In this document: piece after piece, positions 1-16,550 of the stretch
Numbering within the stretch: the first letter of the stretch is position 1
How the letters are laid out: each line of letters opens with the position of its first letter
Source of the DNA: a virus
DNA length: 16,550 bases
Strand: one strand, 5' to 3'
Virus genome (UHGV): UHGV-0152507
The notes under the pieces: model-generated
Seen by the model: only the letters and a program-made list of their open reading frames with translations
What the model was told of the DNA's origin: nothing
The model's database searches: none
Position numbers and translations under genes: made by a program

Positions 1-53
1 TCGGTGGACCGTATTTCCTGTGGTTAATACTGCGTAGCCGGAGGGTGTCATGA
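1..53 (+). CDS. 3' end of upstream host gene, probably the hemin ABC permease (HmuU-like); only the last ~16 codons are in the window
   Basis: Open frame from window edge ends with TGA at 51..53, forming an ATGA overlap with the hmuV start at 50..52 (typical permease/ATPase coupling). Too short to identify by sequence. Confidence 0.4.
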
Positions 54-820
54 TCGTCGCTGAAAATCTGGTCTACCACATTCAGGAAAGACGACTGACC
101 GACGACGTTTCCCTGACGCTACCTGATGGAGAGATCATCGCGATTCTTGGCCCGAACGGAGCCGGGAAATCGACGCTGCTACGCCAGCTTACGGGATATC
201 TGCAGCCCCACAGTGGGCGTTGTAGCATGTTTGGCAAGCCGCTGGACAAGTGGTCAATCACCGAGCTGGCAAAAACCCGTGCCGTGATGCGCCAGAATAG
301 TCATATGGCCTTCCCGTTTAGCGTTCAGGAGGTCATTCGCATGGGCAGACATCCGTATCGGACGCGCAATACGGGCGATGAAACGGAGCACATCATGGCA
401 TTGTGTGATTGCCAGGCGCTGGCCGCACGCGATTACCGGCATCTGTCGGGAGGAGAACAACAGCGGGTACAGCTGGCGCGCCTGCTGGTTCAGCTTTGGG
501 AGCCCGAGCCTGGGCCGAAATGGCTGTTTCTTGATGAACCCACCTCCGCGCTGGATATTCACCACCAGCAGCACCTTTTTCGTCTGCTACGTCGTCTGGT
601 GCGTGAACGGCAGTTTAACGTCTGCTGCGTCCTGCACGATCTCAACCTCGCGGCGCGCTATGCCGACCGCGTGGTATTGATGGAGCGCGGCAGGATAGTT
701 GATAACGGATATCCGCAGGATGTCCTGAAGCAACGGTCGCTGAACGCGCTGTACGGTGCCGATCTCACGGTCATAAATGAACCGGAGCATCGAACGCCGA
801 TTATCGTCCTCAATCAATAA
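50..820 (+). CDS. hmuV: Hemin/haem ABC transporter ATP-binding protein (HmuV/ChuV family)
   Basis: 256-aa ORF with Walker [13 protein letters not shown] signature LSGGEQQRV and Walker [12 protein letters not shown]. Overall resembles enterobacterial HmuV/ChuV as recalled. SD GGAGGG upstream of ATG. Confidence 0.9.
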
Positions 821-826
821 CAGACC

Positions 827-856
827 GGGAACCCCTGGCGTGGCGTTCCCGTTTTT
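827..856 (+). terminator. Probable rho-independent terminator of the hmu operon
   Basis: Inverted repeat GGGAAC (827..832) / GTTCCC (845..850) followed directly by GTTTTT (851..856), just after the hmuV stop. Confidence 0.5.
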
Positions 857-973
857 CTCCCTTTACACCCTTTTTTCACCTTTTCTAAAAACGCCCTTGA
901 CCTTCCCCTTGCTGGGAGGTTTTCAAGTAGCGCAGTACCGCAAGGCACTGCGCCAATTCAGTATTTTACAGAC

Positions 974-1996
974 TTAACTAACCCGCAAAACCCCCGCATT
1001 GCCTCCAGAGTGTGGACGCAATGTGGACATTCCACTAAGGGGATTATAACTCACCGCATCCAGTAAATAGTCCGGCGCGAAGTGAGCATAGGTCATAGTT
1101 TGCGATATGTCGGAATGACCAAGAATTCGTTGTAACGCGATAATATTTCCGCCCTTAATCATGAAGTGCGTGGCGAACGTATGACGTAGCGCGTGCGCGG
1201 CTTGCCCATCTGGAAGATTGGGCTTTGCTTCTTTCATGCGCAGACGGAAGGTTTTATAGCTCACGCGGAACAGTCTTCCCGATTCCTGATGTTTCACTAT
1301 TTTTGCAATGTCGTCAGATATGGGGACCACACGCCGATCTCCGTTTTTAGTGATCGTAAACATCACCCTGTTACCGACAATGTTTTCCGCTTTAAGCTGG
1401 TAGGCTTCACCCCATCGAGCACCGGTAGCAAGCAGCAGAACGGCGATGCGGTAGTAATCACCTGAGCACAGGGATAGCAGCCGGTTTACTTCCGACTCAG
1501 TGAAATACGACATTTCCGTTTTTGGCTCTTTCAGCGCTGAAATTGCTGTTACCGGGTTTTCACCGTGAAACTCATCAATTTCGGCCATAGCTTTAAACAC
1601 ACCACTAAGTGCAAACAGGTCATGATTTATCGTTGAAGCCTTGATCCCTTGCTCCAGCCTATATGCCCGGTAATCAATAAGACATCGCGCATCAATCTGG
1701 TAAATCATGGGATCCCCCATATCGTGGCAAATACAGTTAACAGCACTAAGCCTGCGGTTTGCGTAGTTCTTATTCCGTCCGATTAACTGCCACCATAACG
1801 CGATAAATTCGCTTAGTTTTCGCTTATCAGCCGGTCTATTTAAAAAATCATGGTTCTGATACTTGGCAATAATGCTTCGCTCAAAAGCGTGCGCATCTGC
1901 CTTTCTCTCAAACTTCCGCCGAATGCGCTTTCCGTCGCGCCCGCGCGGCCTGACATCCACTTCATAGCGACCATCTTCGAGTTTCTTAACGGACAT
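974..1996 (-). CDS. int: Tyrosine integrase, P2 Int-like
   Basis: N-terminus MSVKKLEDGRYEVDVRPRGRDGKRIRRKF closely resembles P2 Int. C-terminal catalytic motifs HALRHTFATHF and LGHSDISQTMTYAHF (tyrosine nucleophile). Start chosen at ATG 1996 with SD GGAGGG 7 nt upstream, rather than the TTG at 2011 in the ORF track. Confidence 0.9.
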   Translation of the reverse strand: MSVKKLEDGRYEVDVRPRGRDGKRIRRKFERKADAHAFERSIIAKYQNHDFLNRPADKRKLSEFIALWWQLIGRNKNYANRRLSAVNCICHDMGDPMIYQIDARCLIDYRAYRLEQGIKASTINHDLFALSGVFKAMAEIDEFHGENPVTAISALKEPKTEMSYFTESEVNRLLSLCSGDYYRIAVLLLATGARWGEAYQLKAENIVGNRVMFTITKNGDRRVVPISDDIAKIVKHQESGRLFRVSYKTFRLRMKEAKPNLPDGQAAHALRHTFATHFMIKGGNIIALQRILGHSDISQTMTYAHFAPDYLLDAVSYNPLSGMSTLRPHSGGNAGVLRVS

Positions 1997-2065
1997 AAGA
2001 AAACCCTCCAACAGTCAGATCACTATCCTGGTAACAAATAGTGAAAATGTAATGTTTATATAATG

Positions 2066-2368
2066 TTAACCAGTCTTTTTCCCGGAGGGGTCTGATTGAA
2101 TTTCGTCTTGCCCATTGTGTGCGAGAGCCGGTGCTATTTGGCCTCGGCTCGGATCTGTACGGTCGTACATGAACCAATCCTGATACTTATGGAATCGGGG
2201 ATGACCAAAGAGTTTGATCGCAGCATCTAATGACATTTTTGATTTGCCTAATTCATATCCATTATAGGTTACGGGATTTACTCCAATTAAATCAGCAACT
2301 TGTTTCGATCTAAGTCTTTCAGAGTCTCTTATCAATTGAAGCTTTTCACTTTGGCACATTGACTTCAT
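2066..2368 (-). CDS. C: Immunity repressor, P2 C-like
   Basis: 100 aa. C-terminal half SRGQIAPALAHNGQDEIQSDPSGKKTG matches the P2 C tail (QIAPALAHFGQ...SGQKTG as recalled). N-terminal HTH region is similar. Lies upstream of and co-oriented with int, as in P2. Confidence 0.85.
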   Translation of the reverse strand: MKSMCQSEKLQLIRDSERLRSKQVADLIGVNPVTYNGYELGKSKMSLDAAIKLFGHPRFHKYQDWFMYDRTDPSRGQIAPALAHNGQDEIQSDPSGKKTG

Positions 2369-2403
2369 CTATCTATTCTCTTATCGTCTATCTAAATAGA
2401 TAC
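2366..2403. promoter_or_regulatory. Candidate repressor operator in the divergent C / early promoter region
   Basis: Direct 8-bp repeats TCTATCTA at 2368..2375 and 2387..2394 (19 bp apart). The second is part of the palindrome TATCTA-AA-TAGATA (2389..2402). P2 C is known to bind direct repeats about two helical turns apart at Pe. Confidence 0.4.
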
Positions 2404-2487
2404 AGCAAGCGACATTAGACGCTCACCACCAATGAGGCTTGCTAGTGCTAAAGATGCCTCAGCAAGCCTCAACGAAGGAGTCTATCA

Positions 2488-2949
2488 ATGAAAGAAATCC
2501 GAGAAAACGAATTAAATGCGAGATCTCAGTATTTACGTCAGTTTCCGTTAGATGGTGCTCGCGTCGCACGAATCTGCAAGATGACAGAAGCGCAAGCAAA
2601 CGCTATTCGCGATATGAACACCGACGAACTGCAAAAGCAGGTTTTCGTTACACCTGTTGAATTTGCATATCTGACGGGCCGGACTCTTAAGTCAGTACGT
2701 AACTTAATGGATCGTGCTCAGTTACCGGTCCACCGCGAAGGGATGCCGGGTTCCAAACGTCCTAAGCGTTTCATCATGCTGCAAGAGTATTGGGACGCCG
2801 TAGCACACTGCCGCGCACTAATTACCCCAGAAGAAAAGCACTACATCGATCGTCTGATGCGCGACAAGAAAACATATCGCCGCGTAACTGGTAACAATCA
2901 TCAGACGCATACGCGCACAAGCCGCAATTCAGCAAGGGCTGTCGCATGA
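2488..2949 (+). CDS. cox: Cox-like excisionase/early regulator with N- and C-terminal extensions
   Basis: Internal segment PVEFAYLTGRTLKSVRNLMDRAQLPV aligns with P2 Cox (EFAKLIGKSTGAVRRMIDKGKLPV as recalled). First gene of the rightward operon; strong SD GAAGGAG 7 nt before ATG 2488. At 153 aa it is longer than P2 Cox (91 aa); a later start at the in-frame ATG near 2581 is possible. Confidence 0.7.
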   Translation: MKEIRENELNARSQYLRQFPLDGARVARICKMTEAQANAIRDMNTDELQKQVFVTPVEFAYLTGRTLKSVRNLMDRAQLPVHREGMPGSKRPKRFIMLQEYWDAVAHCRALITPEEKHYIDRLMRDKKTYRRVTGNNHQTHTRTSRNSARAVA

Positions 2950-3404
2950 AAAACAGCAAATCAGTAAACGAACTTATTTCCGCTGTGAATGAGTTTTTGC
3001 GTAACAGCAACCCAGAGCGCTTGATCGATAATGGCATTCACGAAGCCTTATGCAACCTCGTTGATGCCGTAAGCCAGCAACAAGAAGAAATCGACTCCCT
3101 GCTGGAACGGCTGAATGCGCATAGCCCCGTTAATAGCGCGATAAAGGAAGAATCCGGTACTGTATTTCGCCGCCGCTATTACCGCAATGGTGTTCACGCG
3201 GGAAATGTTTATTTCCGAATTGAAGCGTTTGAAGGGATTAAAAGTTGGGCAGAAGAACTAAGGGCTGATTTTGAATCTTGTCTTAACGATTTTATTTCAC
3301 GACTTCACCCTGAACACCGTGCTTGCTTCGTTTCTACAGTAATAAGTCGCGCCCACAGTTTGACGTCGGAAGAGAAAGCGGAGTGGGAGCGACTTCAGAA
3401 GTAA
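2946..3404 (+). CDS. Hypothetical early protein carrying a portal-like FRRRYY-NG-HAG motif
   Basis: 152-aa ORF; ATG overlaps the cox stop (ATGA at 2946..2949). Contains TVFRRRYYRNGVHAGNVYF, which matches TIFRRRYYNNGAHMGFILY in this prophage's portal and the corresponding P2 Q segment as recalled. Confidence 0.7.
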   Translation: MKNSKSVNELISAVNEFLRNSNPERLIDNGIHEALCNLVDAVSQQQEEIDSLLERLNAHSPVNSAIKEESGTVFRRRYYRNGVHAGNVYFRIEAFEGIKSWAEELRADFESCLNDFISRLHPEHRACFVSTVISRAHSLTSEEKAEWERLQK

Positions 3405-3410
3405 AAATGA

Positions 3411-3641
3411 TTATTTATTTGCCGTCGCATTTGCAGGGCTAAATTGCATCAGCTCCTTATAGAGTTTCTGCATATGCGGATTGTCCATTTCTTTCAGTGA
3501 CTTCATAACCCTTAAAGCGTGCTCATGTGACTGAGAGAAAATGGATAGGGCTAGGGCCATTTTTAATGCACTGATTTCGCCGTTGATGTCATTGAGATCA
3601 GTTTCAAAAGTGACGTTATTGACTTGATAACTATTGCTCAT
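3411..3641 (-). CDS. Hypothetical small protein (76 aa), antisense to the early operon; moron-like
   Basis: Good SD (AAGGA, 6-nt spacer) before ATG at 3641. Visibly AT-richer than its neighbours. Sits between plus-strand genes, with a 136-bp non-coding stretch on its 5' side (3642..3777). Confidence 0.6.
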   Translation of the reverse strand: MSNSYQVNNVTFETDLNDINGEISALKMALALSIFSQSHEHALRVMKSLKEMDNPHMQKLYKELMQFSPANATANK

Positions 3642-3777
3642 TTTTTTCCTTTGCGTTGGTAAAAGTTATGCCTGATTCACCGCTCAACGTTTCACAGGCA
3701 TAGCGATGTTAGCACAGGAAACACGCGCCGGGCGTGGGGTTATATCCCGGCACTTTTTCAATTTGACGGAGATCAAC

Positions 3778-3999
3778 ATGGACTTAACACAATGCCCTTC
3801 ACTTGCCAGCCTGCTAACCCACGGCCAGCAGATCACCCACCGTCAGCATCAACGCGGCTGGATTGAAACCCCGGACGGGCGTTTCTTCCAGCCTAAAGCA
3901 GCAGATGTTCAATTTATTAAAAACTGCCGTTTACCGTTTATGTCGCGCCCGCGTAATAAGCGCCGCTGGTTTTCCCGCTTAATGGGTATCTTCGCGTAG
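3778..3999 (+). CDS. Hypothetical early protein (73 aa)
   Basis: ATG 3778 preceded by GGAG with a 6-nt spacer. The longer form from ATG 3706 lacks a convincing SD. No recognisable motif. Confidence 0.5.
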   Translation: MDLTQCPSLASLLTHGQQITHRQHQRGWIETPDGRFFQPKAADVQFIKNCRLPFMSRPRNKRRWFSRLMGIFA

Positions 4000-4014
4000 T
4001 TCGGGGAGGTGGTT

Positions 4015-4404
4015 ATGTTGATGGATAAGACAGGACAACAGCCAGGCCGCCGCCAGTTCTTAGAGCAACGGGCGCGGCTGCAAGCCAGTTTGAACGCCTC
4101 ACGCGTGAATGACACTGCAACCCGTTTTAACCGCCTGGATGATGCCTGCAAAAAGGTGATTTTCATCCTGGCAAACGATGCGTCCAGATACATAGCCGGA
4201 ATGCCGAAGCTGACCGCCAAACAGTTGGGTTGCACTTACGAAAATCTAACCGAAAAGGAGCAAACGTGCCTTTTGATGGGCATTAAGCGCCTTTCCGAAT
4301 TTGCAGCATCAATGCCGTGGGAATTTGAGGACTACGCCGCACCACGCGCCGAAATTCAGGCGATACGCGACAAACCACCCGCGCCAGATAACGCAGTCAA
4401 TTAA
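4015..4404 (+). CDS. Hypothetical early protein (~129 aa)
   Basis: ATG 4015 with SD GGAGGT 4 nt upstream (the ORF track starts at GTG 4009). Codon usage is like the neighbours. No motif recognised. Confidence 0.6.
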   Translation: MLMDKTGQQPGRRQFLEQRARLQASLNASRVNDTATRFNRLDDACKKVIFILANDASRYIAGMPKLTAKQLGCTYENLTEKEQTCLLMGIKRLSEFAASMPWEFEDYAAPRAEIQAIRDKPPAPDNAVN

Positions 4405-4474
4405 CAACTAACTACCCACAAAAAAGAAACAGGCGCTAACGCGTCGGGCTTCTTGCACCCTGGAGAAAGTAAAA

Positions 4475-5479
4475 ATGATTCGATCTCTCGTTAAATGGCC
4501 CGGTGGTAAAGGCCGCGTTATGCCTGATTTGCTGCCGATTCTGCCGAAAGCCGATTGCCTGGTGGAACCGTTTGTCGGCGGAGCTTCTGTTTTCCTCAAT
4601 ACTGAATATCGCCGTTATATCCTGGGTGATATCAACCCAGATTTAATTAACCTGTATCGCCAGATAACCCGCTGGCCTGATGCGGTGATCGACGCTGCTC
4701 GCCCGCTGTTTAAAGTGTACGGTGATAAAGACGGCTATAAGTGGATCCGCGACGATTTCAACGCCCGCGCCCATGACCTTCTGTCATCGCGCAATGTGTT
4801 TGAGGACGGACCGGACGCGGGCAAGATTCTTCGTGCAGCACAGTTTCTTTACCTGAACCGTCACGGATATAACGGCGTAGTGCGCTACAACCAACAGGGC
4901 GGATATAACGTTCCCTTTGGTAGACACAAAACCCCGCCTTACTTCCCGGAAGAACAGATCCGTTTATTCTCTGAAAAAGCTAACGACACGAAAGCTATTT
5001 TCGTGTGCTGCGATTTCCAGAGCACGTTAAAAATCATGATTGGTAGTGACGCGGTTATCTACTGCGATCCGCCATACCTGCCAGCAAGCGACACCGCTAA
5101 TTTCACCCAATACCACACCGCCCCGTTTGGCATTAAAGAGCATCGCCAGTTAGCTGCCGCCCTGCTGGATATTAACCGCCTTACTGGTTCGCCGGTGATC
5201 CTGTCCAATAGCGACACCCCATCTACCCGCGAGATTTATCGCGCTTTCAACTTCCAGGAAATCAGCGTTAACCGTTCTGTCAGCGCGAACGCCATTACCA
5301 GAGGGGCCGCCAGTGAAGTGATCGGCGTGCTGCCTGTCTGTGATGGCTGCGGGCGCTATGAAGGTGGTCACTGTGCGAAATGTTGCCCAGGTATCGCCGC
5401 ATGTGAGGAGGGATGGTCGTTTGATTGTCGAGGCAACTGCGATATTTGCGAGCCGTCCGATAACCCGGAAACGTGGTAA
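4475..5479 (+). CDS. dam: DNA adenine methyltransferase (Dam family) with a C-terminal Cys-rich extension
   Basis: AdoMet-binding motif EPFVGGASVF near the N-terminus and catalytic DPPY (CDPPYLP), with Dam-like sequence throughout. SD GGAGAAAG. The last ~50 codons (5330..5479) encode ten cysteines that are not part of a typical Dam. Confidence 0.9.
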   Translation: MIRSLVKWPGGKGRVMPDLLPILPKADCLVEPFVGGASVFLNTEYRRYILGDINPDLINLYRQITRWPDAVIDAARPLFKVYGDKDGYKWIRDDFNARAHDLLSSRNVFEDGPDAGKILRAAQFLYLNRHGYNGVVRYNQQGGYNVPFGRHKTPPYFPEEQIRLFSEKANDTKAIFVCCDFQSTLKIMIGSDAVIYCDPPYLPASDTANFTQYHTAPFGIKEHRQLAAALLDINRLTGSPVILSNSDTPSTREIYRAFNFQEISVNRSVSANAITRGAASEVIGVLPVCDGCGRYEGGHCAKCCPGIAACEEGWSFDCRGNCDICEPSDNPETW

Positions 5480-5495
5480 TAGCGAGGGATCTGCA

Positions 5496-6125
5496 ATGAG
5501 AAAAACACACGAATTAAAGATTTGGCCGGAGTTTTTTCAACCTGTTATGGACCGCGTGAAATACGCTGAATTGCGCCTAAATGATCGCGACTATAGCGCG
5601 GGCGACGTTTTGTTTTTGCGGGAGTTTTTACCCGCTAGCGGCAAATATTCGGGCAGCTATAACGTAGTAATAATATCTCATGTCGCTGATGTATCGGCGT
5701 TTATGCCGGGGTACGTCCTGCTTAGTTTCACTTCTTTCGTTACGCGCGGCGCTAACTGGCCTTTCCATAAGCCAACTACAGTGGAGGCTGCTGTAACTGC
5801 GGAAGATACTGGTTTTCTTTCGGCGCTTGTCGCCTGCGAGCCTCCCTGTAGCGTGATTCACCAAATGGCACGCCGACTGCTTGATGAACATCCATCGCTT
5901 CCAGTGTCCGAAAAATCTGATCTGTTGCCATGCCCCTTTTGCGGTGAAGCGGCTTTCTTTGACTCTATTTTTGATTACCAGTCAGAAACGCGTGTTTATG
6001 CCCCGTCTTGTACGGAGTGCTCATGCGAATTGATGGACGGCCCGATCATTAACAAATATGGGCGCGGTTGGTATGCCTCAAAGCAGGATGCCGCCGAAGC
6101 CTGGAATAAAAGGCGCTCGCAATGA
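5496..6125 (+). CDS. Two-domain protein: N-terminal DUF3850-like (ASCH/PUA-like) domain fused to a C-terminal Lar-family restriction-alleviation-like domain
   Basis: N-terminus MRKTHELKIWPEFFQPVMDRVKYAELRLNDRDYSAGDVLFLREF matches the DUF3850 hallmark as recalled. C-terminus LPCPFCGEAAFFD...SCTECSC...AAEAWNKRR matches the Lar-family pattern (CPFCG ... C-x2-C ... AWNRR). SD GAGGGA before ATG 5496. Stop overlaps the next start (ATGA at 6122..6125). Confidence 0.8.
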   Translation: MRKTHELKIWPEFFQPVMDRVKYAELRLNDRDYSAGDVLFLREFLPASGKYSGSYNVVIISHVADVSAFMPGYVLLSFTSFVTRGANWPFHKPTTVEAAVTAEDTGFLSALVACEPPCSVIHQMARRLLDEHPSLPVSEKSDLLPCPFCGEAAFFDSIFDYQSETRVYAPSCTECSCELMDGPIINKYGRGWYASKQDAAEAWNKRRSQ

Positions 6126-7126
6126 CTGCCTATTACAACGAAATCGATCCATATGCAGCACAGTGGCTGCGCAACCTCATTGATGCCGGGCATATTGCGC
6201 CAGGCATTGTTGATACCCGTTCAATTGAGGATGTAACCCCCAATGACCTTAAAGGCTTTACTCAATGTCACTTCTTTGCCGGGATCGGTGTGTGGTCATA
6301 TGCCCTGCGTCTTGTGGGCTGGCCGGACGACAAACCGATCTGGACTGGATCCTGCCCATGCCAGCCTTTCAGCCCGGCAGGCAAAGCAACTGGGTTTGAT
6401 GACGAGCGGCACTTATGGCCCGCCTTTCATTGGCTCATTGCTCAGTGCCGCCCTGTCGTTGTCGCTGGCGAGCAATCTGGAAGCGCTAACGCGAACGTCT
6501 GGCTCGACCTTGTACAAACTGACATGGAAAGCCTGGGCTATGCCTTCGGGGCGGTCGCGTTTCCGTCTGCGAGCGTCGGTGCGCCACACATCTGGGACAG
6601 AGCTTACTGGGTGGCCGACACCAACGGCGAGCGCATGGAAACACCCTGGAAACCAGGGGAGGCAGGGAGGCTTGAATTTGCAAACGGCCACAGCATTAGC
6701 TGGGTGGCCGACACCAACAACGCAGAGCAACAACCAAATCTCAGGAGTTGGAGCTGCTGCAGATCACCCGAAGCGCGGGACAACTTTGGGCGGGGCTGCT
6801 CAGCTGTCGGGGTGGCCGACACCAGCTTCAAGGGACGGCAAGGGGGGGTATCAGGGCGGGAGGATACGCAACGGGAAGCTGTCGACGGACACGCTGGATG
6901 TGACGGCGCAAATTGCGGGACCGGTCCGGTTAACGGTTTCTGGCGATCTGCTGACTGGCTGTATTGCCGGGATGGAAACTGGAGGCCAGTTAAACCCGGA
7001 CTTAAGCCGCTGGTTGATGGGGTTACCGGACGAGTGGGAAAAATCCGCGCCTACGGAAACGCTATCAACGTTGAAGCTGCAACAGCGTTCATAAAGGCTT
7101 ATATGATGGGGGCGTCAAATGTCTGA
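6122..7126 (+). CDS. Dcm-like DNA cytosine-5 methyltransferase, apparently frame-disrupted or frame-variable
   Basis: Annotated frame has FFAGIGVW (motif I-like), catalytic PCQ at 6356..6364, RPVVVAGEQ (motif VI-like), LESLGY, GAPHIWDRAYWVA (motif VIII-like) and YGNAINVEAATAFI (motif X, 7052..7093). The motif IX-like LNPDLSRWLMGLPDEW is only in the overlapping +1 frame (6990..7037). Confidence 0.7.
   Translation: MTAYYNEIDPYAAQWLRNLIDAGHIAPGIVDTRSIEDVTPNDLKGFTQCHFFAGIGVWSYALRLVGWPDDKPIWTGSCPCQPFSPAGKATGFDDERHLWPAFHWLIAQCRPVVVAGEQSGSANANVWLDLVQTDMESLGYAFGAVAFPSASVGAPHIWDRAYWVADTNGERMETPWKPGEAGRLEFANGHSISWVADTNNAEQQPNLRSWSCCRSPEARDNFGRGCSAVGVADTSFKGRQGGVSGREDTQREAVDGHAGCDGANCGTGPVNGFWRSADWLYCRDGNWRPVKPGLKPLVDGVTGRVGKIRAYGNAINVEAATAFIKAYMMGASNV
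6607..6826. repeat. Three copies of a 19-nt element inside the methyltransferase gene
   Basis: CTGGGTGGCCGACACCAAC at 6607..6625 and 6700..6718; CGGGGTGGCCGACACCAGC at 6808..6826. They encode GWPTP in the +1 frame and (W/G)VADT in the annotated frame. Confidence 0.7.
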
Positions 7127-9737
7127 CGCCGCCTTTGCATGGCCCTGGAACGCGCCGCGCCCAGCTGTTGGCCTGTACACCTACGAACCGAAAAAAATCG
7201 CCCCGCTTGCCGGGGCGGTGGCGCATCATCCTGCCGTAAAAAAACACATCGATCACATATTCAAACGCGCCGGTTACAACCCTGACGACGTTCGCGACCG
7301 TGACGCGCTGATCCAGACGCTGGACAGGTACGAACCGTGCGGCCTGCCACTGGCCGCCCAACAAAATATCATCCGGCAGGAAAGTGCAGCCGCGAAAGCT
7401 GCGGCGGCCGCCTGGGCCAATACGCCGGAAGGTGTCGAAGCGCGTTTGTTGTCTGAGCCGTTCTTCATCCGCGAAGTCTGGCGCAAAAAAATTGAATGGT
7501 TACGGGCCAACCGTGAAACCAGACACACCAATGATTTTCTTATGGGGACCGTGAAAAAATCATTGCTGCGTCTTGATGTTGTGCGCACAAGGCAAGGTGT
7601 TTCGCCTGATATCACCGGCGAACTGGCCGCGTACTGGTTCGGGCGCTGGCAACGGCTGGCTGATTTCACAAAGCGGGAAGCCCTAAGCGCCGCTAATGAG
7701 ATCGCCAGCCGCATGGCTGAAATGCTGGGGACGGAATGCGAAGCCTTGGGACGAAATGTTTCAGACATGAACGTCGAAGAACTGGACTGGCTTTATTGCC
7801 ACCTGGGCCGTGAAATGCTGGCGCTTCGCATTGTGCCGCCTGCATGGTATGCGCCGTGGGAACGCGAGCGCATATGCACGGCCATTTTGCGTATGGCTTC
7901 GCCTGACTGGTGGGGGCGCAAAATCTGGCGCTTGCGTTGTGACTGGCGCGAAAACCAGCTGCGTGCTGTTGGCGCGGTAAATAAAAAAGCGCATCCGTAT
8001 ATCAGTGCATCAAGCCTGATGGAATGGCAGGAACAGCGACGTAAAAACCGTAATTTCTTCAAAAGTCATGAACTGGTAGACGAAGACGGCAACGTTTCGT
8101 CGCTTGAGGACATGATTAACAAATCCACGTCTAACCCTGCAATTCGTCGTCATGAGCTTATGGCCCGTATGGCTGGCGTGGAGCTTGTCGCCCAGAGTCG
8201 TGGCGATGTTGGCATCTTCCTGACCATCACTTGCCCGTCGAAATATCACGGCAATATTGCGTCCGGCCACCATAACGCAAAATGGAACTACGACACGGTT
8301 GCACAGGCGCAACGCTATTTATGCCGCGTATGGAACCGGGCAACCGCCAAACTGAAACGCGAAGATTTGCGCCCTTACGGCTTCCGCGTCGCCGAGCCGC
8401 ATCACGACGGAACGCCACACTGGCACGCCCTGCTATTTATGCCGCAGGCAGAAGTTAAAGCCACGGTAGCGATTTTGCGTGATTACTTTGTCAAAGAGGA
8501 CCGCGCCGAACTGGGGCGTAATACCGGTGCTCGCTTCAAGTCCAAAAAAATGGACCCACGGAAAGGGTCAGCAACGGCGTATATCGCGAAATACATTTCG
8601 AAGAATATCGACGGCCATGCGCTGGCCGGTGAACTGGACGACGAAAGCGGCAAGCCGCTGAATGAAACAGCCAAATATGCAATGGCCTGGGCATCACTTC
8701 ACCGCATCCGTCAGTTTCAGCCCATCGGACAGCCGCCCATATCGGTTTACCGCGAGCTGCGCAAACTGAGCAATCAGATCACGACGCGCCAGAAAATTGA
8801 CAATACCTTCAAGCGCGGTGCGCCGTTGCTTGTGGATCCTGCTATGGATGCGGTTTGCGCCGCTGCGGATGTCGGGTGCTTTGCTACCTACATCATCCGC
8901 CAGGGTGGTGTTTTGATCCCGCGAGAAAACTATGTCGTCCGTCTGGCCTATCAGCCAGCTGATGAAATGAATGCTTATTGTGAGATCCCCGAAAAGGTAT
9001 TCGGGGTCTGGTCGCCACGTCTGGGGGATGCCTCCCGCATTTGCACCCGTCTGGTTAAGTGGAAAATCCGCGCCAAATCCAAAGCCACCACCGGGGCCAA
9101 AAACGGCCCCGGTTTGGGGGTTGACCTTTTGCCGTCGCCAACCGGCGACGCTTGGAGTTCTGTCAATAACTCTACGGAAGACGAAAAAATCACCGATTTT
9201 TCGCCTGATGTGGAAGGGGTGACAGGAGGAGCAGAAGGGGAAATCGGCGATGTTGAAAACATGGACCAACCGACACGGCGAAAATTGATGCGGCGACTAC
9301 GTGAAACACCATTCAAAAGGCAGCAAAACGGATCACCTTATGAGCCAGGCAGCGAATTAGATGTCGCCTGGCGTTCTGCCGTGGAAAAAACCGAGGCCAG
9401 ATCGGCGGCAGAAAAGGCCAAACGGGCGGCGCTTGCCCCTGCTGTTGCCAGCCTGCTGGCAGATGCGGCGTTGTATTCGGTTGAGATTTCAGAGATTCAG
9501 GCCGTTTCGCTGTTAATGGGGAGTTGTCTGGAGATTGGCGGCAAAGTTTATCGGGCCAGTGCTGACGGCCAGTTGATAACGCGTCAATTACCCGACGAGT
9601 CACGGACGGTGAATAAATTATGGGAACGTCTGCGGGATAACCACGGCATAGATGCCACGCGCCTGCGGTTCGACCCTGCGGGCGAATACGCAAAGATGTT
9701 AACGAAAGCAATTAATTGCGCTGACAAAAAGGGGTGA
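7119..9737 (+). CDS. A: Rolling-circle replication initiator endonuclease, P2 gene A-like
   Basis: 872 aa. HUH-type motif GTPHWHALLF and paired-tyrosine motif YIAKYISKN (compare phiX174 gpA YVAKYVNK). N-terminal AWPWNAPRPAVG resembles P2 A. Position after the early accessory genes is as in P2. Confidence 0.9.
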   Translation: MSDAAFAWPWNAPRPAVGLYTYEPKKIAPLAGAVAHHPAVKKHIDHIFKRAGYNPDDVRDRDALIQTLDRYEPCGLPLAAQQNIIRQESAAAKAAAAAWANTPEGVEARLLSEPFFIREVWRKKIEWLRANRETRHTNDFLMGTVKKSLLRLDVVRTRQGVSPDITGELAAYWFGRWQRLADFTKREALSAANEIASRMAEMLGTECEALGRNVSDMNVEELDWLYCHLGREMLALRIVPPAWYAPWERERICTAILRMASPDWWGRKIWRLRCDWRENQLRAVGAVNKKAHPYISASSLMEWQEQRRKNRNFFKSHELVDEDGNVSSLEDMINKSTSNPAIRRHELMARMAGVELVAQSRGDVGIFLTITCPSKYHGNIASGHHNAKWNYDTVAQAQRYLCRVWNRATAKLKREDLRPYGFRVAEPHHDGTPHWHALLFMPQAEVKATVAILRDYFVKEDRAELGRNTGARFKSKKMDPRKGSATAYIAKYISKNIDGHALAGELDDESGKPLNETAKYAMAWASLHRIRQFQPIGQPPISVYRELRKLSNQITTRQKIDNTFKRGAPLLVDPAMDAVCAAADVGCFATYIIRQGGVLIPRENYVVRLAYQPADEMNAYCEIPEKVFGVWSPRLGDASRICTRLVKWKIRAKSKATTGAKNGPGLGVDLLPSPTGDAWSSVNNSTEDEKITDFSPDVEGVTGGAEGEIGDVENMDQPTRRKLMRRLRETPFKRQQNGSPYEPGSELDVAWRSAVEKTEARSAAEKAKRAALAPAVASLLADAALYSVEISEIQAVSLLMGSCLEIGGKVYRASADGQLITRQLPDESRTVNKLWERLRDNHGIDATRLRFDPAGEYAKMLTKAINCADKKG

Positions 9738-9739
9738 GC

Positions 9740-9955
9740 ATGAAAATTATTATTGGGCATAAGAAGCAAAATAATCAGTTAGATGTAGTTGTAAGTGCCT
9801 GGTGTTGGGAAGTGGAGCAACTCAATAAGCTGACAAAAGAAGTGATCCGGGTGTTTTTTGTGGAAGGTGAAGCAACGTGCGTGCCGTCGTCATTTCTTCT
9901 GCGTCGTAAATACAAGGTAAGCGGGCCGGAGAGTTCTAAATCTTCCACCAGATAA
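9740..9955 (+). CDS. Hypothetical small protein (71 aa) immediately after A, at the P2 orf91 position
   Basis: ATG 9740 sits 3 nt after the A stop, with AAGGGG upstream. AT-rich. No motif recognised. Confidence 0.45.
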   Translation: MKIIIGHKKQNNQLDVVVSAWCWEVEQLNKLTKEVIRVFFVEGEATCVPSSFLLRRKYKVSGPESSKSSTR

Positions 9956-10066
9956 AACAGTCAATCGCGAAAACCTGCGTTACTTGTTGCGCGGGTTTTC
10001 ACGATTCTGCGGGTGCGGGCGGCAAAGAGTCCGCATGTTTTGATTCTAAAAGTGAGATAAGAAAAA

Positions 10067-10282
10067 ATGAAAGCGAGTTATATCAGTTACTTTGAAGGTT
10101 ACGATGCTCTTGGCCGAATGATTTTTAATGGCAATGGTTCATGTTCGGTTGAATACGACGAGACTGAGGGAATCGATCCTGAAGGGTTGCAGGTCGCGCA
10201 TTGTGAGCATCTTTTAAAGGTGGCCCAGGCCAAAAATAACAGTGTCGTGAGAGTCACGATTAATAACATGATGAAACTGTAA
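10067..10282 (+). CDS. Hypothetical small acidic protein (71 aa), cargo at the P2 tin/old position
   Basis: Stand-alone ORF in an AT-rich stretch, followed by a stem-loop terminator. Weak SD. No motif recognised. Confidence 0.5.
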   Translation: MKASYISYFEGYDALGRMIFNGNGSCSVEYDETEGIDPEGLQVAHCEHLLKVAQAKNNSVVRVTINNMMKL

Positions 10283-10309
10283 TTGTTATCAATTCCAATA
10301 GTTAAAAAT

Positions 10310-10326
10310 GCCCGCTTTATGCGGGC
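10310..10326. terminator. Bidirectional rho-independent terminator between convergent genes
   Basis: Stem GCCCGC / GCGGGC with a 5-nt loop. Followed on the plus strand by TTCGTTTAT and on the minus strand by ATTTTTA. Lies 5 nt beyond the minus-strand zinc-finger gene stop. Confidence 0.55.
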
Positions 10327-10331
10327 TTCGT

Positions 10332-10658
10332 TTATGCCGTCTGACCGTTGAGCAGGTCCAGCGCGAATTGACGTTCTTCGGGCTTGAGCCGGTCAATCAG
10401 AAATTTAACCAGCTTGTTGCCGGTCAGCCCGCTGGGGCTGAGGGTATGTGAAAACTCAACGCTATAAACAAATGTATGACCACATTCCACTTCCGTGCAG
10501 CCACAGTATAAAGACGCCAGTTTTTTATCTTTCCAGTCAGATTTACGAATGATGGCCGGTGAGCCGCATTCAGGACATTTAATTTTAAAAACTCGCATGT
10601 TCACCATCCCGCACGCCATTGCTAACAATGGGGATGATTTTAACTTAACTGCGCTCAT
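10332..10658 (-). CDS. Ogr/Delta-family zinc-finger protein (putative late-gene transcription activator)
   Basis: CPEC ... CGCTEVECGHTF matches the Ogr pattern CPLC ... CQNVNCSATF, with similar spacing. ATG at 10658 overlaps the portal stop (ATGA). An alternative start at ATG 10598 (MRVFKIKCPEC) would give an Ogr-sized N-terminus. Confidence 0.7.
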   Translation of the reverse strand: MSAVKLKSSPLLAMACGMVNMRVFKIKCPECGSPAIIRKSDWKDKKLASLYCGCTEVECGHTFVYSVEFSHTLSPSGLTGNKLVKFLIDRLKPEERQFALDLLNGQTA

Positions 10659-11716
10659 TTTTCGCCCTTTTCGACGGTGATTGCCGGGATATCTACATCA
10701 AAATGCAGGTGCAAATGTGGGGGGATCTCCGGGTCATTGTTGACGCCGTTCATTAGCTTGCGCTGCAACGGGATAACTTCATCCTTGCGATAGGTTGTGC
10801 GGGCGGTTTCAGGGTTGCCCATTACCGCGCCATTGGTCGGGATGATACCGGCCAGCCCTGCGGGGAAACGGTGAGCGGTAAAGATATCCTGCGCGGTGAT
10901 CCCTTTGATGTTGGCAAATTCATCCTTTGCGCTGACTTCGCCCACTGGCATGATTTTAACCCCTTCCGGGTCGCCCTTCGGGATGTTGATAAACATATTG
11001 CGGAAGTTACCCAGCCCTTTGGACTGGGCGATCTTCTCTTTGATTTCGTTTTCCATTTCCAGCGTCAGATTCGGATCGCTGGTATAGAGAATAAAGCCCA
11101 TATGCGCCCCGTTATTGTAGTAACGGCGCCGGAAGATGGTTGCCTCACTGTTGAGTAACACCGAATGGATGCCGCCGATATAGTCAGGCAGGCCATATAC
11201 CTGCTGGCGCGGGTCGTACATTTTAAAGAAAACGATGTCTTCCGGGTCATAGATAAGCGCTGGCCCTTCCTGCAAAACAGCAAACGAGCCGTCTTTCCGG
11301 CAGCGCAGGTACAGCGACGGCAGCGGCAGCAGGTCGATCACTTCCCCGAATACGTTACGAATTTTCAGGATAGCGACGTCACCAAACAGCAGGTAATCAA
11401 AGACAGCCTGTTCGACCTGGTCAGGCGTCAGGCCGCCGCCAATATAGCCACCGGCCACCATATTGCGCCGCGCATACAGCACCCCACCATGCTGGCCGTT
11501 AAGGTTCGGCAACTGGGCCAGCGCCAGGCGATCAATCGGGAGTCGCCAGTGGTCATATTCATTGTCATACCAGATATTGTGATAATCCGTGCCGGTCGTC
11601 AGGATGGGTTCGGGTTCGCCAAATGTGATCACGCTTCCGCGCCCTGGCGTGAAGGTTTCAACCTTGCTGCCGGTCATGGACCTGAATTTTTTATTATTAC
11701 GCTGTTTCTTTGTCAT
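10655..11716 (-). CDS. Q: Portal protein, P2 Q-like
   Basis: 353 aa. Segments LPDYIGGIHSVLLNSEATIFRRRYYNNGAHMGFILY and KGLGNFRNMFINIP resemble P2 Q (LPEYLSALNSAWLNESATLFRRKYYENGAHAGYIMY, KGRGNFKNLFLYAP as recalled). Confidence 0.9.
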   Translation of the reverse strand: MTKKQRNNKKFRSMTGSKVETFTPGRGSVITFGEPEPILTTGTDYHNIWYDNEYDHWRLPIDRLALAQLPNLNGQHGGVLYARRNMVAGGYIGGGLTPDQVEQAVFDYLLFGDVAILKIRNVFGEVIDLLPLPSLYLRCRKDGSFAVLQEGPALIYDPEDIVFFKMYDPRQQVYGLPDYIGGIHSVLLNSEATIFRRRYYNNGAHMGFILYTSDPNLTLEMENEIKEKIAQSKGLGNFRNMFINIPKGDPEGVKIMPVGEVSAKDEFANIKGITAQDIFTAHRFPAGLAGIIPTNGAVMGNPETARTTYRKDEVIPLQRKLMNGVNNDPEIPPHLHLHFDVDIPAITVEKGEK

Positions 11717-13524
11717 GCTGCTTTCCCAAAGTACCAGCCCGATGGGCGGTCATATTCGTGATCGATAGGTTCGTTAATTACGGCGTGCGAGATAGCGAAG
11801 AAAACATCTGCATGGCCGGTCGCGTCTGAACGTTCAGCAACAAACGTCAGCGCGTTGCCGCTGTTGGTTGTCGTGCGCCGGATAGCCATAAAGCTGGCCG
11901 GAATTTCGACGCGCTCTTTGTTCGTTTCGTCTACGGCGTCTTTTGCCCATTCGATGCGCTTACGCTCGACAACGTCGATCATCTTCATTACCAGACGGTT
12001 TTTGCTTTCGACGCTGTAAAGAATCGGTGTGGCTTCGCGTGGTGCAAACTTGCTGACCAGGTCATAAACGCCCTTACCTATGCCGGTTGTATCGATCCCG
12101 ATGTAAGTGATGTTAAAGCGGCGCATAAGTTGCTTTATCTGGTCGGCCTGCCAGCTGAAGTTAAAGCCCTGCCATTGCCAGACGGCCAGCACGCGGAAGC
12201 GCTCGCCGTCCTCTATGGGGGGCGCGATTAACACAAAAGTGGAGTTGTCGCCGGATCGTGACGGGTCAAAGCCTGCCCATACTTCGCGATTGCCGAAGGG
12301 CCGCGCAGCAGTCAGATCAAAGTCGCCCCATGTGGCCCGGTCCACTTCGCAACCGACAAGCGCGGAGAACTTGAACACCGCGTCCTTGCTGTCAACAAAC
12401 TGGCACATGTAGAGCATGGCAAACGCGGTCGGGCTGTATTTGTTGCGCAGTCGTTCAATATCGACAAGCGCCCCGAGGCCGCCTTCGATGGCGTCTTCCA
12501 TTGTGATGATATAGCGCCAGATCTGGTCCGGGCAGAGAATGCCCTGGCGCATTTCGCTTTCTTTCGGGAACGTCACACCTTTGCGTTTCGGGTCGTCCCC
12601 GCGCCAGGCTTCGCCAGTCCAGACCGGGTAAGCCTGGTGCGTTTTCGCGCTGGGCGTCGAAAAGTAGGTCGTGCGGTATTTGTTGTGCGTCGCCATTGCG
12701 CTGGCAACTTCGTGCAGGCGCGTGAATTTCGGGATCCAGAAAACCTCATCACCATACAGGTGGCCGTTAAAGCCCTGCGCGGTGCTGGCGTTCGTGGACA
12801 AAAAGCGCAGTATTGCGCCGTTGCTGAGGCGGATATTTTTACCCGTCAGCGTCACGCCGAAATGGTTCTGAGCGATCTGGACGATGTATTCACGGAAGAT
12901 TTCAGACTGGGAGCGGCTTGCAGAGAAAAAGACCTGGTTATCACCGGTAATGACAGCATCTTCGAATGCCTCCCAGGCGAAATAATAGGTCATGCCGACC
13001 TGTCGGCTTTTCAGAATGAAGCGCCAGTCTTCGCCTTTATGTTCGCGGCAGTGCAGCTGGTACTCGAAGAGATGTTCCCGCGCCCAGGTGTCGAGCATTT
13101 CCGCTGTAATACCGGAAACGTCGTTTTTCTTATACCGGCGCTTTCTTTCCCCTGGTTCCCCGCCTGCGCTGCTGAGGCAGTACCCTTCACCATCATAAGC
13201 CGCTTTCTGGGCCTGAATTTCTGCCAGCTTTTCGGCGTGCTTGTTGCGCTGCGCCATGAGTTTCACATGGTGAGCAATCAGATCGCGCAGTTCCTCCAGT
13301 TCCAGCGCTGTTTTTTTCTCGCGGCGGGAGAGCTGGTCGATACGGCGGGCGATGACATTTTCCACCGATTCAACAGGCAGCAGTGATGCCCACTTCCCGA
13401 CGTCAGCCCAGTGGTAAATTGTACGCGGTGGAATATTCAGTTCCTGCGCAATATCTTTCGGCGTCCAGCTTTTTATATAAAGCGTGCGGGCCGCTTCTTT
13501 TAATTCATCGGAATATTTAGCCAT
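11713..13524 (-). CDS. P: Terminase large (ATPase) subunit, P2 P-like
   Basis: 603 aa, upstream of and overlapping Q (ATGA), as in the P2 Q-P operon. N-terminal HTH-like region and terminase ATPase-like body. Call rests mainly on size and conserved gene order. Confidence 0.85.
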   Translation of the reverse strand: MAKYSDELKEAARTLYIKSWTPKDIAQELNIPPRTIYHWADVGKWASLLPVESVENVIARRIDQLSRREKKTALELEELRDLIAHHVKLMAQRNKHAEKLAEIQAQKAAYDGEGYCLSSAGGEPGERKRRYKKNDVSGITAEMLDTWAREHLFEYQLHCREHKGEDWRFILKSRQVGMTYYFAWEAFEDAVITGDNQVFFSASRSQSEIFREYIVQIAQNHFGVTLTGKNIRLSNGAILRFLSTNASTAQGFNGHLYGDEVFWIPKFTRLHEVASAMATHNKYRTTYFSTPSAKTHQAYPVWTGEAWRGDDPKRKGVTFPKESEMRQGILCPDQIWRYIITMEDAIEGGLGALVDIERLRNKYSPTAFAMLYMCQFVDSKDAVFKFSALVGCEVDRATWGDFDLTAARPFGNREVWAGFDPSRSGDNSTFVLIAPPIEDGERFRVLAVWQWQGFNFSWQADQIKQLMRRFNITYIGIDTTGIGKGVYDLVSKFAPREATPILYSVESKNRLVMKMIDVVERKRIEWAKDAVDETNKERVEIPASFMAIRRTTTNSGNALTFVAERSDATGHADVFFAISHAVINEPIDHEYDRPSGWYFGKAA

Positions 13525-13701
13525 GCGGCTATTATGGCGGGATTATTTGGCGGAATTGATAATTAAATATCGGTAAAAGGTGGTTAACCATTTATAACCG
13601 AATGCATAAGAAATAAAGCGGTCGCGCTGTTTTAACCAATTCGCAATACTGACCACCACGAACGAATCATTGTTATTTAAATTCATTATTAAAGGTCAGT
13701 T
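13525..13701. promoter_or_regulatory. Divergent late promoter region between P (leftward) and O (rightward)
   Basis: 177-bp AT-rich intergenic region between divergent late operons, as in P2. Contains the palindrome TGGTTAACCA (13581..13590) and a second TTAACCA (13632..13638). No exact TGT-N12-ACA dyad found by eye. Confidence 0.5.
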
Positions 13702-14745
13702 ATGCCGCAATCTCATTACCGCACGGATTGGCTATGTATTGCCACATCTGGACAGGCTGTGGACGGTCGCACCATTGAACCGCAATGGTTGATTGATGCG
13801 GCAGAAACCTACTCCCGCAAAACCTACACCGCCATGATTTGGCCGCACCACCCGCAATACGATATCAGTGAGCGTGAATTTACCTGCAACCTGGGGGAAG
13901 TGGACGCGCTGAAAGTGGAAACGGAAGGTGACGTCACGAAGTTATATGCCCAGTTAATCCCGAATCAATTTTTAATTGATGCCAACCGTATGGGGCAAAA
14001 GTTATTTACGTCAGCCGAGTTTGTCACTGATTTTGCAGGAAGCGGTCGTGAATATCTTTTCGGGCTGGCCGTGACTGATATTCCGGCAAGTCTGGGAACG
14101 GAAAAACTTAAATTCGTTTTAGCCGGTGAAGAAAAGGACGCCGAGCGCGGGAGTCTGGAAACATTCAGTTTAGGAAAATTACAGACAAGTTCTTTCTGGT
14201 CGCGTTTATTTTCGGACCGCAAAGATTTTACGCCAACCCCAGAGCCAAACACTGACAAGCCCACCGAGGGCGACGGAGAAAAAATGGAAGAATTAAAAGC
14301 GCTCATTCAGCAAATGCTGGATCTGCTTAAAAGCGGTAAAGACGCCGCAACGGGTGACGCCGACACGGTTGATACACCGGAACAGGCCGCCGATGTGGTG
14401 GCAGATGTTGCCGCCCAGATCGCTGATGCTGCCGACGAGGTGGCCGAGCTGGCGCAGGACGTTATCGAAAACCCGGAAGACGAAGTCAAAGCGGAAGAAT
14501 TCAGCGCTGCCAAAGCTAACCTGGCAAAAGTCATGAAGTCATTCAATGTGACGCCAGCGAAGCGCCCACGCGCCAGCCGCCGCCGTGACTTTTCCGCCAG
14601 TCGCCAGCCAGCTGGCAACCAGATGGACAACCTTACCACGCAGCTGACTACCGTCCTGACCAAGTTGTCAGCGATGGAAAACGGCAATACGCGCCGCCCT
14701 GGCAGTGCGCCAGGCGGAAGCAAAGAACCGTTTGAGTTTATTTAA
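13702..14745 (+). CDS. O: Capsid scaffolding protein, P2 O-like
   Basis: LFGLAVTDIPASLGTEKLKF matches P2 O (LVGLAVTDDPASLGTE as recalled). Acidic, coiled-coil-like C-terminal half. First gene of the rightward late operon. Confidence 0.85.
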   Translation: MPQSHYRTDWLCIATSGQAVDGRTIEPQWLIDAAETYSRKTYTAMIWPHHPQYDISEREFTCNLGEVDALKVETEGDVTKLYAQLIPNQFLIDANRMGQKLFTSAEFVTDFAGSGREYLFGLAVTDIPASLGTEKLKFVLAGEEKDAERGSLETFSLGKLQTSSFWSRLFSDRKDFTPTPEPNTDKPTEGDGEKMEELKALIQQMLDLLKSGKDAATGDADTVDTPEQAADVVADVAAQIADAADEVAELAQDVIENPEDEVKAEEFSAAKANLAKVMKSFNVTPAKRPRASRRRDFSASRQPAGNQMDNLTTQLTTVLTKLSAMENGNTRRPGSAPGGSKEPFEFI

Positions 14746-14773
14746 CAGCCATTCTTTTCAGGAATAAAAGATT

Positions 14774-15796
14774 ATGCAATTAACCCCAAAAGCAGAGCAG
14801 ATGCTGCGTAAGTTTGCCGCAGGCCTGGCGAAAGCTAACGGCCAGGTGGACACGTCGCGCTACTTCTCGCTGACCAATCCGAAAGAAACCCAGCTGCGCA
14901 ATGCCCTGCTGCAAAGTTCTGAGTTCCTGCGCCTGCTACCCAATGTGCTGGATGTGGACCAGATCACCGGCCAGGTGGTCAGTACCGGTAAGCCGGGTAT
15001 TTACACCGGGCGTAAAAAAGATGGTCGTTTCTCCCGCGCCCTGGGCGTGTCCGGTAACGAGTACAAGCTGGTAGAAACGGATTCCGGTTCGTATCTGCCT
15101 TACTCCTTGCTGGTTGTCTGGGCGAACGCGGGCAGCGAAGAGGAGTTCTTCCAGCGTATTCAGGCATTCAGCAACGAATCTTTCGCGCTGGATATGCTGC
15201 GCGTGGCGTTCAACGGTACGAGTGTTGCAGAAGATACAGACCCGGAAGCCAACCCGAATGGCGAAGACGTCAACATCGGCTGGCACAAAATAGTTAAAGA
15301 GCGTTCATCTGAGCAGATTATTTCTGATGCCGTCACTATCGGCGCGTCGGGTGCTGACTTTATTGGTCTGGATGCGGCAGTCACTGACCTGGTGCACACC
15401 TGTATTTATGAGCCATTCCGCAATGACCCGCGTCTGGTCGTGCTGGCTTCCGCTGACCTTATCGGCAACGACGCCACCACCATGATGAATAAGATTGATC
15501 GCCCGACTGAGAAAGTCGCCGCGCAGCTTATTGGCCGTCAGATTGCTGGCCGTACCGTGTACACCCCACCGTTTATGCCGGAGGGCCGTCTTATCGTCAC
15601 CACGCTGGACAACCTGCATATCTACACCCAGCAGGGTACACGTAAGCGTAAAGCAGAATGGAACGACGACCGCAAGCGCTTCGAGAATAACTATCTGCGC
15701 ATGGAAGGTTACGGCGTCGAGCATGACGAGCTGTATGCGGCATTCGACAAAATCACCCTTGCGACCGGCGAAGTTGCACCGGGAGGGGGCGCGTAA
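14774..15796 (+). CDS. N: Major capsid protein, P2 N-like
   Basis: 340 aa, directly downstream of O. Size and position match P2 N; sequence resemblance to P2 N was judged from memory. Confidence 0.85.
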   Translation: MQLTPKAEQMLRKFAAGLAKANGQVDTSRYFSLTNPKETQLRNALLQSSEFLRLLPNVLDVDQITGQVVSTGKPGIYTGRKKDGRFSRALGVSGNEYKLVETDSGSYLPYSLLVVWANAGSEEEFFQRIQAFSNESFALDMLRVAFNGTSVAEDTDPEANPNGEDVNIGWHKIVKERSSEQIISDAVTIGASGADFIGLDAAVTDLVHTCIYEPFRNDPRLVVLASADLIGNDATTMMNKIDRPTEKVAAQLIGRQIAGRTVYTPPFMPEGRLIVTTLDNLHIYTQQGTRKRKAEWNDDRKRFENNYLRMEGYGVEHDELYAAFDKITLATGEVAPGGGA

Positions 15797-15798
15797 AA

Positions 15799-16500
15799 AT
15801 GGCAATGACCCCGTGTCAGCGACACCGAGCACGCATGAAAGCCGCAAAGGCGCTGGATAAGTGCGAAGCCCTGACGGCATCGCCGGTCAGCTTTCACATT
15901 CAAATGCTGGAACTGGAAAAGGATGTTGAACGGCTTCGCAGTCTGACACGCGCAGACCGTATGGACATGAAGCGCGATGTTCTTCTGCCGCGCTGGATGC
16001 CGACCGTTGAAGCATACCTCGCCGGTGATGCCCGCTTTGCCAATCCGGCCCTGGTTTACTGCGTGATCTGGCTGTTCGATACGGGGGAAATGGGCAAGGC
16101 GCTGGACTGGGCTGACGTGGCTATCAGTGAGAGCCAGGCCACGCCGGAAAACTTCAAAAGCAACCTGCCTGCCTTTGTGGCCGACACGGTGCTGGAGTGG
16201 GCGATCATGCAGGCGGAAGCCGGTCACAGCATCGAACCCTATTTCAGCCGCACCTTTGAAAACATCCGCGAAAAATGGCGTTTGCACGAAGACATTAACG
16301 CGAAGTGGTTCAAGTTCGCCGGTCTTTACCTGCTGCGCGACGAGAAGGGGCAGCCGCGTGCCACTGCCGTGGATGATATGAACACGCTGGAGCAGGCCGA
16401 CGCCCTTCTGGCCCAGGCGGCGGCGTACAACAAAAACGCCGGAGTTAAGACCATGCGCGAAAAAATCCGCGCCCGGATTAACGGTCTGACCCAGCTTTAA
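15799..16500 (+). CDS. M: Terminase small (endonuclease) subunit, P2 M-like
   Basis: 233 aa, directly after N. N-terminus MAMTPCQRHRARMKAA resembles P2 M (MTSPAQRHMMRVSAAM as recalled). Order O-N-M is conserved. Confidence 0.85.
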   Translation: MAMTPCQRHRARMKAAKALDKCEALTASPVSFHIQMLELEKDVERLRSLTRADRMDMKRDVLLPRWMPTVEAYLAGDARFANPALVYCVIWLFDTGEMGKALDWADVAISESQATPENFKSNLPAFVADTVLEWAIMQAEAGHSIEPYFSRTFENIREKWRLHEDINAKWFKFAGLYLLRDEKGQPRATAVDDMNTLEQADALLAQAAAYNKNAGVKTMREKIRARINGLTQL

Positions 16501-16550
16501 AGACTCCCGCTAGCCGGGACGGGCGCGGGGGAGGCATCAACCATACGGTT

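Follow-up and report, generated by a model that had tools for sequence, protein, structure and literature searches.

The DNA analysed here, a stretch of 16,550 nucleotides referred to throughout as the window, is a P2-like prophage whose integrase, C-type repressor and cox-like genes are followed by ORF152, the gene under study (Table 1). A sequence database search found an identical protein already on record (P0001). Downstream lie fil, a phrog_7428 gene, Dam and Dcm methylase genes, replication gene A (7119-9737) and ogr, and the late genes in the window are those of the portal, the large terminase (11713-13524), GpO, the capsid and the small terminase. A 283-aa plus-strand ORF (6243-7094), which is nested in an alternative frame within the cytosine-methylase gene (6122-7126), is probably a compositional artefact. 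The window prophage adjoins a haem-uptake operon; its Salmonella relatives use a cpxA-side site.

Table 1. Coordinates (window positions) of ORF152, its parts, its neighbours and the resident portal gene.
Feature	Position	Strand	Remarks
Integrase	974-2011	-	
C-type repressor	2066-2368	-	
Sigma-70 consensus-like sites, C/cox intergenic	2351..2387	+	Candidate early promoter; pattern scan only
cox-like gene	2488..2949	+	Weak matches: PF10743, E 0.013; phrog_575, phrog_272
ORF152	2946..3404	+	152 aa, accessory early-operon gene; from ORF list
N-module of ORF152, aa 1-60	2946..3125	+	Predicted helical
Portal-like segment of ORF152, aa 61-92	3126..3221	+	phrog_68, hhalign, portal HMM
Motif TVFRRRYYRNGVHAGNVYF, ORF152 aa 72-90	3159..3215	+	Family core Y79, G82, H84, G86, Y89
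Rest of ORF152 C-module, aa 93-152	3222..3401	+	Helices
Convergent ORF, 76 aa	3411..3641	-	100% aa identity in L001/L013; 58% beside P0143
Resident portal (Q homologue), 353 aa	10655..11716	-	PF04860, E 1.1e-13; phrog_68, E 2.5e-118
Portal signature TIFRRRYYNNGAHMGFILY, aa 193-211	11084..11140	-	Most conserved portal-family stretch

The cox-like gene and ORF152 overlap at ATGA (2946-2949), in which the TGA stop of the former overlaps the ATG of the latter, and AAGGG lies upstream of the ORF152 start. This overlap is the layout that would be expected of a translationally coupled early-operon gene, and it agrees with the initial annotation's naming of the product as an early protein. We infer early expression from gene position alone. 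The sigma-70 consensus-like sites occupy a position analogous to that of Pe of P2, and their score in the pattern scan was not above shuffle expectation. The cox-like product is 153 aa long and matches Cox families only faintly; the Cox proteins of relatives are 90-94 aa. ORF152 itself had no HTH or Cox family match in Pfam, PHROG or NCBIfam, unlike its Cox-like neighbour. The convergent 76-aa ORF, whose end is separated by 6 nt from the stop codon of ORF152, matched no family among the Pfam, PHROG, NCBIfam and PADLOC profiles. This ORF and the 3' half of ORF152 appear to travel together, and two of the related loci (L009 and L011) have unrelated small ORFs in its place.

The initial annotation had drawn attention to a likeness between the early protein and the prophage's own portal. 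Both peptides, TVFRRRYYRNGVHAGNVYF in ORF152 and TIFRRRYYNNGAHMGFILY in the resident portal, and the count of 11 identities in 19 residues, the FRRRYY hexapeptide included, were borne out by the sequences, and P2 Q does read LFRRKYYENGAHAGYIMY at the matching stretch, as the initial annotation had given it. The likeness was recovered by several types of search. BLASTP of ORF152 against the resident portal gave E 1e-6 (41% identity over 29 aa), and against the portals of P2 (Q), SW9 (186-like) and Burkholderia AP3 it gave E 2e-10 to 4e-10, with 44-50% identity over 44-50 aa. In hmmscan, aa 61-90 of ORF152 matched positions 181-210 of the P2-type portal family phrog_68 (E 1.3e-7), the sole match below E 0.1 among 38,880 PHROG families, and a portal HMM scored the segment at 30.6 bits. 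The profile-profile comparison with portals that had been proposed as a check was run with hhalign. The ORF152 family against 31 portals gave a probability of 94.8%, placing ORF152 61-92 on portal 182-213, and a more diverse family alignment raised this to 96.8% (E 2.6e-10, 43 columns), so that E ranged from 5.5e-8 to 2.6e-10 over both family alignments. In the 43-column alignment, the first helix after the ORF152 motif was paired with the portal helix that follows its motif, and the stretch of ORF152 that resembles portals is some 30-45 aa long, running into the next helix. Of 428 records returned by tblastn of ORF152 against 2.3 Gb of phage DNA, the matches listed (E<=3e-3) all fell on portal genes wherever the record was annotated; the hosts of these phages included Burkholderia, Klebsiella, Escherichia, Yersinia, Ralstonia, Vibrio and Salmonella.

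The match is short, the Pfam scan reported no Phage_portal (PF04860) match for ORF152, and two seemingly unrelated repeat proteins (P0131, P0134) also reached significance in the search of 1.8 billion proteins, all of which might point to a chance resemblance or a non-functional ORF. The two repeat proteins were considered as relatives and, on their sequences, judged unrelated, their scores being spread over 5-6 repeats. Against chance, three independent methods gave E values of 1e-7 to 1e-10, the portal PHROG was alone at that level, and Smith-Waterman scores of 78 and 99 compare with about 30 +/- 4.6 for shuffled sequences (maxima 61 and 58), so that none of 5000 shuffles reached them. The gene has moreover a dN/dS of 0.15-0.28 and a constant position in four genera. 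Chance is very improbable and is effectively excluded. The comparisons indicate that the portal-like segment is homologous to the most conserved segment of the portal.

That the segment arose from the resident portal gene by recent DNA duplication or by gene conversion was considered and ruled out. Differing synonymous codons are used at 9 of the 11 shared residues, and only 41 of 90 nucleotides agree over a wider stretch, which argues for conservation at the protein level, as the initial annotation had proposed. Its description of the motif as a copy from the portal holds in that the portal match is significant, but the segment is closer to P2/186-type portals than to the resident one, so that the phage's own portal is not what it copies. 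The simplest origin of the module would be a captured fragment of a portal, probably of P2/186 type, which was then long kept as an independent unit.

ORF152 is also not a whole degraded portal, a possibility ruled out by the lack of colinear similarity outside aa 47-96 or 61-104. With P2-family gpQ (PF04860, phrog_68) it has in common about 30-45 aa, of the pattern ..S.T.FRR.YY.NGAH.G..(Y), plus the next helix, and the portal signature F-R-R-x-Y-Y-x-N-G-A-H-x-G is present in it. However, gpQ is about 345 aa long, whereas ORF152, at 152 aa and with a low-confidence all-helical AF2 model, does not show the wing/stem/clip/crown fold of at least ~340 aa and lacks the wing beta-sheet, clip, tunnel loop and crown. 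TIGR01540, which describes full-length portals, scored 13.2 bits on ORF152 against a cut-off of 166. The gene for gpQ is a core gene beside the terminase; ORF152 is accessory and stands first after cox in the early operon, away from the late head genes and their large terminase. A second portal-like segment within the N-module, as a duplication, was considered and found unsupported (second HSP with AP3, E 5e-4, plus weak signals); the repeat signals there amounted to -0.7 bits with an HMM (E 0.023) and 7/21 residues in self-BLAST (E 0.11).

In the 31 portals compared, F195, R196, R197, Y200, N202, G203, H205, G207 and Y211 of the signature are invariant. The resident portal is of an NGAHMG subtype, only about 32% identical to P2/186-type portals. 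It carries a second, N-terminal element, NGQHGGVLYAR (aa 73-83, about nt 11468-11500 on the minus strand), which resembles both the portal's own signature and NGVHAGNVYFR of ORF152 and is conserved across the portal family. Among solved structures, sequence searches found nothing for ORF152 and no P2-type portal, and the only profile match was the HK97 portal 8cez. The portal-family profile set the signature on about aa 213-228 of 8cez (QRDFFANGAKSPQIL), followed by TEQQRSQVEENFKEIAG, upstream of the stem helix. In an AF2 model of the resident portal, the elements run as helix 179-192, loop 193-205, strand 206-212 and helix 219-231, and further on as two short strands, helices 263-283 and a long helix 302-326. 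The canonical order of a portal is wing, stem helix, clip, stem helix, tunnel loop and long wing helix (PMC10359639). From this topology and the element order of the model, we infer that the signature sits at the wing-stem junction and that the helix after it would be the outer stem helix. The portal monomer model has a pLDDT of 57 overall and below 50 at the motif (aa 169-209), and the ORF152 model has 64 overall, below 50 at its motif (aa 62-84) and about 70-76 in the N-module helices. Foldseek on the AF2 models confirmed only the portal fold of the portal. The 'KRRR' wing motif of the P22 portal was considered as the same element and set aside, since it is reportedly confined to large podovirus portals and equivalence could not be demonstrated.

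Relatives of ORF152 are few. An exhaustive HMMER search and a profile search brought the family to about 48 clusters out of 5.8 billion, which came from Salmonella, Citrobacter and Hafnia, and the family occurred in one of 185,579 species-representative genomes, that of Scandinavium, and in a few IMG/VR contigs. Close homologues (80-100% identity) were confined to a few Salmonella prophages and two metagenome contigs identical to the window; one homologue is frameshifted. At all loci examined, the gene order was int - C - cox - ORF152 family - convergent small ORF - fil or B, and the slot of the family, first after cox, was constant across four genera. P2 has no gene of the family; Orf78 occupies its slot. 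The DNA match of the window to phages SI7, SW3 and SW5 starts at about position 3790, downstream of ORF152. ORF152 falls within no Pfam, NCBIfam or PADLOC family, and PHROG has no family dedicated to it. The published hotspot of P2 is the A-Q region, and full-text literature searches found no description of the protein, of a portal mimic or of a variable locus beside cox; the cox-adjacent variable locus in P2-like phages is previously undescribed. The region from A to ogr/Q holds small ORFs only in the window (9734-10330), GmrSD and HEPN genes in L001 (16430-17981) and HicAB in L011 (16606-17222), and this differing cargo of the relatives fits the published P2 defence hotspot.

None of the outcomes that the initial annotation had listed as telling against its proposal was obtained. 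The ORF is kept in related prophages: dN/dS between ORF152 and three orthologues was 0.15-0.28, which indicated that the reading frame is under purifying selection, and the homologues always come first after cox. Its dN of 0.06-0.14 and dS of 0.22-0.65 are far above those of the flanking genes, whose dN is at most 0.012. In a sliding comparison with L001 and L013, nucleotide identity was 76-88% in the 5' part of ORF152 and 96-100% in the 3' part, a jump that puts a mosaic junction within ORF152 at about nt 3200, just past the motif. The cox genes of the window and of L001/L013 are unrelated. On these comparisons the family is rare, accessory and fast-diversifying, an arms-race-like profile.

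The invariant columns of the family are Y79, G82, H84, G86, Y89 and E104, and Y78, A85, G97 and I117 are nearly invariant. Of these, Y78, Y79, G82, H84 and G86 align with portal Y199, Y200, G203, H205 and G207, which are invariant or nearly so in the 31 portals, and the positions aligned with A85 and Y89 are not among the (nearly) invariant ones. The residues between the conserved columns diverge between the family and the portals. Comparison of the invariant columns thus gives Y-Y-x-N-G-x-H-x-G as the core common to both. The initial annotation had singled out FRRRYY; the hexapeptide is present in full, but the core of the family is YY.NGAHAG.(I/V)Y(Y/F), and the FRRR part varies by L, H and S (FRRS, FHRR, FRHS and LRRS among close homologues). 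Likewise, the signature it had described is present, but the resemblance extends over a module of about 30-45 aa, which recurs across differing architectures.

The family layout is a helical N-module (SVNE..VN..LR...AL..ADV..QQQEEID.L), a variable linker and a variable C-module, and about half of the members have the portal-like C-module. This C-module is portable, 45-60 aa long, and consists of the core, then (E/S).WGM, then an amphipathic helix; the two marks of the new family, this C-module and a position next to cox, are both found in ORF152. Diverged versions, Y.RN.Y.NGAHIGKICYGY and FFKSKYYINGAHAGSIVF, matched portals independently (P0147, P0150). The C-module stands alone in proteins of 60-98 aa (P0132, P0133, P0171 and L019 5944-6144), and in P0129 it follows a Cox-like HTH. 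The L019 example, from Scandinavium, is a minimal module of 66 aa (FYQNGAHAGNVYYHVDVWGMNSPKIEAEIERRL) directly after cox and is the smallest unit of the family. The N-module (consensus SVNELI..VN..LR....AL.NL.DA.SQQQEEIDSL.E) is kept across the family, even where the C-terminal module is without the portal-like core, and since some members have the N-module without the core, the function common to the family need not depend on the core. Other C-modules (P0156, P0160, P0162, P0166 and P0172) had no matches to head genes within the loci compared.

This exchange of C-modules for unrelated sequences in many members bears on the possibility that a co-opted portal fragment now serves as a mere folding or oligomerisation unit in a role unrelated to portals, for instance at the lysis-lysogeny switch together with Cox, in host takeover or in replication. 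The residues in common with portals (aromatics, N-G turn, H and G) would suit a local fold, and the apparent translational coupling of ORF152 to the cox-like gene and the fusion of P0129 to a Cox-like HTH point the same way. On the other hand, the diverged modules of P0147 and P0150 still score against portals, and a presumably dead GpO-N-like domain alongside the module (see below) would have to be a coincidence. We regard this as a doubtful explanation, yet a serious rival.

In two relatives, P0143 and P0144, the C-module lies behind a domain like the N-terminal domain of GpO (PF05929; phrog_11933, E 2e-56; phrog_73, E 4e-9), where ORF152 itself has its helical N-module; phrog_11933 is annotated 'head maturation protease'. 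Alignment with three GpO proteins showed that the His region is absent and that V/A replaces the serine of TS(A/M)E. If the His and Ser positions that we take, from the P2 GpO literature, to be those of the catalytic triad are correct, the domain would be catalytically dead. The scaffolding C-terminal half of GpO is missing from both proteins. GpO-N-like fusions of 222-241 aa, from Salmonella and Citrobacter prophages, occupy the cox-downstream slot at L006 (10001-10669), L007, L008 and L021 (1992-2717). P0143 and P0144 would thus combine two head-assembly look-alikes within one early accessory protein.

Such fusions are what might be found if the module were a modulator of head assembly that docks on the portal subunit, the GpO scaffold/protease or the terminase. 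It could act as a cap, timer or dominant-negative that delays premature portal oligomerisation, or it could disrupt the capsid assembly of a rival P2-like phage or of a P4-like satellite that draws on the same components. GpO is believed to recruit portals and, through the protease that forms its N-terminal domain, to cleave gpQ (PMC7552001); the GpO-N-like fusion agrees with this presumed interaction of GpO and portal. The segment is also where portals are most conserved across their family, and it lies at the inferred wing-stem junction (8cez alignment and element order of the model), and in a Hafnia prophage with a P2-type resident portal the early protein matches its own portal at 12 of 18 residues. 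Several points argue against such a role. The gene is rare and accessory and therefore not required for assembly, and the module does not vary along with the type of resident portal: it reads NGAHAG, the P2-type consensus, whichever portal type is resident (NGAHMG in the window). A dominant-negative in the lytic cycle would hit the phage's own portal, for example in the Hafnia phage, and should the lysogen keep its early operon repressed, as P2 lysogens do, superinfecting phages would not be excluded. A role in assembly is possible, but we hold it to be rather unlikely.

Known small accessory proteins that act on head-assembly proteins of a helper, namely P4 Sid, SaPI CpmA/CpmB and Ppi, provide the model for an assembly modulator. 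These are satellite-encoded and are not known to be fragments of their target protein; ORF152, unlike them, is a gene of the P2-like phage. P2 Orf78 and 186 CII occupy the same slot as ORF152, first downstream of cox/apl, but ORF152 comes with a convergent small ORF, unlike those genes, and Pfam, PHROG and NCBIfam profile scans gave no family link between ORF152 and Orf78 or CII. A possible functional analogy, as a defence inhibitor, is offered by phage DSAD1, which counteracts DSR2, a system that recognises phage tail tube proteins (PMC11087589). As a candidate inhibitor, ORF152 appears to carry a homologous piece of the trigger itself. DSAD1 is not known to be derived from the trigger protein of DSR2.

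Our preferred reading, to which we give a probability of roughly 30%, is that ORF152 is a portal-derived mimic made early as a decoy for portal-sensing immunity. Immune receptors that sense portals exist, namely Avs4 and Avs11 (PMC12803255) and RAZR (PMC13017515), and sensors related to them bind unassembled subunits at conserved assembly interfaces (PMC12803255). The copy of a portal segment suggests, without proving it, an imitation of the unassembled portal. ORF152 would be expressed as the first gene after cox, ahead of the late genes. Its module, which would span the end of the wing helix, F-R-R-x-Y-Y-x-N-G-A-H-x-G, a beta strand and then the (stem) helix, would display a surface of the unassembled portal subunit and so occupy a protein that recognises the portal. 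The likeliest target, by a small margin, would be an immune receptor that senses portals and belongs to the host or to a co-resident element, one like Avs4, Avs11 or RAZR; for such a receptor ORF152 would be a pre-emptive decoy or a competitive inhibitor. The variable N-modules, helical or dead GpO-like, may add avidity or a second specificity.

That the module is still related to portals in its role is suggested by its invariant residues, its occurrence as a stand-alone unit, its recombination in one slot and its fusion to a GpO-like domain. The functional idea of the initial annotation, a mimic or decoy, is plausible, and the fusions to a presumably dead GpO-like domain lend it indirect support. 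The rare, accessory and fast-diversifying character of the gene, its early position and the lack of co-variation with the resident portal give a decoy a slight edge over a modulator of assembly, and a constant NGAHAG whatever the resident portal is easier to square with a reader of portals in general than with co-evolution of module and resident portal. Two considerations weigh against mimicry: Avs-type sensors are described as reading whole folds, for which a 45-aa piece may be insufficient, and the same residues may have been conserved simply because the local fold requires them. PADLOC-DB and NCBIfam gave no defence or anti-defence link for ORF152, and PADLOC gave none for the convergent ORF. 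A broader version of the decoy reading, in which a swappable early cassette of head-protein look-alikes, namely the portal signature segment and in some alleles a dead GpO protease domain, is made ahead of the real late proteins and blinds or saturates receptors of the Avs4, Avs11 or RAZR type that sense unassembled portal or head proteins, is unlikely on what these sequences offer.

Immune systems that detect conserved virion proteins, the portal among them, have proved widespread, and it is much less understood how temperate phages escape such sensing without mutating essential proteins. The module of ORF152 is a testable candidate for mimicry of a trigger or for deliberate interference with head assembly, and proteins of its kind may be phage accessory proteins that act by such mimicry or interference. 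If neither holds, the module would be a fragment of a structural gene that was captured and long kept as an independent domain. If the decoy reading is true, these proteins would be, to our knowledge, the first anti-defence decoys made of fragments of the trigger.

Follow-up and report, generated by a model that had tools for sequence, protein, structure and literature searches.

Among P2-like phages, the described lysogenic-conversion genes (morons) include old and tin, located in the gpA-portal interval, and Z/fun, in the tail region, and genes of the old/tin/fun type are thought to be expressed in the prophage from promoters of their own. A leftward promoter within a rightward early operon is known from coliphage 186, in which the CII-activated establishment promoter pE carries an inverted repeat over its -35 region and is analogous to lambda pRE. 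The hotspot passages of published work on P2 name the gpA-portal, Z/fun and tail-to-CI/int regions as sites of accessory genes (PMC9122126; 10.1101/2024.10.15.618418), and in the P2 hotspot survey 8% of P2 defence systems fall in the same broad genome interval as the slot described here. That interval is coarsely defined, by known defence systems, and the survey's passages on it make no mention of a fil-proximal leftward cassette, of its promoter and leader or of small cargo. The Salmonella prophage transcriptome covers BTP5, a 186-like prophage (PMC7067206), and its passages on BTP5 contain no mention of such a cassette. No account of the cassette was found in the literature searched, which is not proof of novelty, and the slot is apparently undescribed.

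The window analysed here (the whole stretch of 16,550 nucleotides from UHGV virus genome UHGV-0152507) is the left part, with the immunity and early region, of a P2-like (Peduoviridae) prophage (Table 1). All neighbours of the 76-aa ORF between 2488 and 9737 lie on the + strand, and the ORF thus runs opposite to every gene around it in the early operon, as the first-pass annotation had claimed. It begins with ATG and encodes a protein of 8.6 kDa with a pI of 6.3, and its GC content (0.398) is, as also claimed, lower than that of orf152 (0.458) and fil (0.527), the value for the whole window being 0.524. The convergence on orf152 holds as well, since that gene ends at 3404 and leaves 6 nt (3405-3410) between the two stops, and so does the portal motif ascribed to it, in which 29 residues are 41% identical to the phage's own portal protein (phrog_68 match, E = 1.3e-7). 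On the other side, the product of fil matches Pfam PF10893 (Phage_186_Fil, E = 6e-12) and also phrog_816. Its start is taken as the in-frame ATG at 3778, which is preceded by GGAG and agrees with the 73-aa Fil calls in relatives; because this start fits both those calls and the Pfam match, the 136 bp of 3642-3777 are non-coding, as had been proposed. The Shine-Dalgarno sequence AAGGA described earlier is present, with a trivial correction of its spacer from 6 to 5 nt. A consensus scan predicts the early promoter near 2351-2387, and in a repeat search the operator-like repeat TCxTCTATCTA was found only at 2365-2394.

Table 1. Features of the window that bear on the antisense gene and its surroundings (strand "." means that none is assigned).
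Feature	Coordinates	Strand	Remark
Integrase (int)	974-2011	minus	
P2 C-type HTH repressor	2066-2368	minus	
153-aa first early protein	2488-2949	+	faint Cox similarity
orf152, variable early gene converging on the 76-aa cargo gene	2946..3404	+	portal-like 29-residue motif
Swappable cargo segment	3392..3644	minus	from comparison with locus L033
76-aa antisense cargo gene (family A)	3411..3641	minus	
Shine-Dalgarno AAGGA	3647..3651	minus	5 nt before ATG; preceded by a C/A-rich unstructured ACCAAC stretch
5'-UTR stem-loop	3667..3702	minus	arms 3702-3695 (UAUGCCUG) and 3674-3667 (CAGGCAUA); 20-nt loop
Predicted extended -10, TGcTAACAT	3706..3714	minus	TG 3714-3713; hexamer 3711-3706
IR1b hairpin/palindrome, CACGC-GCCGG-GCGTG (+ strand)	3722..3736	.	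overlaps IR1 arm 3727-3732
IR1 inverted repeat, GCCGGG-N13-CCCGGC	3727..3751	.	centre ~41 bp upstream of the predicted leftward start
fil (Phage_186_Fil cell-division inhibitor)	3778..3999	+	divergent from the cargo gene
phrog_7428 protein, Dam methylase and gpA	gpA 7119-9737	+	right of fil
Portal and terminase genes		minus	right of gpA

The 76-aa ORF is a real, selected protein-coding accessory gene. Its length alone proves little, because spurious ORFs of 60-110 aa occur by the dozen in the window. Eight homologues at 70-99% identity were returned when 5.8 billion proteins were searched, and Salmonella enterica has an annotated copy of the protein that is 99% identical. Two profile searches, the first of them against 1.8 billion cluster representatives, brought the total to 16 homologue clusters (eight close and eight distant, 29-99% identity, 67-78 aa), all annotated as hypothetical, with Salmonella, Citrobacter, Enterobacter, Serratia and Yersinia as hosts. 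The reading frame is open in all 16, and the interrupting stops in relatives that the first-pass annotation had named as a refuting result were not found. Its suggested check of codon-level constraint came out in the gene's favour: against the Citrobacter copy pN is 0.10 and pS 0.76 (pN/pS about 0.14), the closer copies give pN 0.10-0.15 against pS 0.76-0.86, and the more distant ones pN 0.15-0.43 with pS saturated. Synonymous sites are already saturated where the protein is still 83-88% identical. No match to the protein was found by tblastn in 50,697 phage records. Family A is rare, yet under strong purifying selection.

In every one of the 13 homologue contexts that were read the gene is a lone small gene pointing against the early lytic operon. 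Twelve of these are P2-like or related integrative elements, in which it usually sits between a Cox-type gene plus one variable ORF on one side and fil on the other, and the thirteenth is a lambdoid phage with RecT, an N-like peptide, CII and an S24 repressor. The converging + strand gene is exchanged between family-A loci, ORFs of 69/86, 83 or 222 aa standing in place of orf152, and at two loci (L105 and L103) the family-A gene is present and fil absent. A Citrobacter prophage shows DNA identity of ~83% that is continuous across 3436-5461; since the gene diverges at the rate of the backbone in its own lineage, we regard family A as an old resident allele of its position rather than a recent insertion, and a gene as old as the backbone within its lineage could serve the phage's own life cycle.

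The protein itself is predicted to be small, soluble and mostly alpha-helical, with a four-helix bundle at modest confidence (AlphaFold2, four helices, pLDDT 66), a generic helical fold for which no informative structural neighbours were found. Searches of Pfam, NCBIfam and PADLOC gave no significant match, and a sequence-profile search of the PDB returned noise only. Against PHROGs the only hit was phrog_6806, a family of ~70-aa phage proteins of unknown function, which aligns weakly over its full length (E = 0.005, residues 4-65 with profile positions 5-66 of 70). The score is below any confident threshold, and phrog_6806 is a possible distant relative.

The spacer upstream of the gene reads as a conserved leftward promoter and 5'-UTR cassette that is common to many unrelated cargo genes. 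Aligned on the cargo strand, 16 loci share the order IR1 (GCCGGG-N11-13-CCCGGC), ~10 nt, TGTGnTAnnnT, ~6 nt, a GC-rich stem of 6-8 bp with a loop of ~20 nt, an ACCAAC tract, AAGGA/AGGAG and ATG. The start codon and ribosome-binding site are conserved in the aligned cassettes, an AAGGA/AGGAG-type site and an ACCAAC-like tract are kept in most, and in each of 15 loci examined 85 nt separate the ATG from the start of a CGTGTTT motif. Within TGnTAnnnT, the TG, T-12 and A-11 are invariant over the 16 aligned cassettes and T-7 is nearly so, and wider sets show the same pattern; this is predicted to be the signature of an extended -10 sigma-70 promoter, with leftward transcription starting at ~3701-3699, at the base of the stem-loop. 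No -35 match lies upstream of the element, which explains why a simple -35/-10 consensus scan of the minus strand found nothing. The earlier suggestion that these 136 bp could hold a promoter is therefore borne out to the extent that a conserved promoter-like element lies there. The first-pass annotation did not mention that the spacer contains a widely conserved cassette.

The stem-loop that would open the leftward mRNA is backed by covariation, five of its eight pairs showing compensatory changes in the widest alignment. There, 94% of cells are paired, a share that drops to 31-45% once the partners are slid. Its G.U wobbles favour the cargo-sense strand by 5 to 1 over the six inner pairs and are ambiguous over all eight (5 against 6). 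A known RNA family was ruled out, since Rfam 15 gave no match to the window at gathering score, nor any to 3300-3900 at E <= 1. Inspection of the spacer (3642-3777) by eye revealed no LexA box (CTG-N10-CAG) and no CRP site, and the repeat search found no operator-like repeat there. A + strand promoter for fil was also looked for by eye in the aligned spacers and rejected, no conserved -10 being recognised; early transcripts must consequently cross the antisense gene to reach fil and gpA, in agreement with the earlier statement that early transcription reads through its antisense strand. Below 3411 the minus strand has no site resembling an intrinsic terminator, and the leftward RNA therefore probably runs into orf152, where it is probably ended by Rho. 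The cargo of Salmonella phage SEN5, unlike the ORF of the window, is followed by a hairpin after its stop codon.

Read on the + strand, IR1 is followed by ACTTTTTC and then by the ribosome-binding site of fil. It occurs once in the window and is nearly invariant over 57 cassettes, its rare mismatches being for the most part A.C when read on the cargo strand and so G.U on the + strand. The neighbouring IR1b, which a consensus scan flags as terminator-like, covaries at two of its five pairs (A-U/G-C and U-A/C-G); because the two elements overlap at 3727-3732, they cannot form together. Since the mismatches of both elements are mostly A.C on the cargo strand and would be G.U in a rightward transcript, these patterns suggest that IR1 and IR1b act as RNA hairpins in the early mRNA just ahead of the fil ribosome-binding site, perhaps as an attenuator-like or processing element. 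A plain intrinsic terminator of the early transcript at IR1 is unlikely, as the T-run after it differs among relatives, which have ACCAATTC, AGCCTTCT and other sequences in its place. The position of IR1 would also fit a class-II activator site or an operator of the leftward promoter, and we return to this below.

The distribution of the cassette argues for a slot in which one conserved leftward promoter and leader, as predicted here, serve at least 14 unrelated, interchangeable families of small AT-rich cargo. Using fil as the anchor for 80 related loci (IMG/VR contigs) and a covariance model (R1) built from 16 cassettes, the cassette was detected in 30 contigs, always on the strand opposite to fil and either directly upstream of it or one gene away, while the other 50 Fil-encoding relatives are without it; fil is its usual right-hand neighbour. 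The exact Salmonella/E. coli motif found no match among species-representative genomes, for which a degenerate pattern was required. This pattern hit 20 genomes of Enterobacterales species (Yersinia, E. albertii, Serratia, Pectobacterium, Erwinia, Kluyvera, Pantoea, Brenneria, Sodalis, Kosakonia and Trabulsiella), 19 of which are also matched by R1; its other three matches, in unrelated phyla, look like chance and are not matched by R1. Among isolated phages, BLAST with one cassette found the core motif in SEN4/SEN5, vB_YenM_42.18, vB_YpM_115 and vB_YpM_117. The cargo of the Salmonella phages SEN4/SEN5 is the hypothetical protein SEN5_34, and that of the Yersinia phage vB_YenM_42.18 is an unannotated ORF opposite the annotated gp08.

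What changes between these loci is the gene behind the cassette. In 19 complete E. coli genomes the stretch 3647-3800 is matched at 91%, the match starting exactly at the ribosome-binding site, and a different antisense gene of 159 aa follows. At the locus used to delimit the swappable segment, orf152 is kept up to 3391 (84%) and the right flank resumes at 3645 (97%), with a different 92-aa gene between them, and the exchange thus covers little more than the ORF. In all comparisons the right-hand breakpoint falls within 3634-3647, where the start codon and the ribosome-binding site lie. Among isolated phages the nearest is Salmonella phage SI7, which shares 97-98% identity with the window from 3793 onward and passes from cox directly to fil, the entire antisense unit and spacer being absent. 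From the 57 cassettes, 52 downstream ORFs were recovered that fall into 14 BLASTP clusters (35-174 aa, GC 0.34-0.46), among which family A is over-represented because the sampling was seeded with it. A cargo family of 83-91 aa was considered as a remote relative of family A and rejected (hhalign E = 0.043, probability 1%, not significant), and the two were accordingly kept separate. PADLOC gave no match for family A or for the 159-aa cargo, and eight cargo families searched against Pfam and PHROGs returned only 'unknown function'. The novelty would lie more in the reusable promoter and leader and in the unknown mini-proteins than in this one gene.

The explanation that we consider best, at a probability of roughly 60%, is that the gene is an accessory gene in an antisense slot of the early operon, which is expressed in the lysogen from its own sigma-70 promoter and whose product acts by binding another protein. 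Transcription would proceed leftward, on the strand of the repressor and integrase genes, from the extended -10 element with no recognisable -35, giving an mRNA that begins with the stem-loop and continues through the C/A-rich leader to AAGGA. As the spacer shows neither an operator-like repeat nor a LexA box, repression of the early promoter should leave this promoter active, and lysogens should produce the protein. Once lytic growth sets in, the early promoter, ~1.3 kb away, should fire towards it, and the resulting convergent transcription should hamper its activity. That the small, soluble, helical product would bind another protein is the most speculative step; by analogy to other variable prophage loci and to P2-like conversion loci, the likeliest theme would be conflict with other phages or satellites, or modulation of the host.

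A bolder version of this explanation, which we offer tentatively and would not expect to hold in full, sees the slot as an undescribed portable 'expression socket' of P2-like prophages of Enterobacterales for at least 14 families of tiny proteins that would be made only in the repressed prophage and turned off upon induction by convergent early transcription, with IR1/IR1b as a separate RNA switch that gates read-through into fil and gpA.

Several features of the locus could also be explained if the unit were mainly regulatory, the leftward promoter damping orf152/cox or fil-gpA by interference or antisense RNA, or the protein modulating Fil or Cox, with the cargo secondary. Conservation is higher in the promoter and leader than in the cargo, the cassette points towards the early promoter in every case and almost always adjoins fil or sits one gene off, family A has diverged together with the backbone, and with no terminator after the ORF the transcript should run antisense into orf152. 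We nevertheless regard this as unlikely, since SI7 and the 50 Fil-encoding relatives that do without the cassette show it to be dispensable for the switch, purifying selection on the ORF and the conserved ribosome-binding site argue for a protein function, and 14 unrelated proteins can hardly share one phage-specific partner. An untranslated antisense RNA downstream of the gene is, moreover, a likely target of Rho.

Somewhat less probable still is that the promoter is not constitutive. IR1 lies over the -35 region and could serve as an operator or as the site of an activator, in which case the promoter would be conditional; a factor bound there, near -41, would then activate or repress it, and the cargo would be specific to a stage or signal, for example in counter-defence or host takeover. 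In keeping with this, IR1 is near-invariant rather than covarying, as a protein site would be, and stands in place of a -35 region, extended -10 promoters that have no -35 are often weak unaided, and -41 is the position of a class-II activator, reminiscent of CII at pE in coliphage 186. Against it, no candidate regulator is common to all elements with the cassette, whose immunity and Cox types differ and one of which (L105) is without fil, no CII-type protein was detected in the window, and the mismatches in IR1/IR1b fit hairpins in a rightward RNA better than a DNA-binding site.

It is very improbable that the gene supplies the antidote in a toxin-antitoxin-like pair whose toxic member would be Fil or the product of the converging early gene, even though it is divergent from the gene of a cell-division inhibitor and its product is small and acidic to neutral: 14 unrelated proteins share the slot beside the same fil, SI7 and 50 other phages have fil with no cassette, L105 and L103 have the family-A gene with no fil, and the converging partner varies (152, 69/86, 83 or 222 aa). 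A Type II toxin-antitoxin module was likewise rejected, as this is a single gene whose neighbours lie on the other strand and are variable, and no toxin-antitoxin domains were found; the toxin-antitoxin-like factor offered by the first-pass annotation is not supported. A chance open frame in an AT-rich spacer or a conserved non-coding RNA, to which the many spurious ORFs of similar length and the lack of a Pfam family might have pointed, is already effectively refuted by a frame that stays open in homologues down to 29% identity, by saturated synonymous sites under a protein still 83-88% identical, by the conserved start codon and ribosome-binding site and by the lack of an Rfam match.

The unit would work like the conversion genes old, tin or fun of P2, and it has several traits of a moron in the sense of Hendrix and colleagues. 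Its presence is polymorphic (SI7 has no such unit, L033 carries another cargo and 14 clusters are found behind one cassette), its composition is atypical (GC 0.398 against 0.524, and 0.34-0.46 in the cargo clusters), and it probably has its own promoter, judging from the conserved element. Its own terminator is missing, with 6 nt between the stops and nothing resembling a terminator found below 3411 on the minus strand, and the promoter-gene-terminator arrangement of a classic moron is therefore incomplete; the moron layout proposed earlier stands for the independent AT-rich gene, its swaps and absences and the promoter-like element, and fails for the intrinsic terminator. As in a defence hotspot, variable cargo lies between conserved anchors, the right one being the cassette with fil, and no recognised defence system was found in the cargo (PADLOC for family A and the 159-aa protein, Pfam and PHROGs for eight families), so that a defence-type factor, as also proposed, has no signature in the PADLOC models. 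The original observation is confirmed as a whole, and its interpretation is partly supported.

Known accessory hotspots of P2-like phages have yielded many defence systems, which are large, recognisable and located at operon edges. The slot differs in lying inside the early lytic operon, in reusing one predicted promoter and leader and in holding tiny cargo that goes unrecognised by Pfam, NCBIfam and PADLOC. Should lysogens express this cargo, it would provide ~14 defined and easily cloned protein families to screen against phages and P4-like satellites and, if this proves true, a new reservoir of miniature single-protein anti-phage, anti-satellite or host-modulating factors. The convergent arrangement would then, in addition, be a natural example of a gene that is silenced once lytic transcription begins, and the cassette, with its covarying 5' hairpin, a compact portable expression element that is directly testable.

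Compared with pE of coliphage 186, the predicted cassette promoter is alike in pointing leftward within a P2-related early operon and in having an inverted repeat that spans the -35 region. It differs in that no CII homologue was found in the window, that the sequence of the repeat is unrelated, that the promoter directly precedes a variable coding gene of its own, and that 1.3 kb separate it from the repressor gene, there being no sign that its transcript extends so far. A 186-type CII/pE establishment system was rejected, there being no match to CII and only a faint likeness to Cox in the 153-aa first early protein. The gene of the window and old/tin/fun are alike as AT-rich accessory genes that occupy fixed positions between conserved genes and vary among otherwise similar phages. 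The window's ORF departs from textbook morons in having no terminator of its own, and the slot departs from old/tin/fun in sitting antisense inside the early lytic operon next to fil, in carrying only one very short gene (35-174 aa) devoid of known defence domains and, as the alignments suggest, in a promoter and 5'-UTR that together form a conserved, reused cassette.

The paired inverted repeats IR1 (3727-3751) and IR1b (3722-3736), which lie in the spacer between the antisense cargo gene and the + strand gene fil, are also found in the related loci L009, L010, L103-L108 and L113-L135. Among the loci compared, the sequence of IR1 is nearly invariant, IR1b shows covariation at two pairs, and the mismatches in both are G.U-compatible mostly on the + strand only, which together hint that the early transcript carries an RNA switch, an attenuator or a processing site, one that would be distinct from the antisense gene. 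An IR1-like hairpin (GCTGGG-N13-CCCAGC), with a loop similar to that of IR1, also lies 5' of a homologue of the family-A cargo gene in a lambdoid contig; a perfect TATAAT is located upstream of this hairpin, which would therefore be transcribed, and the ribosome-binding-site region is duplicated in tandem.

In Yersinia phage vB_YenM_42.18 (L137, 2501-2730) the cassette of predicted leftward promoter, 5'-UTR stem-loop and ribosome-binding site is complete. The ORF behind it (ATG at 2612, beginning MSNTEDEVHTLVQRDFDTNDFHI...) is absent from the annotation and lies opposite the 221-aa gp08 that is annotated there; in the published record the strand may thus be wrong at this point, or a gene may have been overlooked. 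Some cargo may also consist of two-gene units, because the locus with the same flanks and a different 92-aa cargo (L033) carries approximately 220 extra bases downstream of that cargo (1865-2084), with room for a second ORF. In the E. coli 2011C-4251 prophage (L002, 2216-3429), an IS3-family element is inserted between a variable + strand early ORF and a 159-aa antisense cargo; it splits the early operon, and thus this prophage may be defective.

Pieces of structural proteins were found in early-operon genes adjoining the cargo slot; these portal- and GpO-like pieces could be assembly decoys against competitors or satellites.

Features of the window and of related loci
Feature	Location	Strand	Description
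First early gene, 153 aa	window 2488-2949		faint Cox resemblance, residues 54-116 only
orf152	window 2946-3404	+	29-residue portal-like motif, 41% identity to the phage's own portal
IR1 + IR1b	window 3722-3751		overlapping, mutually exclusive; directly 5' of fil ribosome-binding site
old/tin hotspot (classic)	window 9738-10654		gpA to portal gene; only a few small ORFs (73, 71, 108 aa)
Possible 52-aa ORF	L033, within 1865-2084	minus	very hydrophobic
Family-A homologue with IR1-like hairpin on its 5' side	L106 3830-4219, lambdoid contig SRR9157675		38% identity; antisense in early-left operon
222-aa ORF	L111 3232-3900, Salmonella relative		orf152 position; weak match to the N-terminal part of GpO (scaffold)
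69-aa 'gpO family capsid scaffolding protein'	L137 4067-4276, Yersinia phage vB_YenM_42.18		early operon; existing annotation

The 153-aa first early protein is replaced by an ordinary Cox protein of 89-94 aa in relatives whose cargo belongs to the same family, so the cargo and the immunity and excision module assort independently of each other. At the classic old/tin hotspot, the gpA-portal interval of the Citrobacter relative (L003/L004) encodes a 450-aa KAP-family NTPase.

Follow-up and report, generated by a model that had tools for sequence, protein, structure and literature searches.

An exchangeable, cysteine-rich and probably metal-binding module at the C-terminus of a P2/186-like prophage Dam methyltransferase

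The Dam-family methyltransferase gene of the virus genome UHGV-0152507 ends in a cysteine-rich tail that, judged by comparison with its homologues, is a real, selected and lineage-restricted C-terminal module of the enzyme. The same comparisons identify it as one allele, here called type A, of a hypervariable cassette that is exchanged by recombination among P2-like phages. The enzyme is of a known kind, whereas the appendage is undescribed in the databases and literature that we searched. The stretch of DNA analysed, 16,550 nucleotides in length and referred to below as the window, represents the left-hand part of a P2/186-like prophage. The Dam gene lies in its early operon, beside a Lar fusion, a Dcm-like gene and replication gene A, in the following arrangement:

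50-820, plus strand: host ABC-transporter ATPase gene (flank)
974-2011, minus strand: integrase
2066-2368, minus strand: HTH repressor
3706-3999, plus strand: Fil-like gene
4475-5479, plus strand: complete Dam-family N6-adenine DNA methyltransferase gene from the open reading frame list, 334 amino acids, tail and first stop codon included
5496-6125, plus strand: fusion of DUF3850 (PF12961, E 7e-17) and Lar, restriction alleviation (PF14354, E 1.3e-10)
6122-7126, plus strand: C5-cytosine methylase-like gene (PF00145, E 3.4e-10, partial match), with relatives annotated as DNA cytosine methyltransferase
7119-9737, plus strand: P2 gpA-type replication endonuclease (PF05840, E 1.4e-105)
10332-10658, minus strand: Ogr/Delta zinc finger
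10655-14745, both strands: portal (minus), terminase (minus) and scaffold (plus) genes

Both its sequence and its predicted structure mark the enzyme as an ordinary phage Dam of the D12 class. Independent gene callers gave the same 334-residue product on four public contigs. PF02086 covers residues 8-268 (E 2.8e-57, 194.8 bits against a Pfam cut-off of 22), the NCBIfam model TIGR00571 reaches 258 bits (cut-off 114.85), and a PDB sequence search aligned residues 3-284 with E. coli Dam (2g1p, E 6e-63), where the core pairs with residues 5-266 of the E. coli enzyme. The score against the housekeeping Dam equivalog NF008152, 257.7 bits, lies below the NCBIfam cut-off of 441, so that we consider the protein a phage paralogue rather than the housekeeping enzyme. 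The original prediction of a normal Dam domain with the motifs FxGxG and DPPY holds for the domain and for DPPY, which occupies residues 198-201 within C-D-P-P-Y-L (197-202) as motif IV and of which D198, P199, P200 and Y201 are all invariant in 94 homologues. It does not hold strictly for motif I, which reads F33-V-G35-G-A37 and has alanine in place of the last glycine. Note that F33 and G35 are invariant in the family and that the motif lies opposite FVGAG of E. coli Dam in the alignment. At the end of the core E281, V282 and I283 are likewise invariant in the 94 homologues. The AlphaFold model of the full-length protein, built from a 94-sequence alignment, has a mean pLDDT of 81.8, with most of the core above 85, and matches E. 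coli Dam (4rtk and 2g1p) with E values of 1e-26 to 3e-27 and target-normalised TM scores of 0.90-0.92. The prophage Dam thus shares its D12-class, alpha-group core (PF02086) with E. coli Dam, DpnM and T4 Dam, but the solved enzymes, of 278, 284 and 259 residues respectively, end near the equivalent of residue 285 and none aligns beyond it. The parts of the gene are:

4475-5329, plus strand: catalytic Dam core, residues 1-285, the last strand of which is the conserved E-V-I-G-V
5339-5383, plus strand: first cysteine knuckle pair, C4-x2-C7-x7-C15-x2-C18, with His14; most other tail alleles are alike here (CxxCGRxGGGxCPDCG)
5384-5449, plus strand: second, allele-specific cysteine cluster, C19, C25, C33, C37 and C40, surrounding the invariant CEEGWSFDC
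5450-5476, plus strand: acidic C-terminal tip EPSDNPETW with its aromatic end
5477-5482, plus strand: tandem stops TAA TAG, read from the sequence

The tail, LPVCDGCGRYEGGHCAKCCPGIAACEEGWSFDCRGNCDICEPSDNPETW, comprises the 49 residues 286-334 and is encoded by positions 5330-5476. As originally described it is the quoted peptide and continues the frame of the core, but the ten cysteines ascribed to it are nine cysteines and one histidine. Ten are present only in relatives such as the phages SEN4 and SEN5, and the site in question, tail position 34, is an arginine here, a cysteine in SEN4 and SEN5 and a tyrosine in the viral contig L009. It is thus not a conserved ligand, since all three residues are found among carriers. 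Both cysteine codons are indeed used, TGT five times and TGC four times, and cysteine is enriched in the tail (9 of 49 residues, compared with 4 of 285 in the core; binomial P ~3e-8). The pattern expected of a zinc knuckle, two CxxC motifs with a short spacer, is present and is kept in most alleles, and the second cysteine cluster is invariant in every aligned type-A tail. The type-A tips vary, ending in SDNPETW, DNGEPF or DNGENF. With three basic residues among the 49, the tail has a net charge of -6.

An open frame of 49 codons is expected by chance with P ~0.1 and is in itself unremarkable. It is conservation that marks the tail as real, the length of the open frame being insufficient for this. 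Among its carriers the tail is 78-100% identical, while their Dam cores share only 52-62% identity with one another, and 32 of the 49 positions do not vary, among them the nine cysteines, His14 and the block CEEGWSFDC. The proposed comparison with homologues therefore bears out both that the tail is conserved and that it is a genuine appendage rather than an off-frame artefact. Relative to SEN5 the tail shows a dN of 0.026 and a dS of 0.43 (dN/dS ~0.06); its nucleotide identity to this phage is 91%, compared with 62-69% in the core, where dS is saturated. These values indicate that the frame of the tail is under purifying selection and that the common ancestor of the tail DNA is more recent than that of the cores to which it is attached. 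Recent transfer, more than strong constraint, could account for most of the near-identity of tails on divergent cores, although the low dN/dS argues that constraint acts on the tail as well.

Type-A tails are rare. They close the Dam reading frame in the Salmonella phages SEN4 and SEN5, the sole carriers among 50,697 phage records, and stand at the end of Dam in at least two of 5,426 E. coli genomes, in Citrobacter meridianamericanus, in six IMG/VR contigs, in four metagenome contigs and in 11 clusters of a large protein database (within the best 120 of ~6,729 homologues). One of 185,579 species genomes has the type-A tail. At least three unrelated core lineages carry it, and in the viral, genomic and metagenomic loci it is always found at the 3' end of the Dam gene and in frame with it. 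The tail was an open reading frame of its own in none of the 17 carrier loci that were fetched (L002, L004 and L007-L021), and no relative, either free-standing or attached to another protein, emerged when 1.84 billion representative proteins were searched with a profile of the tail; three contig collections gave no stand-alone homologue either. This speaks against the suggestion that a separate small protein was fused to Dam by loss of a stop codon. Two long repeat proteins that emerged when the profile of eight type-A tails was run against the 1.84e9 representatives were compositional matches and unrelated.

Comparison of the window with related loci places the tail within a larger unit:

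5325-5498, plus strand: exchangeable tail cassette, delimited by blastn breakpoints against 12 related loci and by the junction sequences

The left edge of this cassette lies inside the Dam gene at 5325-5358, in the region of EVIGVL and the first CxxCGR knuckle, and its right edge at 5498/5499 is the start codon of the next gene, so that the cassette includes the stops and the spacer TAATAGCGAGGGATCTGCAATG. Tandem stops and the spacer TAATAGCGAGGGATCYGCMATG come with the type-A cassette itself. SI7 is 98% identical to the window at the nucleotide level up to about base 5355 and then continues into a different tail of 42 residues, CSGCGRAGGGRCPDCGPVMGNATYNEMLATAAAYGVEPF. In E. coli 2011C-4251 the match, at 96% identity, breaks off at base 5325, past which the sequence runs straight into gpA and Dam is left with 296 residues and no tail; 19 E. 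coli prophages show the same arrangement, with 96.5% identity up to base 5325 and a difference of 1.8 kb. Near-identical Dam cores thus bear other tails or none. Conversely, the gene that follows the same type-A tail differs by phage and can be DUF3850-Lar, Dcm or gpA; at the junctions of the related loci we found no association between tail type and downstream gene. As the same spacer leads into any of the three, tail type depends neither on the downstream gene nor on the phage backbone. In the proposed exchange, one crossover falls at the conserved strand EVIGVL and the second at the following gene's start codon. Two further explanations for features of the cassette were discarded. The terminal phenylalanine or tryptophan is not forced by the start of the following gene, as the junctions (TAATAG...ATG here, TTCTGATG in SI7) leave the last sense codon free, and type A is not a frame-shifted version of another allele, as the alternative frames of the tails in the window, SI7 and phiT5282H are stop-rich and unrelated.

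These data bear on the question whether a stop loss or a frameshift might have joined Dam to non-coding DNA or to a small gene, leaving an unselected tail. Close homologues that stop early do exist, with 296 residues in 2011C-4251 and 277-280 residues in P0071, P0074, P0077 and P0087; an open stretch of some fifty codons is not an unusual chance event, and other Dam homologues seem to bear fused foreign N-termini (W-x-G-F-D-P-A tails). Nevertheless, we regard such a read-through fusion as very improbable. The tail is conserved on at least three unrelated core lineages with a low dN/dS, its two alternative frames either are rich in stops or bear no relation to the other tail types, and it has no stand-alone homologue among the representative proteins or the three contig collections. 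Moreover, what sets the short E. coli form apart is a deletion or replacement of 1.8 kb and not a point change. An artefactual fusion had originally been expected to reveal itself through homologues ending near residue 285 by one indel or point change, and instead SI7 and 2011C-4251 diverge completely past the breakpoint; the short Dam forms are deletion or replacement variants.

Extensions of this kind are common in the wider family. Within the best 120 of ~6,729 homologues, to which the census of tails was confined, nearly all proteins have 300-335 residues and extend past the invariant strand EVIGVL. Their tails fall into the following groups:

57 homologues: class B tails, CxxCGRxGGGxCPDCGP followed by ..GDATYNEM..
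11 homologues: class A tails, the type-A tail described here
10 homologues: class C tails, ..CAGYS..DSDVLPGYWESEENPIPL
19 homologues: other tails with at least four cysteines
16 homologues: low-cysteine tails
7 homologues: essentially tail-less

A tail with at least four cysteines or a CxxC...CxxC core is thus present in 97 of these 120, and the first CxxC...CxxC pair opens every tail of classes A, B and C (11, 57 and 10 proteins, respectively). The distal segments cannot be aligned with each other, yet an acidic, aromatic ending recurs on them. The last residue of the tails longer than 20 residues is phenylalanine in 49 cases, leucine in 16 and tryptophan in 10, together 75 of 111, compared with a baseline of 5.5% phenylalanine and 0.6% tryptophan in the Dam core; these counts come from mutually related sequences and describe a pattern, to which no formal probability is attached. 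An acidic residue directly precedes the last one in 76 of the 111 long tails, and over the final 12 residues the net charge averages -1.8. Examples from sister alleles are ENPIPL in class C, NGEPF and VEPF. The tails of SI7, Enterobacter phage phiT5282H and the Klebsiella prophage CP052639 illustrate the relationship, as they occupy the same position after EVIGVL, share the first knuckle CxxCGRxGGGxCxxC with type A and, like it, have an acidic ending with a terminal Phe, Leu or Trp. These sister alleles contain 4-7 cysteines and then continue with a short helix-like segment (..MGDATYNEM..EAF) or with GYWESEENPIPL. In place of this distal segment type A has the five-cysteine cluster CCPGIAACEEGWSFDCxGNCxxC.

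The cassette thus has at least three alleles and represents a small domain undescribed in Pfam, NCBIfam, PHROGs and the PDB. Searches of Pfam, NCBIfam and PHROGs with the type-A tail and five other tail alleles returned nothing significant, the type-A tail being without a match even at E 10, and the profiles of Ogr/Delta (PF04606) and Lar (PF14354) did not match the tail up to the same value. In the PDB its sequence matches were a designed peptide (E 0.36) and a ferredoxin (E 3), both of which we dismissed as chance. A word-indexed protein search was uninformative, giving no candidates for the tail alone, owing to its word filter, and only five partial Dam fragments for the last 85 residues, and our literature searches for a cysteine-rich or zinc tail on the Dam of P2-like phages gave nothing relevant. 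In the full-length AlphaFold model the pLDDT falls from 82 in residues 291-300 to 65 in residues 301-310 and to less than 50 beyond, and a model of the tail by itself (22 sequences) reached a pLDDT of 54; its best Foldseek match among solved structures had an E value of 4.1. At this low confidence the AlphaFold tail models lend no support to a zinc-site geometry. A comparison by eye of the tail ends with the beta-clamp-binding motif, which is of the type QL[SD]LF, was also negative, as the Gln/Leu pattern is absent. The proposed knottin-like appendage is unlikely: the Dam domain begins at residue 3-8 and leaves no room for a signal peptide, the enzyme is cytoplasmic, and no match to a fold was obtained. 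Because of this cytoplasmic location we do not expect the cysteines of the tail to form disulfides.

What, then, is the function of the module? The reading that we favour, and hold to be somewhat better than an even bet, is that of a small zinc-binding scaffold that presents an acidic, aromatic-ended docking peptide and is exchangeable among P2/186-like prophages. From the sequence, metal binding by the CxxC knuckles is plausible. The CxxC-x7-CxxC pair common to most alleles has the classic spacing of a zinc knuckle and would most likely hold one zinc ion, and the five further invariant cysteines and one histidine specific to type A may form a second metal site, occupied by zinc, a multinuclear zinc cluster or an iron-sulfur cluster. 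The working end of the module would be the acidic, aromatic-ended peptide, which is suggested to be a docking element by its retention on otherwise unrelated tails. Through it the tail might dock the methylase onto a protein partner or fold back onto the DNA groove of the enzyme itself. That the tail targets or regulates the methylase, as was originally proposed, remains our best guess. For catalysis it is dispensable, since E. coli Dam is active without a tail and several prophage homologues also lack one. The position of the gene in the early operon, near replication gene A and among genes for restriction alleviation and modification, fits a role in the prompt methylation of phage DNA.

In view of the nine cysteines it might be asked whether the tail holds an iron-sulfur or multinuclear cluster, [4Fe-4S] or of the Zn3Cys9 type, and switches the methylase on sensing redox state or metal. 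Nine invariant cysteines and one histidine do exceed the need of two tetrahedral zinc sites, and the weak PDB matches include the ferredoxin mentioned above, at the CDICEP and CxxC segments. These PDB matches are not significant, the tail spacings of 2, 7, 2, 0, 5, 7, 3 and 2 residues between successive cysteines do not match the CxxCxxCxxxCP of [4Fe-4S] ferredoxins, a mismatch that concerns this type of Fe-S site only, and most sister alleles have only 4-6 cysteines in plain CxxC pairs. We consider a sensor of this type quite unlikely, slightly more so than either of the two alternatives that follow.

A DNA-binding zinc finger that raises the processivity of the methylase or shifts its site preference would be an obvious proposal, given that CxxC...CxxC knuckles are common as DNA-binding modules and that the first knuckle pair is modelled beside the core with moderate confidence. 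A precedent is CcrM, which is reported to be a methyltransferase with a C-terminal accessory domain that binds DNA non-specifically and controls its site of action (PMC6787082). The C-terminal domain of CcrM is basic, whereas the Dam tail is acidic. In view of its net charge of -6 and only three basic residues, we consider DNA binding by the tail unlikely; the other alleles range from neutral to -8, and a hypervariable distal part is ill-suited to a conserved DNA substrate. A CcrM-like finger is therefore improbable in our estimate, and the negative charge favours protein docking or self-regulation instead. DNMT1 is another enzyme in which accessory modules, a PIP box and a CXXC domain, control where the methyltransferase acts. 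Neither these modules nor the domain of CcrM is related to the Dam tail in sequence or fold.

Alternatively the tail might serve turnover or control, its exposed acidic, aromatic-ended C-terminus acting as a degron, or inhibiting the enzyme by mimicking DNA, and so restraining a Dam that is potentially mutagenic when over-expressed. The distal tail is predicted to have little order and its terminal hydrophobic residue is kept across alleles. General precedents are also available, as Lon controls the level of CcrM, and SSB and T7 gp2.5 have acidic tails that bind the DNA clefts of their own proteins. A degron would have no need for nine invariant cysteines or for 32 invariant positions, and as an account of the whole tail we judge it to be as improbable as the DNA-binding finger. 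For the tip alone a degron or autoinhibitor is possible, which leaves the cysteine scaffold unexplained.

Within the favoured reading of a scaffold with a docking peptide, the tip invites comparison with acidic C-terminal tails of replication proteins. T7 gp2.5 and gp4 have acidic, Phe-terminated tails that bind pockets of partner proteins or the DNA cleft of the protein itself. Both these tails and the SSB tip share with the Dam tails an acidic run, an aromatic or hydrophobic C-terminal residue and a flexible end. The C-terminal hexapeptide of SSB, DDDIPF, is a conserved docking motif (PMC5872125), which the class C ending WESEENPIPL and the DNGEPF of some type-A tails closely resemble. The SDNPETW of the prophage Dam resembles it only loosely, being acidic with a Trp end and lacking I-P-F, and the SSB tip is attached to a single-stranded DNA-binding protein, whereas that of Dam is attached to a methylase. 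By this analogy the tails might be recruitment adaptors in which an SSB-Ct-like tip, displayed by a small zinc scaffold, plugs Dam into the host replisome or a pocket of the SSB interactome (for example chi, PriA or RecQ-type sites), so that nascent phage DNA would be methylated at the fork. This is a speculation to which we assign a small chance, if a slightly larger one than to the DNA-binding finger or the degron. Its extended form, with the diversity of the cassette as the product of an arms race with host factors and with type A adding an unusual metal cluster of nine cysteines and one histidine, is put forward just as tentatively.

If the tail did recruit Dam to replication or to a host factor, this would explain why phages of Dam-positive hosts have a Dam of their own, and would enlarge the repertoire of phage-host interactions by a new short docking motif. 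DNMT1 is recruited by PCNA, and recruitment of Dam to the replisome would be the counterpart in a bacterial virus. Irrespective of this, a selected and exchangeable C-terminal module, probably metal-binding and with a common tip motif, provides a handle on the targeting and control of Dam in P2-like phages, and the tail is amenable to deletion, swapping and use as bait. Note that P2-like phages possess other Cys4 knuckle-type modules in Ogr/Delta (PF04606) and Lar (PF14354), both of which are encoded in the window.

The segment between Dam and gpA, the P2-type replication endonuclease gene, is a cassette zone (window 5477-7119). When it was set against L002, L004, L008, L010 and L011, loci that carry the same cysteine-rich Dam tail, the spacer TAATAGCGAGGGATCYGCMATG was common to the compared loci and the gene that follows it varied. 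In the window and in L007 the spacer is followed by a DUF3850-Lar gene and a Dcm-like, that is C5-cytosine methylase-like, gene, in Salmonella phage SEN5, L009 and L012 by Dcm alone, and in L008, L010 and L011 directly by gpA. The two genes of the window are as follows:

5496-6125, + strand, next after Dam: fusion of DUF3850 (residues 4-78) and a Lar restriction-alleviation domain (residues 142-206)
6122-7126, + strand: Dcm-like ORF, with a PF00145 match limited to residues 73-175 (E 3.4e-10)

In E. coli SWYHX138 (L004, 3420-3906), DUF3850 is a stand-alone ORF of 93 aa followed by a separate one of 73 aa. The fused form in the window could be an anti-restriction protein in its own right. No family matches the Dcm-like protein in its C-terminal two thirds. 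The Dcm-like ORF also fully encloses an ORF of 283 aa that is read in a different frame (6243-7094).

In Dam itself, motif I (window 4571-4585, residues 33-37) reads F-V-G-G-A rather than the canonical F-x-G-x-G, the third glycine being an alanine. A separate set of Dam homologues (P0101, P0108, P0110, P0111, P0113, P0116, P0056, P0103, P0105, P0014, P0017, P0095 and P0100) has low-cysteine tails with a common motif, W-x-G-[FVL]-D-[PLM]-A..G.D.S. These tails resemble the beginning of some other protein that has been joined to Dam, and the EVIGVL junction, the strand that ends the Dam core, may for this reason be a general fusion hotspot.

Upstream of Dam lie three further ORFs, the first two of them in the early operon:

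2488-2949, + strand: 153 aa, no Pfam family
2946-3404, + strand: 152 aa, adjoining the former, no Pfam family
4009-4404, + strand: conserved, 131 aa (or 129 aa), just upstream of Dam, no family match

For the first of these, the sole match in precomputed data is a faint one to Cox. Salmonella phage SI7, which is 98% identical to the window across the aligned region (approximately base 3793 to 5355), has a plain 90-aa Cox in place of the first two ORFs. The third also occurs in SI7 and the E. coli prophages.

Follow-up and report, generated by a model that had tools for sequence, protein, structure and literature searches.

A modification block with a nested two-frame C5-cytosine methylase upstream of gene A in a 186/P2-like prophage

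The locus and its gene set

What is encoded directly upstream of replication gene A in this prophage, in which frames is it read, and what would it do for the phage? The window, meaning the whole stretch of 16,550 nt analysed (viral genome UHGV-0152507), belongs to a 186/P2-like prophage, 186-like since a Fil homologue is present. Genes for Dam, a DUF3850-Lar fusion and a C5-cytosine methylase lie in one orientation immediately 5' of the gene for gpA. A first-pass annotation had listed an adenine methylase, a Lar-like protein and a C5 methylase in tandem; profile searches found all three at the positions claimed (PF02086, PF14354 and PF00145 over threshold), and the domain E-values of the block genes are far outside chance. 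That inventory was incomplete, as the C5 methylase gene also contains a fourth coding sequence, 6243-7094, which had been overlooked. The modification block (4475-7126, + strand) comprises four coding sequences, with gene A behind them:

4475..5479, + strand: Dam-family D12-class N6-adenine DNA methylase, 334 aa, orphan (PF02086, TIGR00571, PADLOC)
5496..6125, + strand: fusion of DUF3850 (ASCH/PUA-like) and a Lar-family zinc ribbon, 209 aa (PF12961, PF14354, TIGR03655)
6122..6125, + strand: ATGA at which the stop of the fusion gene overlaps the alpha start, coupling the two; breakpoint of recombination relative to Citrobacter prophage L090
6122..7126, + strand: C5-cytosine methylase alpha chain, 334 aa (PF00145, HhaI alignment, predicted fold)
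6243..7094, + strand: beta chain of 283 aa, nested wholly inside alpha in the +1 frame (open frame, selection, conserved start)
7119..9737, + strand: replication gene A (gpA; PF05840, E 1.4e-105), its start overlapping the alpha stop by 8 nt (7119-7126)

The ATGA overlap linking the fusion gene to the C5 methylase gene, also noted earlier, was seen at 6122-6125.

Taken whole, the block is likely an exchangeable DNA-modification and anti-restriction cassette in a non-essential stretch of the early (replication) operon. Its gene set, nesting, selection on two frames and mosaic distribution are demonstrated; its alpha and beta chains would form a heterodimer of the M.EcoHK31I type, and the cassette, including Dam and the Lar fusion, would be expressed with the early operon and protect progeny DNA.

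Adenine methylase and DUF3850-Lar fusion

The Dam gene product scored 194.8 bits with PF02086 (cut-off 22; E 2.8e-57 in the Pfam profile search) and 258 bits with the dam subfamily model TIGR00571 (cut-off 114.85), and its top PADLOC model was 'orphan methyltransferase' (290.8 bits). Its translation has the catalytic DPPY motif (IYCDPPYLP) and the AdoMet-binding FxGxG motif (EPFVGGASVF). The threshold of the host-Dam equivalog NF008152 was missed (257.7 bits vs. a cut-off of 441), and judged by its sequence the phage Dam is a family member and not an orthologue of host-type Dam; GATC is probably its target. The annotated Dams of Salmonella phages SI7 and SEN4/SEN5 have the D12-class fold and the slot 5' of C5 methylase and gpA in common with it, and the core of the SI7 protein is 97-98% identical. 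The C-terminal ~50 aa (5321-5476) form a Cys-rich tail without any family match; this tail is exchangeable among relatives, being also present in SEN4/5 and L003 and absent from SI7.

The DUF3850 domain of the fusion (aa 4-78) scored 61.8 bits with PF12961 (cut-off 22.9), covering profile positions 1-77 of 77. The Lar domain (aa 142-206) exceeded its thresholds by narrow margins with both PF14354 (41.8 vs. 28.6 bits) and TIGR03655 (41.9 vs. 39.6 bits). The mechanical ORF opens at GTG 5340; ATG 5496 is the likely start, being preceded by GAGGGA, and the 96% identical homologue P0391 likewise has 209 aa. The DUF3850-Lar fusion is rare: at full length it occurred in only two database clusters (P0391 and P0392), and no INPHARED record covered it by at least 80%. 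Salmonella prophages have separate DUF3850 and Lar genes in the same slot. The role inferred for the fusion would be that of its Lar zinc ribbon, from a family alleviating type I restriction; the DUF3850 PUA-like domain probably binds nucleic acid.

Alpha chain of the C5 methylase

The alpha chain matched PF00145 with 40.3 bits (cut-off 22; E 3.4e-10) over aa 73-175 only, and aligned with M.HhaI residues 72-174. The earlier label 'Dcm-like' holds as far as a C5-cytosine methylase is meant, but not for Dcm itself, as the score with the dcm model TIGR00675 was 21.1 bits and the cut-off is 100.65. The best Foldseek matches of the predicted fold were M.HhaI and the catalytic domains of DNMT2/DNMT1 (E ~1e-6); the model is confident only at residues 1-170 and 314-332, the middle being predicted disordered. 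Motifs I (FFAGIG), IV (PCQ), VI (GEQ), VIII (HIWDR) and X (YGNAINV) were located, and C80 of motif IV (GSCPCQPFS) and E117 of motif VI (GEQ) were invariant in the family alignment. Residues ~171-313 form a weakly constrained spacer, then a conserved segment (NGFW..ADW..CRDG.WRPV). Nothing like motif IX was found in alpha, and motifs IX and X are not on one polypeptide. The neighbours of the C5 methylase are the Lar fusion and gpA, with no endonuclease gene adjacent; the alpha/beta methylase is an orphan, outside any restriction-modification pair.

A second gene in the +1 frame

The beta frame has its own candidate translation signal:

6227..6231, + strand: GAGGA Shine-Dalgarno-like sequence, 11 nt 5' of the beta ATG, within alpha codons for conserved I-E-D

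A Shine-Dalgarno-like 4-mer was present within 22 nt upstream of the beta start in 50/73 genes, and the first beta-frame ATG fell at +85 to +121 nt in 70/73. All 82 of the related phage loci examined had both frames open. A non-coding +1-frame ORF, left open by chance or by GC-rich composition and conserved as a shadow of selection on alpha, is scarcely credible. The region does have 55-61% GC, beta has no match in Pfam, NCBIfam or PDB and on its own no confident predicted fold (pLDDT 32), and in its first ~75 residues beta is not under protein-level constraint of its own. However, the longest open stretch reached a median of 299/340 codons for +1 and only 57 for +2, and synonymous-codon shuffles that kept the alpha protein and codon usage matched the observed +1 ORF length in 0.75% of trials. 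Four-fold synonymous diversity of alpha was 0.55-0.65 in codons 1-80, 0.15-0.30 in the overlap and 0.61 past the beta stop, a constraint exactly over the overlap and lifted beyond it. In beta residues 119-228, most variation fell at beta codon position 3 and alpha position 3 was least variable; this pattern is beta's and not alpha's, and the variable centre is under selection on the beta frame. The nested arrangement is further kept from enterobacterial phages to a cyanophage, and M.EcoHK31I is an experimental precedent for it.

Alpha codons 43-120 had zero +1-frame stops in 73/73 genes (probability of no stop 0.185 per gene), and the part of beta lying over them was without amino-acid conservation. 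Conserved beta segments were STLYKLTWK..PSGR..LRAS.RxTS, three GWPTP modules and the motif IX-like QLNPDLSRWLMGLPDEW. Relatives of beta numbered 10,610 database cluster representatives, and it matched the PHROG 'DNA methyltransferase' families 31772 and 1008. The alpha/beta nesting was also found in K1H, RcSalem, Marilyn, Cr-LKS3, PIN1, Seifer and phiEc3, thereby spanning coliphage K1H and phages of Rhodobacter, Vibrio, Klebsiella and cyanobacteria. Both frames are annotated in K1H, alpha only in SI7 and SEN5, and beta only in PIN1 and Cr-LKS3.

The two frames could alternatively be joined into a single-chain methylase by programmed frameshifting, +1 after motif VIII and possibly -1 before motif X, with beta no separate protein; this is very improbable. 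Such a chain would have motifs I-VIII and X in one frame and IX in the other in canonical order, an A-rich run (GGGAAAAAT) lies between motifs IX and X, and the alpha middle is predicted disordered. On the other hand, the overlap zones flanking the centre (alpha codons ~110-165 and ~270-305) were constrained at all three codon positions, and therefore both frames are read there. The beta frame is moreover open for ~80 codons before any plausible shift site, with a conserved ATG at its start; no Rfam element and no conserved slippery heptamer was found, and the A run is short. In M.EcoHK31I, activity was restored by alpha and beta supplied from separate plasmids (PMC2836561).

Division of motifs between the chains

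Two separate chains are the preferred reading, and by analogy with M.EcoHK31I the alpha/beta pair would work as a heterodimer in C5-cytosine methylation. The catalytic large domain would come from alpha (frame 1), with motifs I-VIII and the motif X helix separated by the spacer; beta, from its own ATG 6243 in the +1 frame, would supply the small domain, with variable GWPTP target-recognition modules and motif IX. The small domain of C5 methylases consists of the variable region and motif IX (PMC3404938). The sole hhalign match between beta and HhaI joined beta 249-270 to HhaI 273-294, i.e. motif IX, and was not significant (E 0.21); the motif IX-like signature was seen in 122/150 beta cluster representatives.

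The GWPTP modules are accompanied by repeats in the DNA:

6601-6623, 6694-6716 and 6802-6824 (span 6601..6824), + strand: three 23-nt direct repeats with core GGGTGGCCGACACCA, read as GWPTP in the beta frame and as WVADT in the alpha frame

The near-identical L083 (99%) lacks one 108-nt module lying between repeats. Among 73 genes the number of GWPTP modules ranged from 1 to 5; a set of 150 cluster representatives had 0-7. A tentative extension, rather doubtful at this stage, is that throughout the family (>10,000 clusters at 50% identity) the entire small domain, target-recognition modules plus motif IX, resides only in the beta frame, that the corresponding alpha segment serves as a spacer needing only to stay open, and that specificity evolves as recombination at 15-23-nt direct repeats adds, removes or exchanges GWPTP modules. 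If so, the enzyme would be split cleanly by structural domain over two frames of one DNA segment, and multi-module enzymes might recognise several targets, as multi-TRD methylases of Bacillus phages do.

A private substitution in motif VIII

The present copy differs from its family at a motif VIII codon:

6593..6595, + strand: TGG codon for alpha W158, at the invariant first arginine position of motif VIII (M.HhaI R163; alignment)

Arginine occupied alpha position 158 in 72/73 homologues, the window copy having tryptophan; of two 99%-identical relatives, L083 has CGG at this codon and P0271 has arginine. R158W is silent in the beta frame. The family has motif VIII as QxRxR with both arginines, which the present copy (H-I-W-D-R) has lost. 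The residue equivalent to this first arginine is essential in Dnmt3a (PMC4802922). The substitution is private to the present copy, and C5 methylation is probably impaired because R158W replaces this motif VIII arginine; the present copy may make no C5 methylation at all. Dam and the Lar fusion appear intact. Phage DNA from an induced lysogen is predicted to carry m6A and to be without the m5C that near-identical relatives make.

Expression

Sigma-70-like sites on the + strand upstream of the block were found by consensus scan in one place only:

2351..2387, + strand: Pe/pR-like early promoter candidates

These lie between the C repressor gene (2066-2368, - strand) and the first early gene, matching the annotation of P2 Pe and 186 pR. 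The scan found no promoter-like site on the + strand at 2400-7300, and weak or non-canonical ones can escape it. As no internal promoter was found, the block is probably expressed during lytic growth rather than in the lysogen. In P2 and 186 the counterpart early operon is annotated as repressed in lysogens by the immunity repressor. Transcription would start at the early promoter, with translational coupling among the block genes and to gpA. Given this promoter and coupling, the enzymes would therefore be present while phage DNA replicates, and progeny DNA would be modified before packaging.

The block had also been proposed to alter host methylation in lysogens. Remodelling of the lysogen methylome by a prophage-expressed block is improbable: no promoter-like site was seen between 2351-2387 and gpA, and the genes lie close together or overlap and are coupled in an early operon, the corresponding operons of P2 and 186 being under repression. 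R158W, in addition, probably abolishes C5 activity in this copy. In favour of such remodelling, a consensus scan may miss weak or non-canonical promoters, and expression in lysogens is known for some prophage methylases.

Mosaic distribution and role

The view of the block as acquired cargo and not core was borne out when its presence was compared across related prophages. It was not universal: P2 and 186 are without it, and relatives carry differing combinations of genes. SI7 has Dam, a 75-aa ORF and C5, and in SEN4/5 the combination is Dam and C5; Citrobacter prophage L090 shares Dam and the fusion with the window, with a PAPS-reductase gene replacing alpha/beta. Placing the block where P2 carries B was loosely right, the corresponding P2 order being cox-orf78-B-orf80-83-A; but the phage is 186-like, and the slot is the non-essential region from fil/dhr to A. 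Before A, 186 has DUF2732, a DksA-like gene, an exonuclease, DUF5405 and a PAPS-reductase gene.

Protection of phage DNA from restriction would be the role of the block, anti-restriction being one of several possible roles of phage orphan methylases. The methylases might instead serve phage biology (replication, packaging, gene regulation, mismatch-repair avoidance), with restriction protection not the main role. Translational coupling of the block to the replication initiator gpA, the annotation that the 186 slot gene must be translated for A expression, and the orphan state of both methylases, without an endonuclease partner, agree with this, as does the established requirement for P1 Dam in pac cleavage. 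It is nevertheless unlikely: P2 and 186 replicate without any methylase, the slot swaps C5 methylase, PAPS reductase or Lar in a pattern that fits accessory host-range functions, and a Lar-family domain lies within the block.

As first described, the block would be routine exchangeable anti-restriction cargo of P2-like phages and would carry little weight. It is an ordinary anti-restriction cargo block plus an unannotated case of a known nested-gene type: the nested two-protein C5 methylase is a published architecture (M.EcoHK31I), of which annotation usually misses the second frame. Many phage and prophage C5 methylase genes are annotated in one of two used frames, and beta-frame products make up thousands of database 'hypothetical proteins'. 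Methylome and host-range predictions that take alpha as the complete enzyme will be wrong, and prediction of specificity should use the beta modules. The alpha/beta family also offers a clean, deeply conserved test case from bacterial viruses for methods of overlapping-gene detection.

Comparison with known systems

The PAPS-reductase-like orf84 of 186 occupies the same slot directly 5' of A, with a similar length (~1 kb) and the same stop/start coupling to A, but belongs to another enzyme family than the alpha/beta methylase filling the slot in the window. The C-terminal 65 aa of the fusion pass the Pfam and NCBIfam thresholds for Lar, the Rac prophage protein and functional analogue of lambda Ral, and have a CPFC...CTEC zinc ribbon and an AWNKR end as in Rac Lar. 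Unlike Rac Lar, the window domain has DUF3850 fused at its N-terminus; alleviation is predicted from sequence. The fusion has its DUF3850 domain in common with P2 Orf91 and with stand-alone phage DUF3850 proteins (PHROG 986, 'RNA-binding protein'), and this domain is common in P2-like phages beside gene A. P2 orf91 is downstream of A and unfused, whereas the DUF3850 of the window is upstream of A and fused to Lar.

M.EcoHK31I, of which M.EaeI is a relative, has a beta chain of ~176 aa, and at 283 aa the window beta is larger. Window-type beta also differs in its 1-7 repeated GWPTP modules, and the window methylase, encoded in a phage early operon, is an orphan and lacks the endonuclease partner that M.EcoHK31I has. 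M.AquI (CYCGRG) is a natural two-polypeptide C5 methylase with the full motif set on neither chain; it is split linearly in the variable region, alpha having motifs I-VIII and beta the distal variable region and motifs IX-X (PMC3404938). It is unlike the window in that nesting is not full and motif X is on the small subunit.

Set side by side from the published description, M.EcoHK31I (YGGCCR) and the window both have the whole beta gene within the alpha gene in another frame. In M.EcoHK31I, motifs I-VIII and X are on alpha and IX is on beta, and both chains are needed (PMC2836561, PMC3404938); alpha of the window family has the same motifs I-VIII and X, R158W in the present copy being the exception. 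The variable target-recognition-like region is assigned to beta by the selection data here, whereas the TRD of M.EcoHK31I was assigned to alpha (PMC3404938). The N-terminal ~40 residues of M.EcoHK31I beta are dispensable (PMC2836561), and the first ~40-75 residues of the window beta are unconstrained.

Organization of the block and its surroundings

The sequence was a P2/186-like (Peduoviridae) prophage adjoining a host ABC-transporter gene, and its closest sequenced phages were Salmonella SI7, SW3 and SW5 (91.5% identity, 66% of the block), and also SEN4 and SEN5. Family profile matches placed the three genes of the first-pass annotation at 4475-7126, and the ATGA overlap that it had described was located at 6122-6125. 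Its account was incomplete, as a fourth coding sequence nested within the methylase gene had been missed. The features were as follows:

974-2011, minus strand: integrase
2066-2368, minus strand: HTH repressor
3706-3999, plus strand: homologue of 186 Fil, early operon
4475-5479, plus strand: Dam-family D12 methylase (PF02086, E 2.8e-57; TIGR00571, 258 bits; DPPY and FxGxG motifs)
5496-6125, plus strand: fusion of 209 aa, DUF3850 (aa 4-78) and Lar-family zinc ribbon (aa 142-206), both above curated cut-offs
6122-7126, plus strand: C5-cytosine methylase alpha (PF00145; aligned to M.HhaI residues 72-174)
6243-7094 (ATG at 6243; open 6237-7094), plus strand: beta, in the +1 frame of the C5 methylase gene, with three GWPTP repeats and QLNPDLSRWLMGLPDEW
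6601, 6694 and 6802 (starts): 23-nt direct repeats coding for GWPTP
7119-9737, plus strand: gpA, early operon, 3' of the block
10332-10658, minus strand: Ogr/Delta gene, convergent with the early operon; the head genes come next

Two plus-strand ORFs of about 150 aa each (2488-2949 and 2946-3404) occupied the apl/cII position, and a 76-aa ORF lay on the opposite strand inside the early region (3411-3641, minus strand), all three without an informative family match; a weak PHROG match of 2946-3404 to "portal protein" was probably spurious.

The nested beta gene

The most interesting content of the block is the nested beta gene, which is of the EcoHK31I type, a known kind that is widely under-annotated. 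Five lines of evidence drawn from sequence show that this +1-frame ORF is a gene. Both frames were open over nearly the whole methylase gene in all of 82 related loci (80 IMG/VR contigs, SI7 and SEN5; alpha 50-67% identical to that of the window). Among the 73 distinct genes, the longest open stretch had a median of 299 of 340 codons in the +1 frame versus 57 in the +2 frame, and shuffles that kept the alpha protein and codon usage reached the observed +1 ORF length in 0.75% of trials. Synonymous diversity at 4-fold sites of alpha was 0.55-0.65 in codons 1-80, 0.15-0.30 in the overlap, and 0.61 past the beta stop. The beta frame matched 10,610 cluster representatives (50% identity clusters), and beta-like sequence was found in 219 INPHARED phages.

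Variation per codon position, taken on the beta-frame codon alignment, differed along the ORF. Within beta residues 1-75, variation peaked at the second beta codon position, equivalent to the third position of alpha, so the constraint there is on alpha only. Residues 80-118 and 229-265 were constrained at all three codon positions, which points to constraint on both frames. In the variable centre (residues 119-228), variation was highest at beta position 3 and lowest at alpha position 3, a pattern that identifies beta as the selected frame.

Two ways of producing beta were weighed, a start of its own and programmed frameshifting from alpha. The unconstrained N-terminus of beta contained no stops in 73/73 genes (probability of no stop, 0.185 per gene), and a beta-frame ATG occurred at +85 to +121 nt in 70/73 genes; together, these sequence features favour independent initiation of beta over frameshifting. 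Frameshifting was rejected as the main reading on three counts: both zones flanking the variable centre were under dual constraint, an upstream ATG was conserved, and the N-terminus of beta was open yet unconstrained. An Rfam scan found no RNA element.

The GWPTP-coding repeats delimited modules of beta, of which the 73 genes had 1 to 5 each and the cluster representatives 0 to 7. A Logan contig (L083) was 99% identical to the window except that precisely one module of 108 nt was absent, a difference in length that leaves both frames open. The L083-type allele has two modules and the P0271-type allele three.

Beta was recognized only by the PHROGs library; no meaningful match turned up in PDB sequences (searched as single sequence and as profile), Pfam, NCBIfam or PADLOC. 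Predicted alone from a 41-sequence alignment, beta gave no usable fold (pLDDT 32). Most records annotated alpha only. Both frames were annotated in phage K1H, where beta is labelled "Mte8-like", a term on which a literature search returned nothing informative. Klebsiella phage PIN1 (889-1848) and cyanophage Cr-LKS3 (1495-2238) had only beta annotated, as "DNA methyltransferase" or "methyltransferase", and the alpha frame with the catalytic motifs was left unannotated. A single-chain relative, one that reads the beta-like region and the catalytic motifs in a common frame, was sought in seven distant phages (K1H, phiEc3, Seifer, PIN1, Rhodobacter RcSalem, Vibrio Marilyn and Cr-LKS3), and in 0/7 was one found, the region being nested in all. 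PIN1, the only one to give the impression of a common frame, was rejected as such a relative, its annotated frame being beta.

Alpha and its motif VIII substitution

The predicted catalytic domain of alpha matched the structures of M.HhaI and DNMT enzymes. The model was confident only at residues 1-170 and in a C-terminal helix (314-332), and the approximately 140 residues between them scored <50. The alpha stop overlapped the gpA start.

Residue 158 of alpha was W (TGG, 6593-6595) and aligned to HhaI R163, the first R of the motif VIII QxRxR. The residue was R in 72/73 homologues; of two sequences 99% identical to the window, L083 had CGG at this codon and a database protein (P0271) had R. 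The change was silent in beta. Substitution of the equivalent residue of Dnmt3a almost abolished catalysis, base flipping and formation of the covalent intermediate (PMC4802922). R158W is therefore a probable inactivating mutation of the window copy, and C5 methylation has probably been lost or is weak in this prophage.

With respect to L083, R158W was a private C-to-T transition (CGG to TGG) within CCGGG (window 6581-6595), the base affected being the inner cytosine of a CCNGG/CCGG-type sequence. This pattern is the expected product of 5-methylcytosine deamination; a single event proves nothing.

The block as exchangeable cargo

Compared across relatives, the block is accessory and not core. 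Neither P2 nor 186 carried it, and its combinations differed among prophages. The gene order of P2 was cox-orf78-B-orf80-83-A, with its DUF3850 gene (orf91) 3' of A; in 186, A was preceded by DUF2732, a DksA-like gene, an exonuclease, DUF5405 and a PAPS-reductase gene. Of the 82 loci, about 30 were P2-like with the order Dam, alpha, gpA, and the other 52 had alpha in other phage contexts. The interpretation given in the first-pass annotation was partly supported: the reading of the block as cargo held, and what had been taken for a single-gene C5 methylase was revised to include beta. Sequence comparisons place the block as ordinary exchangeable anti-restriction and DNA-modification cargo in Peduoviridae.

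The top PADLOC model for the Dam-family enzyme was "orphan methyltransferase". Its C-terminal tail (5321-5476) comprised about 50 Cys-rich aa (VCDGCGRYEGGHCAKCCPGIAACEEGWSFDCRGNCDICE) and had no Pfam or family match. The tail was common to the window, SEN4/5 (94%) and an IMG/VR contig, L003 (UViG_2619619076_000005, about 1600-4920; 100%). The SI7 Dam had an unrelated tail, and the 97% identity of E. coli prophage Dams ended at about nt 5325. On these alignments the tail behaves as an exchangeable module between relatives. L003 also shared the DUF3850-Lar fusion (98-100%), and its alpha/beta allele was of the SI7 type and just 67% identical to that of the window; these mixed alleles indicate that the methylase allele recombines independently of its neighbours.

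The fusion was rare (2 database clusters), and no INPHARED record covered at least 80% of it; Salmonella prophages had unfused DUF3850 and Lar genes in the same region. A scan for contigs with exact matches to the fusion gene yielded a prophage of Citrobacter meridianamericanus BR102 (NZ_JAJJVQ010000009.1, 1156-6104), whose Dam and fusion were 96% identical to window 3790-6126. The ATGA junction (window 6126) was the precise end of the homology, and a PAPS-reductase-domain gene stood in the place of alpha/beta. Two kinds of putative DNA-modification enzyme thus replace one another in the slot immediately 5' of A. Both kinds occurred in Klebsiella phage Seifer, near one another.

Expression and terminators

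On the plus strand, the only sigma-70-like sites upstream of the block were at 2351-2387, the Pe/pR position, and the scan found none between there and gpA. Since there was no internal promoter-like site, the block genes were packed or overlapping, and the early operon of P2 and 186 is annotated as repressed in lysogens, expression during lytic replication would be likelier. An effect of the block on the lysogen methylome would be unlikely.

Inside gpA, at 7199-7217 (+80 to +98 from the start), lay a GC-rich hairpin (CGCCCCGCTTGCCGGGGCG) with an A-run 5' of it. The 186 terminator tM1, which per annotation halts lytic transcripts if A is untranslated, has the equivalent relative location. The terminator scan flagged this hairpin on the minus strand because of the T-run there. 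Between the end of the early operon and the Ogr/Delta gene, which converges on it, lay a perfect GC stem of 6 bp (10310-10326); it received terminator scores on both strands and probably ends transcription in either direction.

Comparison with M.EcoHK31I

In M.EcoHK31I, beta lies wholly within alpha in another frame and both chains are needed; motifs I-VIII and X are on alpha and motif IX is on beta (PMC2836561; PMC3404938). The alpha/beta architecture of the window followed this published arrangement in the nesting and in the motifs on alpha. QLNPDLSRWLMGLPDEW of beta resembled motif IX of C5 methylases, and hhalign of beta against HhaI matched the motif IX register at a level that was not statistically significant. 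The alpha model and the selection data suggest a split by domain, in which alpha, carrying a central spacer, would form the large domain and beta the small one. The domain-split reading differs from the literature on EcoHK31I, which assigns the target-recognition domain to alpha.

Follow-up and report, generated by a model that had tools for sequence, protein, structure and literature searches.

How can the conserved motifs of one DNA cytosine methyltransferase come to lie in two different reading frames of the same DNA? This question is raised by a locus in the virus genome UHGV-0152507, a metagenome contig with 3.4x coverage, whose full stretch of 16,550 nucleotides is referred to here as the window. 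A preliminary description of the window found a methyltransferase gene with motifs in frame 0 and in the +1 frame, bracketed by homopolymer runs, and proposed that the two frames belong to one frameshifted protein, to a decaying or wrongly sequenced gene, or to a phase-variable one. The open reading frames, the G7 and A5 runs, the repeats and the motif-IX-like block on which it was based are all present at the positions listed below. The reading favoured here, with a probability of roughly 0.6, is that two proteins are encoded on one strand of the same DNA and that their chains assemble like those of the methyltransferase M.EcoHK31I.

Organisation of the locus

The chain read in frame 0 is called alpha and the chain read in the +1 frame beta:

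6122..7126, + strand: alpha gene (frame 0), 334 codons, C5-cytosine methyltransferase catalytic chain (ORF, Pfam, PHROG and AF2/Foldseek)
6243..7094, + strand: beta gene (+1 frame), 283 codons, nested wholly within alpha (ORF and homologue conservation)

Alpha overlaps both neighbouring genes: its start codon shares bases with the stop of the gene before it (ATGA), and its stop codon with the start of the replication gene that follows (ATGTCTGA). The +1 frame is already open from 6237. Alpha and beta share 852 nt in the window, and in some relatives the shared stretch exceeds 1,400 nt. Phages of Proteobacteria conserve the nested product, and the +1 ORF has matches to more than 4,700 proteins in the databases. 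Gene callers choose either frame 0 or +1 at such loci, and PGAP as well as most GenBank phage records give one “DNA cytosine methyltransferase” per locus. A literature search found no description of the phage family as dual-coding.

Conservation of both frames

Frame 0 and the +1 frame are both open across the overlap in all 83 viral and all 80 bacterial (genomic) homologues, which reach down to about 40% identity, and the third (+2) frame contains a mean of about 16.5-17 stops. The +1 frame forms one long open stretch in 83/83 viral homologues (mean 302 of 337 codons), and the same layout is found in phages of Escherichia, Salmonella (epsilon15), Rhodobacter and Vibrio. This pattern is far beyond chance, because synonymous resampling gives low probabilities of remaining open: for frame 0 in the centre the median is 0.055, with 68/68 homologues open, and the corresponding values for +1 in the N-terminal half are 0.14 and 58/58.

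The two frames are also constrained in sequence, most clearly in the following region:

~6362..7050, + strand: dual-coding core, +1 under protein-level constraint (suppressed frame-0 synonymous variation; codon-position diversity)

Here the fraction of synonymous differences in frame 0 drops from 0.44-0.62 to 0.15-0.38 and the frame-0 pattern of codon-position diversity is lost. In the centre, substitutions show the codon periodicity of +1, with diversity peaking at the third position of +1 codons, whereas all three positions are constrained at 6932-7048. By the same measure the +1 frame is open yet unconstrained at 6243-6360. An alignment of the +1 translations of the homologues contains many invariant residues and motifs. 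This conservation and periodicity bear out the earlier suggestion that selection acts on +1 as a coding frame in the GWPTP repeats and in the motif-IX-like block. Both frames are kept open and constrained in sequence, and the alignments indicate that selection maintains the two-frame arrangement in every relative examined.

The catalytic chain

The catalytic motifs and the GNA element had been assigned to frame 0, and this assignment holds. Pfam PF00145 (DNA_methylase) matches alpha residues 73-175 in frame 0 only, at 40.3 bits against a cut-off of 22, and a profile of the alpha family aligns to residues 72-174 of M.HhaI (E=1.7e-16) with the PCQ motifs aligned. Alpha also matches PHROG 363 at 1e-87. 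Residues 1-170 of its AF2 model are confident (pLDDT 80-95), and the top Foldseek matches of the model are M.HhaI, M.HaeIII, DNMT1 and DNMT2 (probability 1.0). The alignment to M.HhaI covers motifs IV-VIII, and the C-terminus has a conserved GNA (motif X). The N-terminus is formed by a motif-II-like YYNEID, with TIGR00675 aligning alpha residues 4-96 to model positions 25-86; FFAGIG (6272-6289, residues 51-56) lies about 25 residues ahead of PCQ (6350-6373) and aligns weakly, at 6 bits, to motif I of M.HhaI.

No Pfam match to motif IX was found in alpha, and the C-terminal third of PF00145 gave no profile match in frame 0, in +1 or in the spliced chimeras discussed below. Residues 172-279 are unconserved and predicted to be disordered (AF2 pLDDT about 30) and are open in every homologue; a confident AF2 helix is found at residues 310-332. 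Two features of alpha need to be listed separately:

6593..6595, + strand: TGG (Trp) in motif VIII, where the family has its first conserved Arg (M.HhaI R163)
7031..7102, + strand: C-terminal helix with YGNAI (motif X), frame-0 conservation 0.80 against 0.41 in +1 (conservation and AF2)

Motif VIII reads HIWDR in the window and HIRDR in the family, the latter aligning to QKRER of M.HhaI (motif VIII QxRxR). HIRDR is also present in L092, a 99%-identical copy of the locus that came via the protein index and represents an independent assembly from another sample; it has CGG in place of the TGG at 6593, a change that is synonymous in +1. The tryptophan could be a polymorphism, the mark of a damaged copy or a low-coverage error.

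The nested chain

Beta matches PHROG 31772 (7e-42) and PHROG 1008 (5e-33) and can be divided into three parts:

6444..6593, + strand: helix and β-hairpin module (SAALSLSLASNLEALTRTSG / GSTLYKLTWK...RFRLRAS), overlapping alpha motifs VI-VIII
6609..6917, + strand: three WPTP cassettes, units starting at 6609, 6702 and 6810; unconserved spacer in frame 0
6918..7037, + strand: C-terminal conserved block GPVRLTVSGDLLTG...GGQLNPDLSRWLMGLPDEW (motif-IX-like), both frames highly conserved

The first module contains the invariant +1 residues G, S, W, K and R and is the best-predicted part of the AF2 model (pLDDT 81-91), which was built from a 110-sequence alignment and is mostly of low confidence (mean pLDDT 63). 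A Foldseek search of this model against the PDB gave no match at E<=0.001, and no matches to Pfam, NCBIfam or PDB sequences were obtained with beta as a single sequence, as a 53-sequence profile or in the form of a 10-cassette relative. As the beta profile matches nothing in PDB sequences or Pfam, its likeness to motif IX and a TRD is a resemblance at the level of motifs.

The cassettes are marked by three direct repeats with the exact core GGGTGGCCGACACCA (6609-6623, 6702-6716 and 6810-6824), each translated as GWPTP in +1 and as (W/G)VADT in frame 0. A substitution that spares GWPTP and changes W to G in frame 0 had been pointed out before and is confirmed in the third copy, where G replaces T. 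Across the cassette region conservation is higher in +1 than in frame 0 (e.g. 0.53 vs 0.22). A given cassette type turns up in different proteins but no more than once in any of them, and the alpha frame stays open through arrays of 8-10 cassettes. Some relatives have endonuclease VII or HNH domains inserted in the +1 frame; these inserts match PHROGs (E=7e-27, 4e-26 and 2e-14) and have no significant match in Pfam, and the alpha frame is open through three of them (P=0.0005, <0.0005 and 0.028).

In the C-terminal block, QLNPxxSRWLMGLPxxW is nearly invariant in +1, SRWLMGL is predicted to be helical by AF2, and the motif-IX-like LNPDLSRWLMGLPDEW occupies 6990-7037. The same bases encode the alpha block NGFWRSADWLYCRDGNWRPVKPGLKPLVDG (6932-7021), and conservation over 6918-7037 is 0.68-0.86 in frame 0 and 0.67-0.84 in +1, with low diversity at each of the three codon positions (0.23/0.15/0.23). 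The location of a motif-IX-like element in +1 is the part of the split-motif claim that stands; a frameshifted single protein as its explanation does not. A search with the beta profile returned only loci in which beta is nested in a PCQ-bearing alpha gene (80/80), and only four sporadic frame-0/+1 hybrids, each with a different junction, occur among 270 beta-like database proteins.

Translation of beta

A candidate start for beta lies inside the alpha gene:

6227..6245, + strand: candidate beta translation start, with GAGGA at 6227-6231, an ATG-TAA start-stop at 6231-6236 and ATG at 6243-6245

In homologues, a +1 ATG is found at window codon 36, 40, 30 or 28 and is preceded by GGAG or GAGGA. 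The codon for Asp36 is GAT in 63/63 homologues (32% elsewhere), which preserves the +1 ATG, and that for Arg32 is AGG or CGG in 52/73 (22% elsewhere); AGG or CGG followed by AGY yields GGAG, a Shine-Dalgarno sequence. Codon choice in alpha is biased in a way that keeps the +1 ATG with its Shine-Dalgarno sequence in place. In one relative (L085), beta begins afresh after a +1 stop. The spacing in the window counts against an internal start, as GAGGA is separated from the ATG at 6243 by a long 11 nt with the intervening ATG-TAA start-stop. On balance, beta is probably made by internal initiation.

Comparison with known systems

M.AquI is a C5 methyltransferase made of two separate polypeptides whose association is required. 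It has two chains like the present locus, but its ORFs overlap only slightly and are arranged end to end, whereas the genes described here are nested. The C5 methyltransferases of the Bacillus phages SPR, phi3T, rho11s and H2 are multispecific, and a role of their modules in specificity has been shown. They share with this locus a variable tandem of distinct short modules between the catalytic motifs and motif IX; however, their modules belong to the catalytic chain and its frame, whereas the cassettes lie in +1 and their role in specificity is putative. Lambda Rz/Rz1 likewise involves an embedded, out-of-frame phage gene on the same strand, but Rz1 comprises about 60 codons compared with an overlap of 852 nt here. 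In mycobacteriophage Applejack the methylase gp54 contains the embedded, out-of-frame HNH gene gp55 (PMC12613952), so that a second same-strand gene again occupies another frame of a DNA methylase gene; its product is an HNH nuclease, whereas beta is not simply a nuclease.

By its published description, the system that this layout resembles is M.EcoHK31I, a two-chain C5-cytosine methyltransferase (Lee, Kam & Shaw 1995, as described in PMC2836561). Its beta chain is encoded inside the alpha gene in another frame and is needed for activity. In that account the small chain lies wholly within the large-chain gene and is started from internal Met codons (PMC2836561), comparable to the candidate internal ATG of the window. 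The large chain of this type is described as having motifs I-VIII and X without motif IX, the latter being carried by the small chain; alpha here has IV-VIII and GNA and no Pfam motif IX, and beta is motif-IX-like by motif resemblance. There are also differences. The alpha chain of M.EcoHK31I reportedly holds the TRD (PMC2836561), whereas the middle of alpha is here unconserved and predicted to be disordered and the conserved but variable cassettes are in beta. Beta has 283 aa and covers about 85% of the alpha span, compared with 176 aa for its described counterpart, and M.EcoHK31I is part of a restriction-modification pair, whereas the present methylase is an orphan phage or prophage gene.

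A two-chain model

On the two-protein reading, the product of frame 0 (6122-7126) would be alpha, the catalytic core, which contains the catalytic loop with PCQ, motifs VI and VIII and, at the C-terminus, the GNA helix, the middle third being only a read-through spacer. The +1 frame (6243-7094) would give beta, from its own ribosome-binding site and ATG inside alpha codons 32-41, as a helix-hairpin module followed by WPTP cassettes, whose set varies, and by a conserved end resembling motif IX. Beta would supply the target-recognition elements and motif IX, and the two chains would assemble into an active enzyme. This assembly, with the role assigned to beta, is inferred by analogy with M.EcoHK31I, whose nested beta chain is needed for activity, and its chances are put at about even. 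A broader proposal is more tentative: a widespread family of phage and prophage C5 methyltransferases may consist of heterodimers encoded in two frames, in which the WPTP cassettes would be swappable target-recognition modules of a multispecific enzyme and the alpha frame would be kept as a read-through spacer, also across the cassettes and nuclease domains that had entered in +1.

Alternative explanations

Two homopolymer runs enter into the frameshift and artefact explanations:

6842..6848, + strand: G7 run, an incidental codon choice for K-G-G in beta GKGGYQGGR
7039..7043, + strand: A5 run, incidental, not a conserved slippery site

A polypeptide read from frame 0 into +1 at G7 and back into frame 0 at A5, by programmed or error-corrected shifts, would unite motifs I-VIII and X of frame 0 with the motif-IX-like block of +1. 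This is very improbable. G7 lies downstream of all three GWPTP units and could not bring them into frame, and most homologues have neither run: the position of G7 is mostly occupied by AAGGGCGGT, with G7 itself in 2/73, an A-run in 2 and a longest G run of 4-5 in 54/73, and GAAAAA at the A5 position is confined to the window and one relative (L009), others having GACGAC, GCCAGC and similar. Frame 0, which was supposed to be unread through the centre, is open there in every homologue, even through the +1-encoded nuclease inserts; a shift placed after motif VIII is at odds with the constraint on +1 upstream of that motif, from ~6362, and +1 remains open for about 18 codons beyond the proposed exit. 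The canonical junction of motifs IX and X that splicing was expected to create is unsupported, because chimeras read frame 0 to +1 to frame 0 from four homologues do not score higher with Pfam DNA_methylase (34.5 bits vs 40.3 for the window) and have no C-terminal match. A homopolymer sequencing error, a pseudogene or slipped-strand phase variation is less probable still, to the point of being negligible. The low coverage of the contig and the unusual R-to-W change in motif VIII would fit such an origin, but neither frame has stops, the copy L092 has G7 and A5 of identical length and an intact layout, and the presence of this layout in all 163 homologues examined effectively excludes error, decay and phase variation alike. 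A search of E. coli genomes and plasmids for tract-length variation found nothing above 86% identity. Phase-variable methyltransferases were rejected as a model because the tracts are absent from most homologues and have the same length in the 99%-identical copy, and programmed frameshift genes of the dnaX, prfB and phage G/GT type because the exit bases vary and no homologue closes frame 0 before its end.

Two further alternatives accept beta as a coding sequence. Ribosomes might start in frame 0 and shift to +1 upstream of ~6362, producing alpha together with a hybrid of the alpha N-terminus and beta. The open but unconstrained +1 stretch at 6243-6360 and rare frame-0/+1 database hybrids (P0247 and P0266) are consistent with this, and Shine-Dalgarno-like elements can stimulate frameshifting, as in prfB. 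It is nevertheless improbable: the +1 ATG is maintained (GAT in 63/63) at initiation-type spacing from GGAG, no conserved slippery site was noticed, beta of L085 restarts after a +1 stop, and the hybrids look like sporadic indels because their junctions differ and one has lost PCQ. Beta could also be a real nested gene whose function is independent of methylation, such as a DNA-binding accessory, an anti-defence or a mobile-element-linked protein, with nesting serving genome compaction or expression coupling. This is rather unlikely. In its favour, some beta variants bear endonuclease VII or HNH domains, and beta shows no likeness to methyltransferases that profile or fold comparison can detect. 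Against it, all 80 beta-profile loci have beta inside an alpha gene, the conserved end of beta resembles the motif IX that is absent from alpha by Pfam, alpha has no conserved target-recognition region of its own, and the M.EcoHK31I precedent points to a shared function.

Implications

These loci are annotated as one methyltransferase and gene callers take one frame, so annotation overlooks or mislabels a second conserved protein in thousands of genomes. The locus provides hundreds of diverged examples of long same-strand overlap, among them domain insertions in one frame that had to remain open in the other, which is rare material for the study of dual-coding constraint. If the two-frame heterodimer is correct, these pairs would rank with the longest same-strand gene overlaps in bacterial viruses (0.85 to >1.4 kb) and with the most widely conserved ones, and would be a natural system for the co-evolution of two proteins on shared bases. 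Should target recognition come from beta, the annotated protein alone would not suffice to predict or engineer the specificity of these anti-restriction methylases.

Gene order and the two reading frames

A P2-like prophage segment makes up the window; it comes from a low-coverage (3.4x) metagenome contig, and the genes around the methylase follow one another on the same strand.

Genes at the methylase locus
4475-5479, + strand: Dam-type adenine methylase, first in the gene order
ending at 6125, + strand: DUF3850/Lar-like restriction-alleviation ORF, between the Dam-type methylase and alpha
6122-7126, + strand: alpha ORF, frame 0, 334 codons
6243-7094, + strand: beta ORF, nested in the +1 frame, 283 codons
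7119-9737, + strand: GPA-type replication endonuclease, downstream of alpha

Start/stop overlaps join alpha to the adjoining genes (ATGA at 6122-6125, ATGTCTGA at 7119-7126). Together with the cytosine methylase, the genes at 4475-6125 form an apparent anti-restriction cluster upstream of the replication gene.

The preliminary description had proposed one methylase split over two frames, with shifts at a G7 and an A5 tract, and had offered sequencing error, decay or phase variation as possible causes. The two-frame observation is confirmed: both ORFs are there, as are G7 (6842-6848), A5 (7039-7043), LNPDLSRWLMGLPDEW in the +1 frame at 6990-7037, and three repeats that share GGGTGGCCGACACCA as their exact core and read GWPTP in +1 and (W/G)VADT in frame 0. 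The mechanism is rejected. An independent 99%-identical assembly from another sample (the twin, L092) has the same G7, A5 and two open frames, which all but rules out sequencing error and phase variation, and both tracts are absent from most of 73 distinct homologues, which argues against their being frame-change sites. The G7 position is usually occupied by AAGGGCGGT, the K-G-G of the +1 motif GKGGYQGGR, and the A5 position by GACGAC or GCCAGC. Furthermore, G7 is unable to bring the GWPTP units into frame because it lies downstream of all three. A frame 0/+1/frame 0 chimera conflicts with the open frame 0 and with +1 constraint further upstream; conserved slip sites are lacking, and in the Pfam test splicing the frames together did not raise the DNA_methylase score. 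In the window, DNA_methylase matched frame-0 residues 73-175 only, and the +1 product had no Pfam match.

Distribution among relatives

Judged from the sequences, the two-frame arrangement is a property of the family. It is common to five annotated phage homologues (Salmonella SI7 and SEN5, Klebsiella phage 2, EBPR podovirus 2 and the window) and to 80 IMG/VR loci at 50-67% identity, and the same pattern is found in the more distant phages Kagunavirus Golestan, epsilon15, Rhodobacter RcPutin and Vibrio Vaitephage. The +1 frame has a single open stretch in 83/83 (mean 302/337 codons), with a mean of 16.5 stops in the +2 frame of the same 83. Among 80 bacterial genome loci from a +1-frame profile search, covering Enterobacterales, Pseudomonas, Burkholderiales, Rhodobacterales, Desulfovibrionales and others, the overlapping frame was open and PCQ-bearing in all.

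Thousands of times, gene callers have picked the +1 ORF, labelling it a hypothetical protein. PHROGs 1008 and 31772 name its product "DNA methyltransferase", and in Escherichia phage P AB-2017 it is labelled "putative Mte8-like protein" (KY295898.1, 22-702). Both ORFs are annotated in one 2025 record, Xanthomonas phage PhiXhv-5 (PV764598.1, 525-1544 and 607-1539), each as a methyltransferase.

Some relatives encode a Zn-ribbon/endonuclease VII or HNH domain in the reading frame of the +1 ORF (PHROG matches at E=7e-27, 4e-26 and 2e-14).

Relatives with an endonuclease VII-like or HNH domain in beta
L085, 3001-4449
L086, 3001-4644
L087, 3001-4338

In the alpha frame, an insert sits at one of two places: after motif VI and ahead of the next helix, or after the motif-IX-like region and ahead of motif X. 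The methylase frame is open across the inserts of 129-208 codons, where it reads as junk (resampling P of 0.0005, below 0.0005 and 0.028), and likewise through arrays of 8-10 cassettes, the WPTP-bearing units of beta, over ~350 codons. Since frame 0 stays open through inserts and arrays encoded in +1, it must, as far as such openness can tell, be translated end to end, and +1 must be a genuine protein frame. In another locus (L101, 1230-3593), ~200 more alpha-frame codons follow the end of beta before YGNAL, and therefore a further insertion separates the CRDGxWRPVE block from motif X; this stretch is also covered by other called genes.

Selection on each frame

Openness was assessed by synonymous resampling with each sequence's own codon usage, a conservative test. 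Frame 0 was open in 68/68 over the central region (median P(open) 0.055) and +1 in 58/58 from FFAGIG to motif VIII (median 0.14); by comparison, the first 49 codons, mostly upstream of the nested ORF, average 2.6 +1-frame stops.

Conservation by segment (window positions)
6122-6358: ordinary frame-0 pattern; codon-position diversity 0.13/0.10/0.51; frame-0 synonymous differences 0.44-0.62
6362-6600: frame-0 third-position diversity falls; synonymous differences 0.15-0.38; +1 conservation equals frame 0
6602-6928: frame 0 nearly unconserved (pairwise identity 0.04-0.24); +1 better conserved; diversity maximum at +1 codon position 3 (0.62)
6932-7048: high conservation in both frames; all three codon positions constrained (0.23/0.15/0.23)
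7052 to end: return to the frame-0 pattern

Window and twin differ by four substitutions, three of them at +1 third positions, in agreement with this segment-wise picture. A same-strand dual-coding locus under selection is a well-supported reading.

The two predicted products

Alpha is a C5 methyltransferase core. Its family profile aligns with M.HhaI motifs IV-VIII (E=1.7e-16) and in fold it is closest to M.HhaI, M.HaeIII and DNMTs; the AF2 model is confident over residues 1-170 and in the GNA helix at the C-terminus, with pLDDT ~30 at residues 172-279. Over 6131-6289, alpha opens with a motif-II-like YYNEIDPYAAQWLRNL, and the FxGxG-like FFAGIG comes later, ~25 residues before PCQ. The TIGR00675 alignment pairs alpha residues 4-96 with model positions 25-86, so the AdoMet-binding motifs may stand in an unusual or permuted order. 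A Trp codon at 6593-6595 makes motif VIII of the window HIWDR, against HIRDR in the family and the twin; the Trp stands in for the Arg aligned to M.HhaI R163, and the T/C difference is synonymous in +1. The catalytic chain of this copy may be impaired, or the 3.4x contig may carry a base error.

For beta, a Foldseek search of the PDB (cut-off E<=0.001) and sequence and profile searches of Pfam, NCBIfam and PDB sequences gave no match. The family consensus is ...GSTLYKLTWK..LRASxRRTS..GWPTP(cassettes)..GPARLTASGEMLTGS.AGMESGGQLNPAHSRWLMGLPxEW. Cassettes are of recurrent types, each occurring at most once per protein and at varying position; their number is 1-8 per protein, and the window has three, all common types. 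In the AF2 model beta has three parts: a confident helix plus hairpin (pLDDT 81-91), then the cassettes, at low confidence, and then a C-terminal block of moderate confidence. Over the same bases, 6438-6600, AF2 gives both products a helix followed by a β-hairpin.

Predicted structure over 6438-6600
alpha: helix 122-137; strands 141-149 and 158-166
beta: helix 66-86; strands 91-99 and 105-113

Probable start of beta translation

All homologues have a +1 ATG at window codon 36, 40, 30 or 28, with GGAG or GAGGA ahead of it at a spacing typical of initiation.

Candidate start elements in the window
6227-6231: GAGGA
6231-6236: ATG-TAA start-stop
6243: ATG of beta

The minimal +1 start-stop precedes the ATG of beta by 6 nt, and ~18 homologues are alike; in most others beta begins at the first ATG, without a following stop. 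Asp36 is always GAT (63/63, against 32% in the rest of these genes), AGG or CGG encodes Arg32 in 52/73 (22% elsewhere), and Ser33 is AGY in those 52. By these counts, frame-0 codon choice is bent toward keeping the +1 ATG, which favours internal initiation of the putative beta rather than frameshifting. A frame-0-to-+1 fusion made by frameshifting is the less likely route, as the conserved ATG with its upstream GGAG/GAGGA and the invariant GAT speak against it. Two-frame hybrids do exist among database proteins (P0142, P0152, P0247, P0266), but no two share a junction, and in one the switch precedes PCQ; they resemble sporadic indels or misassemblies rather than a conserved alternative form.

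Comparison with M.EcoHK31I

The published account of M.EcoHK31I gives this C5 methyltransferase a nested two-chain architecture, in which alpha carries the TRD along with motifs I-VIII and X, beta carries motif IX and starts from internal Met codons, and activity needs association of both chains (PMC2836561). The phage family has a like nested layout and, by motif resemblance, probably a like split of motifs over the two frames. By contrast, in the phage family the conserved, variable elements lie in beta, the middle of alpha being spacer only, beta covers ~85% of alpha, and the genes are orphan phage genes. A function of beta unrelated to methylation is possible but disfavoured by its obligate nesting inside alpha and by the fact that alpha has no recognition region of its own. 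Beta would be expressed by internal initiation, and the two chains would assemble. A literature search found no paper treating the phage family as dual-coding. The most likely product of the locus is an EcoHK31I-type two-chain methylase, a new phage variant that carries cassettes.

Follow-up and report, generated by a model that had tools for sequence, protein, structure and literature searches.

What does a prophage of the P2 family carry between its replication gene and its portal operon, when the segment in question is 594 nt long? The gpA-gpQ interval of P2-like phages is a hotspot of diversity and defence (PMC9122126; PMC13586616) and a proven source of new anti-phage systems. It is reported never to be empty in P2-like phages (PMC9122126; PMC13586616), the main defence loci of about 19% of P2-like elements hold nothing but unknown genes (PMC13586616; PMC9122126) and, at the P4 hotspot, six of the eight unknown loci tested were protective (PMC13586616; PMC9122126). 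The segment considered here, positions 9738-10331 of a 16,550-nt stretch of the viral genome UHGV-0152507 (the whole stretch is hereafter called the window), had been proposed from its sequence to be the equivalent of the P2 slot for tin and old, with two small AT-rich open reading frames as its only cargo (hereafter, the original prediction). We refer to these reading frames as ORF1 and ORF2.

The window covers the left portion of an integrated prophage that belongs to the P2 family and, within it, to the Salmonella phage SI7/SW5 type (Irrigatiovirus). Its closest named relatives are the Salmonella phages SI7, SW3 and SW5 (Peduoviridae, Irrigatiovirus), and a prophage of the same type is found in 19 of 5,426 complete E. 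coli genomes. A rightward early operon, formed by a Fil-like gene, Dam, a DUF3850+Lar gene, a C5 methylase and gpA, leads into the segment; the ogr-Q-P operon lies on its other side, and rightward capsid genes come after gpP. The segment very probably represents the 3' end of this early operon followed by the gpA-to-portal cargo slot of the integrated prophage. The features are as follows.

50-820: host ABC-ATPase gene
974-2011, minus strand: integrase
2066-2368, minus strand: HTH repressor-like gene
4475-5479, rightward, early operon: Dam
5340-6125, rightward, early operon: DUF3850+Lar protein
6122-7126, rightward, early operon: C5 methylase
7119-9737, plus strand: gpA replication endonuclease, 872 aa (PF05840, E 1.4e-105), the left flank
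9740-9955, plus strand: ORF1, 71 aa, with its ATG 2 nt past the gpA stop codon
9963-10006, plus strand: conserved 20-bp hairpin, probably formed in RNA (covariation), at the 3' end of the early operon
10008-10034, plus strand: invariant 27-nt core TGCGGGKGCGGGCGGCAAAGAGYCCGC, the probable left border of the exchangeable slot
10067-10282, plus strand: ORF2, 71 aa, the sole cargo of the slot
10310-10326, both strands: bidirectional intrinsic terminator, common to ORF2 and the ogr-Q-P operon, the probable right border of the slot
10332-10658, minus strand: ogr/Delta-type zinc-finger late activator (PF04606, E 3.5e-16; phrog_603, E 8e-42)
10655-11716, minus strand: portal gpQ (PF04860)
11713-13524, minus strand: terminase gpP

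The gpA of the window is 83-85% identical to that of the SI7-like loci L021 and L034, its C-terminal 199 aa are 84% identical to SW5 gpA, and gpQ has 98-99% identity with the portal proteins encoded by SW5 and by the E. coli prophages. The gene at 10332-10658 passes the test for an Ogr_Delta domain (PF04606, 59.3 bits against a Pfam cut-off of 26.3), and its counterpart in E. coli relatives bears an ogr/Delta-like label in RefSeq. It overlaps the stop codon of Q and is the true right flank of the slot. Since this gene sits between the terminator and Q, the segment stops short of Q; the original placement between gpA and the Q end holds as regards the gpA-gpQ interval, but not as regards the right-hand neighbour, which is ogr/Delta. 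The bidirectional terminator expected to close the segment is present at 10310-10326, as a perfect 6-bp GC hairpin flanked by an A-run and a T-run, one to each side, and scores on both strands; it is kept in nearly all relatives, with compensatory changes in the stem, next to the ogr stop codon. The segment is also, as described, AT-richer than the flanking phage genes, with a GC content of 43.3%; the values for the window and for gpA are 52.4% and 55.3%, and a GC content as low as that of the segment is found in only 3.7% of windows of equal size.

Thirty-two related loci, drawn from phages in GenBank, E. coli genomes, Logan/NCBI contigs and IMG/VR, were compared with the window. The sequences of the relatives are alike up to the very last base of the core, and again from the terminator hairpin next to the ogr stop codon onwards; immediately downstream of the core they diverge, by cargo type. 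Because the identity stops at the end of the core, the true variable slot is about 10035-10309, an exchangeable cassette of roughly 270 nt with ORF2 as its only gene. At least seven cargo states occur between the same borders in the relatives: ORF2 alone (L007-9, L024 and L033); an ORF1-like gene of 65-66 aa alone; an ORF1-like gene together with a Dam-like methylase of 230/239 aa (SW5 and others); the Dam-like methylase alone; an AT-rich gene for a protein of 925 aa (E. coli); a pair of 94 and 139 aa; and Phd-Doc, in a different late-gene lineage. The A-to-Q interval is, as had been anticipated, a variable hotspot in which relatives carry different cargo. The view of both small ORFs as cargo stands in part, in that ORF2 lies in the exchangeable slot but ORF1 lies outside it, upstream of the boundary element. 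Exact borders of this kind, with the 27-nt core to the left of the slot and the ogr terminator to its right, could be used to mine the cargo of this lineage and to study cassette swapping.

Most of the SI7-like relatives, including the isolated phages SI7, SW3 and SW5, are without ORF2, and among the loci compared none besides the window holds both ORF1 and ORF2. The window appears to be a recombinant of two modules known separately and joined at the core. The first, consisting of the 3' end of gpA, ORF1 and a particular variant of the hairpin, is found in E. coli and Salmonella prophages, and the last codons of gpA are part of it; the second, the ORF2 cassette, is found in other SI7-like prophages. 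The gpA 3' end and the hairpin variant linked to ORF1 are also present in L015-L018, where a methylase occupies the slot. A two-gene system formed by ORF1 and ORF2 was considered and rejected, as the genes assort independently among relatives; distant homology between the two proteins was likewise rejected (hhalign probability of 0.2%).

The slot of the window is the smallest among the relatives and is AT-rich, as might be expected if the ORFs were decaying or non-functional leftovers of a larger, deleted system, a possibility that the original prediction had raised. However, ORF1 and ORF2 are full length relative to all of their homologues, both have dN/dS values well below 1 and confident structure models, and the slot consists of an intact gene with spacers of 32 nt and 49 nt, too short for gene fragments. 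Moreover, the ORF2-only arrangement recurs in relatives (ORF2 65-89% identical) and persists down to 65% protein identity, and empty hotspots have never been observed in P2-like elements (PMC13586616). The recurrence of the ORF2-only slot, together with the lack of space for fragments, argues against a deletion remnant, which we regard as very improbable indeed; ORF2 alone is rather a recurring state of the slot.

ORF1 was found where predicted, at 9740-9955, with its ATG 2 nt beyond the gpA stop codon and preceded by the sequence AAGGGG; it is translationally coupled to gpA. The protein is basic (pI 9.6) and has close homologues in six clusters (68-96% identity), the start always being located 2 nt past the gpA stop codon (loci L015-L019). 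It also aligns over its full length, and without gaps, to the hypothetical protein of 65-66 aa encoded after the core in SW5 and similar phages; W21, W23, G43, L54, R55 and G62 are invariant in the alignment. The dN/dS values of ORF1 are in the range of 0.13-0.42, and its AlphaFold2 model has a pLDDT of 84. Searches of Pfam, PHROG, PADLOC, NCBIfam and PDB sequences gave no family match for ORF1, nor was there a fold match, and the family appears to be small and restricted to the SI7-like phage lineage. Positioned upstream of the conserved boundary element, ORF1 travels with a particular gpA 3' end and hairpin variant, and it may represent a second, independent small accessory protein, co-translated with gpA. 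The possibility that ORF1 is the homologue of P2 orf91 was rejected: orf91 is a DUF3850 protein, and the DUF3850 of the window is encoded upstream of gpA, at 5340-6125.

The 111-nt spacer between ORF1 and ORF2 is a conserved element in all the loci compared. The GC-rich hairpin noted earlier at about 9967-9996 is present but is larger, with 20 bp at 9963-10006, and is followed by a second GC hairpin and a U-run at 10015-10041. The sequence of the 20-bp hairpin varies among the loci while its pairing is kept, with compensatory changes in 11 of the 20 pairs; 93% of the cells in the alignment are paired, a value reached by none of 500 shuffles and compared with 34-45% for slid controls, and the z-score of the fold is -4.0. 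Among the wobble cells, 50 are G.U on the plus strand, as against 3 that are A.C. Because the wobble pairs occur on the sense strand only (50 versus 3), we take the hairpin to act as sense-strand RNA and to be selected as such within the early-operon transcript.

The core, TGCGGGKGCGGGCGGCAAAGAGYCCGC, contains the hairpin GCGGGC-N8-GYCCGC (10015-10034) and is invariant in 33 of 33 loci, 21 of which came from an exact-pattern scan of IMG/VR and 12 of which were retrieved independently, by protein or DNA similarity. It is kept even in phages whose gpA is only 37% and whose portal is only 31% identical. In the window, the core is followed by a U-run at 10036-10041, and the sequence 10013-10036 plus GTTTTG scores as a terminator; the U-tract is absent from the methylase-type and Phd-Doc-type relatives. 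The element thus resembles the intrinsic terminators and the hairpins that stabilise 3' ends, in that the GC hairpin and U-run of the window end the gpA operon and that selection appears to operate at the level of RNA. Unlike ordinary terminators, however, the 27-nt core keeps an unchanged sequence between lineages with gpA proteins of only 37% identity, and its U-run is lost before some types of cargo; termination by itself is therefore an insufficient explanation. Rfam has no family for the element, the sole hit being a chance miRNA match (E 0.18); the core shows no similarity to the nick site of the P2 replication origin, and no complementarity beyond 9-11-mers to the rest of the window or to SW5. 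The window's version of the element gave no megablast match in E. coli genomes, and the E. coli variant matches only the same 19 prophages, with no RefSeq annotation beneath it. To our knowledge, and from a limited search of the literature, a covarying hairpin and an invariant core have not been described as borders of this kind.

Could the hairpin and core be the cos packaging site, so that in the virion DNA ORF1 would come to lie at the right end and ORF2 at the left? In P2-like phages cos lies between the last right-end cargo gene and Q (PMC9122126), and no non-coding sequence between gpA and ogr is conserved apart from the element. Neither the window nor the whole SW5 genome yielded a P2-type cos, a 19-nt GGCGAGGCGGGGAAAGCAC-like P2 cos having no non-coding match with up to 4-5 mismatches. 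In addition, the GC-rich core shares TTCTGCG..TGCGGGCG with the sequence just to the left of the cos of L010. However, in a manual comparison the core could be aligned to P2 cos at no more than 11 of 19 positions, and the identical core is present after gpA in L022, L038, L039 and L029, which have in addition a P2-type cos region by Q; this region, made of TGCACAA repeats and GGTGACGGGGG(G)AA..., is found beside the portal gene in those four loci and in L010. The wobble bias, which points to selection of the adjacent hairpin as sense-strand RNA, also speaks against a packaging site, and a second invariant GC-rich element, located downstream of gene M in the M-L spacer, is an alternative candidate for cos. 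IMG/VR contigs end at neither of the two invariant elements, and their ends carry no information on cos. Since the core coexists with a P2-type cos, its function is, in those phages at least, tied to the end of the early operon and unrelated to packaging; the cos interpretation was largely rejected on these grounds and we consider it improbable. We regard it as very probable that gpA and ORF1, the small basic gene coupled to it, close the early operon, and that a structured RNA element comes next, comprising the covarying hairpin and the invariant core with a U-tract resembling an intrinsic terminator; the core serves as the left recombination border of the slot, and the ogr-proximal bidirectional terminator as the right border.

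The slot lies between gpA and gpQ, with ogr interposed, and its content varies among relatives; it fits the class of hotspots with only unknown genes, and ORF2 is uncharacterised cargo in a known hotspot. As in the P2 old/tin hotspot (Rousset et al. 2022, PMC9122126; PMC13586616), the site is located between the replication gene and the portal operon, the content is replaced among relatives in the manner of a cassette, and the cargo is AT-rich. The comparison with the tin/old slot made in the original prediction thus stands with respect to position, but not with respect to strand and promoter. In P2, old and tin are large defence genes annotated on the opposite strand, each type of cargo there having a promoter and mapped starts of transcription, whereas the slot of the window carries just one gene, of 71 aa, which is encoded on the early strand and has no consensus promoter. 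Moreover, in the window ogr sits between the slot and Q, no P2-type cos is detectable beside the slot, and no defence model matches: ORF1 and ORF2 gave no match to an anti-phage system in PADLOC, Pfam, PHROG or NCBIfam.

How, then, would ORF2 be expressed? A scan for sigma-70-like promoters upstream of the gene found none. A weak -10-like box (TCTAAA, TATAAA or TAAAAT) about 20 nt before the start codon, with no -35 element, might belong to a promoter of its own. ORF2 is co-directional with gpA in every P2-like context examined, and in the window it sits behind the terminator-like element, whose U-tract would lead to low expression by read-through. We propose that ORF2 is made during lytic growth and, in the window, by read-through of the early-operon terminator. 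The moron layout attributed to ORF2 holds for the downstream terminator and the deviant GC content (42.6%, against 55.3% for gpA), but a recognisable promoter is missing. ORF2 is like phage morons in its presence/absence polymorphism, its lower GC content and its own downstream terminator; unlike them, it has no recognisable promoter and comes after a terminator-like hairpin, and other lineages have it fused into the early operon or a head operon.

The original prediction had further suggested that ORF2 could be a minimal exclusion or anti-defence factor, but neither of the two small proteins matches any defence or anti-defence family. A role of ORF2, or of ORF1, in exclusion or defence, as a single protein made by the prophage, would suit its location in a published hotspot (PMC13586616; PMC9122126), its deviant GC content and its own downstream terminator. 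We nevertheless consider it quite unlikely: there is no PADLOC hit, the gene has the orientation of the early operon and lacks a consensus promoter, and other lineages have it coupled to gpA or a methylase gene. Some homologues sit in head modules, others in phages that lack annotated lysogeny genes, and the 71-aa soluble protein has no membrane segment or enzymatic motif. The orientation of ORF2, together with its occurrence in apparently non-temperate phages, argues against an exclusion gene expressed in lysogens and in favour of the lytic expression proposed above. A hotspot that can be reduced to a single 71-aa gene, unlike a lysogen-expressed defence, is also a reason for caution, in that the cargo of such slots may not always be defensive.

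ORF2 had been described as a stand-alone, acidic reading frame of 71 aa; the reading frame is present, at 10067-10282, but its acidity is only mild (pI 5.1, net charge -3). The protein is predicted to be cytoplasmic and soluble. Among 5.8 billion clustered proteins, homologues were found in 18 clusters (54-89% identity), all of 71-72 aa, and a profile search of 1.84 billion representatives returned 34 relatives, nearly all of 66-80 aa; members of the family are present in 2 of 185,579 species genomes. The ORF2 family, as judged from these searches, appears to be a rare but widespread family of phage proteins of 66-80 aa. The N-terminal motif MKxSYISYFEGYD..G..FNGNG is strongly conserved, and the dN/dS of ORF2 against its homologues is 0.07-0.26. 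Comparison across relatives, by family alignments and dN/dS, bears out both ORFs as conserved coding genes, and both are under purifying selection. The homology searches and structure predictions proposed earlier gave confident models for both proteins, in the case of ORF2 a beta-beta-alpha-beta fold (beta-hairpin, helix and strand; AlphaFold2 pLDDT of 94), but named no known family or fold. ORF2 has no sequence family match in Pfam, PHROG, PADLOC, NCBIfam or PDB, and fold searches with either protein returned only generic alpha/beta folds or unnamed phage proteins.

In L055-66 the ORF2 homologue begins 15 nt after gpA or overlaps gpA by 4 nt, in L014 it begins 24 nt after gpA, and in L010-13 it abuts the stop codon of a methylase gene. 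In several P2-like lineages the homologues adjoin a short D12-class methylase, in either order. This adjacency would suggest a link to anti-restriction, as would the Dam, C5 methylase and Lar domain of the window's own early operon, but it may only reflect that both genes are common cargo of one slot. Some phages with homologues, AAM22 for example, encode a DNA polymerase and a primase of their own and have no annotated integrase. In at least six groups of non-P2 phages (L046, L047/48, L051/52/58, L054, L070 and L073), the homologue is located, on the same strand, directly between a Phage_Mu_F gene and a scaffold-like DUF2213/Pa193_gp24 head-module gene, the recurrent order being portal, Mu-F, homologue, DUF2213 and capsid; for L070 and L073, the Mu_F gene is absent from the gene calls and the homologue lies between the portal and DUF2213 genes. 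In AAM22 and L069, the homologue and the Mu_F gene are directly adjacent and convergent. The head-module context points to late expression in those phages and could mean a head-associated role.

ORF2 might accordingly be viewed as a small protein associated with the head or with packaging, either an assembly accessory or a protein packaged and injected like T4 IPI*, and for that reason located near the portal. The recurrent position between Mu_F and DUF2213 genes in at least six non-P2 groups, the convergent neighbours of Mu_F in AAM22 and L069, and the fact that ORF2 is the gene nearest to the portal operon in P2-like phages are all in line with such a role. In the P2-like phages, however, ORF2 is on the early strand and a bidirectional terminator separates it from ogr-Q-P, and the family is very rare (34 of 1.84 billion representatives; 2 of 185,579 species genomes). 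Most SI7-like relatives, SI7, SW3 and SW5 among them, do without the gene, so that it is not needed for assembly. We consider a head or packaging role unlikely. Being early in one type of phage, late in another, and absent from most close relatives, ORF2 is an accessory gene and does not serve a core function.

We favour the view that ORF2 is a portable small accessory protein of phages, which most likely binds another protein, and whose role would most likely be in counter-defence/anti-restriction or host modulation, alongside the orphan methylases of the same slot. As ORF2 resembles no known anti-defence, defence or regulatory protein in sequence or in fold, this reading of its function derives from gene context only; a lytic-cycle accessory protein that acts by protein binding, most plausibly in counter-defence or anti-restriction, is a tentative assignment to which we give somewhat less than an even chance. 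Small anti-restriction proteins that are made early or packaged include Ral of lambda, Lar of Rac, Ocr of T7 and IPI* of T4. ORF2 is like these in being a small soluble phage protein, encoded beside methylase/anti-restriction or head genes, and it may be expected by analogy to act through protein binding; unlike them, it has no similarity in sequence or structure, is only mildly acidic and is not a DNA mimic. Among Ocr, ArdA, Ral, Lar, Acr and others, no characterised member is similar to ORF2 in sequence or fold.

A bolder proposal, which we think unlikely as a whole, is that ORF2 founds a new family of small effectors, functioning in counter-defence with orphan Dam-like methylases or delivered with the DNA via Mu-F/portal, and that the hairpin and core form a dedicated cis-acting RNA/DNA element, which would gate early transcription into the hotspot or anchor the exchange of cassettes between P2-like lineages. 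ORF1 and ORF2 are, in either case, two concrete and cheap targets for experiments.

The gpA-gpQ slot, in which ORF2 (71 aa, 10067-10282) is the sole cargo in the window, holds other genes in related loci, in three of these loci directly 3′ of the 27-nt core, the invariant left border of the slot:

L002 (E. coli prophage locus) 1962-4739, a gene for a 925-aa protein in the gpA-gpQ slot, found in E. coli 2011C-4251 and in 18 other complete E. coli genomes
L022 8101-8765, a Phd/YefM-Doc(Fic) toxin-antitoxin pair, directly 3′ of the core
L029 1359-1865, minus strand (reverse orientation), a DUF4760 gene, directly 3′ of the core
L025 8190-8903 (reverse-complemented coordinates), an unannotated 94+139-aa gene pair, directly 3′ of the core

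The 925-aa protein of the E. coli relatives has a hydrophobic N-terminus, is encoded by DNA of 32% GC and showed no match in Pfam, PADLOC or NCBIfam; its gene is a candidate defence gene of no recognised type. The gpA-gpQ interval of the window also includes an ogr/Delta zinc-finger late-activator gene (10332-10658, minus strand), placed there because it shares sequence with the portal gene at the latter's 3′ end; a shorter, 91-aa form of ogr/Delta is annotated in some E. coli relatives. In P2, ogr lies at another genome position.

In several P2-like lineages, homologues of ORF2 are adjoined, in both gene orders, by a Dam-like methylase of the D12 class, only 203-267 aa long (L010 5313-6216; L044 5053-6213; L055 4001-5016; L061 4001-5015; L053 605-1534), and in the SW5-type phages an ORF1-like gene adjoins the same methylase family. 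The early region of the window itself carries the following genes:

4475-7126, early operon, three consecutive restriction-related functions: a Dam methylase, a protein that joins DUF3850 to a Lar restriction-alleviation domain, and a C5 cytosine methylase
2488-2949 and 2946-3404, two unannotated ORFs of 152-153 aa
3411-3641, reverse, an ORF of 76 aa

Whereas in P2 DUF3850 (orf91) is placed after gpA, in the window it is part of the early-operon run. The three smaller ORFs, none of which has a family match, are flanked on one side by the early operon's cox-like start and on the other by a Fil-like gene, and this stretch (2439-3641) is a further accessory region.

The spacer between gene M (terminase small subunit) and the next gene (16501-16550, cut by the window end; 15229-15330 in L042, phage SW5) is about 100 nt long, GC-rich and highly conserved. 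Its 25-mer CCGGGACGGGCGCGGGGGAGGCATC has exact matches in 32 IMG/VR contigs, and after it comes a small hairpin with covariation (AACC-loop-GGTT). The 3′ part of the element is similar to the 186/P2 cohesive end in the latter's 3′ half, and the element could be the cos of the SI7/SW5 lineage, or a late-operon RNA element.

In non-P2-like phages, the place of the ORF2 family within head modules is conserved (L046, L047, L048, L051, L052, L054, L058, L070, L073), with the order, on a single strand, portal, Phage_Mu_F, ORF2 homologue, DUF2213/Pa193_gp24, decoration protein and major capsid protein. One member, P0031, is encoded on a bacterial chromosome between the flagellar clusters fliE/fliF and fliD/fliS/fliT (L049 4881-5093; L050 4843-5055), apparently outside any phage.

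Follow-up and report, generated by a model that had tools for sequence, protein, structure and literature searches.

The window analysed here is a stretch of 16,550 nt from the viral genome UHGV-0152507, and it corresponds to a peduovirus prophage of the HP1/K139 type. The Salmonella phages SW3 and SW5 align with about 73% of it, at an identity of about 95%, and phage SI7 gives a 96% match over its shared part; these three phages belong to the genus Irrigatiovirus, family Peduoviridae. The first gene in window order encodes a host ABC-transporter ATPase and is followed by a tyrosine integrase, a repressor resembling the C protein of P2, and an early operon that encodes Dam and C5 methylases together with the replication protein gpA. 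The early operon is followed by a convergent unit made up of P, the portal gene Q and a small zinc-finger gene, and then by the divergent O, N and M genes. As Q, P, O, N, M and gpA could all be identified, the window contains late operons of the P2 type, with P-Q divergent from O-N-M. Scans of the window for Rfam families and tRNAs gave no matches. The main features are listed below.

50..820: gene for a host ABC-transporter ATPase
11713..13524, minus strand: gene P, first gene of the leftward P-Q-zinc-finger unit
10655..11716, minus strand: portal gene Q, 353 aa
10332..10658, minus strand: long ORF of the Ogr/Delta-like zinc-finger gene, 108 aa, its ATG overlapping the Q stop codon
10440..10580, minus strand: Ogr_Delta zinc-finger domain, residues 27-73, with Cys28, 31, 54 and 59
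10332..10439, minus strand: clade-specific C-terminal region HTLSPS...L-x-P-E-x-R-Q, delimited by alignments
10303..10326, minus strand: intrinsic terminator, a GC-rich hairpin (GCCCGC-ATAAA-GCGGGC) followed by the T-run ATTTTT

Stop and start codons overlap along P, Q and the zinc-finger gene, which make up one leftward unit. The terminator begins 5 nt past the stop codon of the zinc-finger gene, with its hairpin part at 10310-10326. Given the coupling to Q and the location of this operon terminator after the zinc-finger gene, the late P-Q transcript should carry that gene, which makes positive feedback possible.

The zinc-finger protein and the place of its gene

An Ogr/Delta zinc-finger signature (CPEC, 20 residues, then CGCTEVEC) had been recognised in the initial annotation of this locus, and profile searches uphold it. 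The Pfam model Ogr_Delta (PF04606) matches the 108-aa protein over its entire length (model positions 1-47 of 47) with E=3.5e-16 and 59.3 bits, well above the curated gathering cut-off of 26.3 bits. The zinc ligands C28, C31, C54 and C59 have the spacing CX2CX22CX4C, which is the motif given for Ogr (PMC3931495). In an alignment with P2 Ogr, all four superimpose on C4, C7, C30 and C35, and they occupy invariant columns in the alignment of homologues. The zinc-finger domain is under strong purifying selection: synonymous codon changes outnumber non-synonymous ones by 735 to 211, and substitutions counted over a minimum spanning tree number 194, 78 and 850 at codon positions 1, 2 and 3, respectively. 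The same ligand spacing and a similarly small size are found in P2 Ogr, 186 B, PSP3 Pag and P4 Delta. At the level of the domain, the protein is thus a member of the Ogr/Delta zinc-finger family.

Identity with P2 Ogr is 25%, and the score against the Ogr equivalog model NF007241 of NCBIfam is 18.1 bits, below the cut-off of 116. The C-terminal region differs as well: the HTLSPS...PExRQ stretch is common to the proteins of K139, phiO18P, ESSI-2 and YenM324 and absent from P2 Ogr, and H71, T72, S74, P75, S76, P93 and Q97 are invariant in this part of the protein. The phrog_603 profile matches residues 1-107 (E=8e-42), that is, the full length including the C-terminal region. Judged from these comparisons, the protein belongs to the clade of the HP1/K139 Orf13 type (phrog_603) and is distinct from P2 Ogr proper. 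The SW3 'transcriptional regulator' QEI25520.1 is 94% identical to it; K139 Orf13, phiO18P gp19, F108 Orf17 and an HP1 ORF, which share both the finger and the HTLSPS...PExRQ region, are 43-49% identical, and the Ogr protein of Burkholderia phage KS5 (gp8) and those of related Burkholderia and Pseudomonas peduoviruses reach about 40% over the finger. Homologues of the HP1/K139 clade are also carried by P4-like satellites, where delta would be expected. Among solved structures we found no significant relative, the best zinc-ribbon match being a TFIIS-like chain (E=0.07), and the literature that we searched, which omitted most subscription journals, contained no functional study of any member of the clade.

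The protein had been described as about 35 residues longer than Ogr at its C-terminus. The alignment distributes the surplus of 36 residues differently: about 24 precede the first cysteine, at the N-terminus, and about 12 are C-terminal; the N-terminal part includes an optional extension of 20 residues, to which we return below.

In P2, ogr lies after D, next to attP, and is tied to the FETUD operon, whereas the gene described here follows Q and is tied to the P-Q operon. A location near D had been assumed for P2 and its relatives in general, so that the present one appeared unusual. The assumption holds for P2 itself, but relatives of the HP1/K139 type carry the gene beside Q. In SW3 it directly follows the portal gene with an identical 4-nt overlap, and the P-Q-zinc-finger order of the window is also that of SW5 and SI7. 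These three phages and the E. coli copy (WP_000247826.1) share 94% protein identity, the terminator after the zinc-finger gene and the ATGA overlap with the window, and the backbone they have in common is about 95-96% identical in DNA sequence; SW3 differs from the window in the cargo found between the replication gene and the zinc-finger gene. An Ogr-like gene is located immediately 3' of the portal gene in ESSI-2, YenM324, ev015 and ev239, and after the portal gene in Vibrio phage K139 (orf13, annotated as 'zinc-finger protein'), Aeromonas phage phiO18P, Pasteurella phage F108, Haemophilus phage HP1 (an unannotated ORF) and Pseudomonas phage phi3. In the K139/HP1-like phages the gene converges on the early operon, as in the window. 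A 96%-identical copy occurs in 19 complete E. coli genomes, beside a gene annotated as 'phage portal protein', and is named 'ogr/Delta-like zinc finger family protein' in RefSeq.

A profile search with one genome per species yielded 80 Enterobacterales loci, which together with loci fetched earlier and the window gave a set of 87. The zinc-finger gene lies directly downstream of a portal gene, on the same strand, in 65 of the 87 loci examined, as it does in the window. By comparison of these genomes, the site after the portal gene is the standard and ancestral one in the HP1/K139 branch, in which K139, HP1, F108, phiO18P, ESSI-2 and YenM324 all have it. The gene is an ordinary one that has already been annotated, and its position had been noted in print: the ogr homologue of K139 was reported to be located between the portal and replication genes (PMC8537503). 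Moreover, peduoviruses do not all have their ogr-like genes in one place: the ogr gene of KS5 lies in the early operon, beside the repressor and apl-like genes and not beside the portal gene.

It had also been proposed that the gene might be a second paralogue. A single Ogr-like gene is present in each of three complete sequences, those of SW3, K139 and the 96%-identical E. coli prophage, and relaxed tblastn searches with the zinc-finger protein and with P2 Ogr, combined with a scan for CxxC...CxxxxC, recovered from SW3 and K139 the known copy only. The SW3 genome lacks the D-ogr end altogether, its tail genes (DUF2586, DUF2597 and DUF2590) being of the HP1/K139 type, and neither SW3 nor the E. 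coli prophage has an Ogr-like gene at the tail end. This evidence comes from complete relatives of a prophage whose own right end lies beyond the window, and it speaks against a second copy. Nor does the location at the end of a late operon set the gene apart from P2, as had been supposed. The P2 record gives ogr its own -35/-10 signals and a single terminator 'for ogr transcript and F operon', so that P2 ogr, too, is the last gene ahead of a terminator that also serves a late operon, and is equipped with a promoter of its own; this is the topology that we propose here for the zinc-finger gene.

Start codons and a conserved hexamer upstream of the finger

The region between the Q stop codon and the finger contains the following elements; a repeat discussed with them is included.

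10655..10658, minus strand: ATGA start-stop overlap of Q and the zinc-finger gene (ATG at 10658-10656, Q TGA at 10657-10655)
10599..10655, minus strand: N-terminal extension, codons 2-20, basic and weakly conserved
10637..10644, minus strand: G-N-TAAAAT, probably an extended -10 element, with the hexamer at 10642..10637 and the G (position -14) at 10644
10596..10598, minus strand: internal start Met21 ('MRV...'), which would give an 88-aa form (10332..10598)
2368 and 2387: TCTATCTA, candidate operator repeat of the C-type repressor

The ATGA overlap pointed out in the initial annotation is present in the sequence and is shared by many relatives. An in-frame start codon (ATG, rarely GTG or TTG) overlaps the portal stop codon, as ATGA or as TAATG/TGATG, in 51 of the 65 portal-linked loci, and inspection by eye indicates such an overlap in loci L043 and L045 too (ATAATG). 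The overlap has been kept despite widely differing C-termini of the portal proteins. It is preceded by a Shine-Dalgarno-like GGTG or GGG, and the complementarity before the overlapping start averages -4.96 kcal/mol, compared with -2.37 at control positions.

Between this start and the internal methionine lie 17-20 codons with the pattern M-x-x-K/R-x-L/V-K-S/F/Y. Met21 is nearly invariant and equals the annotated start of the K139 and phiO18P proteins, which have 83 aa, compared with 108 aa for the ORF of the window, and lack the extension. In these two phages the gene does not overlap the portal gene: orf14 and a putative promoter separate the two in K139, and a gap of 65 nt does so in phiO18P. 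A conserved GGAG or GGGA is found 8 nt before the Met21 ATG, and the duplex formed with the anti-Shine-Dalgarno sequence has an energy of -7.8 kcal/mol in the window and a mean of -5.09 over the loci, again compared with -2.37 for the controls. Annotated starts disagree, giving 108 aa in SW3, 91 aa in PGAP annotation and 89 aa elsewhere. We attribute this disagreement to the coexistence of a conserved overlap, an internal start and an embedded -10 box.

One way to read these data is that the 88-aa protein made from Met21 is the sole product, that the 20-codon extension is an open but untranslated leader, and that the ATG at the Q stop codon is incidental or serves to retain ribosomes. Such a leader would fit the starts of the K139 and phiO18P homologues, the internal starts chosen by PGAP and by the annotators of ev015 and ev239, and the near-invariance of Met21 and its Shine-Dalgarno sequence. 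The extension is, moreover, poorly constrained, with entropies of 1.03, 0.98 and 1.27 at the three codon positions against 0.52, 0.21 and 1.30 in the rest of the protein, and its conserved letters (TAAAAT and GGAG) can be accounted for by signals in the DNA or RNA. However, substitutions in the extension number 105, 118 and 186 at codon positions 1, 2 and 3 along the minimum spanning tree, and because of this third-position excess (chi-square p ~1e-6) the extension looks translated, if lightly constrained, and may be described as weakly coding. Its indels are multiples of three, and in L043 and L045 the internal ATG is replaced by GTG while the upstream ATG is retained. Together with the Shine-Dalgarno-like motif ahead of the upstream start and the persistence of an in-frame start at the ends of very different portal genes, these features lead us to regard an exclusively 88-aa product as rather unlikely, and to consider that both starts may be in use.

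In the alignment, the most conserved letters within the extension are not explained by the protein. They form the motif G-N-TAAAAT, which sits in codons 5-8 of the long ORF. Exact TAAAAT occurs in 67 of 81 unique upstream sequences, compared with 2.8% of random 50-nt windows; it is found in 56 of the 59 that are portal-linked and in 11 of the 22 without an upstream portal gene. A G at -14 accompanies it in 62 of these 67 sequences, often as full TGnTAAAAT, and the motif stands at one of three set distances (32, 38 or 41 nt) from the internal ATG. Four loci in which the frame is closed or an upstream portal gene is missing (L024, L044, L063 and L065) retain the hexamer, and the codon that follows it varies between Ser, Phe and Tyr, which have the first base T alone in common. 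Based on this conservation, on the fixed spacing and on the persistence of the motif outside a coding context, G-N-TAAAAT is probably an extended -10 promoter of the zinc-finger gene, with a predicted transcript start near 10630. The K139 record likewise annotates a putative promoter, P13, ahead of orf13. A scan with consensus promoters detected nothing resembling a sigma-70 site ahead of the zinc-finger gene on the minus strand, and the hexamer has no -35 match.

Two modes of control of this candidate promoter were considered and rejected. Direct repression by the C-type repressor was set aside since no copy of its operator-like repeat TCTATCTA lies near 10600-10720. Autoregulation through activator half-sites (see below) was discarded as well, a weight matrix applied to 70 loci giving no peak upstream of TAAAAT; the sequence ATCCCGG, about 41 nt upstream of the hexamer, had seemed similar by eye and was dropped in view of the flat profile. 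As neither the repressor-operator-like repeat nor the half-sites occur near the hexamer, neither would account for a silencing of the gene's own promoter in a lysogen.

These elements bear on the suggestion that the activator gene lies inside the very operon that its product is expected to activate. Part of this suggestion stands: by the overlap and the terminator, co-transcription with Q and positive feedback are plausible. The gene is probably not locked in, however, as it appears to have its own promoter and the internal start Met21, and the paradox of an activator confined to its own operon probably does not arise. In its strict form, the suggestion implies an activator relocated into the late operon, or a second paralogue, that is expressed solely from the late P-Q transcript by translational coupling, with a feedback unlike that of P2. 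The conserved ATGA with its upstream Shine-Dalgarno sequence, the lack of a canonical sigma-70 promoter in the scan and the terminator directly after the gene would all agree with this. Against it stand the ancestral position of the gene in the HP1/K139 branch, the single copy per complete related genome, and the near-invariant -10-like hexamer and internal start with its Shine-Dalgarno sequence, kept even where no portal gene lies upstream. The separation of the gene from Q by a gap or another ORF in phiO18P and K139 also argues against obligatory coupling, and co-termination with a late operon is a property of P2 ogr itself. We consider expression from the late transcript alone improbable, and retain the view that the gene probably has a promoter of its own in addition.

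The intergenic region between P and O

The divergent late genes P and O are separated by a region in which alignment of 56 loci delimits the following elements.

13569..13612: symmetric four-half-site element, centre 13590.5
13569-13573: half-site H4, ATCGG
13579-13583: half-site H3, the inner one on the P side, decayed (GGTGG instead of TTCGG)
13598-13602: half-site H2, CCGAA
13608-13612: half-site H1, AAGAA
13531..13536, minus strand: -10-like CATAAT, probable late promoter of P-Q-zinc-finger gene, 42 nt from H3
13645..13650, plus strand: -10-like AATACT, probable late promoter of O-N-M, 42 nt from H2
13581..13590: palindrome TGGTTAACCA, overlapping the decayed H3 and the spacer

The initial annotation reported no TGT-N12-ACA dyad in 13525..13701, and we found none there either. 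The three matches in the whole window all lie within genes and compare with 3.15 expected by chance; the complete SW3 genome likewise has only intragenic matches at chance level. The palindrome TGGTTAACCA, noted in its place, does exist, but even the closest relatives have not kept it (it reads TGGATAGCCA in SW3 and TACATAGCCA in locus L019). We have rejected it as an operator and consider it incidental.

The alignment of the 56 intergenic regions contains instead three conserved blocks: a P-side CATAAT, an O-side AATA(C/A)T and, between them, a TTCGG dyad with the consensus TTCGG(A/T)TA-N6-TA(A/T)CCGAA, that is, TTCGG-N13/14-CCGAA. Weaker copies of the half-sites (TTCnn and nnGAA) are located 10 bp further out on both sides. 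A dyad of this type also lies between P and O in the K139/HP1-like phages, with a perfect form in K139 (TTCGGATAT-GGGGTT-ATATCCGAA) and the same CGGATA half-site in HP1 and F108, and the array occurs once per genome in SW3 and K139. In the window, H3 has decayed, a feature common to the whole SI7-like subgroup. Because of this decayed half-site, searches for full TTCGG-N14-CCGAA with up to two mismatches missed the P/O region of both the window and SW3; matches elsewhere were below chance.

The spacing between the blocks is strongly constrained. On the O side, the -10 element (AATACT here, AATAAT in other clades) lies 42 nt from the neighbouring inner half-site in 51 of the 56 loci. The distance from TTCGG to CATAAT is 59-61 nt, so that the P-side -10 element and the other inner half-site are correspondingly spaced. 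In two loci, from Hafnia (L018) and Morganella (L080), both spacings are shortened together to 32 nt, a difference of one helical turn. A -35 match is missing from both late promoters, each of which has half-sites near -57 and -47. In the late promoters of P2, the site for Ogr occupies a comparable position, about -55. CATAAT lies 6 nt ahead of the P start codon, and the P mRNA is probably leaderless.

The P2 Ogr group activates late promoters that lack a -35 element from an upstream dyad, and by analogy the same role is expected of the zinc-finger protein. Considering this analogy, and the co-occurrence of gene and array in Pasteurellaceae, Vibrio, Aeromonas and Enterobacterales, the array at 13569..13612 is probably the binding site of the zinc-finger activator. 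P2 has one TGT-N12-ACA dyad per promoter, whereas here a single candidate TTCGG-N14-CCGAA array with outer repeats would serve two divergent promoters. The suspicion voiced in the initial annotation, that the DNA specificity may differ from that of P2, thus gains in substance: TGT-N12-ACA is absent, a conserved TTCGG-type array is found instead, and a different specificity now seems probable.

Alternatively, the zinc-finger protein could be a small regulator of another kind that binds DNA or RNA, and a different factor of the phage or the host could bind the TTCGG array. The Ogr equivalog score of 18 bits against 116, the absence of the canonical Ogr target and the lack of any tested clade member in the literature searched leave room for such a view. 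Yet the Ogr_Delta model is matched in full and well above threshold, with identical ligand spacing, and the gene is the sole Ogr-like gene in phages that have P2-type late operons and late promoters without -35 elements. It co-occurs with the array from Pasteurellaceae through Vibrio to Enterobacterales, and P4-like satellites have clade homologues at the expected place of delta. A regulator unrelated to late activation therefore strikes us as highly improbable, and in what follows we treat the protein as the putative late activator.

A model of late-gene activation and its implications

We think it likely that the gene encodes the single late-gene activator of this P2-like prophage of the HP1/K139 type, located where it normally lies in the group, and that it acts in three steps. 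In the first, a kick-start, the G-N-TAAAAT promoter (10644..10637) would produce a short mRNA without the ATG at 10658; translation of this mRNA from Met21 (ATG at 10598, preceded by a Shine-Dalgarno sequence of its own) would give an 88-aa protein, the equivalent of K139 Orf13. In the second, the activator would bind the TTCGG/CCGAA array centred at 13590.5, upstream of both divergent late promoters. It may there recruit RNA polymerase via the C-terminal domain of the alpha subunit, and would thus turn on both P-Q-zinc-finger gene and O-N-M. This contact is proposed by analogy with Ogr, which interacts genetically with rpoA109, a mutation in the alpha C-terminal domain (PMC11434276). In the third step, amplification, the late P-Q-zinc-finger transcript would supply further activator in a positive feedback, with translation coupled to the termination of Q at ATGA (yielding the 108-aa form with its basic tail), starting from Met21, or both. 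Such a scheme would remove the chicken-and-egg problem of the initial activator, since the gene's own promoter would provide the first molecules and the late transcript would amplify them.

A more elaborate version of this model can be put forward tentatively, and we rate it as somewhat short of an even chance. In enterobacterial HP1-like prophages, the zinc-finger gene would form a nested unit with two outputs, an early 88-aa form made from the buried promoter and a late 108-aa form made by reinitiation at ATGA. A previously undescribed palindrome of four half-sites (TTCnn-N5-TTCGG-N14-CCGAA-N5-nnGAA) would drive both late promoters at a distance of 42 nt, and one of the two transcripts, the terminase mRNA, would be leaderless. 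The conserved overlap, the internal start and the embedded -10 element make this a testable model with two isoforms and two promoters.

As a whole, our analysis describes a routine gene and changes little. The secondary findings, namely the coupling to Q with the putative embedded promoter and internal start, the intergenic array and the probably leaderless P mRNA, are predictions from sequence comparison that should be moderately interesting to phage specialists and useful in annotation practice. P2 and 186 have ogr beside D, but this arrangement is no rule for the family, which is useful to bear in mind when prophages are annotated. The conserved TTCGG/CCGAA array, for its part, provides a concrete candidate operator for a whole clade of predicted late activators. 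It may be used to predict late promoters, as well as cross-activation by satellites, in prophages of Enterobacterales, Vibrio and Pasteurellaceae.

Late transcription and the start of the zinc-finger gene

The probable late promoter of the leftward unit formed by terminase P, portal Q and the Ogr/Delta-like zinc-finger gene contains a conserved element:

13522..13536 (-), conserved -10-like CATAAT lying within this interval, before terminase P

Only 6 nt separate the end of this CATAAT from the start codon of terminase P, so that the late mRNA of the window would be leaderless. Of 56 related loci, about half show a gap of 6-9 nt and would likewise produce a leaderless mRNA; other lineages have leaders of 30-40 nt with a Shine-Dalgarno sequence. 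The distance from the -10 box to the nearest half-site, the conserved repeat that is the probable activator target, is 32 nt instead of 42 on both sides of the P/O intergenic region in the loci from Hafnia paralvei (L018) and Morganella morganii (L080). One helical turn is gone simultaneously on both sides, and the outer half-sites have also been lost.

Public annotations conflict on the start codon of the zinc-finger gene (10332..10658) and its relatives. The protein is annotated as 108 aa in the related Salmonella phage SW3 (the ATG coupled to the portal gene), as 91 aa in a RefSeq E. coli copy (start at Met18) and as 89 aa in the related phages ev015 and ev239 (the equivalent of Met21).

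Early region, cargo and host junction

The remainder of the window contains the following features:

50..820, hemin-type ABC-transporter ATPase gene
2365..2401, direct repeats TC(A/G)TCTATCTA at 2365 and 2384
2393-2401, inverted copy of this repeat
4475..5479 (+), Dam-type methylase gene
5340..6125 (+), DUF3850 and Lar restriction-alleviation domains fused in one protein
6122..7126, C5 cytosine methylase gene (DNA_methylase match)
6243..7094 (+), 283-aa ORF
9734..9955 and 10067..10282, two small cargo ORFs

The TC(A/G)TCTATCTA repeats and their inverted copy, which separate the gene for the C-like repressor from the first gene of the early region, are probably the immunity operators. The Dam-type methylase, whose C-terminal tail is rich in cysteine, is overlapped at the 3' end of its gene by the DUF3850-Lar gene. 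The 283-aa ORF is nested entirely in the C5 methylase gene in a different frame and repeats a GWPTP motif; it has no Pfam match, whereas the host frame does match DNA_methylase.

The cargo between the replication gene and the zinc-finger gene (9738..10331) is unlike that of SW3, which carries a DNA methylase at this position, whereas the window has the two small ORFs, without a match in Pfam or PHROG.

The ATPase gene adjoins the prophage at 1..973, and a tRNA scan found none at this junction. Since this flank has no match among 5,426 E. coli genomes, the host is a member of the Enterobacterales other than E. coli.

Zinc-finger proteins in putative satellites

Proteins of the window's zinc-finger clade are also encoded in other elements:

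L083 6004..6330, zinc-finger protein
L084/L085 5995..6354, zinc-finger proteins

In each case an alpha-primase-like ORF of 861-895 aa precedes the zinc-finger gene, and a P4-type integrase is encoded close by. Judged from N-terminal sequences inspected by eye, the elements look like P4-type satellites. The presence of proteins of this clade in such satellites suggests cross-activation of HP1-type helpers.
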